A DNA stretch of 64,000 nt from Dehalococcoidia bacterium (GTDB taxonomy: Bacteria; Chloroflexota; Dehalococcoidia; Lucifugimonadales; GCA-002694895): assembly GCA_045564835.1 (NCBI GenBank), contig JBJLGN010000024.1, forward strand, positions 6,265-70,264. The letters are read 5' to 3'. The position numbers were made by a program, and so were the translations under genes. The notes below the pieces were generated by a model. It had not been told where the DNA came from. It did not search any database and saw only the letters and a list, made by a program, of their open reading frames with translations. Below, in pieces: positions 1 to 64,000 of the stretch (position 1 is its first letter; each line of letters opens with the position of its first letter).

Positions 1-1
1 A

Positions 2-553
<552 letters not shown>

Positions 554-580
554 GTATTTTAATTAAGTACTGAATTAAAT

Positions 581-622
581 AAAAAAAGGGACTAAAGATT
601 ATAAGTTCCTTTTTTTATTTTT
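581..622 (+). terminator. Rho-independent terminator after collagen-like gene 1
   Basis: 12-bp stem aaaaaaagggac / gttccttttttt (one G-U pair) with a 12-nt loop, followed by a T-rich tail. Confidence 0.6.
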
Positions 623-637
623 CAACAAGTTGTTTTG

Positions 638-645
638 AAGGAGGA
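638..645 (+). promoter_or_regulatory. Shine-Dalgarno sequence for collagen-like gene 2
   Basis: gaaggagg lies 6 nt upstream of the ATG at 652. Confidence 0.7.
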
Positions 646-651
646 AAAAAC

Positions 652-1137
652 ATGAACAATATTTATAAACTATTTATATCTACATTATCAATTTTAGTTC
701 TATCCATTGCATTAATTGCTTGCGCAGGTCCTGCAGGAGCTGCAGGTGACCCTGGACTACCTGGATTACCTGGACTGCAAGGAGTACAAGGTGACCCTGG
801 TCTTCCTGGTCTTCCTGGTTTACAAGGTGTAGCTGGTGCTGATGGAACTGCTGGTTCTTCAACTTCAATGAGCGCAACGTCAGCTGCTGCTGGTGGTGAC
901 ACTCATATTATGGTTGCTGGATTTGGATCAAAATCATCGGTTGCAATTACTGCTATAGCTGCCAAAGGCGGAATGGATAAATTCCTAGTCGGTGGATCAG
1001 TTAATGAAAGCGGTGCTGCAAAAATGACTGTTGGAATCGCTGCTGATTGGCCTGCTGGAGTATATACTTTAGTTGCTGATGGCGAAAACGGTTCTACAGC
1101 TGTTGCTGCTTTAGAAGTTACTGCAGCTGCAGAATAA
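652..1137 (+). CDS. Collagen-like triple-helix repeat lipoprotein, paralog 2 (161 aa)
   Basis: Lipobox LIAC (Cys24), 15 G-X-Y triplets, and the same C-terminal domain as paralog 1 (HIMVAGFGSKSSV...[12 protein letters not shown]). Confidence 0.8.
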   Translation: MNNIYKLFISTLSILVLSIALIACAGPAGAAGDPGLPGLPGLQGVQGDPGLPGLPGLQGVAGADGTAGSSTSMSATSAAAGGDTHIMVAGFGSKSSVAITAIAAKGGMDKFLVGGSVNESGAAKMTVGIAADWPAGVYTLVADGENGSTAVAALEVTAAAE

Positions 1138-1156
1138 TTTCTTACTAATAAATATT

Positions 1157-1201
1157 AAAAAGAAACAATTGGTAAATTCACCAATTGTTTCTTTTTTTTT
1201 T
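1157..1201 (+). terminator. Rho-independent terminator after collagen-like gene 2
   Basis: Perfect 13-bp stem agaaacaattggt / accaattgtttct (1161-1173 / 1180-1192) with loop aaattc, followed by T9. Confidence 0.8.
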
Positions 1202-1310
1202 ACAACAGTTAGTTAAACTAAAAAAATACTAAAATAATTAACTTAAAACAAATTACATATATCAAAATAAAAACCTAAAATGTAAATATTATTATTCTTT
1301 TAGTATTTTT

Positions 1311-2135
1311 ATGATAATAAGAAAAAATAAATTATTTATATATTTAATCCCCCTTCTAACGCTTTCTTTAATTTTAGGATGTGCCGGAGACGGTCCCCAA
1401 GGTCCTGAAGGTCCTCAGGGAAATAAAGGGAAAGTGGGTGAAAAAGGAGATCCTGGAATTCCAGGAATCCAAGGAATAAGCGGGCCTCCTGGCCCTGCTG
1501 GAGCTATAGGACCAGCAGGAAATGATGCTCCGCAGCCTCAGGCAACTATAATAACAATTCAAGATACTGAGTTTACAGCTAATGAATCAATAGAAATTTG
1601 GGGATCAGGCTTTAATCCAAGGGAAACTATTACAATTTCAATGCAATTCTCTGATACGCTAGATGTAATTATTGGTACTATTGTGAGCACAGAAAGCGGC
1701 TCATTTTCATTAAAAACAAAACCATTGTCTAATAATCCGAAAATAAAATCCCAAATTACTGATGGAACGATTTATACTCTTTTAGCTAAAGGGTCAAATC
1801 AAAGTAAGTCTAGTGCAGCTATAAAAATTATTTCTGAAAGAATAATTCCATCTCATTTAATATCACCTAATGCAAATCTGATTATTGCTGCTGCTGTTCC
1901 TAATGGGTCTACAGTCGCCTACGGATCAGGATTTAAGCCAAATGAAAATTTTATTATTGCTGTATTACTAAGCAATAGTAATACTCAAATACTAGGAGGA
2001 GGATCAGCTAATAATTCTGGTGCTTTTAATTTGGAATCCATCGTTGATTTAAGCCCAGGTATTTACACTGCTCTTGCCACAGGAGGAGAAGGATCTTCTG
2101 CTAGCGCCCCTTTATTGGTTTCATTAGACAAATAA
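1311..2135 (+). CDS. Collagen-like triple-helix repeat lipoprotein, paralog 3 (274 aa) with duplicated C-terminal domain
   Basis: Lipobox ILGC (Cys24) and 15 G-X-Y triplets (GPQGPEGPQGNKGKVGEKGDPGIPG...). Two copies of the xGSGFxPxE...G.YT.LA.G domain follow. Its codon usage is more AT-rich than paralogs 1 and 2. Confidence 0.75.
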   Translation: MIIRKNKLFIYLIPLLTLSLILGCAGDGPQGPEGPQGNKGKVGEKGDPGIPGIQGISGPPGPAGAIGPAGNDAPQPQATIITIQDTEFTANESIEIWGSGFNPRETITISMQFSDTLDVIIGTIVSTESGSFSLKTKPLSNNPKIKSQITDGTIYTLLAKGSNQSKSSAAIKIISERIIPSHLISPNANLIIAAAVPNGSTVAYGSGFKPNENFIIAVLLSNSNTQILGGGSANNSGAFNLESIVDLSPGIYTALATGGEGSSASAPLLVSLDK

Positions 2136-2138
2136 ATA

Positions 2139-3494
2139 TTAACGACGTTTTTTAATAGCTGCTGGATTGCCATAAACCAATTGGTCATTTCCAACATCTT
2201 TTGTTACAATGGAACCTGCTCCAATTACTGCATTTTTGCCAATTTTCACAGGAGCAACAATCATAGTTCCTGAACCAATAAATACATTACTTGATATATT
2301 TGTTTTTTGTTTTACTTTTCCATCAAAATTACACGTAACAGTGCCAGCTCCAATGTTAACATTTCTTTCTATGATTGAATCTCCTATATAACAAAAATGC
2401 CCTAATTTACTTCCACTATCAATTTTAGATTTTTTAATTTCTACGTTTGTACCTACATAAACTTCATTACTAATATTAGAATTTTGCCTGACATGGGAAT
2501 ATGGTCCAATATTTACTTCAGAACCAATTTGGGAATCGCTTACAACAGATTTTTTTATAATTGTATTTTTTTCAATCGAAGAATTGAAAATTTCAGTATT
2601 AGGACCAATTATACAATTTGATTTAATAATAGAATTAGATTTAACGATAGTGCCAGGTTCAATGATAGAATCAGGCTCAATAACACAATTAAAATCAATG
2701 TAGGTGTTGTCTGGATCAATAATATTTACACCTTTTGTCATTAAATCAATATTCTTTCTTTGAAATGCGATTTTTTGAGCTACACTTAATTGGTATTTGT
2801 CATTAATTCCTAGAGATTCGTATTTAGAAAGAGGGAATGAATAATTTACATCGTAGCCATCATTTGCAGATATGTTTATTAAGTCAGTTATATATAGTTC
2901 CTTATTATTTGTATTTATTTTAGAAACTGATTTTTTTAACCAATTTAAATTAATGCAATATAGCCCAACATTAAATTCTTTAAATTTATTTTGATCTTCA
3001 CTAACATTTTCACTTATTCCTGTGATTTTTCCTTCTTTTGATTTTATTATAGCTCCATAATTACCTGGCATTGTGCTATCAAAGGTATCAATTAATATTG
3101 ATACTTTTGATTTTTTGTTAATATGAGAATCAATTAAATTTAAAACAGAGCCACTTTTTAACATTGGAGTATCTGAATTAACAATAATAATATTGTCAGA
3201 TTGCAAGCTATCCAAAGCTTGCAATAATGCATCTCCAGTACCTCTAGGTTCTAATTGTTTAATATATTTGAAGGAATTATCTGATTGTAAAACTGTTTTT
3301 TTAATTTCAGAATGCTTATCAGGAACTATTATAAATTTGTTAGCAAAAATCGATAAGGGCAGATGATTTAATAGATAGTTGATCATAGGAATCCCATTCA
3401 AAGTATGTAATGGTTTAGGTAAAGTTTTAGATTTCATTCTAGAACCTTTCCCAGCTGCTAATACAACAATATCTAGTAAATTTTTATATTTCAT
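2139..3494 (-). CDS. glmU: Bifunctional UDP-N-acetylglucosamine pyrophosphorylase / glucosamine-1-phosphate N-acetyltransferase
   Basis: 451 aa. The N-terminal nucleotidyltransferase motif is LAAGKGSRMKS..PKPLH. The C-terminal half is made of left-handed beta-helix hexapeptide repeats. Confidence 0.8.
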   Translation of the reverse strand: MKYKNLLDIVVLAAGKGSRMKSKTLPKPLHTLNGIPMINYLLNHLPLSIFANKFIIVPDKHSEIKKTVLQSDNSFKYIKQLEPRGTGDALLQALDSLQSDNIIIVNSDTPMLKSGSVLNLIDSHINKKSKVSILIDTFDSTMPGNYGAIIKSKEGKITGISENVSEDQNKFKEFNVGLYCINLNWLKKSVSKINTNNKELYITDLINISANDGYDVNYSFPLSKYESLGINDKYQLSVAQKIAFQRKNIDLMTKGVNIIDPDNTYIDFNCVIEPDSIIEPGTIVKSNSIIKSNCIIGPNTEIFNSSIEKNTIIKKSVVSDSQIGSEVNIGPYSHVRQNSNISNEVYVGTNVEIKKSKIDSGSKLGHFCYIGDSIIERNVNIGAGTVTCNFDGKVKQKTNISSNVFIGSGTMIVAPVKIGKNAVIGAGSIVTKDVGNDQLVYGNPAAIKKRR

Positions 3495-3559
3495 TACTAT
3501 TATTTATAACATAAATATTAAATAATTATTAAGTATAAACTTTTAAACTAAATAAAAAT

Positions 3560-4321
3560 ATGAATAATGTAATATTTATACCTGTATTAGGTATGCCTGA
3601 AATCAATGTGTCTGACAATATTCCTGAACTTATAATTGACTGTCTAAAGAAAAATGAAGAAAAGATAATGCAAAATGATATATTAGTTATAACACAAAAA
3701 ATTGTTTCAAAAGCGGAAGATCGTATAATTGATCTGAAATCGATTAAGCCTACTAAAAAAGCTTTAAATTTATCTGAATCACTCAACAAAGATGCCAGGT
3801 TAATACAATTAATTTTAAATGAAAGTAAATCAATTGTTAAATTAGACAAAGAACGAGGAATAATAATTACAGAAAACAATAATGGCCATATAAGTGCAAA
3901 TTCAGGAATTGATTTTTCGAACATTAAGGGCGAGAATAATGCTTCATTACTGCCAGTAAATCCAGACGCTAGTGCAAAAAAATTCCATGATTACTTTATA
4001 AATAAACTAACCACAAATAATGTTGGAATAATTATCAGTGACACATTTGGAAGGCCATGGAGAATTGGTCAAACAAATATTTCTATAGGAAGCTATGGAA
4101 TCAACCCATTCGTTAATTACATTAACAAAAAAGACACTTACGGAGAGCAATTAAATTCTACTAATATATGTTTAGTTGACGAATTAGCTGGGGGTGCAGA
4201 AATACTTATGGGCAAAACAATGAATGTACCTGTAGTTGTTGTTAGGGGTTTGAATTTTGAGTTCTCAAAGATCGGGTCTAGTGAGATACTAAGAGATAAA
4301 GATAAAGATTTATTCAGATAA
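3560..4321 (+). CDS. cofE: Coenzyme F420-0:L-glutamate ligase (CofE/FbiB N-domain family)
   Basis: 253 aa. Family-typical motifs are ITQKIVSKAEDR, ANSGIDFSN and DTFGRPWRIGQTN. Confidence 0.7.
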   Translation: MNNVIFIPVLGMPEINVSDNIPELIIDCLKKNEEKIMQNDILVITQKIVSKAEDRIIDLKSIKPTKKALNLSESLNKDARLIQLILNESKSIVKLDKERGIIITENNNGHISANSGIDFSNIKGENNASLLPVNPDASAKKFHDYFINKLTTNNVGIIISDTFGRPWRIGQTNISIGSYGINPFVNYINKKDTYGEQLNSTNICLVDELAGGAEILMGKTMNVPVVVVRGLNFEFSKIGSSEILRDKDKDLFR

Positions 4322-4489
4322 GTTATCGTAATTATATTCTGATGACCACACGGAAGTATCAGTATAATTAAAAAATTCTTTAGTCTTACCACATTTTTTA
4401 CATCTTCCTACGCTTTTAGATCCTGATGGTTCTTCAATAACCCAATAGCATACGCAATTACTTGCATTAACTTCTGTATTCGTATCCAT
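4310..4489 (-). CDS. Small zinc-ribbon-like protein (59 aa), missing from the ORF track (59 aa; every listed ORF is 60 aa or longer)
   Basis: Hand translation gives MDTNTEVNASNCVCYWVIEEPSGSKSVGRCKKCGKTKEFFNYTDTSVWSSEYNYDNLSE. It has a CxC...CxxC arrangement and fills an otherwise empty 300-bp gap. It is convergent with cofE and overlaps it by 12 nt. Confidence 0.45.
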   Translation of the reverse strand: MDTNTEVNASNCVCYWVIEEPSGSKSVGRCKKCGKTKEFFNYTDTSVWSSEYNYDNLSE

Positions 4490-4616
4490 ATTTTTTAATT
4501 TAACCTTGTGAAATATTTAACATGTGAAAATTATAACATACTACCAATTATAAGAACAATAGATAATTATATAATTATTTCAAATACAATATAATATAAA
4601 AAAAAAGTGTGATTAT

Positions 4617-5075
4617 ATGAATTATTGGTTATTTAAATCAGAACCTTCTGATTATTCTTTTGAAGATTTAATAAAAGATAAACAAACAGAATGGGAAGGA
4701 ATAAGAAATTACCAAGCAAGAAATTTTATAAGGGACAAAATAAAAATTGATGATGAAATATTATTTTATCATTCGATGATATCTGCTCCTCATGTTGTTG
4801 GAATTGCAAAAGTCACATCTAAAGCGTATCCAGATTTTTTTGCTTTAGATAAAACTCATAAATACTATGACCCCAAAAGTTCTGAAGAAAATCCAAGGTG
4901 GTTTATGGTTGATATAAAAGCAATAAGAAAACTCGATAACATAGTAACTTTAAAATCAATCAAAAATAACAAATTTCTTAATGATATGGTTTTAGTGAAT
5001 AATTCTAGACTTTCAATTCAGCCAGTTACTAATAAAGAATGGGAATTAATTCTAAACATGTCATCCTCTGGATAG
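4617..5075 (+). CDS. EVE (PUA-like, DUF55) domain protein
   Basis: 152 aa. The N-terminus MNYWLFKSEPS..Y and the overall pattern match the EVE/thymocyte nuclear protein family. Confidence 0.7.
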   Translation: MNYWLFKSEPSDYSFEDLIKDKQTEWEGIRNYQARNFIRDKIKIDDEILFYHSMISAPHVVGIAKVTSKAYPDFFALDKTHKYYDPKSSEENPRWFMVDIKAIRKLDNIVTLKSIKNNKFLNDMVLVNNSRLSIQPVTNKEWELILNMSSSG

Positions 5076-6158
5076 TATCTCTTTTGAAATGGCATCTCCC
5101 ATTTCAGAAGTCGAACAAAATTTTCCTGCCCCTGATATATCTTTTGTTCTTAATCCGTTATCAATTATCTTTTCAACTGAATTAGAAATCAAATCAGAAA
5201 TTTCTTTTTCATTAAATGAATATTCAAACATCATTGCAGTACTTAATATCATTCCAATAGGATTGGCTATGTTTTTCCCAGCTATATCTGGGGCACTACC
5301 ATGTATAGGCTCATACAAACTTTTATTATCTTCATCAAACTCTCCAGGAATAAAAGACAATGATGCTGAAGGTAGCATTCCTAGAGAAGAAGATAGCACA
5401 GAAGCTTCATCAGTTAAAATATCACCAAATGTGTTTTCTGATACTATTACATTAAACTGGCTTGGGTTAAGAATTAATTGCATAGCTGCATTATCAACTA
5501 ACATATGATTATACTTTACACTCTTATATTGTTGTGAAATTTCATCAACTATTTTTCTCCATAATTTAGAAGTTTCTAAAACGTTAGACTTATCAACTGA
5601 AGTTAGATTAACTTTTTTGGATTCTGATATTTTGAATGCTAATTCCACAATTCTGTGTATTTCGCTTTCATTATAAAACATAGTGTCTACAGCAGATCTG
5701 TTTGGAGTTTCATTCATAATTTTTTTAGGTTCACCAAAATACAGTCCACCAGTTAATTCTCTAATAATTAAAATATCAACATCATTCAATATTTCTGATT
5801 TGACTGGAGAACTATCTTTTAATGCTTCGAAAATTTTAACAGGTCTTAAATTAGCGTACAGATCTAATTTTTTTCGAATTTTTAATATTCCCATTTCAGG
5901 TCTGAATGCAGAATCCAAATCATCCCACTTAGGTCCTCCAACAGCTCCAAATAGAACTGAATTACAATTTTCAATTAAATCTATAGTATGTTCAGGTAAT
6001 GGATCTCCATGTTTGTCATAAGCTCCTCCGCCAACTTCCCCTCTTTCAATGTCATATTTATTGCCTGTTATAGTTTCTATTGATTTAATAATTTTTAATG
6101 CTTCCGCAATAACTTCAGGGCCAATTCCATCTCCGGGTAAAACTGCTATATAATTCAA
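5061..6158 (-). CDS. leuB: 3-isopropylmalate dehydrogenase
   Basis: 365 aa. Motifs are IAVLPGDGIGPEV, NLRP and HGSAPDIAGKNIANP. Confidence 0.85.
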   Translation of the reverse strand: MNYIAVLPGDGIGPEVIAEALKIIKSIETITGNKYDIERGEVGGGAYDKHGDPLPEHTIDLIENCNSVLFGAVGGPKWDDLDSAFRPEMGILKIRKKLDLYANLRPVKIFEALKDSSPVKSEILNDVDILIIRELTGGLYFGEPKKIMNETPNRSAVDTMFYNESEIHRIVELAFKISESKKVNLTSVDKSNVLETSKLWRKIVDEISQQYKSVKYNHMLVDNAAMQLILNPSQFNVIVSENTFGDILTDEASVLSSSLGMLPSASLSFIPGEFDEDNKSLYEPIHGSAPDIAGKNIANPIGMILSTAMMFEYSFNEKEISDLISNSVEKIIDNGLRTKDISGAGKFCSTSEMGDAISKEILSRG

Positions 6159-6167
6159 TGTAACTCC

Positions 6168-8615
6168 TTATTTAACAACTAAATTTAATAATTTATCTTT
6201 AACATATATTATTTTTATTATTTCTTTATCTACAGTATACTTTTGTACATTATCTGACTCCAATGCTAATTTCTCTATTTCATTTTGATTCAAATTTAAT
6301 GGTATATCTAAAGTGTCACGTAGTTTCCCATTTACCTGTAAAACTAATTTTATTGAATCAGATACAGTTAATGATTCATCAAAAGTGGGAAGATTTTGAT
6401 TGTGAATAGAATATTCTTTACCCATAGTTAGCCATAATTCTTCTGAAATATGGGGAGCCAAAGGGGCAAGATGTAAAAGAAGTCTTTCTAATGATTGAAA
6501 CCATAATGATTTAGAGATCATAGATGAATTATAAGCTTTTGATAATTCTGTTACATATTCCATCAATGATGCTATTGCAGTGTTAAATTTAGATAATTTC
6601 ATGTCAGAAATAATTTTTTTTGATAGTATATTTGATAATCTTACAAGTTCTTTATCGTAATCTGTGGAGACATTGTTTTCTATTATAGACGTATCTTTGT
6701 TTACTAAATCCCATATCTTAATAAACCATCTTCGTATTCCATTTATACCCGAATCAGACCAATCTCCACCTTGATCCCAAGGGCCTAAAAACATTAAATA
6801 ACATCTCAACGTATCTGCTCCATATTTTTTCACTATTGGATCAGGAGTTAATGGATTAGATCGTTTTGAAATTTTCTTATGCTCTTTTATTAACATTCCT
6901 TGATTGGTTAGTTTTAAATATGGTTCGTCAAAATTTAAATATCCTAAGTCACGTAAAGCTTTGTTAAAAAATCTTGCATATAATAAATGCATAACAGCAT
7001 GTTCGGCGCCACCCATATAATGAGATACAGGAAGCCATGATGATATTTTTTTGTTATCAAAAGGTCCATCTTCAGAAGAATTGTATGGACTAGCAAATCT
7101 TAAGTGATACCAAGATGAACACACAAATGTATCTAAAGTATCAGTTTCTCTTGTTCCAGTTTTATTGCACTTAGGACAATTAACCTTCAAAAATTCGTCC
7201 ATCTTTGTCAATGGAGATTTACCATCTTGATCAAAAAAAGCTTTGTCAGGCAATAATACAGGTAAATCAGATTCGGGAACCGGAACAGCACCACAATCTT
7301 CACAATATATAATTGGAATAGGTGTTCCCCAATATCTTTGTCTTGAAACTAGCCAATCTCTTAAATGGTATGTTACTGATTTGTAGCCCCAATTATTTTT
7401 TTGAATTTTGTCATTAATTAATTTTTTTGCTTTATGATTGTTAAGTCCGTCAAATTCAGCAGAGTTAACTTGTATTCCATCTCCTGTCCAAGCTTTTTCT
7501 AATTTTGTTTCATCCAATTTTTCAGGTGAAACAACCATTTTTATATTTAAATTATATTTTTTTGCAAAATCTAAATCTCTTTGGTCATGAGCAGGAACTC
7601 CCATAACAGCTCCAGTTCCATAAGTAGACAATACATAATCTCCGATGAAAATTGGTATTCTTTCTCGACTTAAGGGATTTATGCAATATGCGCCTGTGAA
7701 GACTCCAGTTTTTTCTTTTTCTGTAGAAGTTCTTTCGATCTCTGTTTGCCTACTGGCATTATAAACATATTTTTTTACCTCATTTGAAAATTCAGGTTGA
7801 ACAATTTGATCTACAATAGGATGTTCAGGAGCCAAAACTACAAATGTAACTCCATAAATTGTATCAATTCTGGTGGTAAATGTTTCGATCACACTATTCT
7901 CAATGTACTCCTTTAAGTCAAAAGATACGATAGTTCCTTCAGATTTCCCAATCCAATTTTTTTGCATAGTTTTAATCTTCGATGGCCAATCGAGATCATC
8001 CATTTCTAATAACTGATCAGCATATTTGGTTATGGCAAAAAACCATTGAGGAAGAGCTTTTTTTGAAACATTAGACTCACATCTTTCGCAGGAGCCATCT
8101 CTTACTTGTTCATTTGCTAAAGTTGTTTGGCAGTTAGGGCACCAGTTAGCTTGCCCATGCTCTCTATATGCTAGTCCATTCTTGTAAAATTGTAGAAAAA
8201 AATATTGATTCCATTTGTAATAATCAGGATCAGATGTTATAAGTTCTCTATCCCAATCATATGAAGTTCCCATTTCTCTAAATTGTCTTCTGAAATTATT
8301 AATGTTTTCATAAGTCCATCTTTTAGGATCTACACCTCGTTCTATAGCTGCATTTTCGGCGGGAAGACCAAATGAATCAAATCCTTGGGGGTGCATAACA
8401 TTATATCCTTCCATTCTTTTAAATCTTGCATGTGCATCAGCCGGAGCAAAAGCATACCAATGCCCCATATGTAAATCACCTGATGGATAAGGAAACATAG
8501 TCAAAGCATAATAATTTTCTTTACTATTTGAATCTTCTACCTTATATATCTCATCATCTTCCCATTTGGTTTGCCATCTTGATTCTATTTCTGAATGATT
8601 ATAGATTTCTTTCAA
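6168..8615 (-). CDS. leuS: Leucyl-tRNA synthetase
   Basis: 815 aa. Class I signatures are PYPSGDLHMGH (HIGH) and KISKRS (KMSKS-like), plus editing-domain and LeuS-specific blocks. Confidence 0.95.
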   Translation of the reverse strand: MKEIYNHSEIESRWQTKWEDDEIYKVEDSNSKENYYALTMFPYPSGDLHMGHWYAFAPADAHARFKRMEGYNVMHPQGFDSFGLPAENAAIERGVDPKRWTYENINNFRRQFREMGTSYDWDRELITSDPDYYKWNQYFFLQFYKNGLAYREHGQANWCPNCQTTLANEQVRDGSCERCESNVSKKALPQWFFAITKYADQLLEMDDLDWPSKIKTMQKNWIGKSEGTIVSFDLKEYIENSVIETFTTRIDTIYGVTFVVLAPEHPIVDQIVQPEFSNEVKKYVYNASRQTEIERTSTEKEKTGVFTGAYCINPLSRERIPIFIGDYVLSTYGTGAVMGVPAHDQRDLDFAKKYNLNIKMVVSPEKLDETKLEKAWTGDGIQVNSAEFDGLNNHKAKKLINDKIQKNNWGYKSVTYHLRDWLVSRQRYWGTPIPIIYCEDCGAVPVPESDLPVLLPDKAFFDQDGKSPLTKMDEFLKVNCPKCNKTGTRETDTLDTFVCSSWYHLRFASPYNSSEDGPFDNKKISSWLPVSHYMGGAEHAVMHLLYARFFNKALRDLGYLNFDEPYLKLTNQGMLIKEHKKISKRSNPLTPDPIVKKYGADTLRCYLMFLGPWDQGGDWSDSGINGIRRWFIKIWDLVNKDTSIIENNVSTDYDKELVRLSNILSKKIISDMKLSKFNTAIASLMEYVTELSKAYNSSMISKSLWFQSLERLLLHLAPLAPHISEELWLTMGKEYSIHNQNLPTFDESLTVSDSIKLVLQVNGKLRDTLDIPLNLNQNEIEKLALESDNVQKYTVDKEIIKIIYVKDKLLNLVVK

Positions 8616-8631
8616 TTCATATCCTAATAAA

Positions 8632-9686
<1,055 letters not shown>

Positions 9687-9690
<4 letters not shown>

Positions 9691-10166
9691 TTTCTATCCT
9701 CTAATAAATCAAAAACACCAACACATAGATCAATTAATTCATCCGTTAATTGTTTGTCAGATGATAAATTATAACTTTCATCCAATCGTTTTAATATATC
9801 TTTTTTTGTAAACCATATCCAATTATCATTTTTTATTTCACCATCTGATATTTTACATACATAAATAAAATCTATATGCTCATGCTTGCTTTCATTAGTT
9901 TTAATAATAGGCTCTATAAATATAGTGTAGGGAGGAATAATAGAATGTACATTATTATACTTAGTTGGGTTCATGCTTGAAGTATTAATCACTTTAACCT
10001 TCAATTCGGTTTCTTCATACACTTCTCTTATTACAGCTTGAATAGGATCTTCATTTAATTCTATATGACCACCAGGAGGTAACCACATTTTTATTTTTTC
10101 ATGAAAGTGCAGTAAAACTGAATTATTTTCTATTATTAGTGCTGTTGCTGTGTAATGTCTTTTCAT
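9687..10166 (-). CDS. Nudix hydrolase
   Basis: Nudix-box-like GGHIELNEDPIQAVIREVYEETEL. The start is moved to the internal Met (MKRHYTATALI) because the longer track ORF runs into tRNA-Asp. Confidence 0.7.
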
Positions 10167-10182
10167 TATAAATAATAGGTTG

Positions 10183-10258
10183 TGGCGACCCCGACCAGGT
10201 TCGAACTGGCGATCTCCGCCTTGACAGGGCGGCGTGTTGACCACTACACCACGGGGCC
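10183..10258 (-). tRNA. tRNA-Asp (anticodon GTC), CCA encoded
   Basis: The reverse complement GGCCCCGTGGTGTAGTGGTCAACACGCCGCCCTGTCAAGGCGGAGATCGCCAGTTCGAACCTGGTCGGGGTCGCCA folds as a cloverleaf. The anticodon loop is CTGTCAA. Confidence 0.9.
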
Positions 10259-10263
10259 TTATA

Positions 10264-10336
10264 TGGGCGGTACTGGATTCGAACCAATGACCTCTGCGAT
10301 GTCAACGCAGCACTCTAACCACTGAGCTAACCGCCC
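10264..10336 (-). tRNA. tRNA-Val (anticodon GAC)
   Basis: The reverse complement GGGCGGTTAGCTCAGTGGTTAGAGTGCTGCGTTGACATCGCAGAGGTCATTGGTTCGAATCCAGTACCGCCCA has a cloverleaf with anticodon loop TTGACAT. No CCA is encoded. Confidence 0.9.
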
Positions 10337-10360
10337 AATGTATAATAAATTAAAGAAATT

Positions 10361-13300
10361 TTACTCTGATTTGTCTAATTCTTCAACATCTGAATCAAGA
10401 ATATCTTCAGATGCATCAAGCAAATTTAAATCTAAATCGTCTGTTGGTTCATCTAATCCTAATTTTTTTCTACCTTCTTCAGTTTCATCAAATCTAGCAG
10501 GAATGAGTCTTCCAATAATAACATTCTCTTTTAATCCTCTAAGATCATCAATTTGACCATTTGTAGCTGCTTCAGTTAGTACTCTAGTAGTTTCTTGGAA
10601 AGAAGCTGCTGCCAAAAAGCTATCCATATTTAAAGAAGCTCTTGTTATACCTAGTAACACCGGAGTTGCTGTAGCTGGCTCCCCGCCTTCAGCCATTATC
10701 TCATCATTTTTATCTTCAAATTCATTGATGACAACTAATTCTCCTGGGATGTAATCAGTATCTCCTTGAGTGTCTATTCTAATTTTTCTCAACATCTGGG
10801 AAACAATTACTTCAATGTGTTTGTCATTAATCGTAACACCTTGTGACAAATAAACATTCTGAACTTCTTCTATTAAGTATTGTTGAACATGGTTGATATC
10901 TTGTATTGCTAAAATTTGCTGAGGACTCTTTGGACCTGAAGTTAAAGGAGATCCTGCTTCAACAAAATCACCTCTTTCAATTATTAGATTTGATGCTGCT
11001 GGAATTAGATATTCTCGAGTTTCTTCATTTTCCCAGTGGATGACTATTTTCTGTTTAGTAACTTTTAAAGTTCCAGAAACTTGAGCATACACTGAATTTG
11101 ACTCAACAATCTTATTTGGATTATTTTTCATCTCTTTTGGAGTTAATGATTGGCCTTTTGGTGATACCAATTCGGTACCAACTATTATACTTTCACCATC
11201 TTTAACTTTAACATCCCATCCTTTTGGAATAGAAATTTCTTGTTGCATAGTTTCTTTGTCACTAACTTGAACAACAAGTCCGTCAGATGTTTCTAACAAA
11301 TCAACTACTCCATCTATATCACTCAAAATAGCTTGACCTTTAGGGGTTCTTGCTTCAAATAATTCTTCAACTCTCGGTAATCCACTAGTGATGTCAGCTA
11401 CAGACGCTATTCCTCCAGTATGAAAAGTTCTCATAGTCAACTGTGTTCCTGGTTCGCCTATACTTTGCGCAGCTATAATTCCTACTGCTTCACCGATCAT
11501 TACAGGATCCCAGTGCGCCAAAGAACCTCCGTAGCATTTTACACAGAGTCCTCTTACTGTAGAACAACTTAGTGAAGTATACACAGCAACTGAATCAATA
11601 TTATCTTCATTCAAGTTCATTAAAACAGCATCATCTATATAAGTGTTTTTTTCTACTAATATTTCTCCTGAAGATTGGTCCACTATTGGCTTGGCTATGT
11701 ACCTTCCTTTAATTCTTGATAAGACAGTCCTTTTAAACTGATCTTCAGGATTACTCTTTTCAATGAGACGAAATTCTTCTGTCCCACAATCTTCTTCAAC
11801 TATGGTCATCTCTTGTGCAACGTCGATTAATCTTCTAGTTAGATATCCACTATCAGCAGTTCTTAAAGCGGTATCTGCCAATCCTTTTCTTGCACCATGA
11901 GTAGAGATAAAGTACTCTAAAACTGTCAGTCCTTCTCTAAAGTTAGATTTGATAGGTCTATCAATAATTTTTCCTTTTGGATCCGACATAAGCCCTCTCA
12001 TTCCGGCCATTTGTTTGATTTGAGCAATATTACCTTTGGCGCCCGAAGCAGCCATGAAATACAATCCTCCATAAATTGATAGTGAATCTTGTATTTCAGA
12101 AGTAACTTGTTCGTTAGCATTTGTCCAGATATTAACAGCTGATCTGTATTTTTCTTCCTCTGTTATAAAACCTTGATTAAATTTATCTTCTAATATTTCA
12201 ATCTGGTTATCTGCTTTTTTTACAATATCATATTTTGAACTTGGAATTTTGATGTCATTAATAGCCATTGTAATTCCTGACTTAGTTGCATATTCAAATC
12301 CTGCAGATTTAATAGCATCTAGTAATCTTGAAGTTTCATCATTTCCTAATTCTTTAAAAGATTTCAGTGTTATATCCTTAAGAAGACCTTTATCTATTGT
12401 TTGATTATAAAATTCAAAACTTTCATGTAGTAAAGAATTAAATATAATCCTCCCTATAGTAGTGGAAATTACTTCATTTTTAGAAGATTTATCATTTCTA
12501 ACTTTGATAGTATCTCTTAAATTTATCAAATTAAGATTGTAAGCAAGTTGCGCTTCATCAAAATTAGAATATAAAGTTGTATTTTTAGATTCTTCTGAAT
12601 TTAACCCAGTTAAGTAATAGCAACCCAAGACAATATCTAGCGTTGGCGCCACAATTGGCTCTCCTGAGCTTGGGGTTAACATATTATTTGTACTAAGCAT
12701 TAATCTTCTACTTTCAATAATAGCTGTCTTTGAAAGAGGTAGATGAACAGCCATCTGATCACCATCGAAATCTGCATTAAAAGCTGCGCAAACTAAAGGG
12801 TGAACTCTTACAGCACTGCCGCTAATAAGCACAGGTTCAAAAGCCTGTATTCCCAATCTGTGTAAGGTAGGAGCTCTGTTTAATAATACAGGTCTTTCTT
12901 GCACTACTTCTTGAAGTATGTCCCATACTTCAGGGCTTCCTTTATCTACTAATCTCTTTGCAGTTCTTATGTTGTGAGCATATCCTAATATTACTAATTT
13001 GTGCATTACAAATGGTTTGAATAATTCAATTGCCATTTTTCTTGGAATTCCGCATTGGTTTAATTTTAATTCAGGGCCGACAATAATAACTGATCTTGCG
13101 CTATAGTCCACTCTTTTCCCTAAAAGATTTTGTCTGAATCTTCCTTGTTTTCCTCTTAACAAATCAGAAAGAGATTTTAGAGTATGATTGTGACTACCTA
13201 AAACAGGCCTTCCTCTACGACCATTGTCAATCAAAGCATCTACAGATTCTTGTAACATTCTTTTTTCATTTCTGACAATAATTTCAGGCGCGTTTAATTC

Positions 13301-14341
13301 TAATAATCTTTTTAGTCTGTTATTTCTATTAATTACTCTTCTATACAGATCATTAAGATCGCTTGCAGCAAACCTGCCTCCATCTAATTGAACCATAGGC
13401 CTTAATTCTGGAGGAAGAACAGGAATAATTTCTAGTATCATAGACTCAAGAGAATTCCCACTTTTTCTAAATGCTTCAACAACTCTAAGTCTTTTTACAG
13501 CTTTTTTTAATCGTTGTCCTGTCGTTTCTCTTATTTCTTTTTGTAATTCGTCTCGCAAAGAATCTAAGTTAATAGTCTTCAAAACTTTAGTGACTGCTTC
13601 TGCACCCATTTCTGCTGAGAAAACATCTAATTGGAATCGTATAGATATATTCCTTATAGATTTATACTTCTGATCAGTTAAGAGTATTCCTAGTTTTAAT
13701 GATTTAAGATCAGACAATATAGCATTTAATTCATCAATTTTTTCTTTGATTTGTTCTTTAGTAAGTACCGGCTCCTCATCGTCAGTTTCATCTTCTTCTA
13801 CACTGTCACTTGCTTGATCAGGTTTACTTTTAACTTCCTGTTTTTTTTCTTCTGAATCAGTATTTAATTTCAGAATTTCTTCATCAATTTTTTCTTTTAA
13901 TAAATCTTTAGATTCATCGTTAACTTTTGTCACTAAATATTGAGCAAAATATAATATTCTTTCAAGATTTCTTGGAGACAAATCTAAAATCATACCTAGC
14001 CTACTTGGAGAACCTTTTGCAAACCATATATGAGCAACAGGTGCAGCTAGAGTTATAGTTCCCATTCTCTCTCTTCTAACTTTGGATCTTGCAACTTCTA
14101 CGCCACATCGATCACATATTACACCTCTGTATCTGATTTTTTTGTATTTCCCACAATAACATTCCCAGTCTTTTGTCGGCCCAAAAATTTTCTCACAAAA
14201 AAGACCATCTTTTTCTGGTCTTAAAGTACGATAATTTATAGTCTCAGGCTTAGTAACTTCTCCATATGACCACATCTTAATCTTATCAGTTGTGGCTAGT
14301 CCTATTTTTAACGAATCAAAACCTGTTGGTGATTGTGTCAT
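10361..14341 (-). CDS. rpoC: DNA-directed RNA polymerase subunit beta-prime
   Basis: 1326 aa with the zinc-binding CxCGK..C..CGVEV, NADFDGDQM and conserved C-terminal blocks. It also has an acidic internal insertion and an acidic tail. Confidence 0.97.
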   Translation of the reverse strand: MTQSPTGFDSLKIGLATTDKIKMWSYGEVTKPETINYRTLRPEKDGLFCEKIFGPTKDWECYCGKYKKIRYRGVICDRCGVEVARSKVRRERMGTITLAAPVAHIWFAKGSPSRLGMILDLSPRNLERILYFAQYLVTKVNDESKDLLKEKIDEEILKLNTDSEEKKQEVKSKPDQASDSVEEDETDDEEPVLTKEQIKEKIDELNAILSDLKSLKLGILLTDQKYKSIRNISIRFQLDVFSAEMGAEAVTKVLKTINLDSLRDELQKEIRETTGQRLKKAVKRLRVVEAFRKSGNSLESMILEIIPVLPPELRPMVQLDGGRFAASDLNDLYRRVINRNNRLKRLLELNAPEIIVRNEKRMLQESVDALIDNGRRGRPVLGSHNHTLKSLSDLLRGKQGRFRQNLLGKRVDYSARSVIIVGPELKLNQCGIPRKMAIELFKPFVMHKLVILGYAHNIRTAKRLVDKGSPEVWDILQEVVQERPVLLNRAPTLHRLGIQAFEPVLISGSAVRVHPLVCAAFNADFDGDQMAVHLPLSKTAIIESRRLMLSTNNMLTPSSGEPIVAPTLDIVLGCYYLTGLNSEESKNTTLYSNFDEAQLAYNLNLINLRDTIKVRNDKSSKNEVISTTIGRIIFNSLLHESFEFYNQTIDKGLLKDITLKSFKELGNDETSRLLDAIKSAGFEYATKSGITMAINDIKIPSSKYDIVKKADNQIEILEDKFNQGFITEEEKYRSAVNIWTNANEQVTSEIQDSLSIYGGLYFMAASGAKGNIAQIKQMAGMRGLMSDPKGKIIDRPIKSNFREGLTVLEYFISTHGARKGLADTALRTADSGYLTRRLIDVAQEMTIVEEDCGTEEFRLIEKSNPEDQFKRTVLSRIKGRYIAKPIVDQSSGEILVEKNTYIDDAVLMNLNEDNIDSVAVYTSLSCSTVRGLCVKCYGGSLAHWDPVMIGEAVGIIAAQSIGEPGTQLTMRTFHTGGIASVADITSGLPRVEELFEARTPKGQAILSDIDGVVDLLETSDGLVVQVSDKETMQQEISIPKGWDVKVKDGESIIVGTELVSPKGQSLTPKEMKNNPNKIVESNSVYAQVSGTLKVTKQKIVIHWENEETREYLIPAASNLIIERGDFVEAGSPLTSGPKSPQQILAIQDINHVQQYLIEEVQNVYLSQGVTINDKHIEVIVSQMLRKIRIDTQGDTDYIPGELVVINEFEDKNDEIMAEGGEPATATPVLLGITRASLNMDSFLAAASFQETTRVLTEAATNGQIDDLRGLKENVIIGRLIPARFDETEEGRKKLGLDEPTDDLDLNLLDASEDILDSDVEELDKSE

Positions 14342-14380
14342 TTTGTATCTCCTTAATAAAAGTAACGGAACTATAATTTA

Positions 14381-17300
14381 CTATTTTTTATTTTCTTCAT
14401 TATCTTCATCAGGTAAGTCTTCACTAACGACCTCTAATGGTAAATCGTCAGGATCAACCGCCTCTTCATTTAGTTCGACATTTTTAATGTCATCGAGCGT
14501 GATTTCTGGGTTTGATTCTTGAGAATCGGTCTGAACATCCACTGAATCACTTAAACTTTCTGTCATATTAGAAATATCTTCAATTTGTAGCACATCATCA
14601 TTATCTCCAGTTAACAAATCCACATCTTCCACTATTCCTGACAAATCAATATCTTCATCATTGTCAAAATTGTTTAGTAAATCAACAGATAATCCTAGAC
14701 TCTGTAATTCTTTAAGCAGTACATGGAAAGATTCAGGTATACCTGGTTGTGTAATAGGTTCTCCCTTAACTATCGATTCATATGTTTTTACTCGTCCAAC
14801 AACATCGTCTGATTTTACGGTCAATATCTCTTGAAGATTATGCGCAGAACTATAAGCTTCTAAAGCCCATACTTCCATCTCTCCAAATCTTTGACCTCCA
14901 AACTGAGCTTTTCCACCCAGTGGTTGCTGGGTTATTAGAGAGTAGGGACCGGTAGATCTAGCATGAATTTTGTCTTCAACCATATGAATCAATTTAAGCA
15001 TATACATAAATCCAACAGCAATTGGTTGCTCAAAAGCTTCGCCTGTTCTTCCATCGAAAAGTTTGACTTTACCAAAATTTGGTGAAGAAAATTTATTTTC
15101 TTGATTTAAATTTTCTACTTTATTTCTTAAATCTTCATATGTACATTCAGATATATCTTCGTTACTCTCTTCTTCAAACCATATTTTTAAACATTCTTCT
15201 TGAATATTAATTTTTTTAGGTTTTGCTTTCTCGTGATCAATAAAGTTTCCGATCATATCTTCCTTGCCTCTTTCCTGAAGCCATTTGTAAAGTACATCGA
15301 TATCTAAATCTTTATAATCCAAATGATCATCAATACTGTTATCCAATGCTCCAGATTTTCTGATTACCCAAGCTTTCAATAAAGCTTCTTCAATCTCATG
15401 ATCTGTAAAACTTTCAAAAACTGGTCTATTTGCTGCCTTCATACCAAGAGCCTTAGCAGCCCATCCTAAATGTAATTCTAATACTTGTCCAAGATTCATT
15501 CTAGAAGGAACTCCAATTGGGTTTAGTATAATGTCAACAGGCGTTCCATCTTCTAAATAGGGCATATCTTCTTGTGGTAGTATTTTTGCAACTACCCCTT
15601 TGTTACCATGCCTACCAGCCATTTTGTCACCTTCAGAAATTTTTCTAGTTTGAGCTATCCAAACCCTAACTTGTTTATTCACTCCAGGAGATAAATCTTT
15701 AACTTCTTTTGAATCTAATACTTTAACATCAATAACTTTACCTCTTTGTCCATGAGGAACTCTCAGTGATGTATCCTTAACATCTCTAGCTTTCTCGCCA
15801 AAAATTGCTCTTAACAGTTTTTCTTCAGCGCTTAATTCTGTTTCTCCTTTAGGAGTGATTTTCCCGGCTAATATATCACCAGGACCTACTTCTGCACCTA
15901 TTCTAACAATGCCATGCTCATCTAAGTTCTTCAAAGCTTCTTCCCCTATATTCGGAATGTCGGCAGTTATTTCTTCAGGACCTAGCTTGGTATCTCTAGC
16001 TTCAACTTCTAATTTTTCAATATGTATTGAAGTATAAATATCACATTTGACAAGCCTGTCACTCAATATAATTGCATCTTCAAAATTATATCCATCCCAG
16101 CTCATAAAAGCACACAATATATTTTGCCCAAGTGCTAAATTACCATCTTCAGTGGAGGAACTATCACATAAAACTTGGTTTTTCTTAACAATATCACCCT
16201 TGAAAACTATGGGTCTTTGTGAAATGGTTGTCCCTTGGTTACTTCTAAAATATTTCTTTAGAGGGTACTTGTGAATTTCATTGCTATCATCCTGTATTCT
16301 AATCTCTTCACCTGTCGAGCTTATTACCAATCCATCAGTTTTAGACAATTGCACTTGCCCGCTATCTCTAGCTACAATTTTTTCCATCCCTGTTCCAACA
16401 ATCGGGGCCTGAGGAGACATAAGAGGAACAGCTTGTCTTTGCATGTTTGATCCCATTAAAGCTCTGTTAGCATCATCGTGTTCCAAAAATGGGATTAAAG
16501 AAGTTGAAACACTAACTAATTGCATTGGTGAAATATCAATTAAATTGACTTCATATGAAGAAATAACAACAAATTCTTCACCTTTTCTGATTTCTACTCC
16601 AGAGTTCAAAAATTCTCCATTTTGATCTATGGGCGAGCTTGCTTGAGCAATATTATATTCTGGTTCCATGTCTGCAGATAAATATTTAATATCATCTTCA
16701 GAAAAAGAAACATATGGAACAACAGAAATATCTTGTTTTGGCAAGTTTTGAATTTCTTCTAAAACTTTCCTAGTAATTTTTTTATTTTTTTCGACTAAAA
16801 CTTTTTTTCCAACTTTAAAGTCTTCGCTAACTGTTCTTCCACTTAATGTGTTGTGTTTATTACTTATTGAATTTTTTACTAATCTATAGGGGGTTTCAAT
16901 AAAACCATGCTCATTAGTTCTAGAAAAAGTCGCTAACGATCCTAAAAGACCAATATTAGGTCCCTCAGGTGTTTCAATAGGACATATTCTTCCATAATGC
17001 GAAGAGTGTACATCTCTTACATCAAATCCTGCTCTTTCTCTAGATAAACCTCCTGGCCCCAATGCAGACAATCTTCTTTTATGTGTTAATTCTGATAGTG
17101 GATTAGTTTGATCCATAAATTGAGATAATTGAGATCCGCCAAAAAATTCCTTAACAGCGGCTACAACAGGTCTAATATTTATTAGTGCTTGAGGTGCTGT
17201 TTCGTTTGGTTCTAAAGCAGTAATCATTCTATCTTTAGCTACTCTTTCCATACGAAGCAATCCTACTCTCATTTGGTTCTGTATTAATTCGCCAACTGCT

Positions 17301-18283
17301 CTAACTCTCCTATTTCCTAGGTGATCAATATCATCTGCAGATTGTTCGTTATTATTGATTTGAATAATTGTTTTTATAATCTGAATAAAATCATCTTTAA
17401 CAAGAGTCCTGACTTCTGCATCGTCAGTCTTTTCTAATCTGGTATTTAATTTATATCTACCAACATTTCCAAGGTTATATCTCTTCTCATTGAAAAAGGT
17501 TGTATTTATCAATTCTTCAGCATTAGATTCGTTAGGCGGCTCTCCTGGTCTTACTCTTTTATAATACTCAATGAGAGATTCTTTTTTGTTTTTCACTTCT
17601 TCGCTATCATTGTCTATTGTAGCTTTTATAAATCCTTCTTCAGTAACTCTTGGAGAATCTACGTCAGCAAAAATATTTAATATTTCATTGTCTTCATACC
17701 CCAAAGCTCTTAAAAAGATACTTACTGGAATTCTTCGTTTACGGTCAATTTTAACTGATATTATATTTTTAATACTGGTTTCAAACTCCACCCAAGATCC
17801 TCGAGAAGGAATTAATTTTGCTGTTGCGAGCGGTCTTCCTGAAATAGGTTCACTATTAACACTGAAATATACTCCCGGAGATCTTACTAATTGGCTTACC
17901 ACAACTCTTTCAGCACCATTGATTATAAATGTGCCGTTTGATGTCATAACAGGCAATTTGCCAACAAAGATATCTTGCTCTTTATATTCCCCAGCATCTT
18001 CGTTTTCAGGATCTTTGATTTTTAATAATGCCGTAAACCACAGTGCCGCATCGTAAGTAATTTCTCGTTTTCTACACTCTTCTTCAGAATGTTCAGGTTC
18101 TTTAAATGTGTGGCTTATAAAAGAAAGTTCAAATCTTGAGTCTTCAATAGGTGATATATCATCTAATAATTCTTTGATTCCTTCATGTTTAAACCAATCA
18201 AATGAATCCAATTGCACTTGAATAAGGTTAGGGATTATATTTTGCTCTGCAAAATTATATTTTCCATTTGATGTTAAGCTCAT
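14381..18283 (-). CDS. rpoB: DNA-directed RNA polymerase subunit beta
   Basis: 1300 aa with conserved blocks ([41 protein letters not shown]). A ~95-aa acidic C-terminal extension follows. Confidence 0.97.
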
Positions 18284-18589
18284 AGGGAATACCTCTTTGA
18301 AAAAAAGTTAATTTAATACATGTTGGTTGAAACGTAAATTCCCAACACTAGACCGTACTATGTTAGTATTCACAAAGTACATAAGATATTTTTTTGAAAT
18401 ATGAAGTTTAGACAATGAATTATCCATCTACCAAACGAATACATTACATAAATACATAATTTCTGTCAATATATTTTTGCAATGAAAAATCTGGATATTT
18501 TATATTTATTGTAAAAATAAACACCATACTTATGGTTTATATTTTTTTCGAATGTTAAAATTTCACTTTCAATTAATAAATATAGTAAA

Positions 18590-19498
18590 ATGTCTGATAA
18601 TAAAATAAATGTTTCTACTCCAGCTACTATTGCTAATATGGGGCCAGGATTTGACTCGATAGGAGCTGCAATTGATATATGGAATCATTTTGATTTTGAA
18701 TTTGATACAAGCAGTTTAGAGATAACTGTGAATGGAGAAGGAACTGATACTATACCAACTAACAATACCAATCTTGTTTACAAAGCATTTTCTATACCAT
18801 TTCATGAACTTAATTTAAATGTCCCCAATATTAATTTAAAAATAAATAATAATATAAAATTAGAAGGAGGGTTAGGTAGTAGCTCATCAGCTATAAGTGC
18901 TGGTCTTTTTGCTGCTAATTATTATTTAAAAGACCAATTCTCTAAATTAGAACTAATAAAATTATCTCAAAAATTAGAGAACCATTATGACAACATATCT
19001 CCATGTATAATGGGAGGTATTCAACTGTGCGTACCCAATAATAGTGAAGTTTTATTATCAGACATTGATTATGATGATGATTTGAAAATAATACTAATAA
19101 TGCCAAATTTTAGTATAAACACTTCTAATTCTAGATCTTATTTACCAAAATCAATATCATCTTCAGATTTTGTACATAATATGAGTAGATTTGGTTTATT
19201 AATAAAAAATCTAAAGTCGCCAGACATAATCGAATCTCAAATAGCATTTCAAGATGTTTTTCATCAAGATAGCAGGTTGATTAAGCAACCAAAATTAAAA
19301 TTATTACTAAAAAAAATAAATGCAATTGGGGCATTGGGCTCTTTTCTATGCGGCTCAGGACCAACAATTGCTGGTATCACAAACAAAGATCCTATGAGTA
19401 TATTTTATGAAATTGCTGATTACTGTGACAAGCAAGCTATAACATGCGACTATTTAATAACTAGTATTACAAACAAAGGCACATTCATTAAAAATTAA
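18590..19498 (+). CDS. thrB: Homoserine kinase
   Basis: 302 aa. GHMP kinase motif LEGGLGSSSSAISAG and N-terminal PATIANMGPGFDS. Confidence 0.85.
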   Translation: MSDNKINVSTPATIANMGPGFDSIGAAIDIWNHFDFEFDTSSLEITVNGEGTDTIPTNNTNLVYKAFSIPFHELNLNVPNINLKINNNIKLEGGLGSSSSAISAGLFAANYYLKDQFSKLELIKLSQKLENHYDNISPCIMGGIQLCVPNNSEVLLSDIDYDDDLKIILIMPNFSINTSNSRSYLPKSISSSDFVHNMSRFGLLIKNLKSPDIIESQIAFQDVFHQDSRLIKQPKLKLLLKKINAIGALGSFLCGSGPTIAGITNKDPMSIFYEIADYCDKQAITCDYLITSITNKGTFIKN

Positions 19499-19500
19499 TT

Positions 19501-20760
19501 ATGGAACTGATAGTAAGAAAATATGGCGGCACATCGGTGGAGTCAATTGATAAAATTAAAAAAATTGCTCGAAAAACAAAAAATGATATACAAAGTAATA
19601 AAAAAATACTACTTGTAGTTTCAGCTATGGGTAAATCTACAGATGATTTATTAAATAAGGCAAAGCAAATATCTAGTTCTCCGGATAGACGAGAATTAGA
19701 CCTGTTAATGTCTTCAGGTGAAATAATATCAAGTACTCTAATGTCCATAGCATTACAAGATATAGGAGTTAAAGCAAAATCACTAACTGGATTTCAAGCT
19801 GGAATTGATACCAATTCAAGTTTTGGAAAAGCTGAAATACAGTCTATAAATAATGATAGAATAATGAACGAAATTAAAAACAACAATACATTAGTGATTG
19901 CGGGCTTTCAAGGATTTAATGAAAATTTAGACATAACTACACTGGGCAGAGGGGGCTCTGACACAACTGCTGTAGCTTTAGCAGCAAGCATAAAAGCATC
20001 TATCTGTGAAATATATACTGATGTAAAAGGGATATATACTGCAGATCCCAAAATAGTTAAGACTGCTAGAAAGTTAAATTTTCTAGCATATGAAGATATG
20101 CTAGAGCTTGCAAATTATGGAGCAAAAATGCATCCTCGGTCAATAGAACTTGGAATGCATTACAATATACCATTAATGATAAAATCTTCTTTAGATGAAG
20201 AAGAAGGCACGCTAGTGTGTAATTATAAAGACATTAAAAAATTAATTAAAAAGGGATTAATATTGAATAAAATCACAGAAAATAGGAATAAAGTATCCGG
20301 AGTGACTTCAGAAGGAAATATTTCTAAAATCACTTTGAAAAACATACCTGACAAGCCTGGTATAGCAGCAAAAGTTTTTGAACCGTTAAGTGCAAAAGGA
20401 ATTAACGTTGATGTGATTGTGCAAAATGCAAGTAACGAAAATAAAACAGATCTAACTTTTACCATAGATAACAGTGATTTGCAAAAAACTATTAATATCA
20501 TGAACGAAAAATCTTCCGAAATAAAGTTTGAATCACTAATCTCAGGCAAAGATTACGGTAAAATTAGTATTATTGGTTCTGGAATTCAAAACGCTCCTGG
20601 TTATGCTGCGAAATTTTTTGAAACTTTGTTTAGTATAAATGTAAATATAGAGATGATAACAACATCTGATATTAGAATAACTTGTTTAGTAAAAAACAGT
20701 GATTTAGATAAAGCAATCGTAAAAGTTCATGAAGTTTTTGGATTAGATAAGCAAATTTAA
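19501..20760 (+). CDS. lysC: Aspartate kinase
   Basis: 419 aa. Motifs are VRKYGGTSV, VVSAMG.TD and TLGRGGSDTTAVALA. The C-terminus has tandem ACT domains. Confidence 0.9.
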   Translation: MELIVRKYGGTSVESIDKIKKIARKTKNDIQSNKKILLVVSAMGKSTDDLLNKAKQISSSPDRRELDLLMSSGEIISSTLMSIALQDIGVKAKSLTGFQAGIDTNSSFGKAEIQSINNDRIMNEIKNNNTLVIAGFQGFNENLDITTLGRGGSDTTAVALAASIKASICEIYTDVKGIYTADPKIVKTARKLNFLAYEDMLELANYGAKMHPRSIELGMHYNIPLMIKSSLDEEEGTLVCNYKDIKKLIKKGLILNKITENRNKVSGVTSEGNISKITLKNIPDKPGIAAKVFEPLSAKGINVDVIVQNASNENKTDLTFTIDNSDLQKTINIMNEKSSEIKFESLISGKDYGKISIIGSGIQNAPGYAAKFFETLFSINVNIEMITTSDIRITCLVKNSDLDKAIVKVHEVFGLDKQI

Positions 20761-20843
20761 ATTAAATACACCAAAAAGCTATTGCAATGCTAATGTCTAA
20801 CCAAATAGAATCGGATCGGTTAATTTACAATTAAACACTTTTT

Positions 20844-21540
20844 ATGGAACTAAAAACTAAAATTGATCTAACTTTACTAAAAAAATCTGCCATCAAAGAA
20901 GCTTCCAATCAGAATTGGGAACGTGCGAAGCAGGTAAATTTAGCAATTCTAAATCAACTTAAAAATAACATCGAAACATTAAATCGACTTGGAATAGCTT
21001 ACACAAAATTAGATCAAAAACAAAATGCTATTAAATGCTTTGACAAAGTAATAAATATTTCACCTAACAACATTATTGCACAAAAAAAATCTTACTGCAT
21101 TAAAATCATCAAATAATAAAAAAATCACTAATACAATTGACAAAAAATTACTTGTAAATGACAGTAGTAAATCAATAAATATTAAGTTCGAATTAAAATC
21201 ATCAATTAAATCCTTAAATCCAGGAGATGATCTTATTATTAAAACAAGCAATGAAACAATTTCAATATTTAAGAATAAAATACTTCTAAATGTACTTAAT
21301 AACAATCTTGCTAAGAGAATTGCAAAACTTATGAAAATGGGAAATGAATACTCTTGTACAGTTATCGGTACCAATGAAAAGAAAATAAATGTAAGTATAA
21401 AAGAAACTCACAAATCAGATAAAAATATTCAAATAATTTCTTTTCCTGAATACATGAAACCTAACTCCGAAAATATTTCTCTCAATCAAAATTCACTTTA
21501 CCTGTCACAATCCGAACCTGAAGAACCTACTGAAAAATAA
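20844..21540 (+). pseudogene. TPR-containing protein split by a +1 frame change in an A8 tract
   Basis: ORFs 20844-21116 and 21076-21540 overlap and join into ...SPNNIIAQKNLTALKSS... if the A8 run at 21082-21089 is read as A7. This could be a homopolymer sequencing error, slippage or a real mutation. Confidence 0.6.
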
Positions 21541-21620
21541 GTATTTTTTAAATAAAAGTATTGTTATCTAATTTTCTTAACTGTAGTATCAAATATCCTA
21601 ACAAAGATTAGATACCATCC

Positions 21621-22304
21621 ATGGATACAAAATTTGAAATAAATAATGACATTGTTTGTAAAAAATATGTTGCAAAACCATTACAAAATAATATTTGGTT
21701 AATTTACTCTAAAACCACTTATGAAGCTTTGGTAATTGACACCCCTCCTGATTTTTCTATGATTGATAAAATAGTTAACAAAAATAGTAAGTTGAAAATA
21801 AATAACATATTCATTACACACAATCACTATGACCATATAGATGGAGTCGAATATTTTTATAATAAAACAACAAACAAACCAAAAATTTGGATAGGTGAAG
21901 AAGATAAAATTAAAATGTCTGAATTTTCAATTAGTAATAGATATATTAATATTTATAAAAACATTGAAGCTTTCAAATTAAATCACTCTATAATAAAATT
22001 CATCAAAACTCCTGGTCATACTCCTGGGTCAACTTGCATGCTACTATCGAATCATGTATTTACTGGAGACACTTTATTCCCTGGAGGCCCAGGAAGAACA
22101 GCAACAAACAGTGACTTTGTGAATATAATTAAAAGCATAAAAACAAAGTTGCTAACCTTGCCTTTGGAAACTATTATTCATCCAGGACATGGTGATGACA
22201 CAAAAATTCAAAATTCAATAAACGAGTATAATATCTTTAAAAATAAAAACCCAAACATAAGTAAATTAAGTGGAAATATAGCCTGGAATGAAAAATATGA
22301 GTAA
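21621..22304 (+). CDS. MBL-fold metallo-hydrolase (glyoxalase II-like)
   Basis: 227 aa with the HxHxDH motif (THNHYDHIDG) and a downstream TPGHTPGS. Confidence 0.7.
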   Translation: MDTKFEINNDIVCKKYVAKPLQNNIWLIYSKTTYEALVIDTPPDFSMIDKIVNKNSKLKINNIFITHNHYDHIDGVEYFYNKTTNKPKIWIGEEDKIKMSEFSISNRYINIYKNIEAFKLNHSIIKFIKTPGHTPGSTCMLLSNHVFTGDTLFPGGPGRTATNSDFVNIIKSIKTKLLTLPLETIIHPGHGDDTKIQNSINEYNIFKNKNPNISKLSGNIAWNEKYE

Positions 22305-23097
22305 TAGACTAGACAAATTATTAGACGCAAATGAAAATATATTAACCCTTTATCTCACATCTGGATATCCTGATAAAAACACATCAAATGATATTGCGAA
22401 AATCTTATTAAAATCAAATATTGATATTTTAGAAATTGGTATACCTTTCAGTGATCCAATAGCAGATGGCCCAACAATCCAAAACACATCATTTAAAGCA
22501 ATCAATTCAATAAATGAACCTATAATAAATTTTACATTTAATACTATCAAAACACTAAGAAAGATTGACAACCAAAAACCTATAATATTAATGAGTTATT
22601 TAAATCTCATATACCAATACGGAATTGAAAATTTTGCCAAACAAGCTAAAATGAACGGCGCAGATGCTGTAGTTATACCAGATTTACCTTTTGATGAATC
22701 TCACAATATCAAATGTGTACTTGATAATAATAATATCCATCTAATTTACATGGTTACACCTACAAGCTCAGATGAAACAATATCTAAAATTAGTAAAAAT
22801 GCCAAAGGGTTTATATACTATGTGAGTTCAACAGGCGTAACTGGATCAAGAGAAACGATATCTGATAAAAACTTTGATAATATAAATAAAATAAAAAAAA
22901 TATCTAAAATACCAATTTTAATTGGATTTGGTATATCAACTAAAGATCATATAAAACAGATAAAGCCTTGGGCAAATGGCGTAATCATAGCAAGTGCACT
23001 AATTAATGAAATAAATTCTGTATTTGAAGACAAGGAGTACAGTAAAGAAAAATTAAATAATTACATAAACAATTTTGTAAACAATTTAAGAGATTAA
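22288..23097 (+). CDS. trpA: Tryptophan synthase alpha chain
   Basis: 269 aa. Motifs are EIGIPFSDPIADGPTIQ, YYVSSTGVTG and GFGIS. Confidence 0.85.
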   Translation: MKNMSNRLDKLLDANENILTLYLTSGYPDKNTSNDIAKILLKSNIDILEIGIPFSDPIADGPTIQNTSFKAINSINEPIINFTFNTIKTLRKIDNQKPIILMSYLNLIYQYGIENFAKQAKMNGADAVVIPDLPFDESHNIKCVLDNNNIHLIYMVTPTSSDETISKISKNAKGFIYYVSSTGVTGSRETISDKNFDNINKIKKISKIPILIGFGISTKDHIKQIKPWANGVIIASALINEINSVFEDKEYSKEKLNNYINNFVNNLRD

Positions 23098-23098
23098 A

Positions 23099-23494
23099 AT
23101 GATTAAATATATAAAAAATATTACTGGAATATTCAAAAGTGACAACATTCTATCTGTTAGGGGAGCCACTACAATCCCGTTAGATTCAAAAAGTGAAATT
23201 GAAGATAAAACAACAACCCTATTAAATGCAATTATTGATTTAAATAATATTAAAAAAAACAAAATATTATTTATTATTTTCTCCACAACTAATGACATCA
23301 AAGCTTGTTATCCTGCTACTGTAGCTAGAACAAAACTTAAGTTAATGAATACAGCCCTATTTAGTACTGAAGAGCCTAAAATGAACGGGTCACTCGAAAA
23401 ATGTATTAGAGTGTTACTAGTATATAAAGATACTGCAAGTAAAAAATTACCTGAATACGTATACCAAGAAGGTGCAAAAAATCTACGTAATTAA
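23099..23494 (+). CDS. aroH: Chorismate mutase, AroH type
   Basis: 131 aa with the VRGATT signature near the N-terminus and the size typical of the AroH class. Confidence 0.65.
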   Translation: MIKYIKNITGIFKSDNILSVRGATTIPLDSKSEIEDKTTTLLNAIIDLNNIKKNKILFIIFSTTNDIKACYPATVARTKLKLMNTALFSTEEPKMNGSLEKCIRVLLVYKDTASKKLPEYVYQEGAKNLRN

Positions 23495-23633
23495 ACACCA
23501 AAAAATCTCAAACTATACTCCAAAAGTATATTAAATTTATCATTAAATATAATACAATATTTCCTGTTGCAACAATAGAAAGTCTTTTTATGAATTTCTA
23601 TTCTATAATTATAAATCCTTGGATAGCTAGCAA

Positions 23634-24686
23634 ATGAATAAGTATAACGAAAATATACACAATGTAAATCTTGAATACATAAAACCGTTATATACTCCTG
23701 AAAAATTTATGAATATGGTACCTGTAAAACCCGAACAAATTCATACTGTTTTTCAATCCAGGAAAGAAATAGGTGATATTATTAATGAAACTTCAGATAA
23801 ATTTTTAATATTAGTAGGGCCGTGTTCTATCCATGATGTTCAAGCTTGCCTTGAGTACGCAAATAAACTCAAGACTTTGTCCGACCAAGTTAGCAATAAA
23901 ATAATGATTGTTATGCGTACGTACTTCGAAAAGCCAAGAACCACAACAGGATGGAAAGGATTTATAAATGATCCAAATTTAAATGATTCATTTGATGTAC
24001 ACGAAGGCTTGAAAAAAGCTAGAGGATTCCTAAATCAAATTCTGCATATTGGATTACCTACTGCTACAGAATTTTTGGATCCGTTTATGCCACAGTATTA
24101 TGGTGACTTAATTTCGTGGGGGGCAATTGGAGCAAGAACAGTTGAAAGTCAAACCCACAGACAATTATCTAGTGGGTTAAGTATGCCAATTGGCTTCAAA
24201 AATGGAACAGGAGGATCAGTTCAAATAGCTATTGATGCAATTATTGCTGCTAAAAATCAACATGTATTCCTTGGAATTGATGAAAAAGGGCAAACATCTG
24301 TCGTGAAAACAAATGGTAACAATTATGGGCATTTAATTCTTAGAGGTGGCAAAACAGGGCCTAACTACGATAGTGAGTCTGTGAAATCTGCTGTTAGTAG
24401 CTTAGTTGAAAATGAATTGGACCCTAAATTAGTAATTGATTGTTCTCATGGTAATTCAAATAAAGATCACAGGAACCAATCAAAAGTATTCAAATCGATC
24501 ATAGATCAAAAAACAAGTGGCCAAAATGCAATCTTTGGTGTAATGCTAGAAAGTCATCTTAATCCAGGTAGTCAAAGTATTCCTTCAAATCCAGAAGATT
24601 TAAAGTACGGAGTTTCGGTCACAGACGAATGCATAGGATGGGAGGAAACTGAAAATCTGATAAAATGGGCATATAACGAGCTCTAA
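23634..24686 (+). CDS. aroG: 3-deoxy-7-phosphoheptulonate (DAHP) synthase, class I
   Basis: 350 aa. Motifs are LVGPCSIHD, MRTYFEKPRTTTGWKG and IDCSHGNS. Which isozyme (F/G/H) it is cannot be told. Confidence 0.85.
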   Translation: MNKYNENIHNVNLEYIKPLYTPEKFMNMVPVKPEQIHTVFQSRKEIGDIINETSDKFLILVGPCSIHDVQACLEYANKLKTLSDQVSNKIMIVMRTYFEKPRTTTGWKGFINDPNLNDSFDVHEGLKKARGFLNQILHIGLPTATEFLDPFMPQYYGDLISWGAIGARTVESQTHRQLSSGLSMPIGFKNGTGGSVQIAIDAIIAAKNQHVFLGIDEKGQTSVVKTNGNNYGHLILRGGKTGPNYDSESVKSAVSSLVENELDPKLVIDCSHGNSNKDHRNQSKVFKSIIDQKTSGQNAIFGVMLESHLNPGSQSIPSNPEDLKYGVSVTDECIGWEETENLIKWAYNEL

Positions 24687-24706
24687 TTCAAATATCAATA
24701 ATTATA

Positions 24707-25654
24707 ATGCAGTCAATTCATTACGTAAAAAATGTAAATGATTTAAAAAAAATATCAAATAATAAAAATCATGTTGTTACCATAGGCGTTTTTGATGGGG
24801 TTCATGAAGGCCATCAAAGTTTAATTTCCCAAGCTATAAAAAAAGGTATTGAACAAAATCTTAAATCATCATTAATCACTTTTCAGAATTCGCCCTATCA
24901 TCATATTAAAAATTTAGACGATAGTAATTTTTATCTAACTACTGTCGACGAAAAAAAATCCATCTTAAAAAAACTAGACTTAGATCAAGTTATATTAATT
25001 GAATTCAATGATAGTATCAATAAAACTTCTGCACATGAATTTTTAAAAATACTTATGAATAATATAAAAATGAAAAGATTAGTTGTTGGCCCGGACTTTG
25101 CGCTGGGAAAAGACAGAATTGGAGACATTAATTTTTTAACTCAGAACCAAAAATCTTTTGACTACGAGTTGTCTGTTGCGAATTCTGTTAAAAAAGGTAC
25201 TGAAATTATTAGCAGTACAAAAATAAAAAAACTGATAATCTCTGGTGAAATGGAGTCTGCAAATTCTTATCTTGGAAAACCATATAACATCAGAGGTGAA
25301 ATAACAAGAGGAAAAGGAAGAGGAAAAGAATTAAATATGCCTACCGCAAATCTTGATTATAATCTCAAAAAAATTCTTCCTAAAGATGGAGTATATTCGT
25401 GCAAACTAAAATTTAAAGAAAAAAACTACTTAGGTGCTTTAAGTATTGGCAACAACCCCACGTTTGGTAATAGCAATAATAAAAGTGTTGAAGTTCATAT
25501 AATTGATTTTAATGACGATATTTATGGTGATTCCATTAATATTAAAATTTACAAACATATGAGAGATCAAATACAATACGTTAATATTGATTCACTTATG
25601 AATCAAATGCAACATGATTTAATTAATATTCGCAATTATTTTAAAAATGGATAA
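24707..25654 (+). CDS. ribF: Bifunctional riboflavin kinase / FMN adenylyltransferase
   Basis: 315 aa. N-terminal motif GVFDGVHEGHQ and C-terminal kinase motifs G.GRGKELN.PTANL and FGN. Confidence 0.85.
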   Translation: MQSIHYVKNVNDLKKISNNKNHVVTIGVFDGVHEGHQSLISQAIKKGIEQNLKSSLITFQNSPYHHIKNLDDSNFYLTTVDEKKSILKKLDLDQVILIEFNDSINKTSAHEFLKILMNNIKMKRLVVGPDFALGKDRIGDINFLTQNQKSFDYELSVANSVKKGTEIISSTKIKKLIISGEMESANSYLGKPYNIRGEITRGKGRGKELNMPTANLDYNLKKILPKDGVYSCKLKFKEKNYLGALSIGNNPTFGNSNNKSVEVHIIDFNDDIYGDSINIKIYKHMRDQIQYVNIDSLMNQMQHDLINIRNYFKNG

Positions 25655-26840
25655 ATTAATAAATAAAATCTTAACTAGAGGTGTTGAAGAAATAATACCA
25701 AAAGAAGAATTTATAGAAAATTTAAACAAGAATAAAAATTTGAGACTTAAGATGGGATTCGATCCTAGTGCACCTGATATACATTTGGGGCACTCTGTTG
25801 GATTAAGAAAACTAAGACAACTTCAAGATTTAGGACACACTGTAGTATTAATTGTAGCTGACTGGACAGCGCAAATCGGCGACCCTAGTGGTAGATCAGA
25901 TACAAGACCCATGCTCACCTATGATGAAGTTAAATATAATGCAGAAACATATCTAAAGCAGTTTTTCAAAATCGTTGATAAATCTAAAACTGAAATACGA
26001 TGGCAATCCGAATGGTACGGGGAGTTTAAACTAAAAAATATTATTAACCTTACAAGTAAATTCACCATAGCTCAATTTTTAGCACGAGATGATTTTTCAA
26101 AAAGATTTAAAGCTAATCACCCAATAACTATAACTGAATTTTTATATCCGATACTTCAGGCATATGATTCGGTTGTTATTAAATCTGATGTTGAATTTGG
26201 AGGAACTGATCAAAAATTCAACTTACTCGTTGGTAGAGATTTGCAACAAAAAGAAAATCAAAAACCTCAACAGTGCTTTTTGGTACAAATTATTCCAGGA
26301 ACTGACGGTAAAAGAAAAATGAGTAAAAGCTTAAATAACTATATAGGCGTTACTGAATCACCTGCTGAAATTTATGGAAAATTAATGTCAATACCTGATG
26401 ATTTAGTTAAGTTATACATGCTTTGCCTGACTGATATAAAAGACAGTTTAATCTCAGATTTCGAAAATAGCTTGAATGATTCGAATGGAAACCCAATGGA
26501 ATATAAAAAATTATTAGCTCATGATATTGTTACTCAATACTATAATGCTGAAGATGCGAATTTGGCTGAGGAACATTTTCGAAAATCAGTACAAGAAAAA
26601 ATTGTTACTTATGAAAGAATACAAATTGATATCAACGATTTCAAAACTGATGAAAAATTAAGTAAATTATTAATTAACAAAAATATTGTTTCAAGTAATT
26701 CGGAATTCAAAAGATTACTCAAACAAAATGGTGTAAAATTAAACGGCGGATTAATATCAGAAGATGTATTAATATCAAAAATTAATTCTGATGACAAAAT
26801 AAGCATAGGTAAACGAACAAATATTCAAATAATTATTTAA
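25647..26840 (+). CDS. tyrS: Tyrosyl-tRNA synthetase
   Basis: 397 aa with HIGH-like PDIHLGH, KMSKS and a C-terminal S4-like domain. It overlaps ribF by 8 nt. Confidence 0.9.
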   Translation: MDKLINKILTRGVEEIIPKEEFIENLNKNKNLRLKMGFDPSAPDIHLGHSVGLRKLRQLQDLGHTVVLIVADWTAQIGDPSGRSDTRPMLTYDEVKYNAETYLKQFFKIVDKSKTEIRWQSEWYGEFKLKNIINLTSKFTIAQFLARDDFSKRFKANHPITITEFLYPILQAYDSVVIKSDVEFGGTDQKFNLLVGRDLQQKENQKPQQCFLVQIIPGTDGKRKMSKSLNNYIGVTESPAEIYGKLMSIPDDLVKLYMLCLTDIKDSLISDFENSLNDSNGNPMEYKKLLAHDIVTQYYNAEDANLAEEHFRKSVQEKIVTYERIQIDINDFKTDEKLSKLLINKNIVSSNSEFKRLLKQNGVKLNGGLISEDVLISKINSDDKISIGKRTNIQIII

Positions 26841-26843
26841 ATA

Positions 26844-27947
26844 ATGCAAAAATACCTTTCAGATATAAATGAAACTAATCTTAGATTGCCAGGACCAGTG
26901 CCTGTCCCTACAGACATACTAAACGAACAATCAAAGCCTTTAATTAACCACAGGGGTAAAGATTATTCAATTCTACTTGATAGCTGCACTGCTAAATTAA
27001 AAAAAATTTTTTCTACCAATAATGATATATATATAGCTACGTGTTCTGGAACTGGTGTGATGGAAGCTTCTATATCAAATTTCTTGTCAGCAGGTGACGA
27101 AATAATTGTTGCTTCAGTGGGTTGGTTTGGTGATAGGTTTTCTGAAATCGCAAATGCATATAATATTAAAGTTAGGAATTTAAATTTTAACCATGGAGAT
27201 AGCATTGACATCGAATTATTAGAGGAATGCATCAAATCATATCCAAATGCTAAAGCACTATATGTAACTCATAACGAAACTTCAACTGGAGTTCAAAACA
27301 ATCTTGAATCTATATCTGAAGTTATAAAAAAACACCCTCTTCTATTTGTTGTAGACGGAATTAGTAGTGTAGCATCAGTTCCCTGCGACACAGATAAGCT
27401 TGGAATAGATGTGTTAATATCTGCATCGCAAAAGGGATGGGTAACTCCTCCAGGTTTGGCTTTTATTTCTGTTAGTAAAAAAGCTTGGAAATACCATGAA
27501 ACTTCAAATTGTCCAAAATATTATTTTGATATTTCTCAATATAAAAACTATTTAGATAAAGGGCAACCTCCTTTTACGCCAGCAATAGGAGTTATGTACT
27601 CTCTTGATAAAGCTTTAGATTTATTATTAGAAGAAACTATGCCCAAAGTATACGAAAGGCATAAAAAAGTAGCTGATCAAATAAGAACAAAATTAGCTGA
27701 AATTGGCTTTGAATTATTCCCATCAAATGAATCTTTTGCCTCAGATACTCTGACAGCTGTAAAAATACCTAATGGTTTATCTACTAAAGATATAATAAGC
27801 AAACTTGAAAAAGACCATAATGTTATTATTTCAGCAGGGCAAGGAAACTTAAGTAATAAAATTCTCAGAATTGGCCACTTAGGATTGGTATCTGATAAAG
27901 AAATTGACTGGCTTTTAGAATCATTAATTCAGGTAATAAAGAAATAA
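26844..27947 (+). CDS. Class V aminotransferase (serine-pyruvate / alanine-glyoxylate type)
   Basis: 367 aa. The PLP-lysine context is SASQKGW. It is colinear with the AGXT/SgaA family and sits directly upstream of gcvT. Confidence 0.7.
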   Translation: MQKYLSDINETNLRLPGPVPVPTDILNEQSKPLINHRGKDYSILLDSCTAKLKKIFSTNNDIYIATCSGTGVMEASISNFLSAGDEIIVASVGWFGDRFSEIANAYNIKVRNLNFNHGDSIDIELLEECIKSYPNAKALYVTHNETSTGVQNNLESISEVIKKHPLLFVVDGISSVASVPCDTDKLGIDVLISASQKGWVTPPGLAFISVSKKAWKYHETSNCPKYYFDISQYKNYLDKGQPPFTPAIGVMYSLDKALDLLLEETMPKVYERHKKVADQIRTKLAEIGFELFPSNESFASDTLTAVKIPNGLSTKDIISKLEKDHNVIISAGQGNLSNKILRIGHLGLVSDKEIDWLLESLIQVIKK

Positions 27948-27948
27948 A

Positions 27949-29043
27949 ATGGATAATTTATTGAAAACACAATTATATGAAACACACAATGCATCTGGCG
28001 CTAGAATGGTTCCTTTTGCAGGATGGGAAATGCCAATACAGTACTCATCTATTATTAATGAGTGTAATGCTGTAAGAAATAAAGCTGGGATTTTTGATGT
28101 TTCTCATATGGGGAGATTCATGGTCAAAGGAAAAGACGCATCTTTAGCTTTAGATAAAATTTTAAGTGTTGACCCTGCTTTAATCGAAATAGGTCAAGGG
28201 AAATATAACCTTATATGTGATACAAACGGAGGAGTAATTGATGATTGCATAGTATACAAAATGTCTGACACTAAATTCCTTTTAATACCCAATGCATCTA
28301 ATGCAGACTCTGTACACGAATGGCTCAATATTAATACTACTGGATTAGAATACCAAGTAGAAGTAATAACATCAAAATCAACTATGATAGCATTGCAGGG
28401 ACCTGAATCAAGAAATATTTTAGCTTCATCCTTACCAGAAATAACAACAATCAAGAGATTTAGATTTATTGAACATACTCTAAAATCTACAAATATGATT
28501 ATTTGCAGAACAGGATATACAGGAGAAGATGGTTACGAAATAATTTTAGACAATTCAATAGCAGTTGAATTTTGGGATTTGCTAAAAACTAACGGGGCTT
28601 CTGAGTGTGGATTGGGTGCAAGAGACGTATTAAGACTAGAAGCTGCTTTGCCACTTCATGGAAACGAAATTACAAAGGAAACTAACCCATTTGAAGCTAA
28701 ATTAGGCATGTTTGTCCAATTAGATAGAAACAATTATATATCGAACGATATACTCACTAAAATCAAATCCAACGAACAAAACAAAAAATTAGTTGGATTT
28801 GAAATTCAAGGAAGAAATATTGCAAGATCTCATAATAAAATTCTAGATGATAAAGACAATTTGATTGGAGAAGTGACTAGTGGGTCATTTTCTCCAACAT
28901 TGAATAAAAGTATTGGGTTAGCGTACATAAAAAAAGGTTTTACAGACTCTGATTCTGAAGTTAAAATAAATATACGATCAAAAAATATAACAGCTAAAAT
29001 AATTAAAACACCTTTCTATAAGAGGAGTAAAAATGTATCCTGA
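27949..29043 (+). CDS. gcvT: Glycine cleavage system T protein (aminomethyltransferase)
   Basis: 364 aa. Motifs are FAGWEMPIQY, FDVSHMGR and RTGYTGEDGYEI. Confidence 0.92.
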   Translation: MDNLLKTQLYETHNASGARMVPFAGWEMPIQYSSIINECNAVRNKAGIFDVSHMGRFMVKGKDASLALDKILSVDPALIEIGQGKYNLICDTNGGVIDDCIVYKMSDTKFLLIPNASNADSVHEWLNINTTGLEYQVEVITSKSTMIALQGPESRNILASSLPEITTIKRFRFIEHTLKSTNMIICRTGYTGEDGYEIILDNSIAVEFWDLLKTNGASECGLGARDVLRLEAALPLHGNEITKETNPFEAKLGMFVQLDRNNYISNDILTKIKSNEQNKKLVGFEIQGRNIARSHNKILDDKDNLIGEVTSGSFSPTLNKSIGLAYIKKGFTDSDSEVKINIRSKNITAKIIKTPFYKRSKNVS

Positions 29044-29416
29044 TAACTTAAAATATTCTGAAGAACACGAATGGTTGCTTGAAAATAATGGGATTGCAAC
29101 TGTGGGCATTACTGATTTTGCAGTAGAAAGCCTGGGTGATATAGTATTTATTGAACTCCCAGAGCAAGGGACAGAAATTCAACAATTCACAACCTTTGGT
29201 GAAGTTGAGTCCGTTAAAGCAGCCTCTGAAATTTATACACCAATAAGTGGCGAAATTATCGAAGTAAATGAAAAGCTTGAAACAGAGCCCGAACTACTAA
29301 ATAATTCTCCATACGAAAATGGTTGGTTAATAAAAGTTAAAATATCTGATCCATCAGAAATAGAAAAACTGATGAATTCTAAAGATTATGAAAAATTTGT
29401 AAATAGTAGCGACTAA
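29033..29416 (+). CDS. gcvH: Glycine cleavage system H protein
   Basis: 127 aa. The lipoyl-lysine motif is ESVKAASE, preceded by YSEEHEW. Confidence 0.92.
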   Translation: MYPDNLKYSEEHEWLLENNGIATVGITDFAVESLGDIVFIELPEQGTEIQQFTTFGEVESVKAASEIYTPISGEIIEVNEKLETEPELLNNSPYENGWLIKVKISDPSEIEKLMNSKDYEKFVNSSD

Positions 29417-29492
29417 TCAAAAACAATCTTAAATATTTCTTAATATTGAACTAATATAATTAAATTTAAATTCTTAGGAACATATAAGCATT

Positions 29493-30815
29493 ATGAATAA
29501 AAACTACCAGTCAACATATTCTCCTAACACTACTGAAATTAAAAATGAAATGTTAAAAGAAATAGGAGTAGATTCTTATGAGGAATTATTCATAGATATT
29601 CCTGAAAAACTCAGATTTCCTAATCTTGATTTACCTTCTCCTACATCAGAATTAGACTTAAAAATAGAAATGAACAAGCTTTCTAATAAAAACTCTGTTC
29701 CAGGTGATTTCAGTTCTTTTCTAGGCGCAGGAGCTTACAGGCATTTCATCCCAAGTGTTGTTAGGCAAATAACATCTAGAAGTGAGTTTATGACATCATA
29801 CACACCGTACCAACCTGAAGTTTCGCAAGGAACCTTGCAAGCCCATTTTGAATTTCAAAGTATGGTATGCGAACTTACTGGAATGGAAGCGGCAAATGCA
29901 GGCATGTACGATGGTGCCACAAGTGCTGCGGAGGCTGTGCTTATGGCTTGTAGAATAAATAAAAATTTTACAGTCAATATTGTGGACGGAGTTTCACCTC
30001 TGTACACAGATGTAATTAAAACGCTTACACAAGCTTCTGGCATTAATATAGAACACAAAGACTTAAACACTGTCTTAACGGAATCTATTGACCCTCCATC
30101 ATGTTACGTTGTCCAACAACCAAATTTCTCAGGAGAAATTGAAGATTTTGATAAATTATCAGAAATTTCAAAGCTCAATAATGCTTTGCTTATAGTTATA
30201 ACTGAACCAATGTTTTTGAGTATGTATAAAACACCAAATAATTATGGAGCTGATATAGTAGTTGCTGAAGGCCAACCATTTGGTGTTTCTTTAGCATATG
30301 GAGGTCCATACGCAGGTTTGTTTGCTTGTAAAAAGAAATACCTTAGACAACTTCCCGGTAGAATTGTTGGACAAACTGTAGATAAAGACAATGAGAAAGG
30401 ATACGTACTAACACTCCAAACTAGAGAACAGCATATAAAAAGGGATAGAGCAACTTCTAATATATGTACTTCTGTGGGGCTCATTGCATTAATGTCTACT
30501 GTATACATGGCACTTCAAGGTAAAATGGGATTAAAATATTTGTCTGAGCTTTGCTATCACAAAGCTCACTATGCTGCAAAAAAAATATCTCAATTAGAAG
30601 GGTATGAAATAGTAAATAGTAATTTTTATAAAGAATTTACTGTTAAATGTCCTAAGCCTGTTAAGGAAATAAATTCATATCTTCATGAAAATAAAATTAT
30701 TGGAGGATATGATATCTCAAGCAAATCACAAGACCACATGCTTATTTCATTTACAGAAATGAATTCGAAAGAAGAAATTGACAACTTAATAAATCTATTA
30801 TCAAAAATAAAATAA
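29493..30815 (+). CDS. gcvPA: Glycine dehydrogenase (decarboxylating) subunit 1
   Basis: 440 aa with TSYTPYQPEVSQG. It is followed by subunit 2. Confidence 0.9.
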   Translation: MNKNYQSTYSPNTTEIKNEMLKEIGVDSYEELFIDIPEKLRFPNLDLPSPTSELDLKIEMNKLSNKNSVPGDFSSFLGAGAYRHFIPSVVRQITSRSEFMTSYTPYQPEVSQGTLQAHFEFQSMVCELTGMEAANAGMYDGATSAAEAVLMACRINKNFTVNIVDGVSPLYTDVIKTLTQASGINIEHKDLNTVLTESIDPPSCYVVQQPNFSGEIEDFDKLSEISKLNNALLIVITEPMFLSMYKTPNNYGADIVVAEGQPFGVSLAYGGPYAGLFACKKKYLRQLPGRIVGQTVDKDNEKGYVLTLQTREQHIKRDRATSNICTSVGLIALMSTVYMALQGKMGLKYLSELCYHKAHYAAKKISQLEGYEIVNSNFYKEFTVKCPKPVKEINSYLHENKIIGGYDISSKSQDHMLISFTEMNSKEEIDNLINLLSKIK

Positions 30816-30824
30816 AAAATTAAT

Positions 30825-32288
30825 ATGAATAAAATAAGTAAAAGAAAATTATTGTTTGACCAAAGTATAAAAGGGAAAGTAGGAACGACATGGCCATCCT
30901 TAGATATTCCGGAGCAAAAATTACCAAACTCAGATGAATTACGAGAAGAAATAACTATGCCAGAAGTATCAGAAAATGAAATTGTGAGGTATTTTTCTTC
31001 TATTAGCCAAATGAATTTTTCGATTGACCATAATTTTTACCCCTTAGGGAGTTGCACTATGAAGTACAACCCTAAATTAAATGATGACATAGCCGCTCTA
31101 CCAGGGTTCAATGAAATTCATCCTCTTCAAAATACAGGAACGACACAAGGTGCCCTTGAGCTCATGCATCATCTTCAAATTTTATTAGCCGAAATAACTG
31201 GGATGGCTGGTACATCTTTGGCTCCTATGGCTGGAGCTGAAGCAGAATTAGCAGGAATGTTAATGATAAGAGCATACCATATTAACAAGGAAGATTTTAA
31301 AAGAAAAAAAGTAATTATCCCAGATAGCGCACATGGAACAAATCCTGCATCTGCAGTAATGGCTGGATTTGAAGTTGTCAGTATTCCCACAGACGAAAAC
31401 GGAAATACTGACTTAGACGCTTTAAAAAGTGTAGTCGACGAAACAACAGCGGGACTAATGCTTACACAACCAAGTACCATTGGACTATTTGATACAAATA
31501 TATTAGAGATTGTGAAAATAATTAATGAAAATGGTGGCTTAATATATGGAGACGGCGCAAATTTAAATGCAATACTAGGAAAAGTTAAACCCGGAGAAAT
31601 TGGATTTGATGTTATTCATTCAAATTTGCATAAAACATTCACACAGCCACATGGCGGTGGTGGACCTGGAGCTGGTGCAGTCATGGTTAGCCAAAGACTT
31701 GTAGAATTTTTACCAGACCCTGTTGTAACAAAAAACAATAGTGAATTTAATTTTACTAAACCTGCTAAATCAATTGGTAAAATGGGTGCATTTCATGGTA
31801 ATTTTGGTGCTTTAGTTAGAGCATATGCTTACATTAGAACTTTAGGAAAAGAAGGAATAAGTAGCATTAGCGAAGATGCTGTAATAAATGCAAATTATTT
31901 AAGAATAAAACTTCAGGACACGTTAGATTTACCATATGATCGAATTTGTAGTCACGAAGTTGTTTTTTCAGCAAAATCGATAAAAGAAAAATTTGGAGTT
32001 AATGCTTTAGACATCGCAAAAAGATTAATAGATTATAATATTCATCCTCCAACAATGTATTTTCCATTAATAGTTGATGAAGCTCTTCTTGTCGAACCAA
32101 CTGAGACTGAATCAAAAGAAACCTTAGACGATTTTATTGATGTAATGAAACAAATAGTAAATGAAGCTGAAACCGAACCTGAACTACTACTAAATGCCCC
32201 TCATAACACGCCAAATAAAAGGTTAAATGAAGCACAAGCTGCTAGGAATCCAAAACTCAGCTGGAGAGACACGCAAATATCTGACTAA
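30825..32288 (+). CDS. gcvPB: Glycine dehydrogenase (decarboxylating) subunit 2
   Basis: 487 aa. The PLP-lysine context is SNLHKTF, followed by PHGGGGPG. Confidence 0.9.
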   Translation: MNKISKRKLLFDQSIKGKVGTTWPSLDIPEQKLPNSDELREEITMPEVSENEIVRYFSSISQMNFSIDHNFYPLGSCTMKYNPKLNDDIAALPGFNEIHPLQNTGTTQGALELMHHLQILLAEITGMAGTSLAPMAGAEAELAGMLMIRAYHINKEDFKRKKVIIPDSAHGTNPASAVMAGFEVVSIPTDENGNTDLDALKSVVDETTAGLMLTQPSTIGLFDTNILEIVKIINENGGLIYGDGANLNAILGKVKPGEIGFDVIHSNLHKTFTQPHGGGGPGAGAVMVSQRLVEFLPDPVVTKNNSEFNFTKPAKSIGKMGAFHGNFGALVRAYAYIRTLGKEGISSISEDAVINANYLRIKLQDTLDLPYDRICSHEVVFSAKSIKEKFGVNALDIAKRLIDYNIHPPTMYFPLIVDEALLVEPTETESKETLDDFIDVMKQIVNEAETEPELLLNAPHNTPNKRLNEAQAARNPKLSWRDTQISD

Positions 32289-33382
32289 AATGTGATGTCT
32301 AGATTATTTATTTTATCTACTATTTTTTTTTGACTTAGGTTTTTGATATTCTTGGAAGCTGAAAGTACTAAATAATTACCAAAAATTTCATCATCAATTA
32401 AATCTTGCATAATTCTTAAATTTTTTGCTTTTTCTGATAACTCTAAATCAGAATTAAAGTAGTTTTCTGCATATTTTTTTATACCTAATTGAATTAGAAA
32501 ATCTGATTGCTTGCCTAAAAACAAATTAGTAAATCCTACTTCATTATGAAAATGGTTTAGCAAATCAAAATTAATGAATGTACTTATATCCGCTTTTTCA
32601 TAGGGATATATATCAAAAGACAAATTTCTATTCTTGATTATTCTAGAATCGGTATTTATATGCTTATTATCACTTAATTGCTTTGTAGTATATCCATAAT
32701 CAAATGAAAGGATTACTCCTGATGACAATCCATTCCATATGTCTTCTATCATATTTTTATATAAAGGAGAATATGTGTATATTTTATTTTCTATCATATA
32801 ATTTTGATCATTAAATGAATAAAAAGGATCATAGTCAATTTCATTTAATTCTTCGTTAATTCCATCATTGATTTTAAATAAAATTTCATGATATTTATTG
32901 TTTTTATATGTTAGTCTTTTAAAAGGAAATGCATCAAAGAGTTCATTGGATATAACAAATCCACTTATATTTTTAACACAAAAAGTATCAGATATAACTA
33001 AATTTAATTCGTAGTCAATATTTAATATATTCTGAAAATTTTTATCAATTATTAAAATATTACATTGTTTTAAAAAATCATTTGCAATAATTGACAATGA
33101 GTTAATTATTTCTTTTATTAAATATAATCCTCCTCCTCCTAATTCAATCAAATGAAAATTTTTAGGCTCTCCCATAGAAATCCAGGAGGAATAAATATAT
33201 CTTGCTAACATATAAGCAAAACTAGAGTGAATCATAGGAGAGGTGTAATAATCGGATTCCCATAAAGACTGATTAGATTTAGAATAATAACCTTTTTTAG
33301 AATCATACAATTTATATTCCATAAATCTATCGTATGAATACAAATTATTATAACTAAATTTATTTGTAAAAATATCGGTCAT
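32285..33382 (-). CDS. SAM-dependent methyltransferase, MidA/NDUFAF7 (DUF185)-like
   Basis: 365 aa. Motifs are DYYTSP, IELGGGGL and a family-like C-terminal half. This is a moderate-confidence family call. Confidence 0.5.
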   Translation of the reverse strand: MTDIFTNKFSYNNLYSYDRFMEYKLYDSKKGYYSKSNQSLWESDYYTSPMIHSSFAYMLARYIYSSWISMGEPKNFHLIELGGGGLYLIKEIINSLSIIANDFLKQCNILIIDKNFQNILNIDYELNLVISDTFCVKNISGFVISNELFDAFPFKRLTYKNNKYHEILFKINDGINEELNEIDYDPFYSFNDQNYMIENKIYTYSPLYKNMIEDIWNGLSSGVILSFDYGYTTKQLSDNKHINTDSRIIKNRNLSFDIYPYEKADISTFINFDLLNHFHNEVGFTNLFLGKQSDFLIQLGIKKYAENYFNSDLELSEKAKNLRIMQDLIDDEIFGNYLVLSASKNIKNLSQKKIVDKINNLDITF

Positions 33383-33406
33383 ACAAAAATCAAATAAAGA
33401 TGTTAA

Positions 33407-34537
33407 TCATCTTTCGTCAATATTAGTATACGGTATATCCAGTTCTCCAACATATTCTAACAAAGGGCGGATTAATATATTATTATCCAATTGTTCGGTA
33501 ACCTGGGCTGTCCATCCTGGAATTCTAGCCAAAGCAAAAATAGAAACAAATATATCGTCTGGTATTTCTAGCAAGTTATATATGGCTCCAGTCCAAAAAT
33601 CAACATTCTCGCATATTCCTTTTTTTTCGTAGGGCTTCATGCATTCTGCTAAAGATTGAAGAATTGAAAACCATTTTGGGTTACCTTTTCTTTTGCTCAA
33701 ATTCTTAGCATCTTTCTTTAAAATCAAAGCCCTTGGATCAGCAGTTTTGTAAACTCTGTGACCAAAACCCATTATTCTGCCCCCATTTGAAAGCAAATCT
33801 TTAACATAATCGACAGTATTACTCTCATCTCCAATATCTTGAGCTTGTTTCATCACCCCTTCTGCTGCACCTCCGTGTGCAGGTCCTTTAAGAGCCGCAA
33901 CTCCTGCTGTTAGAGCTGAATACATATCTGATTGTGTTGAAGCTACAACTCTTGCAGTAAAAGATGACGCATTCAATCCGTGCTCGGCGTGTAAAATCAA
34001 ATCTTTATCAATTAGCTTAGCATCCAAATCGTCTGGTTTTTTGCCAAACAACATATAAAGAAAATTAGCAGAATGAGCAAGATTTTTATTTGGCGGAATA
34101 TATTTTTCGCCGTTTCTCAATCTAACATGAGCAGCAACAATAGTTGGTGCTTTTGCAGTAACAGACAATCCTCTTTGAATATTTGATTCTAAGCTTTCAT
34201 CTTCTAATGTTTCATCAAATGCTGCCAATGCAGATATAGTGGTTCTTAACACATCCATAGGGTGTAAATGCTTAATTGAGTCAATCAAATCAATTGTTTC
34301 TGAACGAATCTCTCTTTTGTCAGCCATCAGCATAGTAATTTGAGATAGTTCAGATTTGTTAGGTAATTTGCCATATATTAATAAATAACTTACTTCTTCA
34401 AAACTAGAATTATTTGCCAATTCGTTAATATTAAATCCGCGATAGTATAATTTCCCGTTTTTACCGTCAACATAACTTGATTTAGTTCTATCTAAATATA
34501 CTTCTTTTAATCCTCTATGAATTTTAACTTCATCCAT
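33407..34537 (-). CDS. gltA: Citrate synthase
   Basis: 376 aa. Motifs are LILHAEHGLNAS, MGFGHRVYK..DPR and a conserved C-terminal block. Confidence 0.9.
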   Translation of the reverse strand: MDEVKIHRGLKEVYLDRTKSSYVDGKNGKLYYRGFNINELANNSSFEEVSYLLIYGKLPNKSELSQITMLMADKREIRSETIDLIDSIKHLHPMDVLRTTISALAAFDETLEDESLESNIQRGLSVTAKAPTIVAAHVRLRNGEKYIPPNKNLAHSANFLYMLFGKKPDDLDAKLIDKDLILHAEHGLNASSFTARVVASTQSDMYSALTAGVAALKGPAHGGAAEGVMKQAQDIGDESNTVDYVKDLLSNGGRIMGFGHRVYKTADPRALILKKDAKNLSKRKGNPKWFSILQSLAECMKPYEKKGICENVDFWTGAIYNLLEIPDDIFVSIFALARIPGWTAQVTEQLDNNILIRPLLEYVGELDIPYTNIDER

Positions 34538-34675
34538 TTTTATCCTCGTACATTATTTTGAAAGGCTTCAATAATACAATTCTACCAAAATTTTAATATT
34601 TTTATGATAGCATAATTGATATATTAATGATTTTAGCTATGTTAATATAACAAAAATTTTTATATTATTATAATT

Positions 34676-35302
34676 ATGAATAACACCGAACAAGACATCC
34701 CAGACATAGTAATAAATAGATTGCCTCTCTACATAAGAACACTAAATGAATTGAAAGCATTAAATCAAACAACAATAAGTTCTGAGCATTTAGGTAATTT
34801 GTTACAAACCACCCCTGCGCAAATAAGAAAAGATTTTAGTCATTTTGGGAAATTTGGTAAGCAAGGAAAGGGATACAATATAGACTATCTATTAGAAGAA
34901 TTAAGGGAAATTTTAAATCTTAATAAATCTTGGAATTCATGTGTGGTTGGCGTGGGAAAACTAGGTGAGGCTGTAATAAATTACCAGGGATTCAAAGATG
35001 AAGGATACCTAATAAAAGTAGCTTTTGATATAGCAATTCCAAAATCCAAAAATATAAATAATATAGAAGTAAAATCCATATCAGATATGAATCAACATAT
35101 AAAAGCTATGGATATTAAAATAGGTATAGTAACAGTCCCTTCTCCAGATGCTCAAGGAGTAATAGACAGACTAGTACAATGTGGTATAAAAGGTATTTTA
35201 AATTATGCGCCAATGAAGCCAATCATACCGAAAAATGTTTCATGCATGAACATAGACCCTGTACTATCTCTCCAATCCATGTCATATTATTTGGATAAAT
35301 AA
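34676..35302 (+). CDS. rex: Redox-sensing transcriptional repressor Rex
   Basis: 208 aa with an N-terminal winged helix (RLPLY.R.L) and a Rossmann GVGKLG motif. Confidence 0.85.
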   Translation: MNNTEQDIPDIVINRLPLYIRTLNELKALNQTTISSEHLGNLLQTTPAQIRKDFSHFGKFGKQGKGYNIDYLLEELREILNLNKSWNSCVVGVGKLGEAVINYQGFKDEGYLIKVAFDIAIPKSKNINNIEVKSISDMNQHIKAMDIKIGIVTVPSPDAQGVIDRLVQCGIKGILNYAPMKPIIPKNVSCMNIDPVLSLQSMSYYLDK

Positions 35303-35303
35303 G

Positions 35304-35546
35304 TTAATTAATTAAAACTGTTAACTTATTTTCACTGATTTCAGAAAAGCCACCTTGTATATCTATATTTTTTTCCTTAGACCCTGAAAATCTAGCTGTT
35401 ATAGTTCCATGATTCAAAGACGTTATAAGACTAGCATGATTTTTTAAGATAGTTATATAGCCATCTTTTGCTGGTAAAGTTACTGAATCCACTTCACTCT
35501 CAAATTCTAATCCGTTTTTTGAAACAATTTTAATTTCAAATGCCAT
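35304..35546 (-). CDS. atpC: ATP synthase epsilon subunit, beta-sandwich domain only (80 aa)
   Basis: Its position is immediately downstream of atpD. The N-terminal domain pattern is present. The stop abuts the rex stop (1 nt apart, convergent), so there is no room for the usual C-terminal helical hairpin. Confidence 0.8.
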   Translation of the reverse strand: MAFEIKIVSKNGLEFESEVDSVTLPAKDGYITILKNHASLITSLNHGTITARFSGSKEKNIDIQGGFSEISENKLTVLIN

Positions 35547-35554
35547 TTGGTTAC

Positions 35555-36952
<1,398 letters not shown>

Positions 36953-36973
36953 CTATTTTTATAATTTTAATAT

Positions 36974-37852
36974 TTAATTTTCTTCAATAGCTGACATTCC
37001 GCCAACCAAATCTAATAATTCTGATGTTATAGTCTCCTGTCTCGCTTTATTCAAATCTAAAGTCAAATCGTCAACAATCTCTAAAGCATTATCTGTAGCA
37101 TTTTGCATTGCAACCATTCTTGCCGCATGTTCGCTTGCAAGTGAGTCTAAAATAGCTCCATAAATTATAGTTAACACGAATTTAGGCGCAAAATCTAAGA
37201 CCAAATCAATTTGATCAGGTTCAAATATATGACTTCCTATTTGTTCGTTATTGGATTCAGTTAAATCTTCAGTAAAAGGAAGTAAATCAACAACTTGTGC
37301 AGTTTGCTTTGCAACACTATTAAAATGTGTATAAATTAATTTTACTGAAGAATATTTATTTCCTATAAATTCGTTAATAACCAATTCTGACAAATTATTT
37401 ATTTCATCAGAATCAAATTCATCTTTAATTTCATATGATTTTATTAAGTTTTTATTCCTAGATACTAAATATTTTTCAATTTTTTTACCGATTGTAATAA
37501 ATGTGGCTGAATCTTCACTTGTTTTATGAGTTTCAAGAACTTTTACCAAATTTCCAAATAACGGTCCCGCCAATCCCCGATTTGAAGAAATCACAACATA
37601 TAATGTTTTCTGTTCTGAATTGGTTTCTCCACCATTAAACAATGGACTGATTTCTGAAAGTAAATCAAAATCAACAGATCCCATAACACTGTTTTTAATT
37701 TGATCATATCCAGCAGAAAATAAATTAAAATCTTCGGCGGAGTTTTGTGCTTTTCGTAATTTAGAAGCAGCAATCATCTGCATAGCTCCAGTTACCTTAG
37801 CAGTGTTGGAAATAGATTTAATTCTTGTTCTTAATTCTTTAGTGCTCGCCAT
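36974..37852 (-). CDS. atpG: ATP synthase gamma subunit
   Basis: 292 aa. Conserved termini (MASTKELRTRIKS..., ...ITSELLDLVGG) and operon position. Confidence 0.9.
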   Translation of the reverse strand: MASTKELRTRIKSISNTAKVTGAMQMIAASKLRKAQNSAEDFNLFSAGYDQIKNSVMGSVDFDLLSEISPLFNGGETNSEQKTLYVVISSNRGLAGPLFGNLVKVLETHKTSEDSATFITIGKKIEKYLVSRNKNLIKSYEIKDEFDSDEINNLSELVINEFIGNKYSSVKLIYTHFNSVAKQTAQVVDLLPFTEDLTESNNEQIGSHIFEPDQIDLVLDFAPKFVLTIIYGAILDSLASEHAARMVAMQNATDNALEIVDDLTLDLNKARQETITSELLDLVGGMSAIEEN

Positions 37853-37858
37853 ATATTA

Positions 37859-39364
37859 TTAGTAACCCATAGATTTTTTGTATTTCAAACTAACTTCATT
37901 AACTGTTTTCTTATCTTCGTCAGACAATTCTCCAGAAGATTTTATAGAGTCTAATACTTTACTCAAATTTGACTCGGAATAATCATACCAACTTAGTTCA
38001 AATTCTTTAACTTTATCTAGTGGAATATCATCAAATATTCCTTCGTTAACCATGTAAAATAAACAAACTTGTTGCTCCATTGATACCGGAGAAGCTTCGT
38101 TTTGTTTTAATAACTCTAAAATTCTTTGTCCTCTGTCTAATTGTTTCTTTGTAGAATCATCTAAGTCAGATGATCCAAATTGGGCAAAACTTTCTAGTTC
38201 TCGAAATTGAGCCATTTCAATTTTTAAACTTGCAGCTACAGATTTCATTGCTTTTGTTTGAGCAGAACTACCAACTCTTGTAACTGAAAGTCCTAAATTA
38301 ACAGCTGGTCTTATTCCAGAGTTAAACAAATCAGGTTCTAAGTATATCTGTCCATCAGTAATCGAAATAACATTTGTAGGAATATATGCTGAAACATCAC
38401 CTGCTTGAGTTTCTATCACAGGAAGCGCAGTCATAGAAGCTCCTCCATAATCTGGTGAGAGGTTAACAGCTCTTTCTAGCAATCTTGAATGTAAGTAAAA
38501 AACGTCACCAGGATAAGCTTCTCTTCCTGGAGGTCTTCTTAATAATAATGACATTTGCCTATATGCCCATGCATGTTTAGTAAGATCATCATAAACAATT
38601 AACACATCTTTACCTTGTGACATGAAATATTCACCTATGGCACAACCTGAATAAGGAGCTAAATATTGGAGAGCAGCAGATTCTGAAGCATTGGCTGTAA
38701 CCACAATAGTGTGATCCATAGCTCCATTAACTTCTAATTGATTTACTATGTTTGCAACTTTAGATGCCTTCTGACCAATAGATACATAAATACATATCAA
38801 ATCTCCACCTTTCTGGTTAATTATTGCATCAATACAAACGGCCGTTTTACCGGTCCCTCTATCACCAATAACTAATTCTCTTTGTCCTCTTCCAATTGGA
38901 ACAAGCCCATCTACAACTTTTACTCCAAATTGAACAGGTTGATTAACTGATTCACGCTCAACAACACCAGGAGCTATTTTTTCAACCTCAATAGTTTCAG
39001 AAGATTTTATATTTCCTTTTCCATCAACTGGTTGTCCCAATGGATTTAAAACTCTACCTATCATTTCAGGAGCAACAGGAACTTCAACTATTCGACCAGT
39101 ACTCTTTACCTCGTCTCCTTCTTTAATCCCAAGATAATCTCCGAGGATAACGACACCTACAGTATCTTCTTCCAAATTCAAGGCTAATCCGAAAACATCA
39201 TTTTCAAATTGAACAATTTCATTGGCTTTAACATTAGACAGTCCTTGTACTCTAGCTACGCCGTCTCCTGCTTCAGTTACTGTGCCGGTCTCTTCGACCT
39301 TTAAATCGTCACCAAATTGTTTGATTTGTTGCTTTATTATTGAAGCTATATCTTCGTTTGCCAT
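37859..39364 (-). CDS. atpA: ATP synthase alpha subunit
   Basis: 501 aa. Walker A GDRGTGKT. Confidence 0.97.
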
Positions 39365-39380
39365 AACTACCCTCCGTTAG

Positions 39381-39914
39381 TTAAACTAGTTCTCTTTTAA
39401 GTTGTTTCAATTTGTTTTTTAAACTGCCATCTATAACTGAATCACCAATTTTAATTACAATTCCACCAATCAGTGATTTGTCTATTTTTTCTTCTATTTG
39501 AGGATCAGATCCAGAAATAGTTTTAGCTACTTCAGTAATTTTATTCTTTAAGTTATCATCAATTTTATAAGGAGATGAAAGTAAAACACGTACTTTATTA
39601 TTTTGTTTTTCATATTCATTTTCAAATTGGTTAGAAATTTCATCAATTAACAAAAAGGATTGATTTTTAGAAAGTAATTTCACAAAATTGAGCTGTAATT
39701 TGTCAAAAGAACTACCAAAAACTTGATCGATTAATTTAAATTTAGTTTCAACTGTAATCTTAGAAGAATCTAAAATCATTTTAAATTCACTATTCTTTGC
39801 AGATTCGCAAATCAAGTTTAGTTTATTTAACCAATCATCAAAATTGTTTTCATCTAAAGCTAATTCAAATATTGCTCTAGCATATCTTTTTGCTGTTTTT
39901 GAATCTTTTGCCAT
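39381..39914 (-). CDS. atpH: ATP synthase delta subunit (OSCP)
   Basis: 177 aa. N-terminal YARAIFELA and operon position. Confidence 0.85.
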   Translation of the reverse strand: MAKDSKTAKRYARAIFELALDENNFDDWLNKLNLICESAKNSEFKMILDSSKITVETKFKLIDQVFGSSFDKLQLNFVKLLSKNQSFLLIDEISNQFENEYEKQNNKVRVLLSSPYKIDDNLKNKITEVAKTISGSDPQIEEKIDKSLIGGIVIKIGDSVIDGSLKNKLKQLKRELV

Positions 39915-39928
39915 TAATCTATTACACC

Positions 39929-40426
39929 TTAACTTTTAATATTTTTTGCTTTTTCAAGGAATGAAGAAATAATTTGATCATGATTTTTCTCCGTCACTTC
40001 TCTTTCGACTATTTTTTCAGCGGCAGATATAGCAAGTCCCGAAAACTCTGATCTTATGTTGTTGATAATCTTTTCTTGCTCCGATTTTATTTCATCAAGA
40101 GCTCTTTTCCTTTCAGTATCAATTTGCTCTTTACTTTTTTCCATTTCAGATTCTTTGATCTTTTTGGCTTGATCTCTTGCCTCTGAGATTAACATTTGAG
40201 ATTCTTCTCTAGCTTTAATCATCAATGATTCATTTACTTCTGTAGTTTTTTCAGCTTCCTGTTTAACCCTTTCAGCAGTCTCCAAGCTTGATTTAATCTT
40301 TTCAGATCTATCTTCTAACATTTTGACCACTGGAGCGTACAAAAACTTCTTTAACAAAATAAAAAGAATAAGAAAACTAATTACCTGAGTTAAGAGGCCA
40401 GGCCAATTAATGCCTAATGCATCCAT
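39929..40426 (-). CDS. atpF: ATP synthase subunit b
   Basis: 165 aa. A single N-terminal TM helix is followed by a long charged coiled-coil. Operon position also supports the call. Confidence 0.85.
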   Translation of the reverse strand: MDALGINWPGLLTQVISFLILFILLKKFLYAPVVKMLEDRSEKIKSSLETAERVKQEAEKTTEVNESLMIKAREESQMLISEARDQAKKIKESEMEKSKEQIDTERKRALDEIKSEQEKIINNIRSEFSGLAISAAEKIVEREVTEKNHDQIISSFLEKAKNIKS

Positions 40427-40462
40427 AAAAAACTCCTAAATTTTTATTAATGTAAAAAAGAA

Positions 40463-40708
<246 letters not shown>

Positions 40709-40742
40709 CTAGATTTTAATTAATAATTTATCACAATTTTCG

Positions 40743-41942
40743 TCAATGATCATCTGAATTATGCTCTACTGTTGAAATAGAAGCAAAAACCAAGGTTAGC
40801 ATTGAAAATATAAGCCCTTGAATTAGTCCTACGAATAACTCGAGGCCTATAAAAGGAATAATTCCGATCAGCGGTAGTAAAAATGCCATGGCAAATAATA
40901 ATACCTCTCCTGCGAATATATTCCCAAATAATCTAAAAGTAAAACTTAATATCTTGGCAAATTCTCCCACTAATTCTAAAATTCCTACAAAGAAATTTAT
41001 TGGGCCATTTTTAAAATTGATAAATTTGCCCGCATGACCTGTTAATCCTAAATATTTAAATCCCCACCAGTGTATACAGAACATAGCGCAAAGAGCTAAA
41101 GCTAATGTTGTATTCATGTCAGAGTTTGTTCCCCTAAAAAACGGAACCAGAATTCCAACTCTATAGTGATCATCAAAATTCTTTACTCCTAATTCTTTTG
41201 CCTTTATTTCTTTAGCATGTGCAAACTCATGCTCCAGCCAATGATGAGAGCATATTACACTTGCTGATTTTGAATCTTTAGAATGCCCGTATCATGTGAG
41301 TCGGCAAACAGTGATGTGTCCGATGATTTTATCGAATAATCTGTTTTCCCGTATCCAAACATTGTGGACGCAAGTATTCCATTAGTTTTATATACATTGA
41401 ATTTAACATTATGACCCAAGTTATCTTTTTCTTCTTGATGGTGGCAATATTCTTCAGCAGATTCAACTCTTCCTATAGTGCCAGTCCCTGGCAAAACCCC
41501 GATCCAGTTTGACACAACAACAAACAAAAAAATGGTCATTACCAGAGGAAAAAATACTTTTCCTTTCTCATCCCCTGCTATTTTCTTACAGGTGTTGTAC
41601 ATTGCTTCTAATGCAAATTCTATTAAGTTTTGCATTCCTTTGGGTATGATTTTCATATCTTTTGTTGCTTTTCTGGATATGATTGTCAATGCCACAATAG
41701 TAAACATTGACATAAGCAAAGTGTTAGTTAGAGGCGCTATTCAAAAAATCAAATATAAAGCCTTTGGCCTTAAAGTAATATAACGTTTCTGCAGGTATAG
41801 AAATATAAGCAAAGGGTGCGCTAAGAAAACCCAAATCTAGGGCTGTTCCTAAGCCTCCGCCTAAAATTGACACTATGAATAGCGATCCTAAAATAAACGG
41901 ATTTAAAATGATTTTAGATAAGTATGAAAAAATTTTATTCAT
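40743..41942 (-). pseudogene. atpB: ATP synthase subunit a, interrupted by at least 2 frame changes
   Basis: There are three collinear pieces in three frames. The N-terminal piece is 41724-41942. The middle piece is 41255-41719 (TNTLLMSMF..IPKGMQNLIEFA..NWIGVLPG). The C-terminal piece is open from 41291 down to 40743 (..FFRGTNSDMNTTLALAL..RLFGNIFAGE). The junction windows are 41724-41740 (+1) and 41256-41291 (-1 or +2). Confidence 0.8.
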
Positions 41943-41948
41943 TTATAT

Positions 41949-42188
41949 TTAATCAGATTTTAATAACAAATTAACTAAATTATATGTCCCCACCCCAGCA
42001 GTAAATATGCCTAGAAGCAACCCCAGCCACCAAAAAAAAGACTTCTGCTTTTGAGAAAGAAAAAAAAACTCGCTATCCAAGACTCCTAACATTGTCCCTC
42101 CTACTATGCATACAACTACAAACCACCCTATGCCAATCAATTGAAAAGCCAAAACCAACTTCCTAGACCCCAAATTAGCTCTCCTCAA
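41949..42188 (-). CDS. AtpZ/AtpI-like small membrane protein upstream of the atp operon
   Basis: 79 aa with two TM helices, at the position of atpI. It contains in-frame A8 and A9 tracts (42032-42039, 42060-42068). Confidence 0.55.
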   Translation of the reverse strand: MRRANLGSRKLVLAFQLIGIGWFVVVCIVGGTMLGVLDSEFFFLSQKQKSFFWWLGLLLGIFTAGVGTYNLVNLLLKSD

Positions 42189-42238
42189 AACTTTTAAATC
42201 CTATCATATCCATTTAACACGGTCAAACAAATACAATT

Positions 42239-42792
42239 TTAAAAATCGTCTAAATCTAATTCTTCCATAAATTCATCAAAAGCAGACAATTTTAATTCTT
42301 TTTGTTCGGATGATTTTTTATCTTTTGTATCTGCATAGGTTTCTGTTGAGCTTAACTCTTCATCATTCTTGTCTAATTCAAGCCCTGCTTTGTCTAAGCA
42401 CTTTGTCTTCAGCATATATTGGAGCATCGGTTCTTACAGCTAATGCCATAGAGCATCACTTGGTCTAGAATCGATTTCTATCAAATCTCCTTTGAAGTCT
42501 ATCACTATCTTAGCCATAAATGTATCTTCATGATTAACATCCCAGACTACCACATGGTCTAATTTGGCTCCAAGAGATTCGAAATGAATTGCATAAAAGA
42601 TCATGAGTCATAGGGACGTGGTACAGATACATCTTCTAGTTTAAGAGCAATTGCCTCTGCTTCGTTAGTCCCGATCCACATTGGAAGATATCTTTTTGAA
42701 TGCTTCTCCTTAAGAATAACTACTCTTTGGTAATTCATTAGACTAACTCTAATACTGTCTATTACCATTTCGAACATTAAAATACCCAACAT
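42239..42792 (-). pseudogene. DUF151 / bifunctional nuclease-family protein, interrupted by about 4 frame changes
   Basis: The pieces read MFEMVIDSIRVS..YLPMWIGTNEAEAIALKLEDVSVPRP | MTHDL | YAIHFESLGAKLDHVVVWDV..IEIDSRPSDA | MALAVRTDAPIYAEDKVL | DKAGLELDK..., spread over three frames. Confidence 0.75.
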
Positions 42793-42951
42793 TAAATTAG
42801 TAAATTATTCTATCAGTATATTTCATTTTTTTAATATGAACAAGGAACCATCTCGCACGAATTTTTATTACTAAACAAATCAGGTTATAAAATCTGTTGA
42901 TTTTATAATTATTTTACTTATCAACAAATACCAGATTTTTTGATTTTATCA

Positions 42952-43769
42952 TTAAAGCTTAATTGCCGCTTCACGAGCAGCGTCACTCAAAATCTTTGCC
43001 ACCTGATGCGTATATTATTGATCTTGAAGAGTTAATTACATAAGGTATATTTTTTGATTTCAATGACAAATTTATCTTTCCTAAGGAACTGATGACTTCG
43101 CCAATGTCTCCTCCCTGGCTTCCTATTCCTGGAATTAAATAAGTTAATTCCCCGCAAATCTTTTTCAATCTTTTTATATCGTCAATATTTGTTGCCCCTG
43201 CAACCAGTCCGACGTTATCTATTTGTGGAATGCCAACGATTTAACATGATAGCTAAGTATTCATAAAAATACTCGACCTCCATATGACGCAGTCCAATTT
43301 TAATTTTTGCAACTCATCTGAAAGTGGGTTTGATGAACGGCACCATACAAATATCCCTTTTTCTCTATATTCAAAAAATGGCTCAAGTGATTCTTCTCCG
43401 CCGTATGGATTAACAGTAACTGCATCAAAGCCCATATTTTCAAAAATTGAATATGCATATTGCTTGCTTGTATTCCCTATATCACCTCGTTTTGCGTCAG
43501 CTATAGTTATGACATCTGAATTTTTAGACTTTATATAATCAACTGTATCGTATAAGAGACATTTAATACCTTCTCAATCCCTCACTTTCATAAAAAGCGA
43601 AATTTGGCTTGTAAGCACATACAAGATCTATAGTACTGTCAATGATTCTTTTATTAAATTCAAACAAATCTTCAATTGGCATTCTAGATTTGTCAGGATC
43701 TAGTCCAACAGTTAAGAATGGAGAGGTTCTTTTTAACGATATTTTCAAGTTTCGTGCACTAAATTCCAA
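42952..43769 (-). pseudogene. pyrF: Orotidine 5-prime-phosphate decarboxylase (type 2), interrupted by about 4 frame changes
   Basis: The pieces read ..LTVGLDPD..AYKPNFAFYESEGL | GIKCLLYDTVDYIKSKNSDVITIADAKRGDIGNT..GFDAVTVNPYGG..SSNP.. | ..EYLAIMLNRW | ..VGLVAGATNIDD..LIPGIGSQGGD..ASGGKDF | SDAAREAAIKL. Confidence 0.8.
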
Positions 43770-43814
43770 TTTGATCCTCGTTATTATTTTGTAGATGTTT
43801 TTACACTTATAGAT

Positions 43815-44824
43815 TTAAATATAACATATATTTGGTCGTTCAATTTCAAGTTTGAAATTATCAAATGATGTTTTTGAAATGTCACCTATGATTTCAAATC
43901 CCACATTGCAAACTAAGTCTGATTTTTGATTTCAAATCGACATAATCACTCAAACTCACCTTTACGATAATGTTGTCAGCAATAGAGGCATCAGGCTTTG
44001 TCGTATTGGAAATAGCAACTGAAGACGAAGGAATCATTATCGCAACATTTCCGCTTACTCAGCATTCATCTACTAACTTGAATTGGCACAGTGTTAATTT
44101 CTAGTGATTTTAGAAGAGTTGGCTTTTGTCAAATATATATTTTGAAAATCCGAATCACCGTGACTTTCAAGTGACAACTCAGAAGATGAAATTTTTTTGG
44201 CAATACTCCCATTTTTTATTATAAATACATTGTCACAAATAGCTGCCATTTCTGAAACATCATGAGACACATAAATTATTGGAATTTTATATTCTGCATT
44301 AATTTTTTTTAAGTAATTCAAAATCATAAGTTTAGAATTCAAATCTAATTCAGACAATGGTTCATCCATTAAAAGTACATTAGGGTTTCTAGCTAAAGCC
44401 CTAGCAATGCTGACTTTTTGTGCCTGGCCTCCTGAAATCTGGTTTGGGAATTTTGGCAACAAATCACTGATATTCATCATGTCAATGATATCTCTCAATG
44501 TTTATTTTGTTCCCAGCTCTTTGTATCCGTAATGTATGTTTTCACTGATATTCATTGAAGGAAACAAATTAGGTTTCTGTGTGACATAACCAATATTGCG
44601 CTTTTCTGGAGGCAGTAAAATTTTCTTTTTCGAATCATAGAATGTCTTCGCCTTGCATCAAAGATATATTACCTGAGTCAGGGTTTGTAAATCCTGCAAT
44701 ACAATTCAACAAAGTAGATTTACCCGATCCGGAAGGGCCAAATATTCCATTAATTTTTTCATCCAGCAGCAAAGTTACAATTTAATACAAAATTATTGTA
44801 AGTTTTCTCAAATTTGATATCCAT
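43815..44824 (-). pseudogene. modC: Molybdate ABC transporter ATP-binding protein, interrupted by at least 4 frame changes and one in-frame TAA
   Basis: The pieces read MDIKFEKTYNNFVLNCNF | LLDEKINGIFGPSGSGKSTLLNCIAGF.. | DSKKKILLPPEKRNIGYVTQKPNLFP..YGYKELGTK * TLRDII..ISGGQAQKVSIARALA..LLMDEP.., followed by a TOBE-like C-terminus in two further frames. Confidence 0.75.
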
Positions 44825-45509
44825 TAAGCTCCATCTATGTCTTTTTTGATCTGATAAACCAGTATGTTATTAACTACTACAGAAAATATACCCAGCACTA
44901 CTGAGCATAGTATCAAGTATGCTTAAATTTTGATCATCGCCTGTTTGAATTGATTGGAATATAGCCAAAGGAATCGTGCGTGAGACTCCCTCAATATTCC
45001 CGGCAAAGATAATTGTAGCTCCAAATTCTCCTAAGTGCCCTTGCAAAACCTAACAGTATGCCTCCTGAGATTCCAAAGAAAGCTTTCTCTCAAGGTTATT
45101 GTAAAAAACATCTTGATGTTACTAGATCCTAGTGACCTCGCTACTTTTCTCCAGATCTCTATCGACTGACTCTAAAGCTATTATAAATGATCTTGCCATA
45201 AGTGGAAATGAAACTAGTGCGCAAGCTAATATGGCAGCAAATTTTGTAAATACTATCTCTATTCCCATTCCTTCTCAATATTTGACCAACAAACCCGGCA
45301 GGACTGAAAGTTATTAATAGAAAGTATCCCAAGACAACTGGGGGCAAAACCAAGGGTAGTGAAATCATTATATCAGTAACAAATTTTAATGATTTGTGCT
45401 TTCGATCTCGTTATTACCACTGATCGAAGACAAAAATGATAGTGGTATATTAATCAAAGTAGCAATTAATGCTATTTCTAATGTTAATATCAAGAGATTG
45501 GGTTACCAT
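44824..45509 (-). pseudogene. modB: Molybdate ABC transporter permease, interrupted by at least 6 frame changes
   Basis: Reconstruction is colinear with my recollection of E. coli ModB: ..SLPLVLPPVVLGYFLL.. | GIEIVFTKFAAILACALVSFPLMARSFIIALESVDRDLEK | VARSLGSSNIKMFFTITL.. | GISGGILLGFARAL | GEFGATIIFAGNIEGVSRTIPLAI... The stop overlaps the modC ATG (TAATG). Confidence 0.75.
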
Positions 45510-45519
45510 GAATTAAAAA

Positions 45520-54063: not shown

Positions 54064-55794
54064 CTAACTAAAAAATTCAATTTTGTCCCCGTCTTTAAAA
54101 TCATTGAAGTCATCTACTCCAACTCCTCCTTCCTGTCCTGAAATCAATTCTTTAACATCATCTTTGTAATGTTTAAGTGATTTGATTTTACCAAAATATA
54201 TCTCTTTACCATTTCTATAAATCTTTAATCTATTATTAGAATTAACTTTCCCTTCGTTAATTAGTATTCCCGCAACAGGTTTATTGTCAAAATTGAAAAC
54301 AGCTTTAATATCAGCTGCTCCTTGCCGAATCAATGTTTCTTCTATAACTTGTGATTTAAGTATTCTTTCTTCAACTGAATCAATTAATTCGTATATGATA
54401 TTATAATTCTCAACCGCCACATTTACATTTTTGTTTTTTTCAAGAACGCCTTGCTCAATTCCCACATTAAATGAATAAACAACCGAATCTGAAGCAACTG
54501 ACATTGCAATATCATTCTCATTAACATTTCCCAATCCTGAATGGATTACAGCAATATTAATAGAATCTTTATTAAATGAATTGAGAGACTCAATTATGGC
54601 GTCTAAGCTACCTTGTAAATCTGCTTTTACAATAATATTAATAGTTTCTATCTCTTTTTGTTCAACAGATGCATGAGTTAAATTCATAGTCGTATTGTTT
54701 GAGTTTTTTGATTCAGATTTACGTTTAGATAATAAGGTTTTTGCTTCTTTTTCTGATTTAACCCATTCTAACAATTCTCCTGATTGTGGCAACGACTCAA
54801 ATCCGAGAATATCAACAGGAGTTGATGGGAGGCATTCTTTTATCTGCTTACCAGTATCATTAAGTAGTGCTCTGACTTTACCTTTAGTAGTATTTGTAAT
54901 AAATCTATCACCAACTTTTAAAATCCCCTCTTGTATAAGTGCTTTAACCACAATTCCTTGTTTCCTGTCCATAGTTGATTCCAAAATTACTGCTTTTGGA
55001 GATACTTTTGTGTCAGTTTTAAATTCATTAACTTCTGCAACAAGCAATATATAATCTAACAACTCTGTAATTCCTTCATTTTTTGGGGACGAAACAGGAA
55101 CACATATAATTTCTCCTCCCCATTCTTCAACCATCAATTCTCTTTCAGCAAGCTGTGCTTTAACTTTTTCTATGTCAGCTGCAGGAACGTCTATTTTAGA
55201 TATGACAATTATTATTGGGACACCAGCAGACTTTGCATGCTGAATTGACTCTTCTGTTTGAGGCATAATTCCATCATCGGCAGCAATTATTATTATTGCA
55301 ATATCTGTAACTTTAGCTCCCCTAGATCTTAGCGTAGAAAAAGCTTCGTGACCGGGAGTATCTAAAAATGTAATGAATGAATCTTTGTATTTTAATTTAT
55401 AAGCACTTATTTTTTGAGTAATTCCCCCATGCTCAGATTCGGCAACTGTAGATTTTCTTATTGTATCCAATAAAGTTGTTTTCCCATGATCAACATGACC
55501 CAAAATTGTAACAACAGGAGCTTTGATGTCTTCACCATCAATGTTTGACTTGAAAATTTGTTTTTCTTCTTCTACTAATTCTACTTGAGTTGAATTAAAG
55601 CCAAAACTTTTTGCAATTAAAGATGCTAGTTCGTATTCTAATTTTTGATTAATTGAAAGCATATAACCCGCTCTCATCAGTTGCTTGATTACATCTACAG
55701 ATTCTAAATTTAATTTACTAGCCAGATCGCCTACGGTTAAAGAACTTGGAATCTCAATTACTTTTGATTCATCTGTATTTTTTTCTTCACTCAT
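54064..55794 (-). CDS. infB: Translation initiation factor IF-2 (short form, 576 aa)
   Basis: G-domain motifs GHVDHGKTTLLD, DTPGH and the following domains. The long N-terminal region of many bacterial IF-2 proteins is absent. Confidence 0.93.
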   Translation of the reverse strand: MSEEKNTDESKVIEIPSSLTVGDLASKLNLESVDVIKQLMRAGYMLSINQKLEYELASLIAKSFGFNSTQVELVEEEKQIFKSNIDGEDIKAPVVTILGHVDHGKTTLLDTIRKSTVAESEHGGITQKISAYKLKYKDSFITFLDTPGHEAFSTLRSRGAKVTDIAIIIIAADDGIMPQTEESIQHAKSAGVPIIIVISKIDVPAADIEKVKAQLAERELMVEEWGGEIICVPVSSPKNEGITELLDYILLVAEVNEFKTDTKVSPKAVILESTMDRKQGIVVKALIQEGILKVGDRFITNTTKGKVRALLNDTGKQIKECLPSTPVDILGFESLPQSGELLEWVKSEKEAKTLLSKRKSESKNSNNTTMNLTHASVEQKEIETINIIVKADLQGSLDAIIESLNSFNKDSINIAVIHSGLGNVNENDIAMSVASDSVVYSFNVGIEQGVLEKNKNVNVAVENYNIIYELIDSVEERILKSQVIEETLIRQGAADIKAVFNFDNKPVAGILINEGKVNSNNRLKIYRNGKEIYFGKIKSLKHYKDDVKELISGQEGGVGVDDFNDFKDGDKIEFFS

Positions 55795-55853
55795 TATTAA
55801 CTCTTTATACCTTAAATCTATCTAAATAAATCTACATTTTATATCTCTTATAC

Positions 55854-57404
55854 TTACTTATTCTTAGGTTTTTTTGAACTGTTATTAGATTTACTTTTAA
55901 TCTCTTCTATATCCTCAGCGAATCTGATTTGGTTTTGATTGTTGGTTGTTCCAAATAATTTTTCTATCGAAAACAGATCCTCATCAGCATCCCTTAATGT
56001 AGTCAGCTCTTCTTCTTCTGTTTTATCTTTGGTTTGCTTTGTATTAGGAGCTTCTTTAGCAACTACTTCTTTAGTAACTACTTCTTTAGCAACTACTTCT
56101 TCAGCAACTACTTCTTCAGCAACTACTTCTTCAGCAACTACTTCTTCAGCAACTACTTCTTCAGCAACTACTTCTTCAGCAACTTCTTCAGCAACTTCTT
56201 CTTCTGCAACTTCTTCTTCTGCAACTTCTTCGTCTAAATATATTTCTTCTTCAAAAGCTTCTTCTTCAAAAGCTTCTTCTTCAACTGTTTTTCTGAATAC
56301 ATTTTCTCCTAGTCCGGGATCAAATATCTTGTCACGTTTTTCTTTTTCTTCTTCTGGTTTCTCTTCGGGTTCAACGCTTCGTATATCAATTTTCCAATTG
56401 GTCATTTTTGCAGCAAGTCTGGCATTTTGACCTTCTTTACCAATTGCTAATGATAAATGCTGATTAGGAACCCAAACTACAGCAACATTATCATCTTCAT
56501 TTAATTCTACTTTAGTTACTTGAGCTGGATTTAATGAACTCGTAATTAAAACTTTAGGATCACCACTCCACTCTACAACATCAATTTTTTCGCCTTGTAA
56601 TTCACCCACTATACTTTGAATTCTAATTCCTCTTAATCCAACACAGGATCCAACAGCATCTATACCTTCTTGTTTAGCCACTACGGAAACTTTACTTCTA
56701 TTACCAGCTTCTCTAGCTATTGTCATAATATCTACTGCCCCATTAGAGATTTCAGGGACTTCTTGCTCAAAAAGTTTTTGCAGTAATATTGTATCTGCTC
56801 TCGAAACAATGAGTTCAGGTCCTCTTGGAGTATCTGATATTTCTTTTAATAAAACTCTGAATTTTTGCCCAACCCTGTATCTTTCAGAATACATTTGCTC
56901 ATGTACTGGAAGTAATCCTTCTGCTCTCCCCATTTCTACATATACTTTCTTTTGATCTACCCTTACTACAGTAACAGAAAAAACTTCACCTTCTCTTCCC
57001 TGAAATTCATTGAATATCAACTCTTTTTCAGCTTCTCTTAATCTTTGTAAAATAACTTGTTTTGCTGTTTGAGCCTCTATCCTGCTACCAGCTCCATTAA
57101 GTTTTCCGGTTAGAATATTGCTCCCGAGTTCAGGAACAACATCTAATTCTTTAATTTTTTTAGCATCAGTCAAAGAGATCTCATTGGAAGTGTCTTCAAC
57201 TGTTTTTACAACAGTTTTTACAACCCATACATTAAATTCTCCTGACTCAGTATCCAATTTTACTGAAATGTTTTGCCCTGATTTAAGGCTTTCTTTTTTA
57301 AATGTAGAAGATAAAGCTTCTTCAACTGCAGACAAAATTGTGTCTCGATCCAAGTTTCTTTCTGCAGCTAATTGGGTTAAAGCTATTAAAAAATTACTTT
57401 TCAT
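55854..57404 (-). CDS. nusA: Transcription termination/antitermination factor NusA with a repetitive acidic C-terminal region
   Basis: 516 aa. The N-terminal, S1 and KH domains are recognisable (..GREGEVFSVTV.., ..LAIGKEGQNARLAAKMT..). The acidic tail begins with EEEAFEEEAFEEE, runs through EEVAEEEVAEEEVAEEVAEEVV, and continues with (AEEVV) repeated 5 times. Confidence 0.92.
   Translation of the reverse strand: MKSNFLIALTQLAAERNLDRDTILSAVEEALSSTFKKESLKSGQNISVKLDTESGEFNVWVVKTVVKTVEDTSNEISLTDAKKIKELDVVPELGSNILTGKLNGAGSRIEAQTAKQVILQRLREAEKELIFNEFQGREGEVFSVTVVRVDQKKVYVEMGRAEGLLPVHEQMYSERYRVGQKFRVLLKEISDTPRGPELIVSRADTILLQKLFEQEVPEISNGAVDIMTIAREAGNRSKVSVVAKQEGIDAVGSCVGLRGIRIQSIVGELQGEKIDVVEWSGDPKVLITSSLNPAQVTKVELNEDDNVAVVWVPNQHLSLAIGKEGQNARLAAKMTNWKIDIRSVEPEEKPEEEKEKRDKIFDPGLGENVFRKTVEEEAFEEEAFEEEIYLDEEVAEEEVAEEEVAEEVAEEVVAEEVVAEEVVAEEVVAEEVVAEEVVAKEVVTKEVVAKEAPNTKQTKDKTEEEELTTLRDADEDLFSIEKLFGTTNNQNQIRFAEDIEEIKSKSNNSSKKPKNK
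56055..56232 (-). repeat. 15-bp tandem repeat array (with 12- and 18-bp variants), in frame within nusA
   Basis: agcaactacttcttc repeats about 6 times without mismatch (56095-56185). Diverged copies flank it on both sides. Confidence 0.9.
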
Positions 57405-57442
57405 AAATTACTTCTTTTCAAATTTAAAATAAAATCTTATCT

Positions 57443-57471
57443 AAAAAAACAAAAGTGGGCAAAACCCACTT
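57443..57471 (-). terminator. Terminator-like hairpin in the putative nusA leader
   Basis: The minus-strand reading is aagtggg-ttttg-cccactt followed by ttgttttttt. It lies 39 nt upstream of the nusA ATG and downstream of a candidate promoter. Confidence 0.4.
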
Positions 57472-57497
57472 CTAATTTCAGAATAATATTTAAATCT

Positions 57498-57526
57498 ATT
57501 CTAGTACTTGTAAAAAAAATTTTCAA
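57498..57526 (-). promoter_or_regulatory. Candidate sigma-70-type promoter for nusA
   Basis: The minus-strand reading is TTGAAA, then 17 nt, then TAGAAT. This is a pattern match only. Confidence 0.3.
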
Positions 57527-57568
57527 GACATAACATGGACTTCTATATTCTAAAAATAGAACAGCACT

Positions 57569-58807
57569 ATGAATGCATACGATGAAATCAATATTAAAAT
57601 ATTAGAAGCCTCAAAATATATTGAAAACAATGTATCTGATGGTACTCTTGAAATGATTACTACTCCATGGAGAGAAATAGTGGTCAGCTGCCCAATCAAG
57701 ATGGACAATGGTGATACAAAAGTTTTTTCGGGATATAGAATACAGCATAATGCAGTCAGAGGTCCTTACAAAGGAGGAGTTAGATATCATCCGGATGCAG
57801 ATCAAAACGAAGTTAAAGCCCTATCTTCCTTAATGACTTGGAAAAACGCATTAGTTAACATTCCATTTGGAGGAGCAAAAGGTGGAATCCAGGTTTCTGC
57901 AGGTAACTTATCCAAATCAGAACTTCATAATCTTACCAAGCGATACACTTTGAGTATTGATAAATTTCTCGGTCCCAACACAGATATTCCTGCACCTGAT
58001 TTAGGAACTAACTCTCAAACTATGGCATGGATGATGGATGCTTATGGATCAATTCATGGTTACACACCTGCAATTGTTACTGGAAAGCCAGTTGAATTAG
58101 GAGGATCAGTAGGAAGAGACTCAGCTACAGGGAGGGGTGTTGTTTTTGTAATAGATGAAATTTGTTCTAAGTTAAAATTAAATCCTAGTGAAAATACATT
58201 GGCAATACAAGGATTTGGCCAAGTTGGTAAATGGATAGCCAAGATAGCCTATGAAAAGAAATATAAAATCATTGCAGTAAGTGATGTATCGCATGCAATT
58301 TACAATAAAAATGGAATTAATATTGATGAACTCGTAACACATTATGAAAAAGATAAAACCTTTGCAGATTTTGGAAATGTTGATTTTATTTCAAATAATG
58401 AACTCTTAAATTTGAAATGTGATTTCTTGATTCCAGCAGCTATCGAAAGAGTTATAAATAAAAATAACGCAGATAAAGTGCAGTGCAAGTATCTTATAGA
58501 AGCTGCAAACCACCCTCTAACTCCTGAAGCCGATCAAATACTAGAGTCAAAAAATATAGATATCTTTCCAGATACACTAGTAAATTCCGGAGGGGTAATT
58601 GTATCCTACTTTGAATGGATACAAAATTTATATCAACATCACTGGGAAATTGAGCGAGTCAACTCTGAGCTTCAAAAAATTATTACTAAAGCATTTAACG
58701 AAGTATATGATAAATCTCACTCAGATAATATAAATTATCGATTGAGTGCATTATCTATTGGGTTAGACAGAGTAATACATACTGCGAGCTTGAGAGGATA
58801 CATTTAA
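57569..58807 (+). CDS. gdhA: Glutamate dehydrogenase
   Basis: 412 aa. The motif is GPYKGGVRYHP...PFGGAKGG, with a Rossmann GFGQVG. Confidence 0.92.
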   Translation: MNAYDEINIKILEASKYIENNVSDGTLEMITTPWREIVVSCPIKMDNGDTKVFSGYRIQHNAVRGPYKGGVRYHPDADQNEVKALSSLMTWKNALVNIPFGGAKGGIQVSAGNLSKSELHNLTKRYTLSIDKFLGPNTDIPAPDLGTNSQTMAWMMDAYGSIHGYTPAIVTGKPVELGGSVGRDSATGRGVVFVIDEICSKLKLNPSENTLAIQGFGQVGKWIAKIAYEKKYKIIAVSDVSHAIYNKNGINIDELVTHYEKDKTFADFGNVDFISNNELLNLKCDFLIPAAIERVINKNNADKVQCKYLIEAANHPLTPEADQILESKNIDIFPDTLVNSGGVIVSYFEWIQNLYQHHWEIERVNSELQKIITKAFNEVYDKSHSDNINYRLSALSIGLDRVIHTASLRGYI

Positions 58808-58830
58808 ACCAAATTAAAAGGATATGTGAA

Positions 58831-60270
58831 ATGGATATAATTTTTTCATCTGCCAAAAAACAAATTGAACTAATCCATAATAAAAAAATTTCTTCATACG
58901 AACTAACTAAAACTTACTTAGATAGAATTAAGAATTTAGATTCTAATCTAAATTCTTTTTTATACATAAACGAAGAAAATGCTCTGGAAATTGCAAAAGA
59001 AAAAGATGATCAAATTGCAAAAGGAATAATAAACGGGAAATTATTTGGACTGCCAATAGCTATAAAAGATTTAACTCCAATTAAGGGAATGCCTACAACT
59101 TCAGGATCATTGTTAGAAAAAGACAATATAGCTGAATTTGATAATTTGGAATTTGAGAGAATAAAAACGCATGGTCCTGTTATATTAGGTAAAACAAATA
59201 CTCCCGAATTTGGTTTGATGGGACACACAGAAAATTTACTCAAAGATCACTGCAGAACACCTTGGAATCATGGCAAATCTGCAGGAGGATCAAGTGGTGG
59301 TGCAGGAAGTGCTGTAGCTGCCGGTTTTTGTTCAATAGCAATGGGTGGTGATGCCGGAGGTTCAATAAGGATTCCTTCTAGTTATAATGGTATTTTTGGA
59401 ATTAAACCAACACAAGGAAGAGTTCCTCGAAGGGCTTTCCCCGTACACAACATGATATCTCAAGGCGGTCCAATGACAAGGTACGTTGAGGACTCTGCAT
59501 TAATGTTAGAAATAATAACAGGATTTAGCCCAGAAGATCCTTCAAGTCTAAATAAACCTCCTATAAAATTTGAGGATGAATTTTGGGATTATTCTGTTAA
59601 TGAATATTTCCAAAAAAAACATTCTAAAAAACAACTGAATATAGCATGGATAGACAATTTTGGATCCGCAACTCCAAATAGTGAGATTAAAAACAGTTGC
59701 CTAAATGCACTGTCTAAATTAGAAAAAGATGGTCATATAATTACACCTGTAAAATTTGAATTTGATGAAATTTTCAAATCTTGGTTTAACTTGTTTTCTG
59801 TAGGTACATACATTGGCCACGAAGAAGATTATAAAAACAATAAAGAAAAATTTGCATGGTATACACAAGAAGCATTTGAAAATGCGATTAATCTAACTGC
59901 AACAGAATATGCTCAATCAGTACTAAAATTGAAAGAAGTTCAACTAAAATTTTCTGAAATGTTTCAAAAATATGACATGATCTCATCACCTACCATGCCA
60001 ACAACTGCATTTGATGTAGGCAATCCTCCTCAAGAAATTAATGGCGAAAAAGTTCATCCGTCATGGGGATTTTGTTTGTATAGCTATCCCGTAAATCTAG
60101 CTGGAACTCCTGCAGTGAATATACCTACGGGATTCGATAGCCAAGGATTACCTATCGGTTTGCAAATAATTGCCCCTTGGGAGCAAGAAAAGGAATTAAT
60201 TAAACTTAGTCATTATTTTGAGAAGATTATAAATTGGCCTAATAATATTCCTGAAAAATATAAAATTTAA
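58831..60270 (+). CDS. Amidase (amidase-signature family)
   Basis: 479 aa. The AS motif is GGSSGGAGSAVAAG...GGDAGGSIRIPS. It is a paralog of gatA. Confidence 0.8.
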   Translation: MDIIFSSAKKQIELIHNKKISSYELTKTYLDRIKNLDSNLNSFLYINEENALEIAKEKDDQIAKGIINGKLFGLPIAIKDLTPIKGMPTTSGSLLEKDNIAEFDNLEFERIKTHGPVILGKTNTPEFGLMGHTENLLKDHCRTPWNHGKSAGGSSGGAGSAVAAGFCSIAMGGDAGGSIRIPSSYNGIFGIKPTQGRVPRRAFPVHNMISQGGPMTRYVEDSALMLEIITGFSPEDPSSLNKPPIKFEDEFWDYSVNEYFQKKHSKKQLNIAWIDNFGSATPNSEIKNSCLNALSKLEKDGHIITPVKFEFDEIFKSWFNLFSVGTYIGHEEDYKNNKEKFAWYTQEAFENAINLTATEYAQSVLKLKEVQLKFSEMFQKYDMISSPTMPTTAFDVGNPPQEINGEKVHPSWGFCLYSYPVNLAGTPAVNIPTGFDSQGLPIGLQIIAPWEQEKELIKLSHYFEKIINWPNNIPEKYKI

Positions 60271-61718
60271 TCTTTTATTGCTGACTTCAAATGCCAATCG
60301 GTTAATTTTTGAATGTTTTTAGCAATCTCTAATATTTTTCTGTCTGACATGTAAGGTCCAACTAGCTGAGCCCCTACAGGTAACCCATTGACATCCTTTA
60401 CTGGAATAGATATCCCTGGAATACCTGCAATATTTGCAGGTATGGTCATAATATCACTAGAATACATCGCCATTGGATCATTAGTTTTTTCTCCTAGTTT
60501 GAATGCCGTGGAAGGAGAAGTTGGAGTAATTAGTATATCTATTTTATCAAATATTTTATTTAACTCTTTTTTTATTATTTGCCTAGTTCTTTCAGCTTTT
60601 CCATAATATTCATCGTAATAACCTGAAGATAACGAATAGGTACCTAACATTATTCGTCTTTTAACTTCTAATCCAAATCCATTTGATCTAGATTTTTCTA
60701 TTCTGTCCCACATATTGTCCACTTTTTCTTCAGAATATCCGTATTTTACTCCATCATATCTTGAAAGATTTGAAGAAGCTTCAGAAGGTGCTAATATGTA
60801 ATAAACAGAAAGTGCATATTCCGTGTGTGGCAATGATACTTCTTTAACGATAGCTCCTTCTGAAGATAAAAAATCAACTAATTCCAATACATTTGATTTA
60901 ACTTCGCTGTCTAAGTAGCTAGAAAAATATTCTTTAGGCAAGCCAATTTTTAGCCCCTTTAATTCTATTTTTGGTTTTTTATTGTTAAGACCTTTTGAAG
61001 TTGAATCATATTCATCTTTCCCTTCGATCGCATCTAAAATTATTTCAGAATCTTCTGCTGTTCTTGTAAAAGGTCCGATTTGATCTAATGAGCTACCAAA
61101 AGCAATTAACCCATATCTGCTTACTACTCCATAAGTTGGCTTTAATCCAGTAATGCCACACAAAGATGCTGGTTGCCTAATACTTCCCCCTGTATCCGAT
61201 CCTAAAGAAAAAACACAAAAACCTGCTGATAAAGCAGCAGCCGGACCACCGCTACTTCCACCTGGAACATAATCTAAATTCCATGGATTTTTAGTAGGCC
61301 CAAAAGCAGAATTTTCAGTAGATGAACCCATGGCAAATTCGTCAAGGTTTGCTTTCCCCATCAAAATAGCCCCCTGTTCATTTATTTTTCTAACTACTGT
61401 TGCATCATAATTTGATTGAAATCCATCTAGTATTTTAGAACCTGCTGTAGTAGGAAAATGATTTGTTGCAATATTATCTTTCACTACGTAAGGAATACCA
61501 GTCAATAAATTTCCATCACCATTTCTAATTTGTTCATCAGCATTTTTTGCTTTCTCTAAAGCATACTGTTTATCAAATGAAATAAATGAATTAATCTTTG
61601 ATTCATATTTGTCAATTCTGTCAAAAAAATAATTGACTAATTCTAGCGAACTTATCTTTTTTTCTGTCAATAAATTATTTAATTCTTTAATACTTTTTAA
61701 GTGTAAGCTATCAGTCAT
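60267..61718 (-). CDS. gatA: Glutamyl-tRNA(Gln)/aspartyl-tRNA(Asn) amidotransferase subunit A
   Basis: 483 aa. The AS motif is GGSSGGPAAALSAG..GSDTGGSIRQPA. It lies directly downstream of gatC. Confidence 0.9.
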   Translation of the reverse strand: MTDSLHLKSIKELNNLLTEKKISSLELVNYFFDRIDKYESKINSFISFDKQYALEKAKNADEQIRNGDGNLLTGIPYVVKDNIATNHFPTTAGSKILDGFQSNYDATVVRKINEQGAILMGKANLDEFAMGSSTENSAFGPTKNPWNLDYVPGGSSGGPAAALSAGFCVFSLGSDTGGSIRQPASLCGITGLKPTYGVVSRYGLIAFGSSLDQIGPFTRTAEDSEIILDAIEGKDEYDSTSKGLNNKKPKIELKGLKIGLPKEYFSSYLDSEVKSNVLELVDFLSSEGAIVKEVSLPHTEYALSVYYILAPSEASSNLSRYDGVKYGYSEEKVDNMWDRIEKSRSNGFGLEVKRRIMLGTYSLSSGYYDEYYGKAERTRQIIKKELNKIFDKIDILITPTSPSTAFKLGEKTNDPMAMYSSDIMTIPANIAGIPGISIPVKDVNGLPVGAQLVGPYMSDRKILEIAKNIQKLTDWHLKSAIKD

Positions 61719-62015
61719 TTACTCTTCACCTAGTACTTGTTCTATTGATAATTCATCGCCATCGTGATTTGGAGCACTATCTAGTAAGACTTTTTTATCC
61801 CAAGATTTACTTGAAATATCTTTACGAGTTTGGTTGTTTTCTTTTAAGCTATCGTCAAATTCATCATAATCTTCATTGGTTATACTATTTAGCTTAGTAA
61901 AACTTCTTAAGATATCGTTTAAATCTAATGATAAAATATCGATTTCTTTTTTAGTAAGATTAAGTCTTACTAATCTAGACAATTTAAGAATTAAATTTTT
62001 ATCCACATTACTCAT
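61719..62015 (-). CDS. gatC: Glutamyl-tRNA(Gln)/aspartyl-tRNA(Asn) amidotransferase subunit C
   Basis: 98 aa, adjacent to gatA. It has the LSRLVRLNL..E pattern. Confidence 0.8.
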   Translation of the reverse strand: MSNVDKNLILKLSRLVRLNLTKKEIDILSLDLNDILRSFTKLNSITNEDYDEFDDSLKENNQTRKDISSKSWDKKVLLDSAPNHDGDELSIEQVLGEE

Positions 62016-62020
62016 ATAAT

Positions 62021-62596
62021 TTATCTTTTTTTTCTATTAGTAAGTTCCATAGTTTTTTCAATACCATTTATATACATTTCATTTAACGCATCTATTGAAT
62101 CGTCAATCATTTCTTGCACATAATCGAATTCGGTTTTTTTAAATTTACCTAAAACAAATGAAATTAGATCATGATTATATATGTCTTTCACCCCTATCCC
62201 TAGTCTTAATCTAGGTATATTTTGAGTTTGTAATTCATTAAAAATTGATTTAAGTCCATTATGTCCGCCAGCACTACCATTTTTTTTTAATCTGATGTTA
62301 CCAAGTGGCAAATTTATATCATCAACAAAAATCATCGTTTCTTCAGGGGAAATATTTAACTTCTTTATCACTTTTTTCAATGGTACACCTGAATTATTAA
62401 CATAAGTTAATGGTTTCATAGTATATAATTCAAAATCTTTAAACATACCTTTCCAGAGTTCATAATCTTTTGTAGTTTTTGTCAAATCAAAATTAAAATT
62501 TTTATTCAAAGAATCAATAAATTCCCATCCTATATTGTGGCGAGTATGATTATATTTAGAACCTGGATTTCCTATGCCTACCAATAACTTAAACAT
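62021..62596 (-). CDS. pth: Peptidyl-tRNA hydrolase
   Basis: The start is taken at the internal Met giving MFKLLVGIGNPG..Y..TRHN.G. The longer track ORF adds 14 unconserved residues. Confidence 0.88.
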   Translation of the reverse strand: MFKLLVGIGNPGSKYNHTRHNIGWEFIDSLNKNFNFDLTKTTKDYELWKGMFKDFELYTMKPLTYVNNSGVPLKKVIKKLNISPEETMIFVDDINLPLGNIRLKKNGSAGGHNGLKSIFNELQTQNIPRLRLGIGVKDIYNHDLISFVLGKFKKTEFDYVQEMIDDSIDALNEMYINGIEKTMELTNRKKR

Positions 62597-62609
62597 TGTA
62601 ATATTTGAT

Positions 62610-63536
62610 TTAATATTTAAATTCTCCACTTTTACCACCTGACTTAGATAGCAAATGAATATTATTTATTAATATTTTTTTATCTACTGCTTTTAGCATG
62701 TCATAAATGGTTAATGCAGCTATAGATACTGCAGTTAAAGCTTCCATTTCTACACCAGTCGAACTTTTACACTTGACTTCGGAAAAAATATTTACAACAC
62801 AAGAATCTTCCTTAAGTTCAAAATTTAGATCAACTTTAGTTAAATTTATTTGATGACACAAGGGTATTAAATCATGTGTTTTCTTAGCAGCCTGGATACC
62901 AGCAATCATAGCTGTATCAATAACATTCCCTTTTTTAGAATTGTTTTCTTTTACTAAAATAAAAGCTTCTTTGGACATATGGATTTCTGATGTGGCTTTA
63001 GCTATTCTAATAGTCTCATTCTTATTTGAAACATCAACCATGTTCAATTCATTAGATTTGGAAATATGCGTTAATCTAGCTTGCTGATTTGCTTTTTTGT
63101 CTACAGATTCATTTCCTTCGTTTCCTGCATGAGCTTTTACCCATTCCCATTCCAATTTTAATTGTTTTTTTAATTCAACATTATCTAATTGAACCCACAA
63201 TTCTGTGTTTTCTTTTTTCTTCCAATTTTTAGTCATTGTATTTATTATCAATTGACTGTCAGATTTGATTTTTACAAAAGATTGGTTTTTAATCTTGTCA
63301 TCATGCAATGCTTTAATTACAGCAGTCAATTCCATTTTATTATTTGTAGTATCAGAATCAGCTCCGCTATCTTCACTAATTTTATTTTCATCATTTTCAT
63401 CCATTATTTGATAAGCCCATCCACCTGGTCCTGGGTTTGGTATGCAAGAACCATCTGTATATACAACAAATCTATACTGTTCATTTTGTTCGTCGTTCAC
63501 AAAGTCATCCATAGTAAATTGTTTTTCATCCATCAT
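62610..63536 (-). CDS. RNase HI - MoaC (cyclic pyranopterin monophosphate synthase) fusion protein
   Basis: 308 aa. Residues ~20-155 carry RNase HI catalytic motifs (VYTDGS, MELTA, SDSQL, HAGNEGNESVD). Residues ~156-308 are a complete MoaC starting at LTHIS..MVDVSNK..T.R.A (..LIPLCH..GVEMEALTA..). There is no stop or linker between the two domains. Confidence 0.8.
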   Translation of the reverse strand: MMDEKQFTMDDFVNDEQNEQYRFVVYTDGSCIPNPGPGGWAYQIMDENDENKISEDSGADSDTTNNKMELTAVIKALHDDKIKNQSFVKIKSDSQLIINTMTKNWKKKENTELWVQLDNVELKKQLKLEWEWVKAHAGNEGNESVDKKANQQARLTHISKSNELNMVDVSNKNETIRIAKATSEIHMSKEAFILVKENNSKKGNVIDTAMIAGIQAAKKTHDLIPLCHQINLTKVDLNFELKEDSCVVNIFSEVKCKSSTGVEMEALTAVSIAALTIYDMLKAVDKKILINNIHLLSKSGGKSGEFKY

Positions 63537-64000
63537 TAGCCGCCTATTTTAAACATTTCAACTTTTTCAGAATCTAATTTTCCAAGAGATCTTAATACCG
63601 AATACTGATCAGATCTATTTATCCATATCTGTTTTATATAATCTTCCAAATCTTTCAAACTAGTTTTTCTTATTTGCGTTCTCAAATCATGCCCCTTGTT
63701 TGTAAATAAGCAAGTATACATCAATCCATCTGCAGTAATTCTAGATCTAGTACAATCTGCACAAAAAGGTTTTGAAACCGACGATATTATACCAATTTCT
63801 CCTATCCCGTCCTCAAACCCATATCTGCTAGCAACTTCTCCGTAATAATTTGATTCCAAGGGAATTAATTTATGTTTTTTTTCAATAGTTTGAATTATTT
63901 CCTTAGCACTTACTACATCTTCAGGTTTCCAGCCATTAATATTTCCTACATCCATATATTCTATATACCTAATAATTAATTTATTCTTTCTTCCAAATTC
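63536..64000 (-). CDS. moaA: GTP 3-prime,8-cyclase MoaA, C-terminal part (5-prime end beyond the window)
   Basis: The frame is open to the window edge (..LIIRYIEYMDVGNINGW..C..C.R.R.TADG..). The stop overlaps the downstream ATG (TAATG). Confidence 0.8.
   Translation of the reverse strand, partial: EFGRKNKLIIRYIEYMDVGNINGWKPEDVVSAKEIIQTIEKKHKLIPLESNYYGEVASRYGFEDGIGEIGIISSVSKPFCADCTRSRITADGLMYTCLFTNKGHDLRTQIRKTSLKDLEDYIKQIWINRSDQYSVLRSLGKLDSEKVEMFKIGG

Follow-up and report, generated by a model that had tools for sequence, protein, structure and literature searches.

Why should the gene for subunit a of an F-type ATP synthase lie in pieces next to intact genes for its partner subunits? In the window, by which we mean the whole 64,000-nt stretch of Dehalococcoidia contig JBJLGN010000024.1 that was analysed, the operon context a-c-b-delta-alpha-gamma-beta-epsilon is present. 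The genes atpE, atpF, atpH, atpA, atpG, atpD and atpC (35304..40693, minus strand), encoding subunits c, b, delta, alpha, gamma, beta and epsilon, are intact, just as the original prediction had it. Its statement that atpB (40743..41942, minus strand) is spread over three frames was likewise borne out: tblastn with an intact orthologue as the query recovered three collinear pieces on the minus strand, namely residues 1-70 in frame -3, residues 39-218 in frame -1 and residues 219-398 in frame -3. The same search recovered no second atpB copy within the window. The Pfam profile PF00119 (ATP-synt_A), which scored 142 bits on the intact orthologue P0001 (cut-off 33.9), recognised the window fragments with 61.9 and 89.9 bits. 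The sequence FRLFGNIFAGE, including the conserved Arg motif 'RLFGN' of the c-ring-facing helix, is encoded within 40743-41117, and R336 of AtpB was invariant among 61 homologues.

Two frame changes had been predicted, one at 41256-41291, inside a long His/acidic loop, and the other at 41724-41740, just before TM1. Both are found inside these intervals: a 2-nt insertion (CG on the plus strand) at 41288..41289 and a 1-nt insertion (G) at 41731..41731. Removal of these three bases produces an ORF of 398 aa, in agreement with the anticipated protein of about 400 aa, and the frame-corrected AtpB differs from that of the related contig L001 by 10 residues, all of them at positions 83-253. Direct reading of the sequence revealed no evident slippery-type repeat or homopolymer at 41288 or 41731.

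Related contigs give a first answer. An exact AtpF look-up led to ten contigs (L001-L010) coming from independent marine metagenomes and one NCBI assembly, and every one of them that reaches the region encodes a 398-aa PF00119 protein, an 86-aa PF09527 protein and intact BFN, OMPdecase, ModCBA and ThiF. In all, an intact 398-aa atpB was present in L001-L003, L006, L008, L009, L011-L016, L097 and L098. The AtpB orthologues, a comparison proposed in the original prediction, are thus intact, 398 aa long and equipped with the long loop. The frameshift sites are unconserved in 19 contigs of the same population (L001-L016 and L097-L099). Three fragment ORFs of the window (41255-41719, 44094-44498 and 41724-41942) had no record in the gene collection, while the intact genes were widespread there. 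The host population belongs to low-GC marine Chloroflexota; the best match among GTDB species representatives is L017 (CAJWSY010000004.1, 'uncultured Chloroflexi bacterium ERR599082_bin.30'), 85% identical and carrying an atpB of a 414-aa type, and the more distant species-representative matches are named Dehalococcoidia or SAR202.

The damage is also not confined to atpB, which had been taken for the only broken gene of the operon. Directly upstream, an AtpZ/AtpI-like gene (PF09527, ATPase_gene1; 41949..42213, minus strand, 86 aa in relatives) is broken by four 1-nt insertions at 42025/6, 42060, 42081 and 42178. One of the four lengthens an A-run; the gene itself lies approximately 7 nt upstream of atpB in all relatives. 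Farther on, the genes for a BFN-domain nuclease, pyrF, modC, modB and modA (minus strand) and thiF/moeB (plus strand), located at 42239..47142, are fragmented by the same merge that we describe below, and contigs of either parental type carry every one of them unbroken. With a minimum length of 90 aa, the ORFs leave a gap at about 41.1-47.1 kb of the window, and gene damage runs on past atpB up to 46864.

The surroundings of the damaged genes deserve a short comment. A gene for a Rex-type redox-sensing repressor (PF06971 + PF02629; 34676-35302) lies on the opposite strand, so that its 3' end meets that of the atp operon at the end of the epsilon-subunit gene; the protein is 208 aa long in contigs of haplotype A and 210 aa long in those of the L011 group. 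Within the operon, the delta subunit gene atpH (39381-39914) encodes 177 aa; a shortened N-terminal domain of delta has been tied to a two-stalk architecture and called common in Chloroflexi (PMC12002316). At the other side of the damaged genes, positions 47137-49750 hold two tandem paralogous amidohydrolase genes (PF01979/PF07969) with mechanical ORFs of 453 and 445 aa. Compared with the 421-aa gene called in relatives, the first of these ORFs begins much farther upstream, at a GTG, and it overlaps the second one.

Two natural haplotypes account for almost every base of the damaged stretch. Haplotype A is represented by L001, L002 and L003, and haplotype B by L097 and L098, with L007 of a similar type; the two diverge by about 10-12%, mostly at synonymous sites. 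Compared with L002 and L003, the window shows 0-3 differences per kb on the flanks; inside the block, it departs from them by approximately 50 substitutions per kb and, in addition, by insertions. L007 is approximately 5% divergent overall and approximately 9.5% divergent over the stretch overlapping the block. When L007 was used as B over 40750-41398, its allele was found at 31 of the 32 sites where the window departs from L002. A 45-mer with four predicted B alleles then led to the metagenome contigs L097-L099, which span the block. L011-L016 were also considered as haplotype B and rejected, as they explained just 75-79% of the window-specific alleles.

The merged block, which we interpret as a per-site consensus of A and B, occupies 40794..47133 and comprises 60 insertion events, no deletions and about 300 substitutions relative to either parent, with raised GC. 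It starts between 40703 and 40794 and ends at about 46969-47133. The seven intact atp genes mentioned above are outside of it and are pure haplotype A. The C-terminal half of atpB, which had been described as undamaged, is in frame indeed, but it is already inside the block, the first haplotype-B allele being found at 40794.

We counted the origin of the bases with L001 as A and L097 as B. At the 5270 sites where A and B agree, the window deviates at only 14; at the 718 sites where they disagree, it has the A base at 422, the B base at 294 and neither of the two at 2. Overall, 5972 of 5988 block sites (99.7%) match A or B, and the source switches between A and B 300 times across 730 informative sites. 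The choice is governed by the base: a fixed order C>G>T>A, read on the plus strand of the window, is obeyed at 644 of 716 sites (p = 9e-116). Taken pair by pair, G was chosen over A 202:18, C over T 199:24, T over A 142:17, C over A 50:10, G over T 41:2 and C over G 10:1. The 61 mismatches between L002 and L007 behave in the same manner, with G over A 21:2, C over T 17:2, T over A 9:0, C over A 5:0 and G over T 4:1. In the flanks, the rule holds at only about 55% of sites. With L097 as a stand-in for the true B, 72 of the 716 sites are off the rule and 14 sites are unexplained. We know of no encoding or IUPAC-resolution rule that would yield the order C>G>T>A, which reads G>C>A>T on the opposite strand.

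Such a choice of alleles leaves its traces in the composition of the block. The substitutions fall on third codon positions in 71% of cases, 68% of them are synonymous and none creates a stop, which excludes random error. They are also nearly all one-directional on the plus strand (A->G, T->C, A->T, A->C, T->G and G->C), which excludes ordinary divergence; in flank comparisons of natural strains (L002 vs. L007, L010 and L001), the directions are balanced. The GC content of the block is 33.5% in the window vs. 29.2-29.7% in all five natural haplotypes compared, as predicted by a union consensus under C>G>T>A, and the flanks have equal GC in the window and in the natural haplotypes. The right flank (46950-50700) is 99.5% identical to L003, and the left flank 99.95%. 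In the right flank, there are 17 scattered haplotype-B-type alleles which do not follow the base-order rule; these are more suggestive of ordinary variation between strains than of another merge.

The insertions tell the same story as the substitutions. All 60 indel events relative to L001 are insertions in the window (84 nt in total, 1-4 nt each), with 0 deletions; all are located between 41288 and 46864, and not in homopolymers. The inserted bases are approximately 52% G+C in a genome of approximately 30% GC, and none of the 60 events occurs in any related contig. At nearly all insertion sites, A and B are equal in length and the window is longer than both. The insertions sit where a gapped alignment of A and B staggers, and there both alleles are kept. 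Both events of atpB may be read in this way: at 41731, A has TTA-AGGC, B has TTAGAG-C and the window has TTAGAGGC, while the sequence at 41288 consists of an L002-type prefix and an L007/L097-type suffix with a 2-nt slip between them.

In a dynamic-programming test, 50 of the 54 insertion-bearing segments were exactly reproduced as a gapped A/B merge; when the inserted base was changed as a control, this held for 80 of 180 segments (p = 1e-13). The remaining 4 of the 54 segments were not reproducible with L097 as B. The merge test replaced a strict common-supersequence test of A and B, which was passed by 12 of the 60 events and which ignores plain mismatches in a segment. We also simulated the merge of the whole block from a global A/B alignment (match +1, mismatch -3, gap -2) by taking the union consensus under C>G>T>A. 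The simulated merge is 6233 nt long vs. 6241 nt in the window and differs from it by 23 mismatches and 18 gap columns, so that the block is reproduced to 99.3%. Against the parents themselves, the window shows 300 + 84 differences (A) and 318 + 83 differences (B).

Overall, we conclude that the window at approximately 40.79-47.1 kb is almost certainly a consensus of two co-occurring strain haplotypes of a marine Chloroflexota population and the sequence of no organism. The 'broken' atpB is a consensus or merging artefact, and not a pseudogene, a recoding event or a product of repair. At each mismatch column, one base was taken by the fixed order C>G>T>A on the plus strand of the window, and at each gap column the base was kept. 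Where two nearby mismatches were staggered into a pair of gaps, both alleles were written, giving 1-4 extra bases. Three such extra bases split atpB into three, and 81 more break AtpZ, BFN, pyrF, modCBA and thiF. Haplotype A also forms both flanks, and an intact 398-aa subunit a is encoded by both parental haplotypes. The suggestion that atpB is the sharpest place to separate artefact from biology was well made, and the outcome is artefact. The dead-gene reading of atpB, on the other hand, has to be given up: near-identical strains have an intact atpB, and the frameshifting bases are a blend of two haplotypes.

Four other explanations have to be weighed against the two-strain consensus. The one that survives best, while being very improbable, supposes a natural recombinant of A and B that was sequenced at low depth with insertion-prone long reads, the indels being random read errors. 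It would agree with indels that are insertions without exception, avoid homopolymers and are approximately 52% G+C in a genome of approximately 30% GC, and also with the four metagenome contigs that break at 41.08-41.5 kb and so point to strain heterogeneity there. However, a natural recombinant would show neither 300 switches of parent over 730 sites nor alleles chosen by the identity of the base. Random errors, in turn, would yield neither the match with the A/B alignment in 50 of 54 segments nor the agreement with the simulation, and the GC content of the block lies above that of both parents. Random long-read insertion error had been a first reading of the locus; it was dropped in view of substitutions that are third-position-biased, one-directional and allele-for-allele as in L007.

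Somewhat less probable still is genuine pseudogenisation, that is, a 6-kb segment with atpB and pyrF decaying in this strain. Eight adjacent genes are frame-broken and the window offers no second atpB, as would be expected in this case. Nevertheless, decay would not leave substitutions that are 71% third-position and 68% synonymous without a single stop; the pattern is due to their being alleles of haplotype B, which is natural and intact. Neither would decay yield insertions and no deletions, inserted bases that are parental alleles, a base choice following a fixed order, or sharp boundaries with flanks identical to haplotype A. The insertions are absent from all related contigs, and the three fragment ORFs are not on record. 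Finally, the joint loss of atpB and pyrF would be severely deleterious.

A mosaic formed by A/B recombination, with the heteroduplex then resolved in very short patches by a GC-biased mismatch repair, is a scenario to which we assign hardly any weight. GC-biased gene conversion has been proposed in bacteria, and the direction from AT to GC at A/B mismatches is strong here. Yet GC-biased repair does not predict T over A at 142:17 or C over G at 10:1 on one strand, and no repair bias described so far comes near one of about 90% in which mismatches are resolved independently at intervals of roughly 8 bp. Moreover, repair is unable to write both alleles side by side, and its product would destroy essential genes. 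As for programmed ribosomal frameshifting or another kind of recoding that would restore AtpB from its three frames, the pieces are collinear and complete, but the idea is practically negligible given that near-identical strains need no frameshift, that 57 further frame-breaking insertions hit seven unrelated genes on both strands, and that neither 41288 nor 41731 has an evident slippery-type repeat or homopolymer.

Returning to the two-strain consensus, we may ask at which step the haplotypes were blended. A contig-merging or a consensus/polishing step, with ties at two-fold depth, is the likely place. It would fit if a contained haplotype-B contig had been merged into a haplotype-A contig, with ties decided by base order and gaps filled. 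Blending downstream of the original assembly, for example by resolving IUPAC ambiguity codes to fixed bases, would fit too. Merging tools may prefer the longer path, and so may consensus methods that follow the heaviest path. The block shares with strain-collapsed or chimeric metagenome consensus sequences the collapse of two natural haplotypes, deterministic ties and filled gap columns, as well as spurious frameshifts in a sharply bounded segment with clean flanks. Both the C>G>T>A order and the restriction of the indels to insertions were deduced here from the sequence itself.

The practical consequences are straightforward. A false lead is removed: atpB is not dead, the 6-kb block is not decaying and nothing is recoded. 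The window at 40.79-47.1 kb is unfit for gene calling and for dN/dS, GC or strain analyses. Its signature may help to detect merged blocks in other assemblies; the parts of this signature are insertion-only indels, one-directional 'substitutions' following a fixed base order, a GC content above every natural haplotype and flanks identical to one parent.

What remains for biology is the long loop of AtpB. The original prediction described an extra segment of about 100 aa, rich in His and acidic residues, and this segment is real: the periplasmic aH3-aH4 linker (41151..41473, minus strand) covers residues 157-263 and is His/acidic/Ser/Lys-rich, its 107 residues including 10 His, 16 Asp+Glu, 11 Lys, 14 Ser and 2 Cys. 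The loop also proved to be lineage-typical, a matter which had been left for checking; it is present in related AtpB proteins, and its site is that of an insertion in the Chloroflexus subunit. The closest AtpB relatives (P0001-P0006) have 389-414 aa and the next tier has 345-360 aa, while bacterial a-subunits in the PDB typically have 223-291 aa. Only the close clade of P0001-P0006 and L017 has the 389-414 aa form. At the start of the loop, the motif 'EE..HH.EE' is conserved, and His167 and His168 occur in at least 90% of the 61 homologues. Two cysteines, Cys166 (EEYCHHQ) and Cys230 (ICSHHW), are both present in all members of the 389-414 aa clade and both absent from the ~350-aa Dehalococcoidia relatives.

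Within the clade, P0002 and L017, which represent the sister species, have an AtpB of 414 aa, whose loop contains 16 additional residues rich in Ser, Asp and Lys, SKSDSLQSKDSNSKSD, and P0006 (389 aa) is without part of the loop stretch. Judging by these proteins, the length of the loop changes quickly within the clade. At the nucleotide level, four independent metagenome or MAG contigs (L004, L005, L007 and L010) end inside atpB at window positions 41078-41501, and three of the four ends are within the loop-coding region or no more than about 30 nt from it; at the level of strains, the region of the loop resembles a hotspot at which assemblies break. An AlphaFold model of P0001, built with 61 sequences, has a mean pLDDT of 70, with only about 50-67 in the loop. 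It suggests tentative helices at residues 162-171 and 232-250 and a few strands, the confidence in the loop being low to moderate.

The best match among solved structures was the a-subunit of Chloroflexus aurantiacus (PDB 9ITJ series; 9itj_T, 312 aa, E = 6e-51). The two proteins align in two blocks, query residues 62-165 with chain residues 38-142 and query residues 264-395 with chain residues 180-308, and the extra segment lies between them. In the Chloroflexus a-subunit, an insertion (His142-Thr172) was described in the aH3-aH4 linker and called unique among the a-subunits compared there; the linker is partly disordered and lies on the periplasmic surface, where a Cys135-Cys173 disulfide brackets the insertion (PMC12002316). 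The Chloroflexus enzyme has two a-subunits and two stalks (PMC12002316). The extra segment of our AtpB occupies the same position, and it too carries two Cys close to its ends. On the other hand, the linker comprises approximately 107 residues here and the insertion approximately 31 residues there, the proteins being 398 aa and 312 aa long, respectively. The cysteines do not align either: Chloroflexus Cys135 pairs with residue 159 of our protein, while its Cys are at positions 166 and 230. Cys166 and Cys230 may form a counterpart of the Cys135-Cys173 disulfide of Chloroflexus at non-aligned positions. AtpB of other marine Dehalococcoidia/SAR202-type bacteria (about 345-360 aa) is 43-51% identical, has the same architecture and keeps the 'EE..HH.EE' motif, but it lacks approximately 45-60 loop residues and both Cys.

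Since the alignment with Chloroflexus and the insertion described there point to the same site, the loop is a genuine, longer version of an aH3-aH4 linker trait that marks the a-subunits of Chloroflexota. It is tempting to suppose, though we consider it unlikely, that the 107-residue linker with its clade-specific pair of Cys is a functional module at the periplasmic face of Fo. Such a module could serve, for instance, as an antenna that collects protons or senses metals or pH; provided that the double stator of the Chloroflexus type is shared, it could also connect two a-subunits. The alternative is a tolerated disordered loop. Overall, the biological remainder of this locus is modest: in a marine clade, the Chloroflexota-specific aH3-aH4 linker of subunit a is approximately three-fold expanded.
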